Assembly: GCA_951406725.2 (NCBI GenBank)
Contig: OX597817.1
Span: 164,362,001 to 164,426,000 of the forward strand
DNA from: Octopus vulgaris
Taxonomy: Eukaryota
Reading direction: 5' to 3'
Length of the DNA: 64,000 nucleotides
Below the pieces are notes generated by a model. The model was not told where the DNA came from. It saw nothing but the letters and a program-made list of their open reading frames with translations, and did no database searches. The translations under genes were made by a program, and so were the position numbers. Positions 1 through 64,000 of this stretch are shown piece after piece; the first letter of the stretch is position 1; every line of letters starts with the position of its first letter.

Positions 1-600
1 TATAATAGCAAAAGCTTCAACTGTATCTTGTATCAGAATACTGTCTTGACTGCCAGTCTATACGCTTTGTATTTTTCAAATCTCTTGAATTAAAAGTTTC
101 CAGTTACTCTTCTACTGTAATATGTTCTAATGGGACTCTTTTCAACCCTTACTCTATCGAATTTAGCATGCCTCTTAAGTTCAGCTATGCCTCCTGCATT
201 TATCCTCCTATGCATTAACAACCTAGTTGTTGTCATATCTAGGAGCACTCATTCGTATGCAGATAATGCCATCTTTACTCCTGCTTCACCTTGCACACTT
301 AGACATCATCCACATATAACCAAACTACCTCATTGCCAAATCTACACCGCTTTCCTGAAAAAGAACCTTACAAACATCATTCAAAGGGAGCATAACATGA
401 TCTTTTTCGACAGCATAAAAACACAAACTCTACGCATGCTAATGCCCTAACCACATCCAAAAGAAGTTCATTTCACTGACTGACAAAGATGCACTAACCA
501 ACACACAACCACTTGCTGACATATTCACTGTTTCTTCTCTATCCTTATTCTACTTCTACTATAATGACCTTTACTCCTTTAAATTAGCTGTATATCCCTT
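1..600 (+). mobile_element. Decayed non-LTR retrotransposon RT fragment (CR1/Jockey-like)
   Basis: ORF 130-450 reads FILLCINNL...HSYADNAIF (YADD-like motif) and then KNLTNII...NMIFFDSIKTQTL, matching LINE RT 'DL..I..W...N...FN..KTQ'. Confidence 0.7.
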
Positions 601-621
601 CACTTATGTCAGGTGGATTCT

Positions 622-849
622 TTAACCCTTTCGTTACCAACCCGGCTGAAACCGGCTCTGGCTCTTTAGTACAAATGTCTGGTTTTCAAAAGTTCTGAAT
701 TAAAACCTTCCACCAAACCTTAGTCACAATTTATGTCCCTAACTCTAGCTTAATGATAACAATGTTATTTTACTTCATTCTTTGTTATATTAACATAATT
801 AGAAGAAACACTGAGCATCTCAAAATAAATTCAGTAACGAAAGGGTTAA
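622..849. mobile_element. piggyBac-type MITE (TTAA TSD, TIR CCCTTTCGTTAC)
   Basis: TTAA-CCCTTTCGTTAC...GTAACGAAAGGG-TTAA. Related copies at ~45442-45658, ~60233-60461, ~61717-61945 and a partial copy at ~28760-28959. Confidence 0.85.
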
Positions 850-1071
850 CCCTTTAGTTTTTGAACCGGCTATATCCGGCCCAAATATTCTGCTCATTTT
901 ATGCTCAAACTGGCCAGAACCAGTATCTCACACTTACCTTGCAATGTCATTCTAAAAATAAACAATTACATCTTTCAAATCTTGAAGCTACAAGATAATA
1001 CCAGATTAATTTTAAAAAATGTAAATGAATAAGGATTACTTTTGACATTAATTTGAACGCTAAAGGGTTTA
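846..1071. mobile_element. Second TTAA MITE family (TIR CCCTTTAG), abutting the first
   Basis: TTAACCCTTTAG...CTAAAGGGTTTA shares the TTAA at 846-849. A related copy lies in the opposite orientation at ~29288-29513. Confidence 0.75.
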
Positions 1072-2072
1072 TCTCTTCTCTCTTCTCTTATCAAATTACC
1101 AGACCCTGTAGTAACATAGATAGGGGTGGGCACAAGGAGCTGACCACTCCAGGTGGTGCTTTTATGGGGCAACACTTTTGGTTCTGCTTTATAAGCTTGT
1201 ATAGACTGCATTAACCTGGAGGGCAGTGAGGAGAGTAAACTCAATGGTTGTCCCAGGTGGCACAATCTTTAGCTGTGCCATTGGTCTTAATATTTACTCT
1301 GAAGTAAAAACAAAAGTCATTCTTCCACAGAACAGCATCAGTCTGGAAATCCACACACAGTGACCTTTGATTTCCTAAGGATGGTGAAATTGGACATCAA
1401 CTACATAAATGTTCTCCATAGAAGAAGATCTGCAAAGGTCAGAGGTAACTCTCTATCCACCTCTTTTCACCAACTTATAAATATATGAAAAAAATGGTTG
1501 CAGCTCTTTCCCACTCCAGCTATTCTTGATATGTCACAGGGTGAAAGGCTAGAAAAGTTGAAAGGATACTTATGTCTTCTTGAAACTGCATAGGCACCCA
1601 AAACAATTAAGAAAAGTATGGCACATATTAGTAAGTCATTTGTGGTTGATAGTAAGCTCTTTTATACTTGTATTATGTGTATGCAAACATAGAATGACAC
1701 CAGCTGGAGCATTTTGTCTCAGAGCAACTTCTCAAAAAGACTTGTGTGTTAAAAACAGAGCTTCACTTAGAATGCCCCAGTAGACTACCAGACACAGTGT
1801 TTCAACATGATTTGGCCTCCTCAGTAATGAATACTTTAAATGTTCTAAGTCAAACCAAAATGGCTTGTGATATAAAAATCAGTGACCAAAACCTTTATAG
1901 CTTTGTGCAAATGATAGCCAGCCCAGGATGGCTAAGAAACTTATTTTTTAACCATATGGTTTTTGGGTTCACTCCCACCACACAGCACCCTGAGCATGTG
2001 TTTTCTACTATAGCCCTGGGCTGACAATAGCCTTGTGAGTGGATTTTGTAGATAAAAACTGAAAGACAACAG

Positions 2073-2106
<34 letters not shown>

Positions 2107-2251
2107 ACGCGCGTGAGTGTGTGTGTGTGTGTGCATGTGTGTGTGTGAATGCGTGTGTGTGCATGCGCATGTGTGCATGCATGTGTGAGTGTGTGTCTGT
2201 GTGTGTGCATGCGCGTGTGTGCATGTATGTGTGTGTGTGTGTGTGTGTGTG
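2073..2251. repeat. Compound (TG)n microsatellite inside a SINE-like element (~1920-2490)
   Basis: Direct inspection. It generates the His/Thr and Val/Cys pseudo-ORFs. Confidence 0.95.
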
Positions 2252-2655
2252 TCTTTTGTCTTGACATTGTATGATATTTGTAAATGAACATCACTGTAAT
2301 GCAAGCAATGTCTTTCATTTCCTTCCAGCCAGGTAAATATGTTTGACCATAGGGAAATATTACCTTGCTTGGAAATAGATGCATGTAGATGACATGAAGG
2401 GCATCAAACCACAGAAAATTTGCCTCAACAAATTCTATCTGACCATGCAAGCATGAAAAAGAGAAGATTATAACATTGATGATGATATATATTGTATAGA
2501 GGAGTTTATTGAGAGTTTACTCCTGATAACAAAGGTTCATCCTGTGCTAAATTAGACTATGAAGTATGTGTTAAGTGTATCATTTGATACAGCATATAGT
2601 GATGCACTGGCATTGAATGAGAAAAATCTGTGGATGATAGAGGGAAATAAGTTGA

Positions 2656-3087
2656 GGGATCTTTTCGGTTTGAACGGCAGTTTTTTCTAGCGGTGTCATA
2701 TGAAATTGTCACCCATAATTATGACCCTAGTATCGATCTATTGCATTTCAATCTGTTTTAGTGTTAGGGTTAGGGTTAGGGTTAGGGGTGGGGGGAAGGG
2801 TGTCTTTTTTTCTTCAGAAATATAAATAAACCCAATCTGTTTCTTAAACAAGGGACATATTCATACGGCACAGAATGTTTTCACCTCAATAGACGTCATT
2901 GATTGGTTGAAATTGCAGAAATGCAAGAAAAAAAAACAACAAATATCTTACAAAATATAGAATTTTCTCAATAAAGCCAAGAGAAAAAGATGTTTTATAA
3001 ACACATTCTACCAGTATACAAAGTTTAAAAGTGTTTAGTTACGTGGAAATTATTTTAAAAAACTGCCGTTCAAACCAAAAAGATCCT
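2656..3087. mobile_element. MITE with GGGATCTTTTCGGTTTGAACGGCAG TIR and internal (TTAGGG)n
   Basis: ~25-30 bp TIRs and a flanking AAGTTGA duplication. Further copies at 11276-11679 and 43564-43974. Confidence 0.88.
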
Positions 3088-3489
3088 AAGTTGAATGCAG
3101 TCTATTGGGTGTGTAATTTTTATTCTATATGAAATACAGAGAACATTTAAGCTTGTAGAGTAGGTAGACTGACTGCTCTCATATGGAAATGTATTGAGAA
3201 TGGATGACAAAAAAGGGTGAAAAAAAACAAAGGCTTTATTCTGTCATGTAAGACATAAGAAAAAGTTTTAAGGTCAACTTAAAAAATTACAGAAAAAATA
3301 TCACAAGACTGAGCTGAGTGTTGACATGACACACTTTCAGATAATAAATGATTCATAAAATGATGATTATGTTGATGATGATAAATATGATAGTCATAAC
3401 GATAGTGGTCATAATGAACATGTATGTATATACCCTTATGTACATATACATGTGAGCATGTATATATGTTTCCCTCTCTCACTCTCTGT

Positions 3490-3657
<168 letters not shown>

Positions 3658-3749
3658 AATTTACATAAATAAGGATAAGATCGTTATTTAAAATACCGAT
3701 CTTATCAGGCGGTCAGCATCAGAATAAAAACCTCATAATTAATAATTAT

Positions 3750-4170
3750 TATTAAAATTATAATTATGGGTATCTAAAAGAATCTACCATGCTAGATATA
3801 GCAGCCAAAACTTGACTCTAAAACCTCATTAAATGTTCATACCACACCAAGAGAGAAGACAAAGAGACAAAATAAACTAGCAAAAAACATTTAGTGGATA
3901 ATTCCAGATCCGGAATTATCCAGTAAACTTTTTTTCTCTCTTGCTATGAACATTTAATGAGGTTTTAGAGTCAAGTTTTGGCTGCTATATCTCAGCATGG
4001 TAGATTCTTTTAGATACCATAATCATAATTTTAATAATTATTACCTGTTTATGGATAATTCCAGATCTGGAATTATCCACTAAATGTTTTTTGCTAGGTT
4101 TTAGAGTCAAGTTTTGGCTGTTATATCTAGCATGGTGGTATCTATTATATACCCTTAATTATAATATATA
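3750..4170. repeat. Fold-back (inverted) repeat cluster, probably a retroelement end
   Basis: ~3750-3840 is the reverse complement of ~3946-4040. ~3878-3922 matches ~4052-4097 in inverted form. Contains a GGATAATTCC...GGAATTATCC hairpin. Confidence 0.8.
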
Positions 4171-4176
4171 TATATA

Positions 4177-5160
4177 ATCATCATCATCATCATCGTCGTT
4201 TAACATCCGTTTTCCATGTGGCATGGGTTGGACGGTTTGACTGATGTCTGGAGAGCTAGGGGCTGCACCAGGCTCCAATCTGATCTGACAATGTTTCTAC
4301 AGCTGGATGCTTTTCCTAATGCCACCCACTCCAAGAGGGTAGTGGGTGCTTTATATGTGCCACCAGCATGGGAGCCAGTCAGGCAGGCCTGGCATTGATC
4401 ACGTCTGGATGGTGCTTTTTACATGCCACTGGCACAAGAGCCAGTCAGGCTGTACTGGCATCGGCCATAATTGGTTGGTGATTTTTACGTGCCACCACTA
4501 TGGCAGCCAGTCAGGGGCCACTGGCCACAGCTACAATATTAGTTTTACTTGACTCAACAGGTCTTCTCAAGCATATCATATCACTTGACACATCAGGGGT
4601 ATTCTTAACAGGGCCAGACATGTGTAGCTGCGATCTCACTTTAGTTGCCGGGTCTTCTCAATCACAACATATCTCCAAAGGTCCCAGTCTCTTATCATTG
4701 CCTCTGAGAAGCCTAATGTTCGAAGGTGATGCTTCATCACCTCATCCCATGTCTTCTTGGTTTACCTCTTCCACAGGCTTCTTCTACAGTTAGGGAGTGG
4801 CACTTCCTCACACAGCTGTCTTCATTCATACACAACACATGACTATACTAGTGCAGACGCCTCTCTTGCATACCACATTTGATGCTTCATATGTCCGACT
4901 TTCCTCTCAGGGTTTTTACACTCTGTCGTGTATGCACACTGACTTTACACATCCAGCGGATAATACTGGCTTCATTTCTTTCAAGCCTACGCATGTCCTC
5001 AGTATTCATGGCTCATGTTTCACTGCTGTGTAGCATGGCAGTTTGCACACATGCATCATACAGTCTACTTTTCACCCTGAGCAAGAGGCCCTTAGTTGCC
5101 AGCAGAGGTAGGAGCTCCCTGAACTTTGCCCAGACTATTCTTACTCTAGTCGCTACCTCT
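4177..5160 (-). mobile_element. RTE-clade LINE 3' relic with the shared (TGA)n-ended tail
   Basis: The minus strand resembles the RTE C-terminus (..HVLCMNEDSCVRKC..RGKPRR..EVMKHHL). It is followed by the common tail ending CAACCCATGCCA...TGATGATGA. Confidence 0.75.
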
Positions 5161-5563
5161 GAGAGCCTAGATAGCAGAAACTATCAACTACAATAGTTTC
5201 TCCTCCTTGCATGTGATGGAATCTATTTTCTGCACATCTTCAGTGTTTATTGCCCCAGTACATCTGCCACACACACAAAAACTATTTTCCCAGTTAACCT
5301 TCCTTTGATATTGCTGTGCCTTTTATGTGTCCATATATATATATCTATATATATACTATATATGTGGGAATTTCTGTCTGTGGGTGTGTTTGCGGAGTTG
5401 TTATCTAATTCCTCCTCCATCGTTTTATCAATTTTGATGAAACTTGACACGTGAGTAGAACTCATGTCTGGAAACGTCATGGCATACTCAGATTGTTGAA
5501 AAAATTGATAATAGGGCCCCTGGAAGTGATCCTTGTATATATCTAATATATTTTATTTTAATA

Positions 5564-6471
5564 TCTATATATATAAAAGTGAAGTCGTGTGAATGTCTGT
5601 CTCCTACGATTTAGATTCCTAACTACTCCCACATTTTGTGGTGCAGTTTAACCAAATTCGGGTATCTTATAGTCGTGATTCATATCGAGCCCATCTGGGT
5701 ATTAGCGCGCATCTACGATGAGTCTACGATTTTAAAAATAATTTACCATAATCTTTTTCCATTTTAACGCATATTTTTTCGTGTGTCGATGGCGGCGGAG
5801 TTGGCGTCCATGCTCACACCTGCACCTGTGTTGCTTCTCCCCCTTCTTCCCTCCCTCGTGAAGCTGTGGGGAAGGGAGTGTAAGGAAATCAACGTTGTAA
5901 AGCGTTGTCAAGGAGACCAGCGTTCTTTTAGAACAACGACTCCATGGTTTGAAGTCGCCAAAACAGAAATCGCTAAAAAAAATGAAACAGAACCACAAAA
6001 ACGGCAAAAACCGCCACACAGGGCAGGTTTCCTGTGCAAACACTTTGCACAACCAAATGTTTTAGTTGTTGCACAAATCTTTATATATAAAAGTGAAGTT
6101 GTGTGTCTGTCTCCTACGATTTAGATTCCTAACTACTCCCACATTTTGCGGTGCAGTTTAACCAAAACCGGGTATCTTATAGTCGTGATTCATATCGAGC
6201 CCTTCTGGGTATTAGCGCGCGTCTACGATGAGTCTACGATTTTAAAAATAATTTACCATCATTTTTTTCCATTTTAATGCATTTTTTGCTATTATATAAG
6301 GGAAGTAACTCTCTAAAAATGTCTACGATGAGTCAACGATTTAAAAAAAATTTGCTATAATTTTTTTTCCATTTTTAATGCATTTTTTGCTATTTTTTGG
6401 CTATAACTCTCTAAAAATGCTTTATAGTTATTTCCCTTACAAACCCAAGCAACGCCGGGCGATACTGCTAG
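5564..6471 (+). mobile_element. Non-autonomous Helitron with two 5' ends (5564, 6078)
   Basis: A|TCTATATATATAAAAGTGAAG start, which recurs at 6078 with a duplicated ~190 bp body. Subterminal CCC..GCAACGCCGGG and a CTAG|T end. Confidence 0.85.
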
Positions 6472-6723
6472 TATTTTATATATCTAATATATTTTATTTT
6501 AAAAACCAAGGGAAATTCGTCCCTTGATGGGATCATTGTATATAGCCAAGGGAAATAACCCATTCGTTTTCCTAAATTATTTGGTAAAAATGAAAATGAG
6601 TATGCTTAGTTCTTAGTATTTGAACTGTTAGAGTTATTTTCGCAATTTATCCAGTACAACCCTTAAACAAGTAAATAGTATTTTCCTAAACAATAGATCC
6701 ACTTATTTCGGTTAGTGACTTAT

Positions 6724-9128
6724 TCATGAATATACCAACACTAGTGCCTCTGAGGGTAATATTCTCTGGGAATGCACAAAAGCCCTTTTCATAATATCAC
6801 TATCAGACATATAATTCTTACATAACTCTATTAAGTGATCACAGCTATTAAATGATGAGTGGTAACAAATAAACATTGCTAAATTTGCTTCAAGCATCGA
6901 TGTCTTATCATTTTGGGCTTTAATAAAATTGGCAAGAGGAATCATTTGCTGTGGAGTTGATGCCTTATGTTTCTTTGCTTCACAGTGGCTTCTTTCGGAA
7001 TTTTTGCTAGTACAACTTATTTTTTTTTTGCTCATTATAATGTAGTGGGAAGCAAGAAAATAAATTGGTGGCGAGCCGGGTAAAATGCTTAGTGGTATTT
7101 CTTCTGCCATCACGTTCTGAGTTCAAATTCCACCGAGGTCTACTTCGCCTTTCATCCTTTCGGGGTCAATAAATTAAGTACCAGTTACACACTGAGGTCG
7201 ATGTAATCGACTTAATACCTATGTCTGTCCTTGTTTGTCCCCTCTATGTTTAGCCCCTTGTGGGTAATAAAGAAATAGGTATTTCGTCTGCCGTTACATT
7301 TTGAGTTCAAATTCCGCCAAGGTCTACTTCGCCTTTCATCCTTTCGGGGTCAATAAATTAAGTACCAGTTACACACTGAGGTCGATATAATCGACTTAAT
7401 ACCTATGTCTGTCCTTGTTTGTCCCCTCTATGTTTAGCCCCTTGTGGGTAATAAAGAAATAGGTATTTCTTCTGCCATCACGTTCTGAGTTCAAATTCCA
7501 CCGAGGTCTACTTCGCCTTTCATCCTTTCGGGGTCAATAAATTAAGTACCAGTTACACACTGAGGTCGATGTAATCGACTTAATACCTATGTCTGTCCTT
7601 GTTTGTCCCCTCTATGTTTAACCCCTTGTGGGTAATAAAGAAATAGGTATTTCGTCTGCCGTTACGTTTTGAGTTCAAAATCCGCCGAGGTCTACTTTGA
7701 CTTTCATCCTTTCGGTGTCAATAAATTAAGTACCAGTTACGTACTGGGGTCAATGTAATCGACTTAATACCTATGTCTGTCCTTGTTTGTCCCCTCTATG
7801 TTTAGCCCCTTGTGGGTAATAAAGAAATAGGTATTTCGTCTGCCATCACGTTCTGAGTTCAAATTCCACCGAGGTCTACTTCGCCTTTCATCCTTTCGGG
7901 GTCAATAAATTAAGTACCAGTTACACACTGAGGTCGATGTAATCGACTTAATACCTATGTCTGTCCTTGTTTGTCCCCTCTATGTTTAGCCCCTTGTGGG
8001 TAATAAAGAAATAGGTATTTCGTCTGCCGTTACGTTTTGAGTTCAAATTCCGCTGAGGTCTACTTTGACTTTCATCCTTTCGGTGTCAATAAATTAAATA
8101 CCAGTTACGTACTGGGGGTCAATGTAATCGACTTAATCCCTTTGTCTGTCCTTGTTTGTCCCCTCTATGTTTAGCCCCTTGTGGGCAATAAAGAAATAAG
8201 AAAATAATTTGAATGATTAATAAAAATATAAAATTGAAAACACAGCTTATCAGTTTGCCGCAAATAATTCTTTCATTTGCTGTCAACAATTCTTATGTTT
8301 GCTACTAACAAATTCTTAAGGTGAAGAATACTGATTCAGAGATGCAGGGTGGCCAACTTATAAATGGAAAAGTAAAATCTGCAGAAATCCTAAAACTGTG
8401 TTCAGATATAAACCTGGGAACATCACATTTCGCTTCCAATCTTACATTTAATATCTATTGCTAAAACCACAAATACAACTACAATATTTGAAGAAGAAAA
8501 AAAGTAAGTAGAACTATAAAGGGGAGACCGCCGCCATCCCCGTAGTTCTACACAAGATATTTAATCCAAATGGAAAAACACAGGTCTGTTTTAAAAGAGT
8601 CAAACTGAAAGTAAATCAGTCAACCTGTCACGATAAAAACTCATCTCTACAGAATAAAGCATTGTTAGGACGAATTTCCATGCTTTCATTCTTTGCAACA
8701 AATTTACGTTATTGTGTAGTGAGTTCAGGTGCTGACATGAGTTATCTTTTCCCCCTCCTCCCATCAGCACGGCTCTGTATCTAAGCGGCAGGAGTGGGGA
8801 TGGAAAAGTTCATAACTTGATAAACTTTATTTTGATAAACTTCCATTTGAAGTTTCATGAAAGTGAAAGAAAAATTCAACAAAAAGCTGATAGTGCTAAA
8901 ATTTGGATGTAAGATACTTTGACGAAAGGGGAAAAGGAGGAAAAAGAAAAAAAAAAATGGTAACTATTGTGGAAATAGCATGATCAGAGAAAAATGCTAA
9001 AAAAAAATGCTGAATAAAATTTTAAACCTGCTATTTCCCCTGCTAAATGCTAGATTCAAAAATTTTTCTGCTAAATGCTGAAAAAAAATGCAAGATCTAG
9101 CATAAAATATGCTAAATTGGCAAACCCT
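6724..9128 (-). mobile_element. Decayed hAT-type DNA transposon interrupted by a SINE array
   Basis: Minus-strand peptide HCEAKKHK...EANLAMFICYHSSFNSCDHLIELCKNYMSDSDIMK resembles the hAT/ZNF862-type transposase N-terminal region. hAT-like end AGGGTTTGCCAATTTAGCA at 9128 (minus) and CAGGGTGGCCAAC at ~8345. Confidence 0.6.
7068..8200 (+). repeat. Tandem array of 6 x ~184 bp units of a tRNA-derived SINE
   Basis: Units start GGTATTTC at ~7094, 7278, 7462, 7646, 7830 and 8014. Each has a B-box-like GAGTTCAAATTCC and a GCCTTTCATCCTTTCGGGGTC core. Flanked by an AAGAAAATAA duplication. Confidence 0.93.
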
Positions 9129-10700
9129 ATAAGTTATCTCCCCTGGTGATGTAACCTCTCGCAGTTTAATGATGGGACCAAACGATGTTGTAATAAACTA
9201 CCAAGCGACTTGACGAAACAAATGACTAAACTTCAAATAATTCCTCTTGTTAGTAAGTATTCGACTTTTCAGTTACTTTACTTGTCTTCTGTTAGTATCT
9301 CAGCAATACCATGGAATTAATTTTGCCCATTATAACGACGCATTCTCTGCTACTAACACATATGCTTCTCTACACTTTCTATCATCGTGTCGCGTTAATA
9401 ACCTTAATATTATTTATAAGCCTTGTTTGCTGTTTACTGTCGGCAAATCACCCTAATTCTTAATATAGTACAGTAACCTAGGTTTTGTCAGGTAATTCCT
9501 TTTTATCACTTCATTCCCACTTAGCATCTCCAATTCAATTACATATCTTTATTCTTATTCGACGGTAGACTACCTCATTCGGGACACTTCACTTAATCTT
9601 CTAATACAAAATTTACAGACTCTGTTATCTAAATATAGTTTTTTTTAAATAAAAACACCCATAAATATATTCCTTCGTTGTTTCAATGTTTCTGCTAAGA
9701 TCGAAACATTCTCTCTCTCTATATATTTTCTGTAGATTATACGTAATTGCAACGTTTGTATGTTGCCTGTCTTTCGAGACAGTATTTTACTAAAATATTC
9801 AATGAAGACATCTTGTTAAAAGATTCCTTAACTAGTAATGATTATAAGAAAAGATATATATTTGTTTAATTGTTATTTAAAACATACATAAATCTTGCTT
9901 AAAACTCAAACGTACCTAACCTGTCGCAACACGAATCGAGAGACAAGCATTAAAATAACTTCGTAGAAAATGAAATTTTGGGAATAATTAAAAGTTTGAA
10001 ATTTGTTTTTTGTATATTATTGTGATGATATCGATAATTCAGTATCTCAAATTCTATTTTTCCGTTATTTGTTTAATGACAATAAGACTTTCTTTGCTGT
10101 CCGTGTTATGTGAGAGATATAGTGTTCTAGCAGATAAATTTATTTCGAAAATATATCCTCTTTAGGTTACGTTTTGTTTTGACATTTAATCTCTGAAGCA
10201 TGGATTTTATAAATCACCTCCCACTTGTTTAATACGCTTTTTTCTTTTACTTTTTTCTTCTAATGGTCTTAGTATACTAATATATTGAGCATCGGCTTTT
10301 CAAAGTCTTAAAATTAAAATAAAAAAACCTTATTTAAAAAAAAAAACACAGCATAAAAACTATAAGGAATCTCAACCTAATGCTTTATAAATTACATAAA
10401 GGGCACGGTTAATTTTTTTTATATGTGTGCGAATTTTAAAAGTATTAAAAAACATTGATAAATCTCAATTTAGTGTTTTTTCTAATCGTATTTATATATT
10501 AATTATAGGGATAATGAACGCTGGCATTGATAATCTTTGACTATAGCGTGCCACTTTCACTTTCTCAAACTTTTAGTTAGCATCAGTTTGGCGGTCACGG
10601 AAAATTTCTATTTTTTTAAACTGTACTGCAGCCAGTTTGTTTGTCATAGGGGATATTTTAGGTGCATTTCTGATGCATCGAAGTGTCTAGAATTGTTGTT
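8500..10700. promoter_or_regulatory. CpG-retaining, SINE-free region; candidate promoter and first exons
   Basis: Visibly more CG dinucleotides than the unique DNA around it, no SINEs over ~2 kb, and splice-donor-like sites on both strands (GTAAGT at 9253 on +; GTACGT near 9915 on -). Confidence 0.4.
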
Positions 10701-11275
10701 GTTGTTGTAAACGAGAGGGTATTATGATAGGAAGATTTGGCAGCTATTTCTAGCAAAGAGAAGCATTTCAATTAACATTATTGTTACTTTTTCAAACACA
10801 AGAATAAATAAGACTTTAATTTGATTTAATTCAAACTGGTACTTTCCTTCTAGTTTCGGAAACTTTGGTTTTATCCTTCAGTTTCGAAAGATAATAATGA
10901 TTTCAGCAATGAATATCTTAAACAGTTGAAGGAATTTGGGAGCCAATGATCAACTTCCGTGATATTATGGAACAGCTGTAATAGAACATATTGTTGATGA
11001 ATAGCAATTTTTATTTTCCACTAGGTTCATATTTATCCTTACATTATCTCCATAAAAATTCTTGCAAGTAACTATTGAAAAGTTCTTCATATGCACCATT
11101 CATTTACTTCACTTTTATGTCATACCATAAAACTAAAACGATTTGGTAGTTTGTGTATGTGTCTGGCAGTTAGCAGAACTGATGGAATTCTTACTGTGGT
11201 TCACAATACATTGACCAAATTCCAATAGCAATTCTCATCATGGCTTGTCTGCTGAAATGAAAACGTAAGGAGACT

Positions 11276-11679
11276 GGGATCTTTTCGGTTTGAACGGCAG
11301 TTTTTTCGAGCGGTGTCATATGAAATTGTCACCCATAATTATGACCCTAGTATCGATCTAGGTACGCATTTCAATCTGTTTTAGGGTTAGGGGTGGGGGG
11401 AAAGGTATCTTTTTTTCTTCACAAATGTAAATAAACCCAATCTGTTTCTTAAACGAGGGACATATTCATACGGCACAGAATGTTTTTTACCTCAATAGAC
11501 GTCAGTGATTGGTTGAAATTGCAGAAAAAAAAACAACAGTGTTACAAACTATAGAATTTTCTCAATAAAGCCAAGAGAAAAAGATGTTTTATAAACACAT
11601 TCTACCAGTATACGAAGTTTAAAAGTGTTTAGTTACCTAGAAATTATGTTAAAAACTGCCGTTCAAACCGAAAAGATCC
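11276..11679. mobile_element. GGGATC-TIR MITE, copy 2
   Basis: Same TIRs as 2656-3087, with GGAGACT duplicated on both sides. Confidence 0.88.
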
Positions 11680-11909
11680 GGAGACTGTTCAAATCAGCTT
11701 GCTGGTGGCTGATGTGGCCAATACAAGACAGACATGCAGCAATATATCTATTTTATCACATGAATGTTCCAGTTATTGGAGCATATTATTGATCCACATG
11801 CAATTTTATTTCCTCTAATCTTGAGCAGTGTGTCTACCCAGTTACCCCAAATGCTTAGCAGTGTTGCATTAGAGCATTTACACTCTTGGTATTTTTTATA
11901 TTGTCAAGA

Positions 11910-13781
11910 CAGCGAGCTGGCAGAATCGTTAGCACGCCGGGTGAAATGCTTAACGGTATTTCGTCTGCCGCTATGTTCTGAGTTCAAATTCCGGCAAGGT
12001 CGACTTTGCCTTTCATCCTTTCAGGATCGATTAAATAAGTTCCAGTTACGCACTGGGGTCGATATAATCGACTTAATCCGTTTGTCTGTCCTTGTTTGTC
12101 GCCTCTGTGTTTAGCCCCTTGTGGGTAGTAAAGAAATAGGTATTTCATCTGCCGCTACGTTCTGAGTTCAAATTCCAGCAAGGTCGACTTTGCCTTTCAT
12201 CCTTTCGGGGTCGATTAAATAAGTACCAGTTACGCACTGGGGTCGATGTAATCGACTTAATCTGTTTGTCCTTGTTTGTCGCCTCTGTGTTTAGCCCCTT
12301 GTGGGTAGTAATGAAATAGGTATTTCATCTGCCGCTACGTTCTGAGTTCAAATTCCAGCAAGGTCGACTTTGCCTTTCATCCTTTCGGGGTCGATTAAAT
12401 AAGTACCAGTTACGCACGGGGGTCGATGTAATCGACTTAATCCGTTTGTCTGTCCTTGTTTGTCGCCTCTGTGTTTAGCCCCTTGTGGGTAGTAAAGAAA
12501 TAGGTATTTCATCTGCCGCTACGTTCTGAGTTCAAATTCCAGCAAGGTCGACTTTGCCTTTCATCCTTTCGGGGGGTCGATTAAATAAGTTCCAGTTACG
12601 CACTGGGGTCGATGTAATCGACTTAATCTGTTTGTCTGTCCTTGTTTGTCGCCTCTGTGTTTAGCCCCTTGTGGGTAGTAATGAAATAGGTATTTCATCT
12701 GCCGCTACGTTCTGAGTTCAAATTCCAGCAAGGTCGACTTTGCCTTTCATCCTTTCGGGGTCGATTAAATAAGTACCAGTTACGCATTGGGGTCGATGTA
12801 ATCGACTTAATCTGTTTGTCTGTCCTTGTTTGTCGCCTCTGTGTTTAGCCCCTTGTGGGTAGTAAAGAAATAGGTATTTCATCTGCCGCTACGTTCTGAG
12901 TTCAAATTCCAGCAAGGTCGACTTTGCCTTTCATCCTTTCGGGGGTCGATTAAATAAGTACCAGTTACGCACTGGGGTCGATGTAATCGACTTAATCCGT
13001 TTGTCGCCTCTGTGTTTAGCCCCTTGTGGGTAGTAAAGAAATAGGTATTTCATCTGCCGCTACGTTCTGAGTTCAAATTCCAGCAAGGTCGACTTTGCCT
13101 TTCATCCTTTCGGGGTCGATTAAATAAGTACCAGTTACGCACGGGGGTCGATGTAATCGACTTAATCCGTTTGTCTGTCCTTGTTTGTCGCCTCTGTGTT
13201 TAGCCCCTTGTGGGTAGTAAAGAAATAGGTATTTCATCTGCCGCTACGTTCTGAGTTCAAATTCCAGCAAGGTCGACTTTGCCTTTCATCCTTTCGGGGG
13301 GTCGATTAAATAAGTACCAGTTACGCACTGGGGTCGATGTAATCGACTTAATCTGTTTGTCTGTCCTTGTTTGTCGCCTCTGTGTTTAGCCCCTTGTGGG
13401 TAGTAAAGAAATAGGTATTTCATCTGCCGCTACGTTCTGAGTTCAAATTCCAGCAAGGTCGACTTTGCCTTTCATCCTTTCGGGATCGATTAAATAAGTT
13501 CCAGTTACGCACTGGGGTCGATGTAATCGACTTAATCCGTTTGTCTGTCCTTGTTTGTCCTCTCTGTGTTTAGCCCCTTGTGGGTAGTAAAGAAATAGGT
13601 ATTTCATCTGCCGCTACGTTCTGAGTTCAAATTCCAGCAAGGTCAACTTTGCCTTTCCTCCTTTCGGGGGTTGATAAAACAAGTACCAGTTACGCACTGG
13701 GGTCGATGTAATCGACTTAATCTGTTTGTCTGTCCTTGTTTGTTGCCTCTGTGTTTAGCCCCTTGTGAGTAGTAAAGAAAT
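11910..13781 (+). repeat. Tandem array of 10 x ~171-186 bp units of the same SINE
   Basis: One full head (GCGAGCTGGCAGAATCGTTAGC) then units joined as AAAGAAATA|GGTATTTC. The whole array is flanked by a GGTATTTTTTAT(A/G)TTGTCAAG duplication. Confidence 0.93.
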
Positions 13782-14029
13782 AGGTATTTTTTATGTTGTC
13801 AAGTTACATCTGACTATCAGATTTAACCCCCTTTCGAATAGTTTTCATTTGTCTGTCTTCCTTTGTATTTTTTTTTTCTTTTACTCTCAACATAAGTCAT
13901 TCAGTGGTTAAATACAGAAATTCAGCATTTTGTATTGTAATTCTTCCTTCCTCTGACAATGATGCATCACTTGACAAGTGAGTTTCACCCTCAAGTTACA
14001 TGTAAGTAGTTATGATAAGGGATCTTGTA

Positions 14030-16793
14030 TACCAAAGGCTTTTTAATGACAGCACTTTCCCCAATTATCAAGAAGTTGTTACTACTTTCAAGTATTGGTC
14101 ATTGTAGAAAATGCTTGACTCCATGCTACCGACAACTACTATTTATGATTAGGATCAAAAAGATTGCTCAAACTGCAACTTTATCTCAAAGAAAAGGAGT
14201 CCTATATATTGCCTTTTTGTACATGGCTTACGCAAAAAAAAAAAAATTAGCTTTTGTCTCACACTTGTGACACATGGCATTTCTTGCTGGATGTTTTTTT
14301 CTGCTCGTGTCTACACTCCCCACATACACACAAAATCACATACACACAAAATCACTTTCGAGAATCAGCTGCTGAAAGTTTCTGTTTGGTGTCCTGTTTT
14401 GTAAGTAGTAGAATTTAAGAAGCTATCCTCATTATAAATGTTATGCTGTTGAACTAAGTCCAATGTTATGACTTGTGGTACTGCTTTTCCAAATGTTGTG
14501 TTCTATTTTCATGTAGTCTAAACCTTATATGTGTTGCTAATATTCAAGACATAAGAAGGCAGCAAGCTTGCAGAATTGTTAGCATGCCAGGCAAAATACT
14601 TAGTGGCATTTCGTCCATCTTTATGTTCCAAATTCAAATTCTTCTGAGGTCAACTTTACATTTCATCCTTTCAGGGTTAGTAAAATAAGTACTAGTCGAA
14701 CACTAAAGTGAGGGCCAATGTAATTGTCTTGCCTTCCATCTCTGAAATTGCTGGCCTTGTGCCAAAATTTGAAACCAATATTCCAGAAATTATTAGCATT
14801 TGTTATCAAAATGCTTAGCAGCCTTTGTCCTTTATTATTATTTTTTTTTACATTCTTGGGTCAACTTTGCATTTCTTCCTTTTGTGGTTGATAAAATAAG
14901 TTAATAAAATAAGTTATGGTGGGGGTCAATGTAACTAACTTTCCTCTCCCTCCAGAAAATGCTGGCTCTATGCTAAAATTTGAAACTATTATTGTATGTG
15001 ATAACTCTACTGAAAATCATAAAAAAATTTGAAGACATTTCTGTCTTGTGTAAAATATCTTGACCTTTTCCAATAAAAAAGTGTATTTCTGATAAATCAA
15101 ATGTCAGTTTCCTTGGTTGTTAGATTAAAGGCTAAAAAAATATCAATTGATTCTTATAGGTTACTTTTTCTGAAATGCCTTAAAGTGCCTACTTCTAAAA
15201 AGGAACTTTAGAAAATAAAACACTGGGTTGCTAGTTTATTATTTCAAATGGATGATACATTCTTCTTCTGATAAAGGAAGATGTTTAATGTTATGTACCA
15301 CTTTTCCCATTCTTCAAGAAGCTATTACTATTTCAGGAAAAAGTGGAAATTGATAGGAAAAGTGCTTGTCTCCATGCTAGTAACAATTCCATTCCATTTA
15401 CAATCATGACCAAACATTGTTCTAGCTGCAACACAAAGAGGGCATGCTAGTGACTTTTTCTGCTGTGCCCTTTCCAAAAGTGAACGGTGGAAATGTTTGG
15501 GAACAGGAACACTACCAGACTGTTATTATGTGTAGCTAATAGGGATTGATTAAATGTGCTATTGACCAGATTGGTCAAACTGAAAAACAACTGTCATGAA
15601 TTGTGCACCTTATACCTAACCTGTTCTTCAACTTTAAAACCTTCTCTCCTACTGGGTGTATGTGTTTAGGTCTGTAATTATGGGATTATTTTAGAAAAGA
15701 CACGGACAACCTTTTTTTTTTTTTGAGAAGCAGGCTGCCTGAGACACAGCTCACCATCAAGTGGACTGCTTGATATCCAAGGTAATTTATCATTAAGTAT
15801 GCCATTCAGAAAGTCCCATGGGCCACAGTTTGCCTATGATGGTTTTAGAACTTACAAGGTGTGATAAATAGGTTGGAAGCCTAGCCTAGTTGAACATAAT
15901 CTATAATTTATTCTTCTCTTGTATTCTTTTATTGTGTATTGTGCTGTTGAGAAAGGAGCTGTCAAGAAGTTGAGTTCTTATGTAAATGGTAATATTATCT
16001 CCTACTGAGACATTTTACATTATTTATAAAGAATTCAATTGATATAAAGTAAAAGAATAAAATATTACACTGGAGGGTCAAACTGTCTTCATGTAGTTTC
16101 GACAATTTTTTATCAATGTAGAACAGTGTATATACTGATATTTTGTCACAAATGTGCTGACCTGCTGAAGCAGATTAGAATTTTAATCAATATCTTCATG
16201 ATCAGTTGTTTCACTCAGGTATGTGAAAATTTTTGCACAATGTAGATTTGATATCACCTGTTGAACCATTGTTAGCTGTCTCAAAGAGCTATCTTTAATT
16301 GTAACACCTGGTGCTTTCCATATCAATAGAGGAGCTCTATTCATGTTGAAGTGAGGAATTTTCTAGAACAACAAAGAATTGGGTAAAACAGCAATTTTAG
16401 CCTTACAACCATAGAGAAAATAAGCAATGTCAGAGAAACAATCACAGAATGGATATGAGTATCATTGGTTTTAAAGTTGTAGAACCTTCCAGAATTTCTT
16501 TGGGAAGATGTTCTTTTTTTTTTTTCATTTTACTTTAGAATTTGACAAGTTAGAAGAAATGAGCAATGCAGGAGAAGCAATCAAACAACAAGGAGCTCAT
16601 TGTTGTTAGCTTTTATCTCATAAAATCTTCTAGAAACTTGTTGGGAGAATGTTCTTTTAGAAGTACTTCATTTAATTCATTCTCTGCTCACAATTGCTAC
16701 TGATAATCATTTCTGTCTTTTTAGTAACTATCTTTACTTGATGTTTTTCCTACTTTTTTGGCTAGTTTTTCTTGGCCCCTAGCATTAGAAGAT

Positions 16794-16828
<35 letters not shown>

Positions 16829-16950
16829 TGATCCTTTAGTAGAGAAAGCTGAATTATTGTAAGTTTACTTATGTTTAAAAAAAGTACTGGAGTAGTAGAC
16901 ACTATTTTGTTCTGTGAATTGCCACTATGCCCAACGTCTGGTAAAATAAT
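14030..16950 (+). mobile_element. Highly decayed Gypsy/Ty3 LTR-retrotransposon pol relics (at least two copies)
   Basis: RT-like remnants at ~15060-15290, RNase H-like remnants duplicated at ~14050-14240 and ~15290-15490, and integrase-like remnants at ~16200-16700 and KSDPLVEKAEL at 16824. Many stops and frameshifts. Confidence 0.65.
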
Positions 16951-17810
16951 TAAGCATGCAGAACCAAACTTGACAACTGCTAATTCAGTTCCAGATTCCA
17001 GATCTCAGCAACACTCCTGGATCTTTAAGCTATTTCTCTAGAGGTAGACTCTTTGAGTAGCAGAGATTGTGAAAATTATTCCACTGAACTCTACCATTCT
17101 TATCACTTCTTTTGATAAGCTTTATCATTGAAAGAGAACTACTAAACAAGCCCCGAAAGACTTAATTTGTGATTTATGTTACATTGTAGAAACAAACTCC
17201 ATTTCCAAATTGGAATTATTTGGTGCTGCAAGTTTTTGCTAATTTTACAATCTCATAGTTCATTGTTTTTCGTTTTGTTTTGTTGTTTCTTTTTCTTTGA
17301 ATGAGTCTGGATGTTGTAATAGTTAGTGCATCACATGATAGGTGAGTTATCTCCATTACTTAAACCAAATATTGAGTTGCAGCGTTATTTGTTCAATAAA
17401 GTATGTGGTATACTAATCTCTTATTTTGTCATATGACATTGTATTCAACAGTTATCCAACAAATTTTATATTTTTTAAACTTAATTTGGGATATAAAGGG
17501 TATTTACTGCTAGACAGAATTTAACATAAAACCATTGACATTCAAGGGTTCTAAGTCATCTAAAATCATTTCTTTGCTTTTTTACCAAAACAAACTCTAA
17601 ATGGCGTATTATGTATTTAAGAGAACAAGCATTAGTTTAGGATGAAAGTCAATTTATTGATTTGTAACGAATTTCTCGACATTGTTCTGTTATATTTCCT
17701 ATTATTCAGACAGATCTACCTTGTCACAACTGTCACCCAACTAACAGCTGTACTGCATGGTATGTATTCAGAATGATGCATATCTGAAGGCAAGTTTCTT
17801 GTTAGATATG

Positions 17811-18043
17811 TTATTTCTTTATTACCCACAAGGGGCTAAACATAGAGGGGACAAACAAGGACAGACAAAGGTATTAAGCCAATTACATCAACCCGAGTGC
17901 GTAACTGGTACTTAATTTATCGACCCCGAAAGGATGAAAGGCAAAGTCGACCTCAGCGGAATTTGAACTCAGAACATAACAGCAGATGAAATACCGCTAA
18001 GCATTTTGCCCGGCATGCTAATGTTTCTGCCAGCTTGCTGCCT
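17811..18043 (-). mobile_element. Monomeric copy of the array-forming SINE
   Basis: Reverse complement of the array unit plus its head. Other monomers at ~25503-25731(-), ~27893-28130(+), ~32043-32280(-), ~39944-40178(+) and ~41221-41453(-). Confidence 0.9.
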
Positions 18044-18122
18044 TCTGGTGAACCAGACGTGTGTAAAAAAATTGTAATATCAACCACTACACTGATAGGA
18101 CATTGTTTAATTTATCCAGACT

Positions 18123-19053
18123 ATGCATTCTACCAAGTTACAACATAACACTCAATGCATCCAAAAGAATCAGGTAGTAGATGTTGCAAAAAACTACAAG
18201 ATTTATGCACATAGGACAGGAGATCTCCTTTATCTATTTGGTACTATTTACGAGGGGAATATGCTTTCCAGTGCAGATTTGGTGTTAAAATGGGGTGAGT
18301 TTAACTATTTAATGGGCTTGGTAATAAAACAATGGTAAGTGGTTTTTAGAATATATTGTTGTAGTCCTTCAGCTCATTGGATACCGTTGAACCTTCTAAC
18401 CCATGCCAGCATGGAAGACAGACATTAAATGATAAGGATGATGATAAGTAGTTGTATATGTTTCTATGAAAAGAGTATATGTATGTGGAATATCCAAGTG
18501 CACCAACCTGTTGATATTGTAACACTGTGGAATTATGTAATTCAGTGTAGTTGAGTGATATTGTACTTGGAGTAGTTCCAACATTTTTGTGCTTCAAGTG
18601 CTTATGATTCAGCTTATAATAATAATGATAATAAGGCTACATTTCTGCTATAACTATTTGGTTTGTTCCTTGTGTAAGAATATAGTCCTCCTATTTGGCA
18701 ATGTATGGTGGTAGAAACATTGCTTGACTGTTGTTGATGTCTGTAGATAATTGGGATTGATTAAATGTGTCATTGCACAAATTGGTTATATTGAAAAAGG
18801 CAGCTGTCATAAATTGTTCACCTGGCATCTAATGTGTTTTCCAACTTGGAAGGTTTCTGTCTTACTCTGTTTATATGTTTGAGTCTGTAATAATGTAACT
18901 GCTTTAGTACTTACAATGTGTGCGATCGGGAAAGGTTTGAGGCACAGGCTGGTTGGACATAGTCCATTTATTTATTCCTTGTACTGTTTGTCTACTCATG
19001 TTACAGTGACTGAGGAAGAGTTGATACAAGCTTTCAGAAAACTGAATCTGTAA
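18123..19053 (+). CDS. Candidate two-exon small ORF (18123-18294 + 19007-19053), ~72 aa, unknown function
   Basis: Exon 18120-18294 (TTTATCCAG / GTGAGT, phase 1) joins in frame to an exon after TTACAG at 19007, giving ...DLVLKW-VTEEELIQAFRKLNL*. No homology recognised. Confidence 0.2.
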
Positions 19054-19805
19054 CAAAGTTTTTAACTCCCAGTTCAACCATTTTACTTCGTCTCTGTTTC
19101 TCATTACCTCTGGAAAAGTTATGAATATCTCAACTTTTACTTTTTTGTTTTCCTAGAATTATATATATATATATAGTGTACATTTAGTGTATTATATTTA
19201 TAGTGTATATTTAGTGTACATATGGTGTATTTATATGAATAATATATAGTCTATTGACTAAATTTTTACACACTAGCCCACTGGTAATGGAAATTTCTAA
19301 TATTTCTTATTACCCTTTGATATTATTAATAAATATATTTATATATATCTATATATAAGTGCAGGAGTGGCTGTGTGGTAAGTAGCTTGCTAACCAACCA
19401 CATGGTTCCAGGTTCAGTCCCCACTTGCGTGGCACCTTGGACAAGTGTCTTCTGCTACAGCCTTGTGAGTGGATTTGACTGAAAGAAAACCATCACACAT
19501 ATATATATATATATGTGTGTGTATGTTTGTGTCTGTTTTCTCCATCCACCATTGTTTGAAAACTGATGTTGGTGTGTTTACATCCCTGTAACTTAGCAGT
19601 TCAGCAAAAGAGACCGATAGAATAAGTACTTGGCTTACAACAAATAAGTCCTGGGGTCAACTTTTTCGAGTAAAGGCAGTGCTCCAGCATGGCTGCAGTC
19701 AAATGACTGAAACAAATAGAGTCTAACAACCACTACATTTGTTTTTACTTGGAATGTCGAATATGTATTGTACAATACAAACAAGAAGGTGATATTCTTT
19801 CTCTT

Positions 19806-19900
19806 CAGCAGAATTAATGGGTAATATTACCCTTACAAGGCGGGGCTGTTTGTTGATGACTTTTTTCACCTTGTGAGAGTAATGTTACCCATTATTACTG
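19806..19900 (+). ncRNA. Pre-miRNA-like hairpin
   Basis: TAATGGGTAATATTACCCTTACAAGG pairs with CCTTGTGAGAGTAATGTTACCCATTA (25 of 26 positions, 2 G:U), with a 28-nt loop and CNNC (CGGC) at 19910. Confidence 0.4.
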
Positions 19901-20794
19901 GTGATATAACGGCAACACTGCGTGGCACCTTGAGCAAATGTCTTCTACTATAGCCCTGGGTTGACCAAAATCTTGTGAGTGGATTTGGTAGACGGAAACT
20001 GAAAGAAACCCGCCGGATATATGTGTGTGTGTATGTTTGTGTGTCTGCTTGTCCCCCCCAACATTGCTTGACAACCGATACTTGTGTGTTTATGTCCCTG
20101 TACCTTAGCAGTTCGGCAAAAGAGACCAATAGAATAAGTACTAGGCTTACAAACAATAAGTCCTGGGATCAATTTGCTCAACTAAAGGCGGTGCTCCAGC
20201 ATGGCCACAGTCAAATAACTGAAACAAGTAAAAGAGTATATATATATTGATAGATTTATGTGTTGTCATTACTGACGATGGTTCATGATACGATATTCAG
20301 TAGTCCACAGAAAAAAATCATCTACTATTTATATTAGAGTAGTAATGTTTAAATGTTAGGGTTTATCGGTATGTGTTCGTGTATTTGTTTATTTTGTTTC
20401 CCCATTGAGTTGCATTATTTGATGTTGGATATGTTCTGTTTAATTTGTGGTTTAATCCCATTGATTTTTATGCTCAAGTGGTCCATGAAAATATTCAGTA
20501 AGTGAAAATTGTCCACAGTAAGAAACCAGTTAAAGAACCTCTGAACTATGTCATAAACTAGAGTAAAAGTTTTGCAATTTCGTGTCCTTTGCTGTGAAAA
20601 TATTATCAGAATATCATCTAACTGCTCGTCGAATTAAAGTTACGAAAGTAGTTTGCTGACATTTGCCTGTTCTATAAATTATTCAGTTGGTAAACACTAG
20701 CATGATTTATACAAATTCTTAGTTACTGAAATTCTCTAAACATTCCACAACAGTTTTCATTATATCAAAATTTATTTTAAACATACACACTCTT

Positions 20795-21598
20795 TTTACT
20801 CTCTTTTACTTGTTTCAGTCATTTGACTGTGGCCATGCTGGAGCACCGCCTTTAGTCGAGCAAATCGACCCCATGACTTATTCTTTGTAAGCCTAGTGCT
20901 TATTCTATCGGACTCTTTTGCCGAACTGCTAAGTTACAGGGACGTAAACACACCAGCATCGGTTGTCAAGCGGTGTTGGGGGGACAAACACAGACACACA
21001 CACACACATATATACATATACATATATTTTTCTTCTTTTTCTTTTACTTGTTTCAGTCATTTGACTGCGGCCATGCTGGAGCAATGCCTTTAGTCGAGCA
21101 AATCGACCCGGGGACTTATTCTTTGTAAGCCCAGTACTTATTCTATCGGTCTCTTTTGCCGAACCGCTAAGAGATGGGGACGTAAACACACCAGCATCGG
21201 TTGTCAAGCAATGCTAGGGGGACAAACACAGACACACACACAAACATATCTATATACATATATACGACAGGCTTCTTTCAGTTTCCGTCTACCAAATCCA
21301 CTCACAAGGCATTGGTCGGCCTGGGGCTATAGCAGAAGACACTTGCCCAAGATGCCACGCAGTGGGACTGAACCCGGAACCATGTGATTGGTTAGCCAAG
21401 CTACTTACCACACTGCCACTCCTACGCCTATAGGATGAGCTTCTTTCAGTTTCCGTCTACCAAATCCACTCGCAAGTCTTTGGTTGGCCTGAGGCTATAG
21501 TAGAAGACATTTGCCCAAGGTGCCACGCAGTGGGACTGAACCCGGAACCATGTGGTTGGTAAGCAAGCTACTTACCACACAGCCACTCCTGTGCTTAT
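20795..21598 (-). mobile_element. Two nested or tandem copies of a second tRNA-derived SINE family
   Basis: Head GGCGCAGGAGTGGCTGTGTGGTAAG...GGTTCAGTCCCA and tail CAGTCAAATGACTGAAACAAG. Other copies at ~19360-19718, ~19916-20232, ~30046-30447, ~51583-52036 and ~60580-60945. Confidence 0.9.
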
Positions 21599-22128
21599 AT
21601 AGGAAGTCTATTCATCAGTAATAGGTTTAAAAAAACTAGAATTAAACAATGTCCTTGGCCATGTGGCTATTTTGCTCCTAATGACCTTATTAAACTACAA
21701 GTCTTTCTTTTTTTTGTTCTGTATTAAAATATCTTTGTTGATTTTCTCTTGTAAGCTGGTCTTCCTTGAAACTTCCCTAGACTACTAGCCTTCATTTGTT
21801 TATCAAAGACGTTATATTGTGAATATGTCAGTTTTATAAATATCAGTTATGTAACTGATAAGCTCTAAATTTTCTAAAAATTTTGATTGGCTGATATGAT
21901 TAGAGTTATCTCTTTGTTTTGTTTTTAGATTTTTAAACACCTCTAGAAGTTTTTGTTTACTCATAGCATAGATAAACTGAAGTTATTCAAAGTTTTTCAA
22001 TGCACTATATTACAGTGAGACTCAACTGTTTCTACAGGTATGTGTGTGATATACATATATGCAAAACACTCTCCTGAGGTATCGTGTTGATATTCATAAT
22101 CAGGGTCTTTGCATTCCCTATATCTATA

Positions 22129-22178
<50 letters not shown>

Positions 22179-22182
<4 letters not shown>

Positions 22183-22723
22183 GGGTTGTCCGGAAAGTTC
22201 ATGCCAATTTATAGTAGCTTACCTTTCGACTTATTTTAGAACATGGTTGAGTCCATAAAATAGGATTTGACTACACCTCCATTTAGAGCACAGTTTAAGC
22301 TATCTTTTCGTGGAAGAAGGTTTATGTTCCTATAACCTGTGTTAATTCTGTAACCCTTTAAAATGGAAGATAAGAAAGTTCATTTTCGGCACTTGATGCT
22401 TTGGGAAGCAGACAAAAATTGCTGCAGCTCAGCTGGGATGTGTTACCCCACCCTCCATATTCACCAGATATTGCTCCTTCGGATTTCCACTTATTCAAGT
22501 CTTAATGGTAAAAATTTCAATCATAAAAAGATACCTTGATGAATTCTTTGCCATGAAACCCCCTCAATTCTGGGAAGAGGGTATTTTCAAGTTAAAGGAA
22601 AGATGGAGATTCATTGTGCAACAAAATGGTTCATATTTAGTTGATTAAAAATGTAATGGCAAGTATTTATTGACCTTTTTCTTTCCTTTAAAAATCAGCA
22701 CGAACTTTCCGGACAACCCAATA
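22179..22723 (+). mobile_element. Internally deleted mariner element
   Basis: TIRs GGGTTGTCCGGAAAGTTC / GAACTTTCCGGACAACCC within TA runs. Encodes MEDKKVHFRHLMLWE and GWDVLPHPPYSPDIAPSDFHLFKS (mariner YSPDLAPSD motif). Confidence 0.92.
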
Positions 22724-22818
22724 TATATATATATATATATTCAAAATGTGACCGTGTGTGTACCATTGAGGATTTTTTTTTCTCCATCTTCCCTTCTTTG
22801 GTTCTTTCCTTTTCCTAT

Positions 22819-22853
22819 GTTTCTGACGAAGAGCTCCGCTCGAAACATTAAAC
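22819..22853 (+). ncRNA. Minimal type I hammerhead ribozyme motif in a Penelope-type terminal fragment
   Basis: GTTT-CTGACGA-A-GAGC-TCC-GCTC-GAAA-C-ATT-AAAC. Stem III carries a C:A mismatch. Lies in a repeat (~22745-22945) shared with ~50045-50245. Confidence 0.6.
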
Positions 22854-23721
22854 CCTCCTTCTTTCCTGAGCGTCCAGTAACACTATACTTGTTCCACGTC
22901 CTTGCGTTGTTGTGTTTTCTCTTTGTGTTTCATGTTTGGATTAACTATATATATATATATAGTTGCTTCGGAGACTGTTCAAATCAGCTTGCTGGCAGCT
23001 GATATGGCCAATACAGGACAGACATACAGCAATATATCTATTTTTGCTGATTGGAATATGCTTTACTGAGGGGGTTTAATAAGGTCAAAACATGTCTACT
23101 CTTTTCACTAGTTTCCTTTAAAGACAAGATTCACGCCTAATTACATAGACTATATTTTCTAAAATAATCTTTCTTTGATATTAGAATTACATCCTTTGTT
23201 TTTAGATTTTAAGCTACCCTAGAGGGAATTTTTGCCTACTTATTGTATGGATAGTTTCAGTTAGCTAAAGTTTTCTGACTTACTACATTATGTGAGACCC
23301 CACATATTTTAGTATGCCAAAGGTATGTTCTCCTTGCCCTATTGTTGAGTTGATAATTGAGTTTGTATTTTTTTTTTTTTTTTTACCACTGTACAAATAT
23401 TTAATAAGCTTACACAATTACACCTCATTAATATACAAAAATAAAATAAACCAGTGTTCCAAGAATATCTTAATTGAAGTCTCTGTAAATCTGTAATGTT
23501 TTGTTCTAAAACTGGAATGCTATTTTTTAGTTTATTTGACGTTTATTATGAATCTCTATGCTTCTAAAAACTAATTATCATTCGAGTAAAGCAGTAGAAT
23601 TTGAGGAAACTAGTGATGTCCTCATCAGCAAATAGTAATTATTTGTCACATGACTTTCTTCAATCTTTCCTTTGTTTACTGACTCTCGTGTACAGAAAAA
23701 TATTTCAAGTACCCAAATATA

Positions 23722-24543
23722 TTTCATAAGAGCACCATCCGAGCGTGATCGTTGCCAGAACGGCTAACTGGCTTCCGTGCGGTAGCATGTAAGAGGCACC
23801 ATTCAAGCGGGATCGTTACCAGCATTGCCTTACTGGCACCTGTGCCATTGGCATGTGTAAAAAGATTTGAGCGAGGTCGTTGCCAGTATCGCCTGACTGG
23901 CCCCCATGCCGGTGGCACATAAAAGCACCCACTACACTCTCAGAGTGATTGGCATTAGGAAGGGCATCCAGCTGTAGAAACTCTGCCAGATCAAGACTGG
24001 AGCCTGGTGCAGCCATCTGGTTCACTAGCCCTCAGTCAAACCGTCCAACCCATGCTAGCATGGAAAGCAGACGTTAAACGATGATGATGATGAAGTGGTG
24101 TCCTGTATTTCATATTTTATACTAAAACAATGGTAAAAGTATATCCTTAACATAGCTGTATCATATCCAACAAATGGCCCTTTTCTTGACAGCCAGTATA
24201 TTGCTTCCACATCTAGGATGCTGCTGCAATGGCAGGCATGACCCATACTCCACTGCAGAAGTGTTAAGGCCACTTCCCAACGGTGAAGAAGACTGGCCTG
24301 CAAGAATCCTGTGCTGGTGCCATGTAAAAAAAGTACTTGTGTCAGCGCCACATGAATGCGCTCGTGCAGTGCTTCATAAAAGCCCCCAGCACATTCTATA
24401 AAGTAGTTGGTATTAGGAAGGGCATCCAGCTGTGGAAACCATGCCAAGTTAAACTGGAGTCTGGTGCAGTTCTCCAGCTTACCAACTGTGGTCAAAACTG
24501 TCCAACCCATGCCAACATGGAAAACACATGTTAAAGGATGATC
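23722..24543 (+). mobile_element. RTE-tail-bearing short repeats ending in (TGA)n
   Basis: GCACCCACTACACTCTC...GGAAGGGCATCCAGCTGT...CAACCCATGC...TGATGATG. Similar copies at ~37905-38650, ~46510-46872, ~55405-55920 and ~63855-64000(-). Confidence 0.8.
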
Positions 24544-24999
24544 ATCTCATCTCACCATTCAGAAAAGGCCACCTGACTGATTGATATAAAGCCTCTGGGC
24601 CCACAGATGTGCTGACCCTTCTCTCTACCTTTTCTAACCTTACTTTAATCACATCTGCTCCTTGCAACTGCCTGGACTTGTTCAACCTCTTAGTCCTTTC
24701 TCTGATCATCGCCCTTCTTTCCCAGAATATCATTCCTCTGGAATCCTCTCTTTGCTTACTAAACTAAAAGCATTTTCAGTATGTTACCTCTGTGTCATTC
24801 AATCACTATTTGATGTATCTATCCCATTCCAATTTTTGTTTGATATATCTCTATCTCATCTGCCCTGTACTTCTGACACCTCACCTATTATGCTCTCATT
24901 ATCAGTTCAGTTTTAGAAGTATTAGTTGGTTATTTTCACATTCATCTTTATATTTAGACCTCTTCTCAGCTTTGTACAGTAAATCCAATGGCTCATTCT

Positions 25000-26500
25000 A
25001 AATGTTACTATCCAACAATTGTATATATTCTAACTTTATTGCCTGAGATTCACTTCACAGCTTTTACTTACATTTGATTTGAACATCAACTACACCGATC
25101 CACATGTAGTAAAGGCCATCAATGCTGTGCCTCCTCTGAGCCAATCATTTTAAAAATGTGTTCCTGTTATACAGACAGAGAAGCTTTTTATTACTACTGT
25201 CAGAATCAGTGGTTCTCTCTTGAACCTGGTTAAAATGACACTACTTGCTCAAACTACTGCACTGGTTTTCAATACCATAGAAGTTATGCAAGCAGCTGTT
25301 AACAACCACATCCTTCATTTTCTTGACCTATCTTAGTGATTGCACTCATGGCTTGTTCTCCTATATCTCACATCAATAATCTCTCACCTTTGAGAATTTC
25401 AGAAAAATTCAGGTTATCCTTAGTTTTAACAAAGGTTTTAACATGTCTGCCATAAAAATTCCATCACTAAGTTGATTGCATATGGTCTACATTTGTCTTC
25501 AGTTTCTTATTTCTTTACTGCCCACAAGGGGCTACACACAGAGGGAACAAACAAGGACAGACAAATGGATTGTCGATTATATCGACCCAGTGCGTAACTG
25601 GTACTTATTCAATTGACCCCGAAAGGATGAAAGGCAAAGTCAACCTCAGCAGAATTTGAACTCAGAACATAGCGGCAGATGAAATACTGCTAAGCATTTC
25701 GCCCGGCGTGCTAACATTTCTGCCAGCTCACCTACATTTGTCTTTCATTTCTTGACATACTGTGTGCTAATAGGGCCCTCTCCAACCCATATTCTACCTA
25801 CTCTGTTGTACCACAAATTTTTATGATGTTACTTACATTCTTTCTTGTATGCAATAATTACTTACCTGCTGTCACTTCTAACAACACTTACCTTCCTATG
25901 CATCTTCCACTTCTCTCTAACTTTTTTTGGTGCAAGTGTCATGAACATAAAGCCTAAATACCTCATGCTGCATCCATAAATAGGTATCTCAAAACCATTT
26001 TCCAACAGGAAAATAATAATCTCATCTTCAACGATACAAAACACTAAACACTATCGTATGTATATCGATATAACTAATTTGTAACTTAGTCCCCATACAT
26101 ACCAACAACATGCAAATTTTGAAAGGTTATGACTGATGCTTGGTGTCTCAATCTCTGAGAATCTCTTATGATGACTTCACATCTATAATTTTATCAAAAC
26201 TGCATCCCAATAACTTGGAATCTGTTTTAGAGCCAGAAAATATTTCGGATTTCGGCCCTCTACAAAATGCAAATAAAACCCATATTGGAGAACTCTCAAA
26301 TACATGGGATAGTATTGTTATTTCTACAACATCCCAAAATATATTGTCATGAGTTATTCAACTACTAAGAGTATATATGTTATTGCACTAATAGCTAAAG
26401 GGTTTTTAGTTAAACCTCAGTGTAAGCATTTTTTTAAAACTCTCGTGTATTTAGGCAGACCACGTAATTCTAAATGTGTCAGTTTACCTTGCAGTCTGAA
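25000..26500 (+). mobile_element. Decayed CR1/Jockey-like LINE RT region, split by a SINE
   Basis: Degenerate motifs such as 'LSDCTHG' and 'LSFNKGF...KLIAYG' around 25330-25490. Same type of relic as 1-600. Confidence 0.5.
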
Positions 26501-29500
26501 AACAGATACTAGATTACCTGGGAATGTTACTTGTCACATTGTTATTTCAAGAGGATGTTAAGTGGTTGAAACAAATATTTTAACTGGACTTCAGCATTAA
26601 CTTCTATGTTATGTCTCAGGTAAATGGTTTAAGACCTGCCACTGAAACACAATTAAACATATACAGGACAGATGTAAGATATGTATAGATTTATTCTGAT
26701 TTGTTGAGCAGAAGTGCTCAACATATTCACTATATCTTCATTTAAGCTTTTCTCAGAAGCATGCCTGTTATCAAAAACATTCTAGCCATGATCATTTCAT
26801 CTTTTATTCAATCGTAGTGCATCCAGAGTCATATTATCCAATGTCCTTCTGTCTGCTTTTAAAATTGTTGAGTTTTATTTCGCTGTTATTTCTAGCTGTT
26901 CAAGTGATCAGATAGAAACATCCTCATTGTTCTTATCCTAGGTGAAGGGAAATAGTTTCAACCAAGAACTGAAACTGGATGCAATTTGTATTTCTCTCTC
27001 TTCACTTCCTAATGAGTTTATACTTTCGTCAGTTATGAACATCTAAGGTGTTATATCATTGCTAGTATTGAAAACTTATTATTAAGGAGACAAGCTAGCA
27101 GAATCATCGGCACACCAGACAAAATGCTTAGTAGCATTTCATCCATCTTTATGTTCAGAGTTCAAATTCTGCTGAGGTTGGCTTTACCTTTCATCTTTTC
27201 AGGGTCGATAAAAGAAGTACCAGTTGAGTACTGCGGTCAATATAATTGATTATCCCTTTCCCCCAAAAATTTCAAGCCTTATGCCTATATTAGAAAGCAT
27301 TACTATTATATGAAAAATCCCAGCTTTATTTTGCTGAGTATGATGGAAAGTGTCGGTTGCCCGTAGCCAGCAGGCTAAGGTGACACTTGTTTACTGGTCA
27401 TGCTTCAAAAACCCTGCGAAGAATTCTTGCAGGTTCAAGCAATGCTGATTTTTGTAGTTGTTCTATTTTTATATTTATTCAATTATTATTTTTTTTGGTG
27501 GGGGGAGCCATATTGGTAGTTGGGTAGTGTTACTTCCAAGTGCACCAATCACTATTTGTATTGTTTCCACTTTCTTCATTGCCTACAACCTGCGTATTAC
27601 TCACCTCAATTTGTTGTTGTTATGATGATGATGATGATGATGATTTCATCCAAGGCTTACTGACAACACAATCTTTTATGGTTTCAAGTATTACTACAAA
27701 ACTAGCTGCTTCTTTACTAGCCCTTCCATAGACTGTATTTGAAATGTGCATTTGTTATTCTTGAGTCCATTCATTTCAGTTACACTTGTAATGTGTCTCC
27801 AACTATGTCACTCCACTTTGCATACTTCTCTTCCAGAATAAACAAAGAAACCCTATGTAGTTGATTGGCCTGCTAGAAATATCTCCAATAGCAAGGTGGC
27901 GAGCTGGCAGAAATGTTAGCACGCCGGACGAAATGCTTAGCAGTATTTCATCTATCGTTACGTTCTGAGTTCAAATTCCGCCGAGGTCGACTTTGTCTTT
28001 TATCCTTTCAGGGTCGATAAATTAAGTACCAGTTATGCCCTGGGACTGATGTAATCAACTTAATCCCTTTGTCTGTCCTTGTTTGTCCCCTGTGTGTTTA
28101 GCCCCTTGTGGGCAATGCAATAAAGAAATAGCTCCAATATCTTCTACCATCTTTAAAAATAAAAGAAAACATTGGATAAGGTAGTCCTCTCTAATAGACT
28201 GTATGATGACAGCTGGAGTACCTTTCTTGATAGATATGCTGGTTGGCCTGAGGTTAACAACAAAAGATCAGGAGCTTTCTTTTGTGGGCCAGAATCAGGC
28301 AACATGTTTCAATGTGGTTTTTGTTATCTGCATCATATCTTCAGCCTCTCAGCATATCTACACAGAGCAAATCTTCACAATCTTCACACTACCCAAATAT
28401 ATACTTGGCAATCCATCTCTACTGAGCTGCATCCAGCCCATACCAAGCTTGGAAGATTTGTGACCTTGTTCCAAGTTATGTACAGGATCTTATAAAGACA
28501 GTATTACTGTTCTGTTAGTTGTAAGGTGACAGCACAACATAAAGGAATGGAGCTACAACATGACTGCTAGAAATAGTAACCAAATTTCCTTCAAACTACA
28601 GTCCATTATTTTGTAAAAAGGAAAGTAACTGTAGTTCTTAATGCCCCTAAAGAGATGAAATGGTCGTGACTGGAATGCTTTTGATTATAAATTTTCTGAA
28701 TCAAGGCTAAACTAATCAACAATAATTTTGTAATTGCTAAATTTCTCTCAAATCAATTGTACCAACCTGCCTGAAATAGTACAAATGTCTTGTCTTCAAA
28801 AGTTCTGAATTAAAATCTTCCACCAAACCTTAGTCACAATTTATGTTCCAAACACTAGCTTAATGATAACTAAGTTAATTTACTAAATTCTTTGTTATAT
28901 TTAAAATCAATTTAAAGAAACAGAGCATCTCAACAGAAATATGGTGACAAAAGGATTAAACAAGACACGTCGGATAATGTAGTCTTAGAAACTCCTAGAG
29001 ATAGATGTTTATGGCTAAAAGCCAAAATTCTTATGTACAGTGCATCTTCTTGTGTGTGATTCATCCTGTGATTTAAAACACCAGCACGTAAATAGCCTAA
29101 ACGTGTCATGTTTTAAACAGAGAGAGAGACCAATAAACCTGTTTTGAACTGTCTTTATACATATCTCTATGGCCCCCATGTATGTACTTCGAGCAGATTC
29201 TACATCTTTATTGAAGTATTTAAAATCTCTTCTCCAAAGAAATAGAAAAATCTACCGCTACTGTGTTCATTTTTGAAATAGGCTTTTTAACCCTTTAGTG
29301 TTCAGATTATTCTATCAAACATAATGCTTATTGATTCCCATTGATTTGAATTAATCATGCATTTTCTCATATCTTCAAGATCTTGATGGTGTAATTACTT
29401 AATGTAGAATAACATTGTAGGGTTGGTGTGAGAGCCTAGATCTGGTCAGTTTGAACATAAAACAGATTAAATATTGTGGCCGGATATGGCCGGTTTAAAT

Positions 29501-29735
29501 ACTAAAGGGTTAAGGCCATCAACTCAACAAGCAACACATAGAACCTTTCAAAGACCATTCAGTCATCTATTCAGTTTAGATATCTCATTCAGTTAGTGTT
29601 TCTTGTTTTTTTGGGGTTTTTTTTTATTGCAGTGACAAAAAGAATTGCCATAGTGTCTAGTCAATTTCCTTTCGTTCTGTTTTCTCTTGTGTTTTTCTGT
29701 ATTTCTACACTTATTTCACAAGGGATATAACATCT

Positions 29736-29736
<1 letters not shown>

Positions 29737-29808
<72 letters not shown>
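29737..29808. repeat. (CT)n microsatellite
   Basis: Direct inspection. Confidence 0.95.
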
Positions 29809-29813
<5 letters not shown>

Positions 29814-31444
29814 TCTTACCCCTGCACAAAAGAACCTTGGAAAAAAAATCAATGTGCTGACAACAGTCTATTTAAAAACAAGCCTGACTTGATTTTTTTT
29901 AAAGCTATATTTTTAAAATCTGAAATTAACCTGCTGCTTAGTTCAGTTTAAAGTAGTTTTTATTTATTTAATGTTGATCTCAACATTTAAAAAAAATAAT
30001 GTTTCAGTTATCTGCATTGCTTTATTACCACATCTTAAACAAGTAGGCGCAGGAGTGGCTGTGTGGTAAGTAGCTTGCTTACGAACTACATGGTTCTGGG
30101 TTCAGTCCCACTGCGTGGCACCTTGGGCAAGTGTCTTCTACTATAGCCTCGGGGCCAACCAAAGCCTTGTGAGTGGATTTGGTAGACGGAAACTGAAAGA
30201 AGCCTGTCGTATATATGTATATATATATATGTGTGTGTGCGTGTATGTTTGTGTGTCTGTGTTTGTCCCCCTAGCATTGCTTGACAACCGATGCTGGTGT
30301 GTTTATGTCCCCGCCACTTAGCAGTTCGGCAAAAGAGACCGATAGAATAAGTACTGGGCTTAAAAAGAATAAGTCCTGGGTTTGAGTTGCTCGATTAAAG
30401 GCGGTGCTCCAGCATGGCCACAGTCAAATGACTGAAACAAGTAAAAAGAGAAAGGGAAAAAGTCAAAGAAGGAGCCACTGCCTGGCTACTCAACCTTTTA
30501 GGAATAACAATTATATTTCCCTCAAGTAACACAATTATCTTTAAAAAATAAAAAAAGGGCATATTTCATAATGCGGTCTTGGATGCACGAACCACTTCTT
30601 GTAGATGAGTAGATAGATTCTGGGACCACCTGTATATTTGTCATTAGTTTTAATGTACTGTAAGCATTCGTTAAGCTTTGGGCAGAACTGTTTAGTCTAC
30701 ATTATCTTCTGTTTACCTAGAATGTTATCTCTGATAGAAGAACATCCTAACCCAAAAATATGTGGCCGTGTGGTTAAGAAGTTCACTTTGCAACCAAATG
30801 GTTTCAGGTTTAGTCCCACTACACTGCACTTTGGACAAGTGTTTTCTATAGCTCCAGACTGACCAATGCTTTGTGAACAAATTTGGTAGAGGGAAACTAT
30901 ATGGAAACCCATCACATACACACACGTGTTGGTTCCTCCCGCCCCATCACTTCAGAACCAGTGTTGGTTCCTCCCACCCCATCACTTCAGAACTAGTTTT
31001 TGTTCCTCCTTCCCCATCACTTCAAAACCAGTATTGGTTTGTTTATATTCCAATAACTTAGCAGTTCACCAGCAGAGACAATAAAATAAGTACCAGACTT
31101 AATATAAGTACTTGGTTTGATGTGTTTGAGTAAAATCTTCCAAAACAGTGCCCCTGCATGGCTGTAATCAAATGACTAAAAAATAAAGTAAAAGATCTTT
31201 TGTCTGCTATACACCATAATAACCAGAGCCAAGCATTGGCTGTCATCAACATATCTTCAAGGATTAGGTGACATTTATGTTATTTATAGTGATAGTTATT
31301 TATTGTACATTATAGTATGATGTTAGCAGTCTACCAGTCTCCTAATATAATAATGTGCGTAGTGTTTTTATATATTCGACCAGACGCAGAGGAGGTGAGA
31401 AAACAGTAATTCAGTGAAGGAGAAGTAGTGAGAGTAATAGCCCT

Positions 31445-31482
<38 letters not shown>

Positions 31483-33106
31483 AACGCACACAAACATGCA
31501 TGCTCACACAAACACGCATGCTCACACACACACACACACACAGAGAAACACACACACTCTCTTGGTCTCTTCCTCTCTCTCTCTATCTCACCAGGTGACT
31601 ATGTACCTCCTCTAAAGCAAGACATCTATTTCTGCCACTTTGTCTGTATCACTCTAACCTTTCACCAACGGACACAAGATCACCTCCAAATGCCCCACCC
31701 CTCTCCTCTCAAAATTCTTTGTCTTGCAAGTTACTTGGTGACCCTGCTAGTGCTGGTGTCACATAAGAAGCATGCAGTCCACACCAAAGCAGTTGGCATT
31801 TGGAAGATCATACAGCTGTAAAAACCATGACAAAACTGACCTCACCTGTGCTGGTGCCTCATAAAAAACACTCAGTCCACTGTTAAGTGGTTGGCATTTA
31901 GAAAGGCATCCAGCCGTAAAAACCATGCCAAAACAGACATAGTTGCCTGGTGTAGTCTTCTACCTGGCCAGCTCCTGTCAAACTCATGTCAGCATGGAAG
32001 GCAGATGTTAAATGGTGATGACACACAATGGGTTTCTTCTAGTTTCTTATTTCTTTTATTGCCCACAAGGGGCTAAACATAGAGGGACAAACAAGGACAG
32101 ACAATGAGATTAAGTTGATTACATCGACCCCAGTGCATAACTGGTACTTAATTTATCGACCCCAAAAGGATAAAAGGCAAAGTCGACCTCGGCGGAATTT
32201 GAACTCGGAATGTAGCGGCAGACGAAATACCACCAAGCATTTCGCCCGCTGTGCTAATGTTTCTGCCAGCTCGCTGCCTTCTGGTGAATCAGACATGTCA
32301 CACACACAGTTATATGCTGTAAAAAAATTGTAAACGCCTTGGGTTTCTTCTAGTTTCTATCTACCAAATCCACTTTACAAGGCTTTGGCCAGTCCAGGTC
32401 TATAGTAGAAGATACTTTCCCCAATGTGCAACACAGTGGGATTGAACCCAAGACTTCATAGTTAGAAACCAAGCCTCTTAACACAGCCCTGGTTGTACTT
32501 ACCTAAAATGACATTAAAAGCCAATATATTGGATTATAATAGACTTGCTGCTCCTTTGGCAGTTGTGCAACACTGCATGTTACGCATGATAATGCAAGGT
32601 ATTTCAAACAGTTTAGGTACAAAGTCAAAAAATCAAAATGATTACGATAAAATTTCATTATCCATGAAATTTTATGGAACATTATTGGTTATTTACTTCA
32701 AATTGCATTATAATATAATCTACTGCTTCTGTCAAATATTATCTCATCACTTCTTTCTATCATCAATCTGATGTAATGCATTGCTGGTTTATTTAGTCTA
32801 AATCATATTATAATGTCAACTGTCTACCACTTCTGTCAAATGAAGCCAATGGAAAGCTTTTAGAATTTAAAGAAAAGGAAAATTCAAGTGTTTGCTGGTG
32901 TATCTTTAGTTCATTTCCAACCAACCTGACTAGCTATAATGGACTTTTAGTCTTTCTCTGCTCTTATTTATTACTCAGTTGGCAGTACACCATTGTTGAT
33001 ATAATTTACATGTAGAAGATTGAATATAAACGCTTACTGTTTGCATAGAGAGCAATATAGAAAGTTTATGTTTCAAGAAGTAAACACATTTATACCCACA
33101 CATTCA

Positions 33107-33150
<44 letters not shown>

Positions 33151-36140
33151 CGTGTGCGTGCGTGCGTGCATACACACACACACATGTAGCTTGCCATTGA
33201 TTATCAGTAGAGAAACAAATTTCAAAATATTACATATGCTTCCTTATGGTATGTATTGCTATTAAGTATATTGTTTATAAGTTTATAATATATATTAGTA
33301 TTACACAGCACGTTACAAATTTCCAAATGTCATTGATGACCCTTGAAGCTTTTTTTTTCTTTTTTTTTTATACATAATCAGAGAAGAGCAGTGCCCACAG
33401 TCCTTTATAGAGCCTCTTGAGACTAGCAAGAGGGGTAGGAAGGTATCCTCAGACTGGATACATAACCAAAATGTTTGCAACAAATGATTTCGATTAAAGA
33501 TACTGAAAGACAGGTCATAGATTAAGTCAACCAATCCAGTAGTCTACGGCAGGATTTGAACTTGGAATGCTAAGATCTAGAGGAAATACCACAAGGGATC
33601 CTATTCAATGCTGAAACGATTCTGCCAGTCCACCACTCTAGACTGATACTTTAGTTACCAGCTCTGGAAGAATGTAAGGCAAAGTTGACCTTGCATGTAT
33701 TTGAAACCAGAATGCAGGCCAGAATAAATAGCACAAGGCAATCAGTTATAACCCCCCCCTCCACCTAGTCATTACTTCCCATCTAGCTTTTATAATACAT
33801 CATTTTCATTATCTAAGACAATGGAATTTAAATTATTGCAACTTACAACAGAAATATCTTCTGTTATTCAGTTTTTATTTATGTCTAGCATTAATTAACT
33901 TTCCTTTATGAAGTTCATTAATTGTATAATTATCCTTATTTCAATCATAATTACACACACACACACACACAAACACATCAATTTTACATCTGCTTTTCCA
34001 TAAGGGAATGGATTGAGTGCTTGGTAATATTGTCATGGTCCAAATCATCTTACACTTAGTAACAGAGATCAGCCCACTTTGGTGTGGTATGCTGCCAACA
34101 CTAGAGAGACTGCTATTCCATTTTGAGCATGGATACCCTTGTTATTACCAACCACTTTACAGTGTACCAGAATGCATTTTATTATATCACCAGCATTACA
34201 AGTGGTTGCCCTATGTGAAGAGGACCAAAAATCTCCACTACTCTGTATCGGTTCTTATTCAGTTACTGCCCTTTAAGACAGACTTGTAAAGTCCAGATCT
34301 CATTCATATGTTCCTTTGATTCAGAAGATGAAGGCTTTATCTATCAAATGGAAATGACAAGGTGGAGATTTGATGTGCCTTGACAAAAAAAAAAGTTGTC
34401 TTTGTTACATGGATATAAATAGAAAGAAAGCTATGGAAAAGGGAGCTACAGAGATATTGTTGATGCGAGTGGGGCTGTCTCTAGATAGGTATATCAAGAA
34501 GCTGCAAGCAAGTTGTACATTTGATGACAAAGGCAGGTGATGTTCTTTTATTCTCTCATCTGGTTTAACATCACTACTTGACTCTTATTTGCCTTTAACA
34601 AAGTTCACTTCATTACAAGCATTCAGGCCAGGTCACCAATCAGAAAATAATTCAATATCTTGATGTGCTCTTTCTTACTGCATCCAACAACTCATGTGGT
34701 GAGGTCTCTTCCTCCCTTTCTCTTTGTCAGTCTTGGAGTTAATACAGTAAAGTCATGAGTGCTGCCTTTTTCACTCTTGACTGAGCCATAACAAAAACTT
34801 ATGGCAGAATTTGAACTCTTGATCTGTAGATCACTGGATATTTTCAGAAAAGCTTAACTATTCTTGATCAGACATTTACATGTGCCTGTGTAAACATGTT
34901 ATTACTTAGATAATTGTGAGTGTGCCAATATTTAGAGTTGATTCTGGACAAATTTTTACCACCTTTCATCATCCTCATAATCATTTGATATCCATGTTCC
35001 ATGCTAGCATGGGTTGGATGGTTTTACAGCACCCAATGAGCCCCAAGGGCTGCATCATGCTCCAGTGTTTGCTTTGGCATGGGTTTTATGACTGAATGCC
35101 TTTCCTAACACCAACCACTTTACAGTGTGTACTGGGTGCTTCTCTTCATGATACCAACACTAGTGAGATCATAATGAAGTTTACATGACTACAAACCCCA
35201 AGGGTCTACTTTTATGCTAGGTGATGAAGAGTATGAGAGAAAAAAGTTGGACTAGAACAGGTTTTTTGCTGAAGAGGAGTTACCTTCAAGATTCAAGGCA
35301 GGTAGGAGTGGGTAGAGCAGAGGGGCCACAAATAAGTGTTGGGGAGTAGGTGATGTCTCTTTCTCTAATAATCATCGACAACTCAGTCTGTTACTCTCAG
35401 CCTTTAATACTTGACTGCTACCTATTCTATCAACCTTAAAATGGTGAAAGGCAAGGTTTGAAATCCATATATAAGGGAGTGTAACTAAATACTGCGCGAT
35501 TTTATTTGTAAACCACTCTACCACTTCTGCCCTCCATCATCATCTATTTACAATAATATAATTGCTGTGTTTTTCCAACCGTGGTGTTTTTGCTCCATTT
35601 ATTTGCCCCATTACCTATTCCCTCCCTCCTGTTGTAGCTGTAGCCAGGCAATTATTAACAATAGCATTTAGTTGCTATCAACAGTCTAAGTAACTGAACT
35701 GGTGATCTCCACCTTATTACAGATCAATAATCTACGTCTATTCATTGGCTCGTTCAGCTTCACTAAATACTGTTACTTTCCAGTTGAGTTAGAATTACAA
35801 AATGGTTCCATCTTTAATAGCAGTATACATTGTTTGCCTTAATTTATATGTGATTCCAGAACAATCTAGTAAAATATAGAAGGAAATTAGCTAATAGCTT
35901 ATGTGGTTTTTTGGGGGTGGTTTTTATAATAAAAGTACTTCATTTCTTCATACTTTGTAGAAAGATACAGAGCCAAACCTGAAATAATAAATTTCTTCTA
36001 CTACTTTTCTTATAGAATATAAAAAATTACGGAGATGTACTCGCATAGCAAGTAATTTGATCTGAGATCGTGGAAGGTGTTTATAAGCCATTTAAGAAAC
36101 ACACAAAAGCCGTTCGATTCACTTCAACATTTAAGTTTAA

Positions 36141-36190
36141 TTTGTCAAAATATTTTCGTCGCTAAAATCTGCGACCTGTTCACTGACAAA
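36141..36190 (-). ncRNA. Hammerhead ribozyme motif with G3:C8 swapped core
   Basis: Minus strand TTTGTCA-GTGAACA-G-GTCGC-AGATTTTA-GCGAC-GAAA-ATATT-T-TGACAAA: 7-bp stem I, 5-bp stem II and palindromic stem III. Confidence 0.65.
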
Positions 36191-37981
36191 AATCCGTGCT
36201 GCATCTCGGATGCAGCACGGATATAAAAAATTATTACTAAAATAAGACGGTGCCAGGTGAATGTTTCCATCTTCTGAGTTCAAATATTACCCAGATCAAC
36301 ATTAGTTTTCATTCTTCTGAAGTTGGTTAAAATATGTTCCAATCATATACCAAATTGATTTGGTCATTTGTCAAAATTGTTCAAAAACTCATACAATGTA
36401 AATTGAAATATCAGACTGAAAACAGAAGGAAGGCAGTTTAAATTTTGTCTTATTTCAGGTGTAATAACACTTCATCAGGAAAAAATGGAGGATGGGTGTT
36501 GAGCTGGTATCTTTTGCTCAGATATGTGGGAAGGGATTGTGACATGTACAGCATGGTATTGTTACACTGACCAGTTTGCCTCATGTAATTCTCACCTGTT
36601 GTTTGATGGTTTCAATTTAATAATGAATATGGCTTTTTTAATCCTTAAATTGCCTATGTTACATTCTGTTACTTTCCAGTTGAGTTAGAATTACAAAATG
36701 GTTCCATCACCATCATCATTGTTTAACCTCCGCTTTTCCATCTTGCATGGGTTGGATGGAATTTATTGAGGCACGTTTTCTGCAGTTGGTTGCCTTGTTT
36801 GTTACCAACCCTCACCCGTTTCTAGGTATGGTAATAGTTTCCCATGGCCAGACATGTTCTTGCAGAATATTGGAAATGAAGTACACTCACTGGGTGTGTG
36901 ACAGTGATACTCATTTACAACTACCATACTATGTCAAGACAAGGAGACACACACACACTCATATGACAGGCTTTTTATAGTTTCCATCTACCAAATCCAC
37001 TCACGAGACTGGTTGACCTGGGAACATAAGAGAAGACATTTTCCTAAGGTGGGACTAAACCCTAAACCATGTGATTGGGAAGCAAACTTCTTATCCACAG
37101 AGCCACATCCATGCCTAGGATGTTGACTGTAAAGTCCTGAGTGTGGCATTTCTCTGGGTATTTTTTGGATGATGTGTTTATTTGCACATGTTCTTTGATA
37201 CCAGTGTGTGTAGCTTTCAGATGGTGCTTCCTAAGAAGGAACTGCCACATTTACACTGAAACTACATTTAGTTGTTTGTGCTTTTTCAGTTTTCCATAGT
37301 GGCTCTTTTAGTTGTATTGCTCTGTATGAGCCTGAAGTTGTCAAGCCAACAAGTGATTTCTTAGCTCATTATGACAAGTTTAATCTGTTTCAGCAGTTGT
37401 GCAGACATGTGTTTCATACAACATAGCCTTCAGTTCTATATACATATTTCTTCTACCATTGTCTTTCCTTTAATCAATGATACGTACACCTGTCTCACCT
37501 GAACAATCAATCACAACAAAGCAGCCTCCATATAGATATTCTGCTTGCTAGAAATAGTAGCTAAATCTTCCCCATCATCATTTAACATCCGCTTTTTACA
37601 CTGGCATGGGTAGAACAGTTTGATAGGGAACCAGCAAGCCACGAGGCTGCATCGAGCTCCAATGTCATCTTTTGACATGGTTTTTAAGGCTAGATGCCCT
37701 TCCTGACACCAACCACTTCACAGTGTGTACTGAGTGCTTTTTTCAAGCCACAAGCACAACTGAGGTTGCCATGTAATTCATAAGATAGAAAAGAACAGAG
37801 AAGGAATTCTCTTGAAACCTAGTAAGGTATGTTGGATTCACACTGCCTGATTGGATTGCATTTATTTTTTCATGTCTTTCTGTAAAAAGTTCTCGTCACA
37901 TGGTACCATGTGATGGTACCATGTTAAAATCACCCATGCTGGTGTCACATAGAAAAGCACCCATACATGTGCCATATATAA

Positions 37982-38460
37982 AGGCACTTGTGCCTGTGCG
38001 ATGTAGGAAAGCACTCATGCCTGTGCGATGTAGGAAGACACTCGCGCCGGTGCCATGTAGGAAAGCACTCGCGCCGGTGCCATGTAGGAAAGCACTCGCG
38101 CCGGTGCCATGTAGGAAAGCACTCGCGCCGGTGCCATGTAGGAAGGCACTCGCGCCGGTGCCATGTAGGAAAGCACTCGCGCCGGTGCCATGTAGGAAGG
38201 CACTCGCGCCGGTGCCATGTAGGAAGGCACTCGCGCCGGTGCCATGTAGGAAAGCACTCGCGCCGGTGCCATGCAGGAAAGCACCCGCGCCGGTGCCATG
38301 CAGGGAAGCACCCACGCCAGTGCCATCTAGAAAAGCACCCGCACTGGTGCAACAAACCACCCATGCCTGTGCGATGTAGAGAAGCACTCGCATCGGTGCC
38401 ATGTGCAAACCACCCATGCCGGTGCGATGTAGAAAAGCACTCATGGCAGTGCCACATACA
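37982..38460. repeat. 27-bp minisatellite (GCACTCGCGCCGGTGCCATGTAGGAAA)n inside an RTE-tail repeat
   Basis: About 10 near-identical central units with degenerate flanking units. Confidence 0.93.
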
Positions 38461-38699
38461 AAGCACCTGTGTCGCGTATAAAGCAGCCAGCACACTCTGT
38501 AAAGTGGTTGGCATTAGGAAGGGCATCCAGTCATAGAGTGTATGCCAAAGCAGACATTTACAGCCTGGGTAGCTCTCTGGCTGGCCAACTCCTGTCAAGT
38601 CACCCAACCCATGCCAGCATGGAAAACAGGCATCAAATGAGGCTGATGCTATTCTCTCAGAACATCAGTTAAACGGTTATATGATACTATTTTGACATC

Positions 38700-38739
38700 C
38701 AGACATTTATTGCTGCTGAAAAGCTGCAATAAATGTCTG
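38700..38739. other. Short near-perfect hairpin with GAAA tetraloop
   Basis: CAGACATTTATTGC-T-GCT-GAAA-AGC-T-GCAATAAATGTCTG (14+3 bp). Confidence 0.7.
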
Positions 38740-41700
38740 TAAATCTTCCTTGCAAAGATTTGCTTTCTATTTTATAGGACGTTGACAGCAAGACTTTGGC
38801 TCACTGCAGCAGCATTCAGTGATCAGCAACAAGATTATTGTTTCAAACGGTAGAGTCTGCAGATTACCCTGTCAGAAGTAAACCATATGATGTATATGTC
38901 AGATGTATTGCCTTGTAAAGCAGTGTAACGTGAATGTATAGTGAAGGTAATTTGGTTAACATTTTACAAATCTATTTAATGAATCTTTTATTCATCCCCC
39001 TACCTCTGAGCATGTGATATTAAATATTCTCATTTAACAACTAATTCATTTCATTCACTAATTAATTTTATTGCTTTTTGTCTAAAATAGGCTTTTTAAC
39101 ACAGATTTTGGCTTTCACATATGTTTGAAATGGATGTCTGGTAGCAGGTTGAATCGGGTCTATTCTTTAATATATTCATCTTTTTTATTTTCATTTACAA
39201 TATCAATATGATGTTAGCTCCATTGTCTCTGGTAATTTAGAGAAAATATGATAATATAATAATTATAATATTTGATTGGAAGCCTGGTCGTTTTGTAATT
39301 AGAAAATATTGTTACAGAACATAGTGTTTGTTTAGTATGTTACAATACATTAGCAACCAATAAGCCCCTGTTCACTATATCATAAAATAGCACAAATATA
39401 AGACTAGTTAGTTTGTATGTGATAGCTTGATCTGCTAGAAATAACAACCAAATTTCTCTTAAATCATACTGTGTCATATTAAGAAAGGGGGAACACATTA
39501 GAACACAGCACCACTTTTAAGTTTCTCCCTTTTATTATAGTATAAATGTTTTTTTTTAATTTATACAAAGTAAACTTATAGGTCTTCCAGGTTACTTTGT
39601 TAATAGGAATTTATTGATGCAGTAACTGAAAATAAAACTTCTATTTTAAGAAATCAGCAAAAAAAGTGAAATGTTTACTTTAGGTGTAGCCGTGTAGTAA
39701 GAAGTTTGCTTCCAAACTACATGGTTCCAGGTTCAGTCTCATTGTGTGGCACCTTGGGCAAGTGTCTTCTACTATAGTCCCAGGCTGACCAAAGCCTTTG
39801 TCAATGGATTTGGTAGACGGAAACTAAAAGAGGCTTGTTGTGTGTGTGTATTTGTCCCACATCATTGCTTGACAACTGGTGCTGGTTTGTTTACATCCTC
39901 ATGAATTAGCAGTTCGGCAAAAGAGATTGATAGAATAAGAAACAGGCGGCAAGCTGGCAGAAACATTAGCATGCCGGGCGAAATGTTTAGCGGTATTTTG
40001 TCTGCTGTTACGTTCTGAGTTCAAATTCCGCCGAGGTTGACTTTGCCTTTCATCCTTTCGGGATCGATTAAATAAGTACCAGTTACGCACTGGGGTCGAT
40101 ATAATCGACTTAATCCGTTTGTCTGTCCTTGTTTGTCCCCTGTGTGTGAGTAGCCCCTTAGGGACAGTCAAGAAATAAAAAACAGGCTTAAAAATAAGTC
40201 CTGTGGTTAATTTATTCGACAGCTTTGCTGCAATCCAATGGCCAAAACAAATAAAAGTAAAAGATCCAATCCAAGTAAAAAGATAAGGTAAATTTTATTG
40301 GTTTCAGAATTTGGTACAAGGCCAGCAATTTTGGATGAATGGATTAAGTTGATTACATCGACCCATGTTTAACTGGTACTTATTTTATCGACCCCAAAAG
40401 GATGAAAAGTAAAGTTGACCTTGGCAGAATTTGAACTCAGAATGTACAGGCTGACAAAATCCCACTAAACATTTTGCCCAGTGCACTAACGGTTCAGCCA
40501 GCTCACCACCCTAATTAGATAAATTATATTAATGATTTATTATGTGGTTGATTAGTTTACTTCCCAACCACATGGTTTCAGGTTTAGTCCCACGATGTGG
40601 CATCTTGAGTAAGCGTCTTCTACTATAACATTGGACCAACTAAAGCCTTGTAAATGGATTTGGTAGATGGAAACTGAAAGAAGCCCCTTATGTACATTAT
40701 AACACTTGGAAGCAAGTATAACTGTTTGGTTAAGAAATTCACCTCACCACTAAGTTGTTCTGGCTTTGCTCCAACTACTAGATTAACCAGTGCCTTGTGA
40801 TTTAAATCTTTTAAGCATAAAATGTGCAGAAAACACATTGTGTATGTATGTGTGTGTCATCTCATCTCTTTTTTTTTTTTTTTTTTTTTTCCAGTCATTA
40901 GACTACCTCCATGCTAGGGCATCATCTTGAAAAATTCTTAGTCAAATAAATCAACACCAGTACTATTTTTTTTTTTAAAAGCTTGGTACTTATTCTGTCA
41001 ATCTCTTTTGCCGAACCGCTAAATTATGGGGATGTAAACACACCAACATTGGTTGTTAAGCAGTGGTGAGGAACAAACACACACATACAACAGGCTTCTT
41101 TCAGTTTCCAACTACCGAATCCACTCAGGCTCCAGCCAGCCCAAGGCTATAGTAGAAGATACTTGCCCAAGGTGCCATGCAATAGGACTGAACCCAGAAC
41201 CATGTGGTTGGGTAGCAAGCTTCTTATTTCTTTATTGCCCACAAGGAGCTAAACATAGAGGGGACAAGCAAGGACAGACAAAGTGATTAAGTCGATTATG
41301 TCGACCCCAGTGCGTAACTGGTACTTAATTTATCGACCCCCGAAAGGATGAAAGGCAAAGTCGACCTTGGCGGAATTTGAACTCAGAATGTAATGGCATG
41401 CAAAATATTGCAAAGCATTTCACCCGGCATGCTGACATTTCTGCCAGTTCGCCGAAGTAGCAAGCTTCTTACCACACAGCCACTCCTGCACCTATATACT
41501 TGTTTTTCTTTTCCGGACATGTCCATAGATGACCACATTATCTGATATAGCCTTTCCCTTTTTAAGACTGTTAGAATGTGATTTTTACTGCTATTTCTAA
41601 TAGACCACAGAATTTCACTAAAAGTACCAACCAAGTACTATGGTCATTGTAATCTGCTAACCCCTACCCACTTACAGATTGCTAACCTTTTGCCTAAATC

Positions 41701-42099
41701 AAACAACCATTGTTCTCTAGCCTTAGTTCAGTCCTGATTGAGTAAACCAGCTAATCAAAATATTTCAACCTCTCTGAGGCTCTCTCATTTTATATTCAGA
41801 CATAAAGCTAGTGGGACTACATTATACAATATGTCCTTCCTTTCTTTTGAAGACAATAAAATCTGATTTGAAGAAGAATATCACTGCTGTTTCTGACAGG
41901 CTGTGTAATCTAACAGAGACTTCCTTCATGAATGCTTACTTTGATTGCTATGTGTTCTACTTGCATTTTATTATGCTGATTCCTTTGTAATTAGTATATC
42001 TTTTGTTGCGTAGAAGGTTATTGTAAATTTCTTTATTCAACTTCCATTATTGTGTGCTGAGAATATAAAATAGATTATGAGATTTTTATTATTTTTGTA

Positions 42100-42618
42100 A
42101 TACATACACACATACATACATACATACATACACACATACATACATACATACATACATACATACATACATACATACATACATACACACATACATACACACA
42201 CACATACATACATACATACATACATACATACATACATACATACACACATACATACATACATACATACACACACACATACACACACACATACATACATACA
42301 TACATACATACATACACACATACACACATACACACATACATACATACACACATACATACATACATACACACATACACACATACATACACACATACATACA
42401 CACATACATACACACATACATACATACACACATACATACACACATACATACATACATACATACATACATACATACATACACACATACATACATACATACA
42501 TACATACATACATACATACATACATACACACATACATACATACACACATACATACACACATACATACATACATACATACATACATACATACATACATACA
42601 TACATACATACATACATA
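42100..42618. repeat. (TACA)n/(CA)n microsatellite, ~520 bp
   Basis: Direct inspection. Source of the MYVC pseudo-ORFs. Confidence 0.97.
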
Positions 42619-43563
42619 CCTGTGTGATGTTTCTGCTAAAATGATTAATTCATTCAATAGATTTCACTTGAATTTATATGTGCTTTTATTTTTGTTATTG
42701 TATTAGTGATCCTCATATTTCTCTATATTCATGGCTTTGTCCTTTCATGAACTTAATTATGTCTTTTTTTTATGTCTTCATTACTGTAGAAGTTTGACTG
42801 TCTTTTCCACCTTGTGGCTAGAAGTTTTATATTACATTTCCAAGAAACATGAATTTTCGTCATCAAACAGCTGATAATTGCTTTTTTTTTTTTGTTATGT
42901 TCAAGTAAATGAATACCATTAAGCCACATGTTAATTTAGTTTGCTATAAGCTGTGGGTAATACATAATGAATCATTGTGTGTGTGTGTGATTATCATCAT
43001 CCTTTAGTGTCCACTTTTCTATGCTTACCTGGATCAGATAAAGTATATTGAGGCAGGTTTTCTACAGCCAAATACCCTTCCAATTGCCAACCCTCACCTG
43101 TTTCCAAGCAAGATAATATTTCCCATTGCCAGACATGTTTTTCATTGAGAACTGGAAATGAAAAACATTGCTTCTATGACAGTGATGTTCATTTACAATC
43201 ATTACATTTATCAAGACAAGGGTACACCCAAACACACACACAATCTATGGGCTTCTTTCAGTTTTCATCTATCAAATCCACTTGCAAAGCTTTGGTTGGC
43301 CCAGGGCTATTGTAGAAGACACACATGCATATACACACTCACATGTACTTTTGAAGACTGAGAACCCGGAAGGATCAAAAACTATCTAGTAATTGTGCAA
43401 AAGAGTTTGGTTAATGGTGACACCAGAAAACTTTCATCAACCTACAGGCCCAGTATTTACCATCTAGATAAATTCTAGATTGGTGTCTGGAACAGGATAA
43501 CCTCATGGGCATATAGCTGCTGATAAACTATTTAGATGAAAAACTCCAAGAAAATCTTGGACT

Positions 43564-43974
43564 GGGATCTTTTCGGTTTGAACAGCAGTTTTTTCTAGCG
43601 GTGTCATATGAAATTGTCACCCATAATTACGACCCTAGTATCAATCTATTGCATTTCAATCTGTTTTAGGGTTAGGGGTGGGCGGAAGGGTATCTTTTTT
43701 TTCTTGCGAAATGTAAATAAACCCAATCTGTTTCTTAAACGAGGGACATTCATACGGCACAATGTTTCCACCTCAATAGACGTCATTGATTGGTTGAAAT
43801 TGCAGAAATTGAAGAAAAACAACAACAAATATCTTGCAAACTATAGAATTTTCTCAATAAAGCCAAGAGAAAAAAGATGTTTTATAAACATATTCTACCA
43901 GTATACAAAGTTTAAAAGTGTTTATTTACGTGGAAATTATTTTAAAAAACTGCCGGTCAAATCGAAATGATCCC
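43564..43974. mobile_element. GGGATC-TIR MITE, copy 3
   Basis: Same TIRs, with TTGGACT duplicated on both sides. Confidence 0.88.
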
Positions 43975-44219
43975 TTGGACTGTATGGCTAAGAAGTTCAC
44001 ATTGTAGTCACGTAATTTCTAGAGCAATCCCACTGCGCTGCTGTGTTGTATCGGATATATCATATATTGTATCTAATTTATCTTGCCGTGTTTGTCATGT
44101 ATGGTGTATTGCATTATATCTTACTAATATGTTGTTTCTTTTAACTTACAGATATTTGTAGTAACTGACACAGTTCCAGTATTGAAGTTATTCAAGTAAG
44201 TAGATATCTTTTTACCATT

Positions 44220-44492
44220 GTTTACATTATTTACATTTGACAGATATTTGTCCTCATCTTGTTTGTTAACACAACGTTTTGGCTGATATACCCTCCAGCT
44301 TTCCTCTGGGGAAATTTCGAACCTGGTTTCTCATTCCTAAGATATTTTTCGATGTTATTATTGCTATTATTATTCAGGTCACTGCTTGAAATCGAACTCA
44401 GAATCTTGGGGTTAACAACAAACAAGATGAGGACAAATATCCATCAAATATAAATAGTGTACATAATTCCTCATCTCTTAAATATAGAACTG
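44220..44492 (-). mobile_element. Truncated copy of the tRNA-headed, hammerhead-tailed element with an inverted end
   Basis: Homologous to 50631-50965, with the hammerhead core damaged by deletion. The termini are ~50 bp inverted repeats. Confidence 0.7.
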
Positions 44493-44911
44493 TATTATCT
44501 TTTTACTAATCTAGTATTTTGGATAATTTTTTTTGTTTTTAATATAGCAACTTGACTTAGAGATTTAGTCAAAGTTGTGGAAACAAACTTGATTGGAGAA
44601 CTAAATATTTTTGTAGTTTTATGAATATATTTGTCCTGTTTTTATGTCATTTATATTTAGAAGCTCTGAGAGAAAATCATTATGTAAGCTTTTTAAGCTT
44701 TTATTATTGTGTTGTTTCTATCTTGATGTAGTCTGTAGAAAGACAGTGAAATAGCAGTGACTGATGTGTTTGGGCATAACTAATTTATATATACAGGGTA
44801 AATGTTTTTTAAATTTTCTCCTGGTTTACTGAATTAACTTTTATTTGCGGTTGAAGCTTTGGCTGTTATTTCTAGTGGGTGAATGGCCTATTATGGCCGT
44901 TCCTTTATTGT

Positions 44912-44948
<37 letters not shown>

Positions 44949-45659
44949 TATTCCATGGACATTCATTGAAGCTAACAATAAAACTGTCTGTCCTTCAAAT
45001 TCGGATGGAGAAAGAACAAGTTTTCTTCAGTTGATTGTTTGTTCAAGCTGTTTACTACTTCTTTCCACTAGCATTGTACAGCAAGTTAGCTACACAATTA
45101 GCATAACTTTTCCCAATTAGCAAGTTATCAAAACCCAGCTAGCAACATTGGTGCAACACTTTTTTTCTTTTTCAGATTACTGGTGTCCTCATCATGTCAA
45201 ATGTCATTTGAAACTTTTTGTATTATTTTGAAAATGTAAACAATTATTCCTTGCAGCAACTGTTGATGCCTGCTATTGTACACTATTGCCCTTTCTTTTT
45301 CCTCTCACAGCTGCCAACCTCATTGTTGGCAACACCATGCACTGACACACTATTAACCTCTACTTTCTTCCCAAGATCCATAAGGCCATCACCTCTGCTC
45401 ATCTTATTGTTTCTTCCTGCAGTTACCCTATGCAACTAATCTTAACCCTTTCGTTACCAACCCGGCTGAAACCACCTCTGGCTCTGAGTACAAATGTCTT
45501 ATTTTCATAAGTTTTGAATTAAAATCTTAGTCACAATTTATGTTCCTAACACTAGCTGAATGATAACTAAGTTATTTTACTAAATTCTTTGTTATATTTA
45601 AAATAATTGAAAGAAACACAGAGCATCTCAACAGAAATATGGAACTGAAAGGGTTAAAC

Positions 45660-46170
45660 TACCTAGTTCAATTCTTGTCATCTTCGATAGCATCCTTCAC
45701 TCATATCCGTGACACCAACCTTGCTTTCTACCTCTTCAACTCCTCTTTCCCCTGCTCAGTCTCCCACAGTTATTTTCTACCATGGCTTTTGAATTCTTCT
45801 ACACCATCATTCCTCACCTCGATGTATCTCCTAACCTCAAATACTTTCTCAAACACCACATCCTGCTCAAGATCACCATCCTTACTCTCCTTCACCCAAC
45901 AAAACTCATCTTTACACTCAACTGTTTCACCTTTTCTCAGAAGTTTTACCAGCAAGTTACTGGAATGGCTGTAGGTGCCATGAAGGGACCCATCTTATCA
46001 GCCTGTTTCATTAACTTGGGAGCTCATATCTTAACTTGTTTCACCACTCCACTACAGAGCTATACAGTTATTACATCAATGACTGTATTGACACTTCCTT
46101 GCTTATCCATGTACTATTCACCACCTTCATTTCCTTCTTCAGCTCCTACCTTGCTATAGAATTCACAGTA
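45660..46170 (+). mobile_element. Penelope-like element RT fragment
   Basis: ORF 45782-46159 contains LIFTLNCFTFSQKFYQQVTGMAVGAMKGP, matching the PLE RT motif 'N.F.F...FY.Q..G.AMG..MGP'. Confidence 0.7.
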
Positions 46171-46209
46171 CTGATTTATTTGACACCAGATGTTTCCATA
46201 TTTTTCTAG

Positions 46210-46450
46210 TTCTCTCTTTCTTCTCACTTCTCTCCTCTCTTCTCTCCTCTCTCTCTCTTCTCTCCTCTCTCCCTCTTTTCTCTTCTCTCCCACTCTTCTC
46301 TCCCACTCTTCTCTCCCACTCTTCTCTCCCACTCTTCTCTCCCACTCTTCTCTCCCTTCTCTCATCTCCCTTCTCTCATCTCCCTTCTCTCATCTCCCTT
46401 CTCTCATCTCCCTTCTCTCATCTCCCTTCTCTCATCTCCCTTCTCTCTTC
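46210..46450. repeat. CT-rich simple and tandem repeats
   Basis: (CTTCTCTCCCACT)n and (CTTCTCTCATCTCC)n units. Confidence 0.9.
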
Positions 46451-46871
46451 TCAATTAAAGATGTGATTTTCTCTATCCATATTTTTGTTATTATACATAT
46501 ATATATACCTGTTGAGTCAAAACCAAAATCGTAGCTGTGGCCAGTGCCCCCTGACTGGATCCTGTGTCGGTGGCACGTAAAAAGCAGTATCTGAACGTGG
46601 TTGATGCCAGGTCCGCCTGGCTGGCTCCCATGCCGGTGGCATGTAAAAAGCACTATCCGAATGTAATCGATTCCACAGCCGCCTAACTGGCTTCTGTGCC
46701 CATGGCACATAAAAAGCACCCACTACACTCTCGGAGTGGTTGGCACTAGGAAGGGCATCCAGCTGTAGAAACATTGCCAGATCAGATTGGAGCCTGGTGC
46801 AGCTACTGGCTCTCCAGGCCTCAGTCAAGCCGTCCAACTGATGCCAGCATGGAAAACGGACGTTAAATGAT

Positions 46872-46925
<54 letters not shown>

Positions 46926-48989
46926 GTATATTTGCCATGTAAGTGTGGCTAACCACTAAGGGTGGATGCTACTGTAGCTTGTAGCCCCAGGAGAACATCT
47001 TCTCCAGCTGGCTATTGACACACTTTCTGTGCCCTATCAGTATTTACAAAGGGAAGCCATCCTTCCCATTGTCGACCTGACGTGATATGCATGGACCCGG
47101 GTTTCTGGGTATTTACCCGTCGTCAGCGCACACACACACACACTTTTACATATACACTGACTATCCTATTTCTTTTCAAGTATAACTGATGTTTACTCTT
47201 CTCTTTGCCAGAAGCCACATACCATGCCTTTTCTATTCCACCATTCTTACCGTGTTTTGTTTTATAATATACATTTTTTTTTCTCTGGTTATTCTCCTTT
47301 TTTTTTTGTCTCTTTATCTGTCTTGGCAAAGGACAATTTGTCAAAAACGTCAGTATCTCTTCCTTTTCTTCATTGATTTTGTTGTGGTTGGTTTTCATTT
47401 TTTTTCTTAAACTTTTATTTACGTAATTTGCCTTCTAAATATCATCTGTGATATATGTTGATCAATCATTGTATGACTTCATTTGAAGCACAAGGACACA
47501 TACACATGTGTGTGTGTACAAATACATATGACGTAGATAAACAGTTATGACCTGAAACCAGGTGAAAACTTGTGTGTAGATTTGGTATTGAAACATTAAT
47601 GCAAACACACACACACACAAGCACACACTGACTACATGCTGGATGTGAGAACTAACAAAAGAACCTTTGTCGTTTGTTCAACCTGCTAGAAATACCTGCT
47701 GTGGCTACCTCAAATTATATCTTACCATCTAAAAAAAGAAAGGTATATTGGACAAATTAGTCCTGGATATACGAAAATGTTGGGTCATGGTTGGAACATA
47801 TTTAATCATAGATTGTACCTAATTAGGGTTGACTTGGCTACTAAATAACAATATACTTTTATTCTCTTACTGGCTTCATTCATTGGATTGCAGCGTCGCT
47901 GGGGCAGTACTTTCAAGAGTTTAGTCAATTATATTGGCCCCAGTACTTATTTTAAAGTCTGTTACTTATTTTATTAATTTCCATTTGTCAAACGGCTATG
48001 TTATAAAACATAAACACAAGGACACAATTGTGTGTGTGTGTGTGTGTGTGTGTGGTGGGTTTTCTGTACTGTTTCTGTTTACCAAATTTTGCTCACAAGT
48101 TATTAGTCACTGAGGCGATAGTAGATAACACTTACCCAAAGTATCATGCATTAGGACTAAAATCGTATAAAAAAAAAAATAATAATAATGAAATTATTGT
48201 ATACAGTGCTCAGGTGCACCACAACTTGTCAAAAGTGCGTATAAAGCATATGCAGTAATGCACAAATGTCTGAGAAGTGAACAGTGTATGAGTCAGATAT
48301 AGTTGTGAAGCTAATTTCTTAACCTAACAGTAACATCATCATAAACCTCTTTCAACACATTCTTCAATGTTAAGTGAGCAACTGAAGAATATACTTAACA
48401 GCACCAGAAAATAATCTCTAAACATTTCAAGGAATTAGAACCATGTTTTTATTATCTTCTTATCAATTCATGAAGTGTCACAGTTCAAAATATATCACAT
48501 TTTCTGCCTATATATGCTAACAGTTTCTCATTGAAACACTACATTACGATTCATTAATGAGACACCATTTATTAATTACCATTCATTGATAAGGCAGTAA
48601 GCTGGCAGAATTGTTAGCACGCCAGGCAAAATGCTTAATTGTTTTTCGTCTGTCCTTGTGTTCTGAGTTCAAATTCTGCCAAGGTTGTCTTTGCCTTTCG
48701 TCCTCTCAGGGTCAATAAATTAAGTACCAGTTGCATATTGGGGTTGATCTAATCGACTGCCCCCCCCCCCCCAATCAAATAAATTTGGGGCCTTGTTCCT
48801 AGAGTAGAAAAGAATTGTTAGCATACTGGGCAAAATGCTTAGTGGTATTTTACCTGTCTTATGTTCTGAGTTCAAATTCCAACATGGTCGACTTTGCCTT
48901 TCGTCCTCTTAGGGTCGATAAAATAAGTACCAGTTAAGCACTGGGGTCAATGTAATCTACTGTGCCCCAAATTTCAGGCCTTGTGCCAA

Positions 48990-49400
48990 AATAAAGGATT
49001 AGTAAGACACCTGGGTTTCATCTTCGGAATTAAGATGTTGGGGTTTCTCCAAAGAGTTTCTGGAGTAATGTTACTCAATAGAATGTATAGCTCTAAGATC
49101 AGGAAGTCTTTCCAGATTGAACCACTACTGCTTTGCATTGAGATCTTACAGCTCCAACACCACAGACGCGATTAGAAGGCTTCAGAAAAACATAAGATAG
49201 ATTCTTCAAGCCTAGCTAACCCTTAGGAGACAAGAGCATGAAAGTTTGATAATATCCATATGTTCAGTTGGTCAAGCTTGGGAATCCGGCAGAAAAGTGA
49301 AATGATGATTGTCTCCAATGGGCCCCTTATGAATAAGGTGCCTGAGAACTCTACTTTCACAACCCTTCCAAGAATAGTAGGCAGCAAAGATGGGTGGATG
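48990..49400 (+). mobile_element. RTE LINE C-terminal relic
   Basis: FLQRVSGVMLLNRMYSSKIRKSFQIEPLLLCIE resembles the RTE ORF C-terminal region. Confidence 0.55.
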
Positions 49401-49791
49401 GATTTTTTCTAAAGCATTACAAACCATCCTCAAGGCTTAGGTATACTCTACATGGATTATTATATAGCTAATTGTATTCAATTATATTCTTCTGCTTAAA
49501 AGAAAATGCTCCTTGCCTAATAGACACAAACATCCTCCAATAATCAGTCTCTCATTAAACTAAATCTTTTTTTTTTTCTTCTGCTTATTATATACCTACC
49601 ATTATTTTATACTCTTCTGAACCAATTTCAGCTAAAATTATCTTGATGCACTCGCCTCTCCTTTTACTATCAACTTCACTATCTCACCTTCTAAAGGCAC
49701 TTGCCCAAGGTGTCACATAGTGGGACTGCACTCTGAACCATGTGGCTAGGAAGCAAACACCTTTAATTTGTATTTGTTGAAGTGGGAGAAT

Positions 49792-49832
<41 letters not shown>

Positions 49833-50114
49833 TTTCCTATCTTTTCTGTAATAGATTTGTGACTATTCGGTGGTACAGAAGTATTTTTTGACTTCTATCA
49901 TTAGCGATATAGGTACTCGTGTAGTACCCTTGTGTATATATGTACATATCTAATATTGTATGTATATATTTTATTAATTTGCCTGTATGGCTGATAATTC
50001 GCTTACCACTTGTGATGGTATTTTAATAATATACCATACCTATATATGTGACCTCGTGTGTACCGTTGGCGATTTTTTCCCTCTGTCTTCCCTTCTCTGG
50101 ATCTTTCCTTCTAT

Positions 50115-50149
50115 GTTTCCGACGAAGAGCTCCGCTCGAAACATTAAAC
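50115..50149 (+). ncRNA. Degenerate minimal hammerhead motif (second copy of the 22819 family)
   Basis: GTTT-CCGACGA-A-GAGCTCCGCTC-GAAACATT-AAAC, with a U4C change. Confidence 0.5.
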
Positions 50150-50238
50150 CCTCCTTCTTTCCTGAGCGTCCAATAATACTATATTTGTTCCATGTCCTCG
50201 TGTTGTTGTGTTTTTTTTTTGTGCTTTCTTGTTTGGAT

Positions 50239-50289
<51 letters not shown>

Positions 50290-50630
50290 CGTAGGATAAG
50301 ATTTTTTCGAAAAAAATTTTATCAATGGTCAGCATATTAAAAAATACCTTTAAAAGTTAAATTATAAACAACTTATCCGTTATGTCAGTTGTGTAATGTA
50401 TTGGTGCAAGGTACATAACTCTGCTCGCACAAATTTGACCACTTGATTCGAATTAACTCCCATTAATCAACCGACGGAAACAGTTTCCATTTGTACTTCA
50501 GAGTCGATGCTTTATTACCCTCAGTTTCTCCAAGTTATATTTGAAATGGAAGATGCAGTGGTGTAGGTAGTGGAGGAAATGCTGTCCAAGTTAAATTACT
50601 GAAAAATGGATGAGAGTAACATGCATGGCC

Positions 50631-50965
50631 TACATTATTTACATTCGACGGATATTTGTCCTCATCTGTCCTCTGTGTTTAGCCCCTTGTGGGTAGTAAA
50701 GAAATAGGATATTTGTCCTCATCTTGTTTGTTGTTAACACAACGTTTCGACTGATATACCCTCCAGCCTTCTTCAGGTGTCTTGGGGAAATTTCGAACTT
50801 GGGTTCTTATTCCTAAGGCATTTTTCGATGTTATTATTATTGTTGTTGTTATTGTTCAGGTCACTGCTTGGAATCGAACTCGGAATCTTGGGGTTAGTAG
50901 CCCGTGCTATTATCCATCAAATGTAAATAATGTACATAATTCCTCATCTCTGAAATGTAGAAATG
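50631..50965 (-). mobile_element. tRNA-headed short element carrying an intact minimal hammerhead, with an inverted terminal repeat
   Basis: Minus strand has a tRNA-like head with B box GAGTTCGATTCC (~50910-50858), an (AAC/AAT)n linker, then the hammerhead at 50781-50736. TACATTATTTACATTCGACGGATA and TATCCATCAAATGTAAATAATGTA are inverted ends. Confidence 0.7.
50736..50781 (-). ncRNA. Minimal type I hammerhead ribozyme (canonical core)
   Basis: GACAC-CTGAAGA-A-GGCTG-GAGGGTATAT-CAGTC-GAAA-C-GT-T-GTGTT, with a loop-less ACGT stem III. Confidence 0.75.
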
Positions 50966-51799
50966 TATGGCCTAGTTGAATGGGACTGCTTTAACATATG
51001 GTTGCAGGCCGGAGATTACAACTGGGAAGAGGAACTTACCCGTAGTTGTCAGAACATTTTCAAATCTGTAGCATTTCTCGATTGACCCCTTCTGGAACCA
51101 TATTGTTCTACCCAATTTTATTTTTTATCTTTTTTTTTTTGTAATACTTTGTTTTATCACTTGGTTAAGTGGCTAGGGTGTTCAGCTGATGGTCATAAAG
51201 TTCGAGTTCAATGCCCCGCGGCACACTATATTCTTGAGCAAGACACTTTGTTTCACATTTCTCCAGTCCATTCAGCTGACAAAAATGAGTTGAACCTGTA
51301 TTTCAAAGGGCCAGCCCTGTCACATTTAGTTTCCTGCTGAATCTCCATGAGAACTATTTTAAGGGTGCACATGTCAGTGGAGTGAACTTCCATTTACACA
51401 TTAATTCCACGAGCATGCTGTTCCATTAATCAGATCAACTGGAATACTCATCGTCGTAACCAATGGAACACTGCCAAACCCATATACCTTAACTTGATCA
51501 CAGCTGTAGTTTGTTGTTATAATGTCATCTATTGTCTTGGATTATAAAAGTAATGGTTGTGTAAAGGTAACTTTTATGGTTACTCTTTTACTATTTTACT
51601 TGGTTCAGTCATTTGACTGTAGCCATTTGACTGTAGCACTGCCTTTTTTAGTCGAGCAAATCGACCACAGGACTTATTCTTTGTAAGCCTAGTACTTATT
51701 CTATTGGTCTCTTTTGCCGAACCGCTAATTTACGGGATGTAAACACACCAGCTTTGGTTGTCAAGCGATGTTGCGAGGACTAACACAGACACACACATA

Positions 51800-51861
<62 letters not shown>

Positions 51862-52115
51862 CACACATATGCGACAGGCTTCTTTCAGTTTCCGTATACC
51901 AAATCCATTCACAAGGCTTTGGTCAGCCCGAGGCTATAGTAGAAAACACTTACCCAAGGTGCCATTTAGTGGGACTGAACCTGGAACCATGTGGTTGGTA
52001 AGCAAGCTACTTACCACACAGCCACTCCTGCGCCTAGGTTGTTCAAATCATAGAGATCACTCATATCATCAGTATGAGGATGGAGTGGGTCTTGTGCTGT
52101 TACTAATTTAGTTTT

Positions 52116-52189
52116 AGAATCTAGCTACCGGCTAGTAGAGCACAAGACTCTTAATCTCTGAGTCATAGGTTCATGCCCCATGTTAAACA
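52116..52189 (+). pseudogene. tRNA-Lys(CTT) pseudogene or tRNA-derived SINE head
   Basis: CTAGCT...GTAGAGCACAAGACTCTTAATCTCTGAGTCATAGGTTCATGCCCCATGTT aligns with the eukaryotic tRNA-Lys-CTT consensus. It shows CpG-type decay and a broken acceptor stem. Confidence 0.7.
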
Positions 52190-52688
52190 GATTTATTCTA
52201 CTGGCATGTCCACAGCCTTGGGGCTGAAACATAAAAAGAATATCAAATAATGATTTCTTAGGAGACCTGTTGCTGCTGTATGTGATAATCTATTTCCTAG
52301 CTTTGGTAGGTTTTTCATAAGCCCCAGGACTCCTAATTCAAGCTTAGTAATGACAATGTTATTTAACGAAATTTTTCATTATTTCAAAATTAATTGAAAC
52401 AAGGATAGCACATTTCAGTAGAAGTATGGTAGCATAAAGTCAGTCACACTGGATATTGTTGTAAGGCATTATATCTGAAACGATTTTTCATCAAGAGTAG
52501 AGTCCACAGTGATCCGTAGGTAGGAGAGGTGCAGCCAGAGGATAAATGTCTGAAAGAGAATCCATAAAGGGTAGATAGTCCAGTGGAGAAGTTCGTGTGT
52601 GGTAAGAAATGACAGGATCAACTGGTGCGACCACGTGAGCATGTGATATATAGGGAGAGTTTTTTCTCTCCTTGTTTTTTCTGTGTCC

Positions 52689-52724
52689 CTTTCTGTAGAA
52701 GAGCGTAGGCTCGAAACGTAAAAG
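52689..52724 (+). ncRNA. Minimal hammerhead motif with A6U variant core
   Basis: CTTT-CTGTAGA-A-GAGC-GTAG-GCTC-GAAA-C-GTA-AAAG in a Penelope-type terminal fragment. Confidence 0.55.
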
Positions 52725-54802
52725 ACTTTTTCTATTCCTGAGCGTTATACTGATACATCTGTTTGTTTTGTACATATCTGAAAAGATGATGGATAGTCAC
52801 AACTGCATAATGAGGGATGGCCTGGACCTAAAAACAGCTACAAGCGTTTAAGAGACTGGGGTACCTGATATTCTGGATTGGTAAACCTGACCTCTAACTT
52901 GTATCTTAGTTAAGCCCTTTACTCCCGATGGAGCATAGGGCATTGATTTCATTGTTCTTAATTCTGGACAGATTTTTTCTTCTCCCAGATTTTCTTGGTT
53001 TTGAATTGTCATCAAGTCTTCTGTAACTTTGCTTCTCCATACAGCCATGCCTGTACCTAAATGTTTGTATGTATATGTGTCTGTGTTTGTGCCCAAGTAG
53101 GAAGAGGTGATCCATATTAATCTAGCTTCTATCCTTTGACCTGTCCAGCATGGGTTGTGGGGGACCCTACCTGGAGCTTGCACTCTGCTGGCATAGCTTC
53201 CTGGGTCATTGAGGCACACAAGCCACCATATCACAAGGACTGGACCTGGTGCTCCATAATATTACTTCTAGATTATATCTTTCACTCATGTTTTCTAACT
53301 CTTATTGCTTGTGTTACACTTATCACTGCCACCACCATCATTTGTCCCCATCAACTGCAGCTATAGATTGCCTCTTTGACTTGTGTCACCACCTCTGCCA
53401 CCTTCCTTCAGATAATGTCATCTTTCCAACCAAATCATTCCTAGAAATCATATGACAAATATTTTTTATTGCTATTATATTTTCAGTTTCTTTTTTCTTT
53501 GTCTACTAATTGCTTGGCAAGCTGGCAAAATTGTTAGCACACTGGGGGAAATGCTTAGTATATTTCATCTGTTCTTACGTTCTGAGTGAAAATTTTGCTG
53601 AGATCAATTTTGCTTTTCATGGTCAATAAAATAAGTACCAGCTGAGCACTGGAGTCAATGTAATTAGTTTAACTACTGCATATGAAAACTGCATCCCTCT
53701 GCCAAGCCATATTGAGCCAGTGTGGCAAAGTAGGCTCATCAAACCTGTATGATCTCAAGCTCAAAAACATGGCTTCTATATCAGACCGTGGTTGAGTGGA
53801 GAGAATATATTGAAGCCTTTATCCTGCAGTGGGCTGAATATAGGCAATCCAATCCAAACACTTGGATTATCTGTTTGATAGTAGTTTTTCAACTCTATAT
53901 TACACATGCAAGAATCTACTGCCAGCATTATTGCTTTAACATCCACTTTTCCGTACTTGTATGGGCCAGACAGAAGTTGTTGAGGCAAATTTTGAGGCAA
54001 ATTTTCTGCATACCCCACTTGTCACTTACCCTCACTTATTGCCAATCATGATTTCCCCATGGCTGGACAGGTTTTCATTGAAGATTGGAAAGGACACTGC
54101 TTTTATGACAGTGATGCACTGGTATGGTCATATGATGCATAAAGAAGTGCCAATCTCTAATTGTGAAGAGAACCTGTGGAAGAGGTAGACCCAGGGAGAC
54201 GTGGGACAAGGGGGTGAAATATGATCTGCTGTTGTTGAGTTTCGTGGAGGCAATTACAAGTGACTGAGACTTCTGCCGATTTGCTGTGCTTGAGGAGACC
54301 TGTCAAAATAAATGAAATTTTGGTTGTGGCCAGTGTCAGTGACAGATAAAAGGCACCCACGGTGATGACTTGTAACAGACATCCAATACACGTTATACCA
54401 TGGTTGGATTTAGGAAGGACATCCAGCTGTGTAAACATGTAAACAAAGCCAAAACAGATGACTGCAGCCTGGTGCTGCACTCTGGCTTACCAGCACATCA
54501 TTGTCATCATCGTTTAGCATCTACTTTCCTTGCCGGCATAAGTTTATATAAATAATCATAATAATAATAATAATAATATATGCTTTTCCTCTTTATTTAT
54601 TCTTCATTGTGATGAAGCTCTATGTTTCAGATCGGTTTTATTACCAAATATGATATTTTTGCATATCAGTAGCAATACCAGACAACATTGGAAGCAGAAA
54701 CAGCTGTTAGATGGGATGCAGTCTATTTGCATTGGATTAATAAATAATAATTGATGTTTGTCAATTGTTGTTCATCAATATTTCTCCAATTTCTGTTTTC
54801 TT

Positions 54803-54805
<3 letters not shown>

Positions 54806-54841
<36 letters not shown>

Positions 54842-55209
54842 CGGCAGTTTGTCTGTGTGTGTTTCTGTGTGTCTGTTTGGTTGTACCCTCACCCTGACCA
54901 CGGCTTTCAACCGATTCTGATGAAACTTGACACACACATAGCCCAATGTCATAATTAAAAACTAACGCAGCGAAAATTTTGAAAAGTTCCCCCAATTCTG
55001 AAAAAAATCGATAAATTCGACATGGGGTCGAGAATCAGAAACACAAACCACTGACTGTCTAGGGGACGCAACTCGACCTTTTTTAACTCTCAAAAAAATT
55101 TACCATCATTTTTTTCCCATTTTTTTGCTATTTTTTGGCTATAACTCTCTAAAAATGCTTTATAGTTATTTCCCTTACAAACCAGAGCAACGCCGGGCGA
55201 TACTGCTAG
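54806..55209 (+). mobile_element. Non-autonomous Helitron
   Basis: The 3' end is nearly identical to 6360-6471 (…GCAACGCCGGGCGATACTGCTAG|T), with a different 5' part. Confidence 0.8.
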
Positions 55210-55372
55210 TATATATATATAGATAGGATAATAAAACGAATGGTTCACACCTGGTAACTTACTGATAAAGCATGGTCATTTTCATGGTGATTGTTATATA
55301 TATGGCAAATGAAACAATTGTCGTGATTAATAATAAATTCTCATATATTCCATCTTTTGTCTTTCATTTGCA

Positions 55373-55405
<33 letters not shown>

Positions 55406-55663
55406 ATAACCTTCGAGCGAGGTCGTTGCCAGTGCTGCTGGACTGACTCCTGTGCAAGTAGCACGTAAAAAACACCATTTTTGAGCATGGCTGTTGCCAG
55501 TACCGCCAGACTGGCCCTCATGCCGGTGGCACTTTAAAAGCACCCACTACACTCTCAGAGTGGTTGGCATTGGAGCCTGGTGCAGCCATCTGGTTTGCTA
55601 GTCCTCAGTCAAATCGTCCAACCCATGCTAGCATGGAAAGCGAACGTTAAACGATGATAATGA

Positions 55664-55709
<46 letters not shown>

Positions 55710-55916
55710 TTGCTTGCAAAGACCTGTTGAAGCAAATGAAGTCAAAATCAAATTCACTGACATAGCCAATGATAGCACCGCCTGACTGGCACCCATGCCA
55801 GTGGAATGTTAAAAGCCAGTGCCGCTGGACTGGCTCCTGTGCAGGTGGCACATAAAAATCAAACTGTCCAACCCATGCCAGCATGGAAAGCGGACGTTAA
55901 ACGACACCGATGATGA

Positions 55917-55978
<62 letters not shown>

Positions 55979-57207
55979 CATAGGCTTCTTTCAGTTCTGT
56001 CTACCAAATCCTTTCGCAAGACTGTGGTTGGCCTGGAGTTAGCGTAAAAGATATCTGTCCCAAGATGCCTCACTGCAGGACTAGAACTTGAGACCACATG
56101 GTTGGCAAGCAAACTTCATAACCACACAACCATGCCTGCATCTATGTTTTTCTAACAAATACTTTTCACCCTTTTCTACTTTCACTTTTAAACTTACTTA
56201 TTAACTGATAATTCTTTCTGCCATGTGCACAAAGCCTGAAATTTTATGGGAGGTGACTCATTGACAACATCAGCACCAGTACTTGACTGGTACTTATTTT
56301 GAACTTTTACAGGCTGTTTTGTGTATTAAAAAAAAAAAGATTGAAGAAGGACGAAAGGCAAAGTCAGCCTCAGCAGAATTTGATCTCGGAACAAAAAGAC
56401 AGATGAAATGTCCCAAAGCATTTTGTCTTGTGTGGTAACAATTCTGCCAGCCCACCACCTCTTTTTATTAACTAATAATCCCTTCTGCTATAGGCACAAG
56501 ACCTGAAATCTGGGGGTGCGGGGATAGTCAGTTACTCAACTGGTGCTTACTTTATTGACCCCGAACTCAGAACATGAAGACAGATGAAATGCCACTAAGC
56601 ATCTTGCCTTGTGTACGAATGATTCTGCCAGCTCACCACCTCATTTAATTAATTAATAATAAGAACTATTTTCACTAATCCTTTCTACAATAGACATAAT
56701 GCCTGAAATTTGGGGGGAAGGGGCAAGTCAATTACATCGACCCCACACCCCAGTACTCATCTAGTACTTAATTTATCAACCCCAAAAGTACGAAAGGCAT
56801 AGTTGACCTCAGCGGAATTTGAACTCAGAAAGTAGTGGTAGACGAAATACCGCTAAGCATTTCGCCCGGCATGCTAACGATTCTGCCAGCTCAACACCTT
56901 CTATTTTCACTAATCATTCCACATACATCACCAGAATGTTAGGTAACTCCTTCTTCAATCTTTTTCTTTTTTTTTTTTATACACAAAACAGCCAGTAAAA
57001 GTTCAAATTGAACTACTTTGTTTGTTTTGGAGGAGCCAACTGTGGTCACAGGTACTCTACTTCCCCCACCTCCTCTTCAGATTATATAATTTAAAAATAA
57101 GTTTCTTCTCCACCTCTGCTATCACCTTTGCTCGTATACTCTCTTTTCATTTGGTGACTAAAGCACCAATCACATTGTTCTCTCAATGATACACATGAAG
57201 CAGTAGG

Positions 57208-57238
<31 letters not shown>

Positions 57239-57671
57239 ACAGACCTGTCGTTCTGCTTATTGTGTATGTGTGTCTGTGTTTTATATCAATAGAGAAAGCT
57301 GAGGTGTTGTCATGAACATCAGTTGTTTGTACTACACTGACCTGAGTAAGCCTCATTAACTCAGTATTTGTTCCTCGCACACATTTCGTACACCTTCAAC
57401 TTCCATGTGTGATGCCGACTTTAAAACATGGACCTGGATATACCCCTTTTCTCAGAAGGAGATCTTATCCCTCAGAAAGATCTAACCACACTACTAAAAC
57501 TACTACTGCTACAGGTAATTATCATAATAATAACAATGACATTTTTCTTACATGAACATAAAAAAAAAAACTGATTTTTTTTTTTTAAAGGTTTGGATGG
57601 GGGAATTTGTGGTGATCATGCCTTGCTGCTTGACATTAATGAAAGCAGTTCCAGTTCAGTTAGTGAGTGAA

Positions 57672-57719
57672 ACTGGTTGGTGCACTGACTGAGAATTTAG
57701 CACCAAATCTAATCAGTTG
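57672..57719 (+). ncRNA. Candidate Mir-29-family pre-miRNA (3p TAGCACCAAATCTAATCAGTTG, 57698-57719)
   Basis: Mir-29 seed AGCACCA and the 3' AATCAGTT are conserved. The 5' arm ACTGGTTGGTGC pairs with it, and CNNC (CCAC) lies at +17 (57736). The duplex has a large central bulge. Confidence 0.5.
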
Positions 57720-57773
57720 CCTCTGAATTATGGATCCACTCAAACAAATCAATTTTCTAAGTGCAGCAACATA

Positions 57774-57804
<31 letters not shown>

Positions 57805-58191
57805 TATTTTTACTAAGCACAAAGGCAATAGTAATATTACTACCTGTATTAATTATATGTAATACTTGTGTCAATTATATGATTTATTATCTTCTTCAAT
57901 TACTTAATATTTTTTTTGTTTTATCTCGTCAGAAATACCATAGTATTTGACAGTTCAGCTACTGTGATCTTGTCTACAATCATATGATTTTGATTTTTAT
58001 CTTTTATTTATATTTTTGCATTCCACTTCTTTCCAGATAAATGCTTTTCTGTATGTATATATATATATATATATATTACTTTACTAAAACTACTACTGAT
58101 GTAACTCTTGTTGTTATGTGTAACTCCAAATCAACCCTAGTCAAGCAGACTTGTAGATATGAGTTATATACCTGTTGTTCCAGATATACCT

Positions 58192-58248
58192 TGCTCAGGG
58201 CCATGCTGCATGCATGAGTGGTGTGAATGCATTGTGGCTGTCTGAGTA
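58192..58248 (+). ncRNA. Pre-miRNA-like hairpin
   Basis: TGCTCAGGGCCATGCTGCATGCAT / GTGAATGCATTGTGGCTGTCTGAGTA, ~22 bp including G:U pairs, with a 7-nt loop. Confidence 0.35.
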
Positions 58249-58819
58249 TGCTGTATTCTCTCCATTTTCCAGTGAAATTTTGTACACCCATACATTCTGT
58301 TGGTGAACATAGTGATGGGGCAGGTGGTCTCAATTAAAGCCTGATAGTTGCTGTTGTTCTGAACTTACTATTGGTGGTGCACATCCCAATATAGTGTTTG
58401 GGCCTTCTGAAATTATTGATGGTATGACTTGACTTTTCCTGGATGTATATATATATGTATTTATGTATACTTCCCAACCACAGGGTTTCAGGTTCTCTCC
58501 AGCTGTGTGGCACGTTAGGCAAGTGGATTTGGTAGATGGAAAAATGAAAGAAATCCATCACGCATGCATGTGTGTTGCCTCCATGCCCTGATATTGCATG
58601 GCAGTCGTAAGTGACTATCTTAGTCATGCAAGTGCTGTCCTTTGATTCCATTCATCCATGAAAACATGTCTAGTCATGGAGAAATATTACCTTACTCGGA
58701 AACAAGTGAAGATTGGTGACAAGAAGCAGATTTAGCCATAGAAAATCAATCTCAACAAATTTTGCTCAAACCCATGCAAGCATAGAAAATTGGATATTAA
58801 AATAATGATGTTGATGATG

Positions 58820-59340
58820 TCTGGGTTGAGTGGGAAGTGTTAGTGTTTTTAGGATGCTGTTCTAATATTTTAGGCTTCGTATATGTATATGGGGGGGGGG
58901 TGTATGGAAAGGATTTTTCACATGGTGGCATGAACTTTGGGAATTGTGCTAGCAAATCGTGCTCCTTTTATGTTTAAGTGGTCTTCTATTTTTAGTATCT
59001 TTGTTCCAATGTTTAGGCGACCTATGCCAATGTTAAGTGTGCTGTTTTGCGTCCTTTGTAGTTTATCATGTTTGTTAGTGAGAAATTTCTTTGTCATGGA
59101 AAGAATGGAAGCCCAGGCTGGGCTAACATAATTCATAATAGTTCTAGTATATTGTACTTACAATAACATGGTTGTTTCTTTGTTAGTTGTGATTGCTAAA
59201 AACTTGTCATTTTGCATGTTTTATTTTAATCGTTTGTGTGTGCTATGAATGTTGTGAAGGCATTCTATATTCTACCAATGTTTCTGTGTGTATATGTATA
59301 TATATATTTATGTCGTTGAGTATGGTGATTGTATTTGATG
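58820..59340 (-). mobile_element. Jockey/I-type LINE C-terminal relic
   Basis: NYVSPAWASILS...DKLQRTQNSTLNIGIG resembles 'YASP.W...L..LQ..QN.ALR.I.G'. Confidence 0.55.
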
Positions 59341-59356
59341 CTATTATAGTAGCTAA

Positions 59357-59752
59357 TCTCTCTCTATATAAAGCTGAAGTTGTCTGTGTGTGGCAGATTT
59401 GGTAGCCTTCAACTAACACTATCTCCTCCGAGATCCTGCGGCGCAAGTTGACCAAAATTTAGAGTATGATAGAAGAAGGCTTGCTCTTCATTCCGTAGAA
59501 GAAAAAATTCAAATCGGACCATGTTAAGACCAAAAATTATTTACATCAAAAAGGTGCTTTTTTTCTATGAAAATCCCTATTTTTTACGATTTTTTTTACT
59601 GTTGTGTCGCCATTTTTCGGTGTATTTCAACTAGAAAAATGTTCACTTAAAGAGAATAACAAGCTACATAATAATGCAAAATTTTTACTTTTCAAAAATT
59701 CCAATTCTAAAGGGTCGAAACAAACCCAAGCAACACCAGGCAATACTGCTAG
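59357..59752 (+). mobile_element. Non-autonomous Helitron
   Basis: A|TC...TATATAAAGCTGAAGTTGTCTGTG start and AAACCCAAGCAACACCAGGCAATACTGCTAG|T end. Confidence 0.8.
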
Positions 59753-62346
59753 TATAACATATTTTTTACTTTTATTTTCATTTATATTTTGGGGCGTGGC
59801 TACGTGGTTTACAAGTTTGCTTCCCATCCACATGGTTTCGGGTTTAGTTCCATGTCGTGATACCTTGGGCAAACGTCTTCTACTGTAACCCCTATAACCT
59901 CAGGCCAACCCAAGCCTTGTGAGTGGATTTGGTAGACAGGAGGTGAAACGAGCCTTTTGGTGTGTGTGTGTGTGTTTGCTTCTTTCTTCCACCTTGTCTT
60001 GACCTCATGTAATAGTTGTACATAAGTGTCACTATCATACAAGCAGGGTTATTCATTTCCAATATTCTGTGAGAACATGTCTGGTGATGGGGAAATATTA
60101 CCTTGCTTGGAAATGGGTGGCAACAGGAAGAGATCTGCCTCAGTAAACTCCTTCTGACTCATACAAGCATTTGAAAGTAGATATTAAAATGATGATGATG
60201 ATCTGCTGAAAATCTAATTTTTACCTAACTCATTAACCCTTTCGTTACTGTATTTCTTTTGAGATGCTCTGTGTTTCTTTCAATTATTTTAAATATAACA
60301 AAGAATTTAGTAAAATAACTTAATTATCATTAAGCTAGTGCTAAGAACATAAATTGTGGCTAAGGTTTGGTGGAAGATTTTAATTCAGAACTTTTGGAAA
60401 CAAGACATTTGTACGACAGACCCAGAGCCGATTTCAGCCGGGTTGGTAACGAAGGGGTTAAATATGATAGGGAGATGTGTTTGAGGAAATTCTTTTGTTA
60501 CACTACTTTGTTAGGGAGAGCAGATTTGCAGATGTTCTTTTTTGTTGTTTTAAAACTAAATTTCTAGATATAGGCATAGCATTGGCTGTATGGTAAGTAG
60601 CTTGCTTACGAACCTCATGTTTCTGGGTTCAGTCCCTCTGTGTGGCACCTTGGGCAAGTGTCTTATACTATAGCCTCGGACCGACCAAAGCTTTGTGAGT
60701 GGATTTGGTAGACGGAAACTGAAAGAAACCTGTCGTGTATATGTATGTGTGTGTATATGTTTGTGTGTCTGTGTTTGTCCCCCCCAACATCTCTTGACAA
60801 CCGATGGTGGTGTGTTTACGTCCCTGTAACTTAGCGGTTCAGCAAAAGAGACCAATAGAAGTACTAGTCGTGGGGTCGATTTGCTTGACTAAAGGCGGTG
60901 CTCCAGCATGGCCACAGTAAAATGACTGAAACAAGCAAAAGAGTAACAGAGAGTATATACAGCTGGAATGGAGACTTTTAGAAGAGAATACAGGACAGTG
61001 TGTGGTCATTCATGTATGAGGAGGATGTGTATGTTTTGAGAAGGTGTGTGGGAAGGTTGTGTGGGTATAAAAGTTGAACGGATAGATCCTTGTGGTTCTC
61101 TAGAATTACAAGTTCTAGAGTTGTTTTTATACACTGAAAAGGCTTGGTGACCTGACAGGTAATCTATTAACCAGTATTTTTGCATTGTTCTGTAAGGAGG
61201 TGTTGATTATTTTGTGTATAAGTGGGTATAGAAAATAACTGTGATTTCATCCACTTTTTTTTTTTTTTTTTGTTGTTGTTGCTTGTAAGCAATTATTTCT
61301 TATTAACGTGGTTCTTGAGTTTAAATATCTGGATTCCATTGACTTAAGAGACTCAAGTCTCATCAGATTTTTGTAGTGTCATTTATCAGGCTATTTAACC
61401 TCCTATTTCTATCTAAAGTCGATATTTTCTAGGATGCTGGTCAAAGATCTGTTATTGCATGATTAATAGTACACCCTAAGGAGAAACTGAAAACACGGTG
61501 CTATTCTTTCTTGAACTTTTACACAAAATCTGATGTCTGTATCTATAAACTTAAGATTTTTTAATTTTTATTTTGACTACCAGCTGCATGAATTTGCAAA
61601 ATTATAAATAACAGCTGAAAGTTACACTTATCCGGCTGTCAATGTTCTTAGCCTGTCTTCTAGAGCATTGCTTTCTAAAAGAAAAATATAAAGTAACTTG
61701 AAAACAGGAAACTGATTTAACCCTCTCGTTACCAACCCGGCCAAAACCAGCTCTGGCTCAGTAGTATAAATGTCTTGTTTTCATTAGTTTTCCATTAAAA
61801 TTTACCACCAAACCTTAGTCACAATTTATGTTCCTAACACTAGCTTAATGATAACTAAGTTATTTTACTAAATTCATTGTTATATTTAAAACAATTGAAA
61901 GAAATTTTGAGCATCTCAACATAAATACAGTAACAAAAGGGTTAAAGTGACATGAAATAAAGGTTCTCACTGTGTGGCACCTTGGGGAAGTGTCTTCTGC
62001 TATAGTCTTGAGCCTACTAAATCCTTGTGAGTGAATTTGGTAGGTGGAAACTGAAAGAAGCCTATCAGATAAATTTACATGTGTGTTTGTTTGTTTGTGC
62101 ATGTGTGTGCATGCATATCTTTGTGTCTTTGTGTATCCCCCACCACCAACTGACAACCGGCATTGGTATGTTTATGTCCCCATAACTTAATTGTTCAGCA
62201 AAAGTGACCAATAGAATAAATACAAGGCTTAAAAAATAAGTACTGGGGTTGATTCATTCAACTAAAAATTCTTCAGGGTGTTGCCCCAGCATGGCCACAG
62301 TCTAATGATGGAAACAAGTAAAATGATAAAATTGATCATTATCACC

Positions 62347-63660
62347 CTTGTCAGTTTATGTCCACTTGAGAGAACAAACCGGATTTCAACCCAGCAGATC
62401 ATGCTGCAAGCAAATATTCACACTGTGCAACATCGTGGAACAATGCATGGAACACCAAAGACCACTAATAATAAACTTCATTGATTTCAAAAAGGCGTTT
62501 GACTGTGTGCATAAAGAAACTCTCTGGAAGATTGCAAAAGTGTATGGAATACCAGACGATTACATCAGTCTGCTTAGCAGTTTCTACTACAACACAAGCT
62601 GCTACATTTGAACAGAGTATGGATACACGGGTTTTCTTAAGAATGTCACTGGAGTACGACATGGCTGTCTCCTGTCAACATTGTTGTTTCTGATGGTCAT
62701 CGATTTTGCTATGCAAAGATCAATGGTGAGGGTCCAGTTAACAAACTTGGATTTCGCCAACGACATTGCCCTGTTGGCTGAGAATCACCCAACATTACAA
62801 GAAATAATAACAAAAATGGGAAGGGAAACGGCAAAGACTGGGTTGAGAATCAGCAGTTAAAAAATGAAGGTAATGCAAGTTGGGAAACAAGTAGAAAGTG
62901 TACGAATGAAAGTTGGACAAGAACCAGTTGAAGAAGTTACAAGCTTCACATATCTGGGAAGCATAGTGACAAGCAACGGCGATGCAAAAACAGAGGTAAG
63001 CTGCAGAATTGGCAAGGCATCGGCAGTATCTAGAAGACTGACAACACTTTGGTGTAGCAGTAACATAAGTACAGAGCTGAAGGTTCCCTCTCTCTTGGAG
63101 AGGCACAAGCACTTACACACACACATGTACGCACACAGCAGTAACTCCTGCCTACCAAATTCAATTACAAGGCTTCGGTCGGCCCGGGACTATAGCAGAA
63201 GATGCCTGTACAAAACAGCAAAACTGCCAATAACAATCTGTGCAACTGAAACCTGGAGGATAACAGCAAAAATTGCCCACCAACTTGACATACTTCATCA
63301 GTGGTACCTTAGAAAAATCCTAAGAATCACTTAGAGATACAGCATAACAAATGATGCCATTCTCTAAACAGCAAGAGTAAGGCACTTGCATGCAATTGTA
63401 ACTAAACAATGAATGAGAATGGCATGGCTGGACACATACTAAGACTGCCAGAAGAGAGGCCTGTCAAAACAGCCATGGGCTAGATGCTGCTGGAAGGTAA
63501 GAGAAAAATAGGTCAGCCAAGGAAAACATGTAGTACCTTCTATTGAAGACCTACACAGACTGAACATCACCTGGGAAGAAGCATACTTGTTGGCCAGAGA
63601 CAGATAATTGGCGATCACTGACTGCACAATATGCCGCTCAAAGGCACTAATGGACCTAAG
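62347..63660 (+). mobile_element. 5'-truncated, frameshifted RTE-clade LINE reverse transcriptase
   Basis: QTGFQPSRSC..QIFTL..IVEQCMEHQRPLIINFIDFKKAFDCVHKETLW, LDFANDIALL (YADD-like) and VTSFTYLGS...RIGKAS. A SINE-like piece is inserted at ~63085-63205. Confidence 0.92.
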
Positions 63661-64000
63661 AGAAAGATATAATATACACACACATATGCACACAATGGGC
63701 TTCATTCAGTTTCTGTCTACCAGATCTATTCACAAGGCTTTGGTTGGCCTGGGGTTATAGTAGAAGGTATTTGCCAAGGTACTATACAGTGGGCCTGAAT
63801 CCAAGATCACACAAATGGAAAGCATGTTCCTTAATTGGACAACTATACCTGCACAATCATCATCATCGTTTAATGTCCACTTTCCATACTAGCATGGGTT
63901 GGACCATTTGACTGAGGACTGGTGAACCAGATGGCTGCACTAGGCTCCAATCTAATCTGGCAGAGTTTCTACAGCTGGATGTCCTTCCTAACGCCAACCA

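Follow-up and report, generated by a model that had tools for sequence, protein, structure and literature searches.

The insertion at 36017–36233 and its parts

The window analysed here is a stretch of 64,000 nucleotides of Octopus vulgaris DNA (GCA_951406725.2, contig OX597817.1, positions 164,362,001 to 164,426,000), within which an insertion spans positions 36017–36233. The following features were assigned to it:

36017–36029, no strand: target-site duplication, copy 1 (13-mer, from sequence; its last three letters are also the element's long end)
36027–36206, minus strand: copy of a pLTR end, corresponding to +1 to +207 of the inferred transcript leader with a 27-bp deletion (alignment to L153)
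36027–36091, minus strand: ORF start (ATG at 36091–36089), truncated where the long 3' end falls; the same ATG opens the RT-protein frame in L193
36069–36073, minus strand: point at which the 27-bp deletion was joined, between two 4-base repeats; the site of the short 3' end was lost with it
36141–36190, minus strand: type I minimal hammerhead fold (fold, relaxed descriptor, covariation across families)
36192–36222, no strand: 14-bp hairpin made of the leader's first bases and a short inverted copy, a remnant of an inverted second arm
36207, minus strand: G absent from the element's own UTR, which has C or T there; likely cap-derived
36221–36233, no strand: target-site duplication, copy 2 (13-mer, from sequence; its first two letters are also hairpin arm)

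The preliminary description had proposed a 13-bp target-site duplication and a terminal 14-bp hairpin. The 13-mer is present on both sides, but as three of its letters coincide with the element end and two with the hairpin arm, the true duplication measures 8–13 bp; other insertions in unique flanks have duplications of 9–14 bp. The hairpin arms (36192–36205 and 36209–36222) pair perfectly, but they are no fixed terminal feature of the element: they are what remains of a second, inverted arm, which in most copies measures ~140 bp. Other copies have this arm in full, around centres that vary. When compared to the pLTR of the ORF-bearing copy L153, 180 of 207 positions of the window copy aligned, with one mismatch, and relative to a young copy it differs by the 27-bp internal deletion and one substitution. 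The ~60-nt tail between two alternative 3' ends of the element falls within 36027–36091.

A hammerhead fold with a G3:C8 core

As previously proposed, the minus strand folds as a type I hammerhead with a GUGAACA core (36183–36177; G3 at 36183, C8 at 36178), a stem I of 7 bp (36190–36184 with 36147–36141), a stem II of 5 bp (36175–36158), the GAAA and a stem III formed by the palindrome AAUAUU (36154–36149). U17 lies at 36148, and the cut is predicted between 36148 and 36147. An extra G (36176) between A9 and stem II, absent from the preliminary description and a hallmark of Penelope hammerheads, makes the junction 8 nt long rather than 7. The 61-nt hammerhead fold gave z = −3.4 and the whole stretch z = −4.4, and a relaxed-core descriptor search returned one G3:C8 match in the window versus none in 60 shuffles, arguing that the fold is not due to chance. 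Helix III was unformed in the monomer, where its pair probability was 0.0, and folding as two strands gained just 1.9 kcal/mol over two monomers. The hammerhead is predicted to cut itself just slowly, likely aided by a partner RNA or by the element's protein.

Minimal type I hammerheads occur in the pLTRs of metazoan Penelope-like elements (PLEs; Cervera and de la Pena 2014, PMC4209133), and the suggested kinship with these was borne out by the extra nucleotide at 9/10.1 (G), the G10.1–C11.1 pair, the GAAA, the palindromic helix III and a NUH triplet (UUU). The hammerheads described in PMC4209133 share with the octopus element the pLTR position, the extra nucleotide at 9/10.1, G10.1–C11.1, a short palindromic helix III (with a 2-nt insertion like that of Drosophila Penelope), copies paired in opposite orientation and a common U17. 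Whereas the preliminary description regarded UUU as normally a poor triplet, U17 is ordinary in PLE hammerheads, being present in 24 of the 56 rows of the 2014 alignment (UUU in one). Unlike in that alignment, where G3 occurs in none of the 56 rows and U3 in three, the octopus core is G3:C8, and thus departs from CUGANGA while retaining a Watson-Crick 3:8 pair; its extra G also lies outside the H consensus given there, G being found in one of the 56 rows. Natural covariation of the 3:8 pair is shared with U3:A8 hammerheads (Perreault et al. 2011, PMC3088659; Schistosoma Cercyon PLEs, PMC4209133), but in the instances reported there the change amounts to two transitions that keep the pyrimidine–purine order, whereas G3:C8 takes two transversions and reverses it. 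No natural G3:C8 hammerhead was found in the literature searched, in which Lunse et al. 2017 was not covered. The chemistry is unsurprising, as the double mutant was already known to be partly active: a protein-dependent PLE hammerhead is rescued in part by C3G/G8C (Frangieh et al. 2024, PMC11167929).

In agreement with the expectation that standard models would miss the swapped core, Rfam gave no hammerhead match on the window; it likewise gave none on three loci with canonical sister motifs, so that the negative result on the window is uninformative. For ribozyme searches, descriptors fixed on CUGANGA miss whole families, and the G3:C8 core has more than 6,600 matches in one genome (6,616 exact matches genome-wide).

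The insertion is the end-piece of a Penelope-like element

The G3:C8 pair is fixed in the family (56 of 65 arms in a set chosen without regard to the core), and most copies are short, non-coding pieces. The preliminary description had been right about a mobile family, but this family consists of end-pieces of an autonomous PLE and does not stand alone. In longer copies the parent ORF lies ~1 kb upstream, and in 29 of the 30 top GIY-YIG loci the G3:C8 motif is located 922–1,235 nt downstream. In a tandem copy the pLTR sequence runs into the RT/GIY-YIG ORF, and the identical sequence ends ORF-bearing copies. Direct and inverted pLTRs are present in L187 and L193, the latter with the layout pLTR–ORF–pLTR plus an inverted copy. 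The parent L187 has an open frame of 1,025 aa with a YVDD motif and a GIY-YIG domain scoring 25.4 bits (Pfam cut-off 22.6); the RVT_1 profile had no match on L187 and stayed below cut-off for its relatives, the RT showed 21% identity over 332 aa to the RT of another PLE, and a PDB search gave no match at E up to 1. On inspection by eye, the endonuclease has the CCHH motif, with its two Cys lying between GIY and YIG and its two His further downstream. Judged from such motifs by eye, the protein resembles the Nematis EN+ PLEs (Craig et al. 2021, PMC8557442) in its C-terminal GIY-YIG, CCHH and short CX2-5CxxC linker, with a linker-to-next-Cys distance of 7 residues as in the three Nematis rows shown. 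Many insertions lie in TA runs, and duplication length is variable at these AT-rich targets.

An independent small non-autonomous family of the retrozyme or MITE type with a terminal hairpin, as first envisaged, would fit the prevalence of short non-coding copies, but the insertion has the very sequence that ends the autonomous element, which refutes this for the window copy, and asymmetric ends, variable centres and the lack of head-to-tail arrays in the loci viewed make it highly unlikely. Non-LTR retrozymes are head-to-tail non-coding monomers, whereas the window holds a single copy and the loci viewed hold inverted or single arms; MITEs have matching terminal inverted repeats and a fixed duplication, whereas here the ends differ by ~60 nt and both centre and duplication length vary. 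As another candidate parent, an abundant 781-aa Neptune-like PLE from the Pfam GIY-YIG search was rejected, as the arm was unmatched in it save for one nested fragment; the nested arm fragment in L089 proved to be an insertion into an unrelated MITE. A metagenome scan for relatives in other species yielded 227 pattern matches, none of which was confirmed.

The G3:C8 swap is derived and old

Sister families B, C and D have homologous folds with C3:G8 and compensatory stem changes, indicating that the G3:C8 swap is derived. In the stem covariation check, 7 of 13 pairs changed on both sides, a score reached in none of 500 shuffles and far above that of slid controls, bearing in mind that related sequences can beat a shuffle control without structure. 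Among 12 aligned rows, the 3:8 pair is C:G in nine and unpaired in one. The old relative family E is also G3:C8, with a compensatory change in stem I, and differed at 0/23 positions of the core, stem II and helix III versus 38/130 elsewhere, a conservation inflated by the choice of family E for its core and computed with a misoriented row (L397) that leaves the majority letters unaffected. The swap is shown by these family comparisons to be derived and old, with core and stems kept since.

Within the family, lineage-level changes affected 5 of 8 columns of loop II and 0 of 26 stem columns; core plus stems did not differ significantly from the spacer (1/37 versus 5/49 columns, p = 0.23). A pair-broken G3:G8 form has spread among source-type copies: of the old ORF-linked copies in which the core could be seen, 6 of 16 have it. 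In sister family B A9C is fixed, most sampled copies having C9, and C17U has been fixed recently. An intact core is therefore not needed to transpose. The counts of short matches (~154 for G3:G8, from 40 of the first 100 of 386, versus ~15 for C3:C8, from 7 of the first 100 of 209) made G3:G8 attractive as an evolutionary intermediate, but the ORF-end tree disagrees: all six G3:G8 rows fall into one mid-age clade mixed with G3:C8, and the oldest and youngest clades are C8. Secondary loss is therefore the simpler reading of G3:G8, though not a settled one, since the root of the tree is on a long branch and all six rows are on contig C16; a 200-nt arm tree was almost without support. Copies at least 95% identical to a young copy comprised none of 29 G3:G8 arms versus 16 of 54 G3:C8 arms.

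One genome thus holds related families of recent activity whose cores are canonical, swapped, pair-broken or A9C, so that cleavage rate can be compared with transposition history, and the natural C3:G8, G3:C8, G3:G8 and C9 cores side by side would form a ready-made activity series.

Copy ends point to a probable capped, uncut template

Genome-wide, the letter before the start was G in 797 copies, A in 106 and C or T in 1,068. The 797 copies start with a non-encoded G at one position, 23 nt before core position 3, and G was found at the start of 32 of 43 non-extended arms. This G is likely a copied RNA cap. Fifteen of 30 sampled arms end near +1 and none at the predicted cut site (+60), suggesting that the RNA was likely copied uncut; the 3' ends of the 30 arms form two clusters, 14 short and 16 long. 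In sister family B, 40 arms from a sample biased to ORF-bearing copies showed no clear 5' pile-up. These ends suggest that the short copies were likely made from capped, uncut RNA. On balance, we consider it probable that the window insertion is the end-piece of an autonomous PLE encoding RT and GIY-YIG, likely copied into DNA from the first ~207 nt of a transcript with a cap, and that it holds a G3:C8 hammerhead fold predicted to cut slowly.

The 5' boundary could alternatively be a 3' splice site, the short copies then deriving from spliced RNA with a first exon ending in GAG, similar to the Drosophila virilis Penelope pLTR intron, which is described as ending at helix I (PMC4209133). A branch-point-like motif, a pyrimidine tract and AG do precede the boundary, but the upstream letters are variable (17 different 4-mers in 30 arms, 20 of which adjoin an inverted arm), the sense UTR of the copies scanned has no GAG|GT donor, the junction of one candidate donor had no genome match, and L352 has a single G directly after an 11-bp duplication, leaving this explanation quite improbable.

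The ribozyme might also cut mainly for translation of the ORF, removing the cap and an upstream ATG for a cap-independent start while uncut RNA serves as template. The motif does belong to the 5' UTR, following the inferred start (+1) and preceding the ORF ATG (+116); a further ATG, at +3, comes before the cut, and viral 5' UTR type I hammerheads are reported to drive translation by cleavage (PMC13725137). The transcript nevertheless appears capped, so that ordinary scanning would be open to it, and we regard a mainly translational role as improbable. An ATG at +3 is, moreover, probably too close to the cap to matter.

Proposed mechanism

With capped, uncut RNA as the likely template, transcription would start in the pLTR, 23 nt before core position 3, and the element's protein would nick AT-rich DNA with a stagger of ~9–14 bp. 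Reverse transcription may then start inside the RNA at ~+145 or +207, as in vitro for another PLE, and on the 5' pLTR would give a short cDNA that reads across the uncut hammerhead as far as the cap, usually followed by the addition of a second arm in inverted orientation. With priming sites located 3' of the cut site, fast cutting would sever the template, so that a weak, conditional ribozyme would be tolerated or favoured; occasional cutting would most likely trim tandem read-through transcripts to unit length. Tentatively, a PLE lineage may have crossed a two-transversion fitness valley to G3:C8, selected as a slow, protein-gated switch, and the thousands of short insertions may be cap-ended, strong-stop-like cDNAs, a genome-wide in vivo record of internal priming on capped, uncut RNA.

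It is also conceivable, if rather unlikely, that the motif descends from a hammerhead and no longer cuts, the fold being kept as a structural or protein-binding leader element or overlapping promoter elements just downstream of the start. Transposition of the G3:G8 sub-lineage, C9 in most sampled family B copies and cDNAs that read through the uncut motif would agree with this, as would the location of the motif (+17 to +66), a region whose sequence could be under constraint from downstream promoter elements. Against it, both core changes relative to the canonical form restore a Watson-Crick 3:8 pair that would be superfluous if the role were played purely by stems or by the DNA, the other catalytic positions all match in families A and E, and the youngest, most amplified lineage is G3:C8.

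The octopus element shares several features with Poseidon of Anolis carolinensis (PAc; PMC11167929), whose hammerhead is dispensable for insertion in vitro and in which the pLTR overlaps the ORF start, two internal RT starts bound a tail, targets are AT-rich and uncut RNA is the main template; for the octopus element the last point is likely, judging from copy ends. Both the cap-like G and the fact that no sampled ends coincide with the cut site would lend in vivo support to the in vitro finding of uncut RNA as template. According to the same report, G3:C8 in PAc is a laboratory mutant, partly active and protein-assisted, whereas in octopus it is natural. The two elements probably belong to different clades. 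In PAc the ORF starts inside the ribozyme and the tail measures 30–40 nt (PMC11167929); in octopus the ORF starts 50 nt after the ribozyme and the tail measures ~60 nt.

The window copy folds as a hammerhead with a swapped core pair

Sequence reading and folding placed a hammerhead on the minus strand, with the stems, GAAA and palindrome all as put forward in the preliminary description:

36190-36141, minus strand: hammerhead with stem I of 7 bp, core GUGAACA (canonical CUGANGA), stem II of 5 bp, GAAA, the palindrome AAUAUU and U17, the letter at the predicted cleavage site

The core letters had been read correctly, but one additional G between A9 and stem II had been overlooked. The claimed hairpin was found in the window copy, which retains just 14 bp of the inverted arm (an arm being one copy of the element's end-piece) and differs from a young copy by a 27-bp deletion and one substitution. 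The 13-mer taken for a target duplication is indeed repeated, but the true length is 8-13 bp, since 5 of the 13 letters coincide with the element's own ends. A relaxed core descriptor, suggested as a check, gave one G3:C8 match in the window versus 0 in 60 shuffles. The expectation that standard models would miss the swapped core held in that Rfam gave no match in the window, but canonical sister motifs were missed too (3/3 loci). Other features of the window were:

35764-35812 and 36660-36708: 49-bp direct repeat flanking the insertion (96% identical, 896 bp apart)
50781-50736, minus strand: second, unrelated minimal hammerhead with the canonical core CUGAAGA, one added A, a C-G helix III and U17, as is typical for a different Penelope-like element (PLE) family
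7094-8198 and 11955-13789: one tandem array each, built from ~184-bp units and related to a dispersed repeat with many copies in the window

The insertion is the end of an ORF-bearing element

An exact 18-mer spanning the swapped core had 6,616 matches in the 2.8-Gb genome (control, 0). The copies viewed of this family (family A) were mostly asymmetric palindromes with a variable centre and one arm ~60 nt longer than the other, flanked by (TA)n or AT-rich DNA and duplications of 9-14 bp. Their upstream extension, matched by 486 copies, crosses a microsatellite-rich UTR of ~1 kb and reaches the end of an ORF with a GIY-YIG domain. At one locus (L187) an open frame of 1,025 aa carries YVDD, a CX3CX2C linker, CCHH and a GIY-YIG domain over the Pfam cut-off. 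At another (L193) a truncated inverted copy is followed by pLTR-ORF-pLTR, pLTR denoting the terminal repeat that carries the hammerhead; the arm does not stop at its long end but enters the ORF. The first ATG of this frame is the counterpart of window 36091, and in this copy the frame carries one stop and one frameshift. Given this layout, and a G3:C8 motif 922-1,235 nt downstream of the GIY-YIG domain in 29 of the 30 best loci for the domain (the 30th had none within the stretch examined), the sequence is the end of a PLE rather than the small separate family first proposed. The parent element's arrangement matches the partial tandems, inverted copies and one-sided tail of PLEs described by Craig et al. 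(PMC8557442), and its linker resembles that of Nematis in a by-eye comparison.

A recently active Neptune-like PLE (L091-L100; 781-aa open frame, (TA)n targets) was also seen, in whose terminal repeat the hammerhead descriptor gave no consistent match, as was a ~400-bp MITE family (L101-L120) with imperfect 14-bp terminal inverted repeats and, at first look, 2,571 candidates; one of its copies contains a fragment of the Penelope tail.

The motif covaries with sister families

The same context with a canonical core gave 27 matches (control, 1), the 10 viewed being old, decayed relatives, and a broader canonical-type pattern gave 4,926, the majority from family B, a C3:G8 sister. Family B is a young PLE with a 1,312-aa ORF whose protein matches that of the parent element at 55% identity over 815 aa; in the family B hammerhead the change of A9 to C9 is fixed, and C17 has become U17 in the youngest copies. 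Its ORF includes a long Asn-rich insert, and its loci L219-L223 (e.g. G000:C5:115838500-115848400) are very young, with 99% identity among top copies.

The proposed test of stem covariation bore out the fold: in an alignment of 12 rows taken from four families, both partners had changed in 7 of 13 pairs, including the tertiary pair 3:8 and pairs in stem I, stem II and helix III. None of 500 shuffles scored as high, a result that kinship of the sequences can inflate, and slid controls paired 20-46% versus 90%. Judged by sequence, the family A motif is a true hammerhead homologue. It shares the extra nucleotide, G10.1-C11.1 and palindromic helix III that are hallmarks of PLE hammerheads according to Cervera and de la Pena (PMC4209133), whose 56-row alignment, machine-read from the PDF and counted by us, has G3 in 0 rows, U3 in 3, U17 in 24, UUU in 1 and G as extra nucleotide in 1.

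The swap is old and retained

A search for other G3:C8 contexts (491 matches; control, 197) yielded family E (33 matches), an old relative whose 25 aligned copies have a median divergence of 18.5% from their majority. Family E differs from family A at 0 of 23 positions in the core, stem II and helix III and at 38 of 130 others (p = 0.001), the core conservation being partly built in because copies were chosen by core; in its stem I, G-C replaces U-A. When family A arms were anchored outside the core (65 distinct arms out of 82), 56 had G3:C8, 7 G3:G8 and 2 other letters. Lineage-level changes fell on 5/8 columns of loop II, 0/26 of the stems, 1/11 of the core and 5/49 of the spacer; the loop differed from stems plus core (p = 0.0003), the spacer not significantly (p = 0.23). 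These comparisons indicate that the G3:C8 swap is old and has been retained.

Natural U3:A8 hammerheads (PMC3088659), G3:C8 as a laboratory variant (PMC11167929, PMC3884650) and hammerheads in pLTRs (PMC4209133) are already known; a review (PMC6765202) and a retrozyme preprint (10.64898/2026.07.22.740005) were also consulted. No natural G3:C8 case was found in the literature searched, outside Lunse et al. 2017, where such a case would most probably appear.

Many short copies begin at a cap-like G

We placed the putative transcript start (+1) 23 nt before position 3 of the core, with the predicted cut at +60. The 30 arms sampled were anchored on the 3' side of the ribozyme and included some that came as a pair from a single insertion; 15 ended within a few bases of +1 (one placed by eye, its alignment having run into a TA run) and the remaining 15 were scattered from +7 to +75. 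None of the 30 ended at +60, the nearest being +55 and +57, two arms of one insertion. Genome-wide, the letter before +1 was G in 797 cases, A in 106 and C or T in 1,068; the element's own UTR has C or T, and arms lacking a continuation into the UTR had G in 32 of 43. At locus L352 a lone G separates an 11-bp duplication from +1. An extra G is what reverse transcriptases leave when they copy an RNA cap, and the +1 site resembles an initiator. Splicing as the origin of this boundary predicts constant upstream letters, and none was observed. Family B showed no clear 5' pile-up in 40 arms (a sample biased to ORF-bearing loci), so that the cap-like pattern is reported here for family A.

Internal priming has been shown for PAc, the Poseidon element of Anolis carolinensis studied in vitro (PMC11167929). 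If family A were likewise primed internally, at +145 and +207, any pLTR transcript would give a short cDNA that crosses the uncut ribozyme and ends at the cap; such priming on capped uncut RNA would account for the abundance of short copies and for the G at window 36207. Both presumed priming sites are on the 3' side of the cut, so rapid cleavage of the 3' ribozyme would disconnect them from the ORF. A ribozyme that cuts slowly and conditionally, the reading we somewhat favour, would fit the conserved fold, the re-formed 3:8 pair and templates that were left uncut.

Pair-broken forms bear on the need for cleavage

G3:G8 was ~10 times commoner than C3:C8 (~154 vs ~15, extrapolated from the first 100 matches listed of 386 and of 209, respectively) and exceeded the 0.5% per-site background for that change. 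It was present in both arms of 2 insertions and in a single arm of 2 others; among 20 old ORF-linked copies fetched, 6 of the 16 whose core could be seen had it. An ORF-end tree rooted on family B, a weak root, put all 6, every one from contig C16, in a single mid-age clade mixed with G3:C8, and C8 in the oldest and youngest clades. Most simply, the pair would have been lost secondarily in one sub-lineage that was still transposing.

This lineage and the core changes of family B count against a strict need for cleavage, and the G3:G8 and C9 lineages agree with a fold that has no cutting activity, although we consider that explanation rather unlikely. A role of the ribozyme in translation, for which viral 5' UTRs offer a precedent (PMC13725137), we rate as more improbable still. 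By published accounts, G8C alone slows cleavage 100,000-fold and C3G rescues it partly (PMC8495972); single mutants of a PLE ribozyme are dead, the double mutant is partly active, only with protein, and ribozyme mutations leave insertion in vitro unaffected (PMC11167929). New in this analysis are the cap-like G, the finding that no sampled arm ends at the predicted cut, and where the G3:G8 sub-lineage falls in the tree. Of the old ORF-bearing copies picked (L318-L337, 20 in all, ≤88% identity), 12 are on contig C16, all 6 with G3:G8 among them.

Follow-up and report, generated by a model that had tools for sequence, protein, structure and literature searches.

Does the genome of Octopus vulgaris hold a third, strongly altered Mir-29 gene inside the intron of a protein-coding gene, or does an intronic stretch merely resemble one? 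The question is raised by the window analysed here, 64,000 nucleotides of contig OX597817.1 (positions 164,362,001 to 164,426,000), in which the original prediction had placed a miR-29-like 22-mer on the 3' arm of a hairpin. It had read the site as a lineage-specific Mir-29 paralog whose processing competes with splicing or, on the opposite strand, as a site that triggers miR-29 degradation.

The miR-29-like 22-mer and its host intron

The 22-mer was found where it had been predicted, at 57698-57719 of the plus strand, and carries the seed AGCACCA at nt 2-8 of the predicted 3p arm. Two canonical Mir-29 precursors of the same genome, L009 and L010, lie 276 kb apart on contig C11, and the identity that had been claimed with lophotrochozoan miR-29 holds against the L009 mature: 17 of the 22 positions are the same (nt 1-8, 11 and 14-21), and the differences are those at nt 9, 10, 12, 13 and 22. 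The 22-mer starts with U, and four of its five changes fall at nt 9-13, facing the 6 nt that are missing from the star-like arm. It occurs once in the genome when up to two mismatches are allowed. The looser pattern of seed plus AATCAG is found at 16 genome sites, where about 21 are expected by a hand estimate from base composition; two are the true Mir-29 genes, and 13 non-Mir-29 sites carry it besides the candidate. One site with this pattern, L005 (G000:C6:30020654, minus strand), reaches 18.4 bits under the Mir-29 model, more than the candidate, and its short-window fold is without a star arm.

The other landmarks of the prediction are all present, namely ACTGGTT beginning at 57672, the donor GTGAGT at 57663-57668 and a CNNC motif (CCAC, 57736-57739) 17 nt past the predicted 3' cut. 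A CNNC stands at +16 to +18 by chance in 11.9% of 4,000 random contexts, and at +16 or +17 in eight of nine true Mir-29 precursors. Around this motif L009 and L010 have a near-identical 14-nt stretch, some 12-26 nt past the mature. Both the basal UG and the apical UGU are absent from the sequence at the candidate's predicted cuts. In the literature, neither the 19-mer nor the names Ovu-, Obi- and Npo-Mir-29 occurred among the matches listed, and an entry for the site may already exist in MirGeneDB; searches for a cephalopod Mir-29 sequence list, and for KLHL24, intron, miRNA and octopus together, returned nothing.

The host is a KLHL24-like BTB-BACK-Kelch gene on the plus strand. The BTB-BACK-Kelch coding sequence is carried by two exons lying 22.7 and 27.1 kb downstream, whose product is 100% identical over 370 aa to the Octopus 'kelch-like protein 24'. 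The upstream coding exon at 57412-57514 (34 codons plus 1 nt, phase 1, donor GT at 57515), when fused to the BTB exon, gives the N-terminus of the annotated isoform X1 (exactly in P0045, nearly so in P0044). Contigs of runs X17 and X20 show no differences over this exon and diverge from the window sequence at 57514; they hold 2,382 and 411 more letters past this point. An X1 contig continues into the intron; for all these contigs the direction is taken from record numbering and the kind of run is a guess. Of the runs listed by a search, none is on record as RNA, and their shares of 0.13-0.27 are about those that the exon would give by itself. None of the four runs, of 24, that were compared with the window covers 57672-57738, a gap that carries no weight, since one of the four also misses the conserved exon and some records are dropped by a filter. 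Since the exon is spliced to the BTB exon on the plus strand, the hairpin is sense-strand intron, and the 22-mer lies 184 nt downstream of the exon within a 22,693-nt intron.

The peptide core of the same exon (PGYTPFLRRRSY) can be aligned with the N-terminus of P0056, a member of a cuttlefish-type cluster, and the extended form of the KLHL24-like protein seems, from these sequences, to be conserved among coleoids; the different N-termini of the remaining members of that cluster suggest alternative first exons. Mobile elements are also found in this region. The host intron contains a LINE-like open frame of 657 aa that codes for endonuclease and reverse-transcriptase domains (L019:692-2662), the window has a broken reverse-transcriptase piece at 62336-63334, and a SINE-like repeat of very high copy number at 56600-56900 is common to all four runs compared.

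Between the coding exon and the hairpin lies a candidate 72-nt cassette exon (57591-57662), open in the host frame with phase 1-1 and followed by the GTGAGT donor. Its candidate acceptor region (57559-57590) comprises a T-A11 run, a branch-point-like CTGAT, a T tract and AAAG. Under a rule drawn up post hoc, after the candidate was known, no other in-frame stretch of the 22,693-nt intron with a branch motif qualified, and the antisense control gave none. Its use as an exon was not confirmed, and it is missing from all seven proteins of the octopod cluster. The T-A11, CTGAT and T11-A at 57559-57587 form a predicted 12-bp homopolymer hairpin over the acceptor's pyrimidine tract, with the branch-point consensus in its loop.

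The predicted hairpin and the splice donor

The fold that had been proposed earlier, in which ACUGGUU pairs with AAUCAGU around a 6-nt bulge, is disfavoured: its energy is -16.4 kcal/mol and its share of the ensemble 1.5%. The preferred fold has no gap and a central internal loop; it reaches -24.8 kcal/mol and 98% of the ensemble in a 97-nt window, and drops to 39-87% in four wider windows. In this ungapped fold the partner of the 22-mer's 3' end is GUGAGUGA. By these models the two attractive registers exclude each other: the homologous one is predicted not to form, and the one predicted to form skips ACTGGTT.

The predicted 5p (star) arm spans 57666-57687, where alignment to nine true precursors and a block score identify ACTGGTT at 57672-57678, then GGTGCA at 57679-57684. 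The predicted 10-nt loop (57688-57697) has no apical UGU and, on sequence comparison, is unlike the loops of L009 and L010. The two sides of the predicted basal stem lie at 57650-57665 and 57720-57734. The 5' side spans the end of the candidate exon and the GTG of its donor, with pair probabilities of 0.77-0.99 in a 101-nt window and 0.37-0.88 in wider windows; that the basal stem takes in the GTGAGT donor, as had been proposed, is thus true of the preferred fold as predicted.

The stability of the hairpin is ordinary (z = -0.48; 60 of 200 shuffled sequences fold as well). Its duplex has 14 of 22 positions paired in the ungapped register and 13 in the MFE structure, compared with 16 in L009. 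Over nt 3-20 the candidate pairs at 12 of 18 positions, the same as L009, while the other eight true precursors pair at 14-16. At 54 nt the precursor is shorter than the nine true precursors (56-64 nt), and its length and its loop of 10 nt lie within the limits for a microRNA, which for the loop is at least 8 nt. A criterion of Fromm from 2015 reportedly asks for at least 16 nt paired between the arms, more than the 14 found here. The microRNAs of MirGeneDB are reported to have 19 +/- 1.6 paired nt between the arms (PMC11701709). When the 22-mer was placed in 4,000 random flanks, 13.8% paired as many bases and 0.45% reached its duplex energy; duplex, basal stem, energy and CNNC came together in 3 of the 4,000. 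CAGTT is present in four copies in 101 nt, where 0.17 are expected, a surplus that favours chance pairings. Between the 3' half of the 22-mer and the branch-point region the long-range pairing probability is 0.0.

Resemblance to Mir-29 genes and its chance expectation

A scan of the window at Rfam gathering thresholds gave no matches, and among L018-L020, L009 and L010 only L010 passed. With the Rfam mir-29 model (RF00074) the candidate scores 14.3 bits against a cut-off of 46.7; the two true Mir-29 genes score 60.7 and 43.4 bits, the lower value being that of L009, itself weakly paired (12 of nt 3-20). Other Rfam matches in the genome, L036 and L037, proved to be repeat-like hairpins. With a model (R1) of nine true precursors, seven from metagenomes plus L009 and L010 (alignment A1), the candidate scored 13.2 bits (E 0.08 in 14 kb), and under default filters in 259 kb it was not reported at E <= 10. 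It was returned by nhmmer with an E value of 1.3 in 214 kb, yet as the top match of the Mir-29 profile there.

On the star side, the 5' arm looks like a Mir-29 star from which the 6 central nt are missing: ACTGGTT and GGTGCA, aligned with a 6-nt gap, score 18.8 bits, which 2 of 30,000 random sites reach, and ACTGGTT+GGTGCA..GA matches the L066 star at 15 of 17 aligned positions with one clean 6-nt gap. Scored without a gap, the arm gives -5.9 bits against 29-34 in the true precursors, and lacks a conserved full-length star. When the 5' arm was compared by plain local alignment with the L009 and L010 stars alone, the result was not significant (p 0.47). The Mir-29 star of a snail is nearly identical to the L009 star (PMC12261956 supplement), which indicates that real paralogs keep the whole star, unlike the candidate arm; in two snail small-RNA tables, canonical miR-29 forms were the only ones with the seed AGCACCA.

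An ancestral Mir-29-P1/P2 cluster has been reported (10.1101/2021.09.01.458616), and Ovu-Mir-29-P1 and -P2 are listed in the non-exhaustive Table S4 of a curated study of 18 tissues (PMC9699675). The pair on C11 accounts for these two names and fits the ancestral cluster. The candidate has in common with that pair the seed at nt 1-8, nt 14-20/21, the 3p position, a seed-facing GGTGC, the CTGGTT block and a CNNC at +16/+17. It differs in four central changes, a star that is short of 6 nt or in another register, the 54-nt precursor, scores of 13-14 bits against 43-61, its place on another contig, and a loop and flanks without homology (best p 0.02 of 24 tests against L009 and L010). CCTCTG follows the mature as it does in L010, with an uncorrected p of 0.02. 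The neighbourhood shares nothing with the Mir-29 loci of C11 but simple repeats. Of the 67 loci that a pattern scan of metagenomes produced, about 31 are animal Mir-29 precursors and the others look like chance matches; none of the 67 had the candidate 22-mer or a KLHL signal, and no ortholog was found among them.

How often, then, would such a site arise by chance? The 22-mer scores 14.7 bits, against 34-37 for true matures, and about 4,600 genome sites are expected at that level, 545 of them with an intact seed. For Mir-29 alone, joint resemblance of mature and star is expected 1.3 times per genome, or 0.3 times if the seed is intact, on an independent-base background that under-counts, as is seen from the 184 seed-facing TGGTGC hairpins in the genome against about 78 by hand estimate. 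If every part must equal the candidate's, the rate is 0.015 per genome. The combination of star blocks and seed, a pattern picked after the site was seen, is unique in the genome. The basal stem, the CNNC and the sense position lower the chance expectation perhaps 50-fold. About 46 other conserved microRNA families are known (PMC9699675), and these, with the after-the-fact criteria, bring it back up to about one site of this kind per genome. Real paralogs that are dispersed and heavily changed are probably similarly rare. The candidate falls short on three of the features tested for membership, and to class it as Mir-29 would call for small-RNA reads.

Competing readings of the locus

From a chance expectation of about one site per genome, and altered paralogs about as rare, follow the strengths that we give to five readings. 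Our judgement is evenly divided on whether the resemblance is coincidental, and chance appears slightly likelier than a third, altered Mir-29 copy. A chance site would leave the transcript as part of the spliced intron and be degraded, releasing no microRNA; its marginal hairpin would stem from a local cluster of CAGTT and ACTG words, and its match would be the expected best site of a 2.8-Gb genome. The low family-model scores, a joint score expected 0.3-1.3 times per genome for one family, the ordinary fold with its short and poorly paired precursor, the rarity of the star-homologous fold, the loop and flanks, the true stars conserved whole from snail to octopus and the snail small-RNA tables all argue for chance, but so many features coincide (star blocks, structural set, all parts together) in a pattern that is unique, if post hoc, with changes clustered across from the 6-nt gap of the star arm, as many pairs over nt 3-20 as in a true paralog and the top profile match in 214 kb. 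A working but weakly processed third Mir-29-seed microRNA we consider, on the modelled fold, unlikely though by no means far-fetched. A Mir-29 copy would have inserted in the intron, lost 6 star nt and come to pair its arm with the donor region in a shifted register. Cleavage by Drosha would fall at 57666/57719, and Dicer would free a 22-mer, co-expressed with the host, that has miR-29 seed targets in common and a different central pairing, while the donor of the 72-nt exon would be blocked during processing. This is favoured by the sense, intronic position, the U at nt 1, a star that starts with A, the 10-nt loop, the CNNC at +17, a perfect 7-bp seed stem, the rare star blocks and structural set, and changes limited to nt 9-13 and 22. 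It is opposed by the 14 pairs, a 4-nt symmetric unpaired run, an interrupted basal stem, the missing UG and UGU, the drop of the fold in wider context, and the C11 pair, which already explains the two curated names. Arthropods have diverged intronic Mir-29-seed paralogs, miR-998 and miR-995, that are like the candidate in seed, altered centre and placement in an intron of a protein-coding gene; they are read-supported and conserved. For a diverged Mir-29-seed microRNA in an intron, miR-998 offers a precedent (PMC4109884). A decayed duplicate, truly homologous, whose duplex was broken and whose processing was lost through the 6-nt star-arm deletion, is rather unlikely in our view: the match to the L066 star across a single gap and the CCTCTG of L010 point to it, but neutral decay should not keep nt 1-8 and 14-21 yet wipe out loop and flanks, nor is any neighbourhood held in common with the C11 loci. 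The earlier claim of a Mir-29 paralog survives in part, in its sense intron, seed, star-like blocks, CNNC and L009-like pairing over nt 3-20, and is countered by family-model scores, total pairing, the missing flank homology and a chance expectation near one. Its link to the coleoid microRNA expansion is loose, as that expansion is reported to consist mainly of novel families, 90 in number, to which 94 of its 164 genes belong (PMC9699675).

The stem might also be a splicing element that masks the GTGAGT donor, with a 24-codon, serine-rich cassette exon mostly skipped and an incidental likeness to miR-29; judged from the predicted pairing, this is improbable. The exon is strong-looking and in frame, donor positions +1 to +4 are predicted to be paired, an A/T-run hairpin lies over the acceptor tract and the recorded isoforms skip the exon, but the donor pairing is unremarkable (rank 70 of 123 among GT[AG]AGT sites) and 57591-57662 is a candidate exon only. 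Competition between processing and splicing, as originally envisaged, needs an exon that is present in no recorded protein. In splice-site-overlapping (SO) miRNAs such as miR-34b the hairpin base spans a splice site (PMC3794580; PMC6097652), as predicted here for the donor of the candidate exon; in one study of SO-miRNAs in coding genes, loss of Microprocessor left exon inclusion unchanged (PMC6097652), which weakens a model of competition with splicing even if the microRNA is real. An antisense transcript that triggers miR-29 degradation in the manner of the Nrep/libra site (TDMD) is, from its sequence, highly improbable. The minus strand could pair with the L009 mature at nt 1-8, 11 and 14-21 and, in the 3' part, with L010 at nt 14-20, which gives an 8mer seed site, central mismatches and eight (L009) or seven (L010) contiguous 3' pairs, beyond the seed plus at least six that TDMD asks for. 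It resembles in these respects the Nrep/libra site for miR-29b, although its 3' pairing is weaker and starts later and its transcript is hypothetical; the validated triggers described there mostly have at least six contiguous 3' pairs, which start at nt 12-13, and energies of -9.6 to -17.1 kcal/mol (PMC10899785). The pairing here begins at nt 14, and its 3' energies of -8.2 (L009) and -7.7 kcal/mol (L010) lie outside that range, although methods may differ. The locus is, moreover, an intron of a plus-strand gene, and 150 filtered frames, of 157 over about 84 kb, yielded no minus-strand Pfam family, although a non-coding RNA may be transcribed there. Seed plus AATCAG is shown by 14 non-Mir-29 sites, candidate included, and the star-like arm is left unexplained. 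The antisense claim found no support.

If the resemblance is due to chance, the locus calls for caution, since seed, 3' match, hairpin and CNNC can coincide about once per large genome. It is quite doubtful, but conceivable, that the octopus has a third Mir-29-seed microRNA, a dispersed copy minus 6 star nt that was rescued by pairing with a cassette-exon donor and whose release is coupled to exon skipping. Should it be real, a known family would gain a member that annotation by covariance models passes over at 13-14 bits, and a microRNA would have outlived a star-arm deletion through a change of register. It would also offer a direct test of coupling between Microprocessor and splicing in a cephalopod ubiquitin-ligase adaptor gene.
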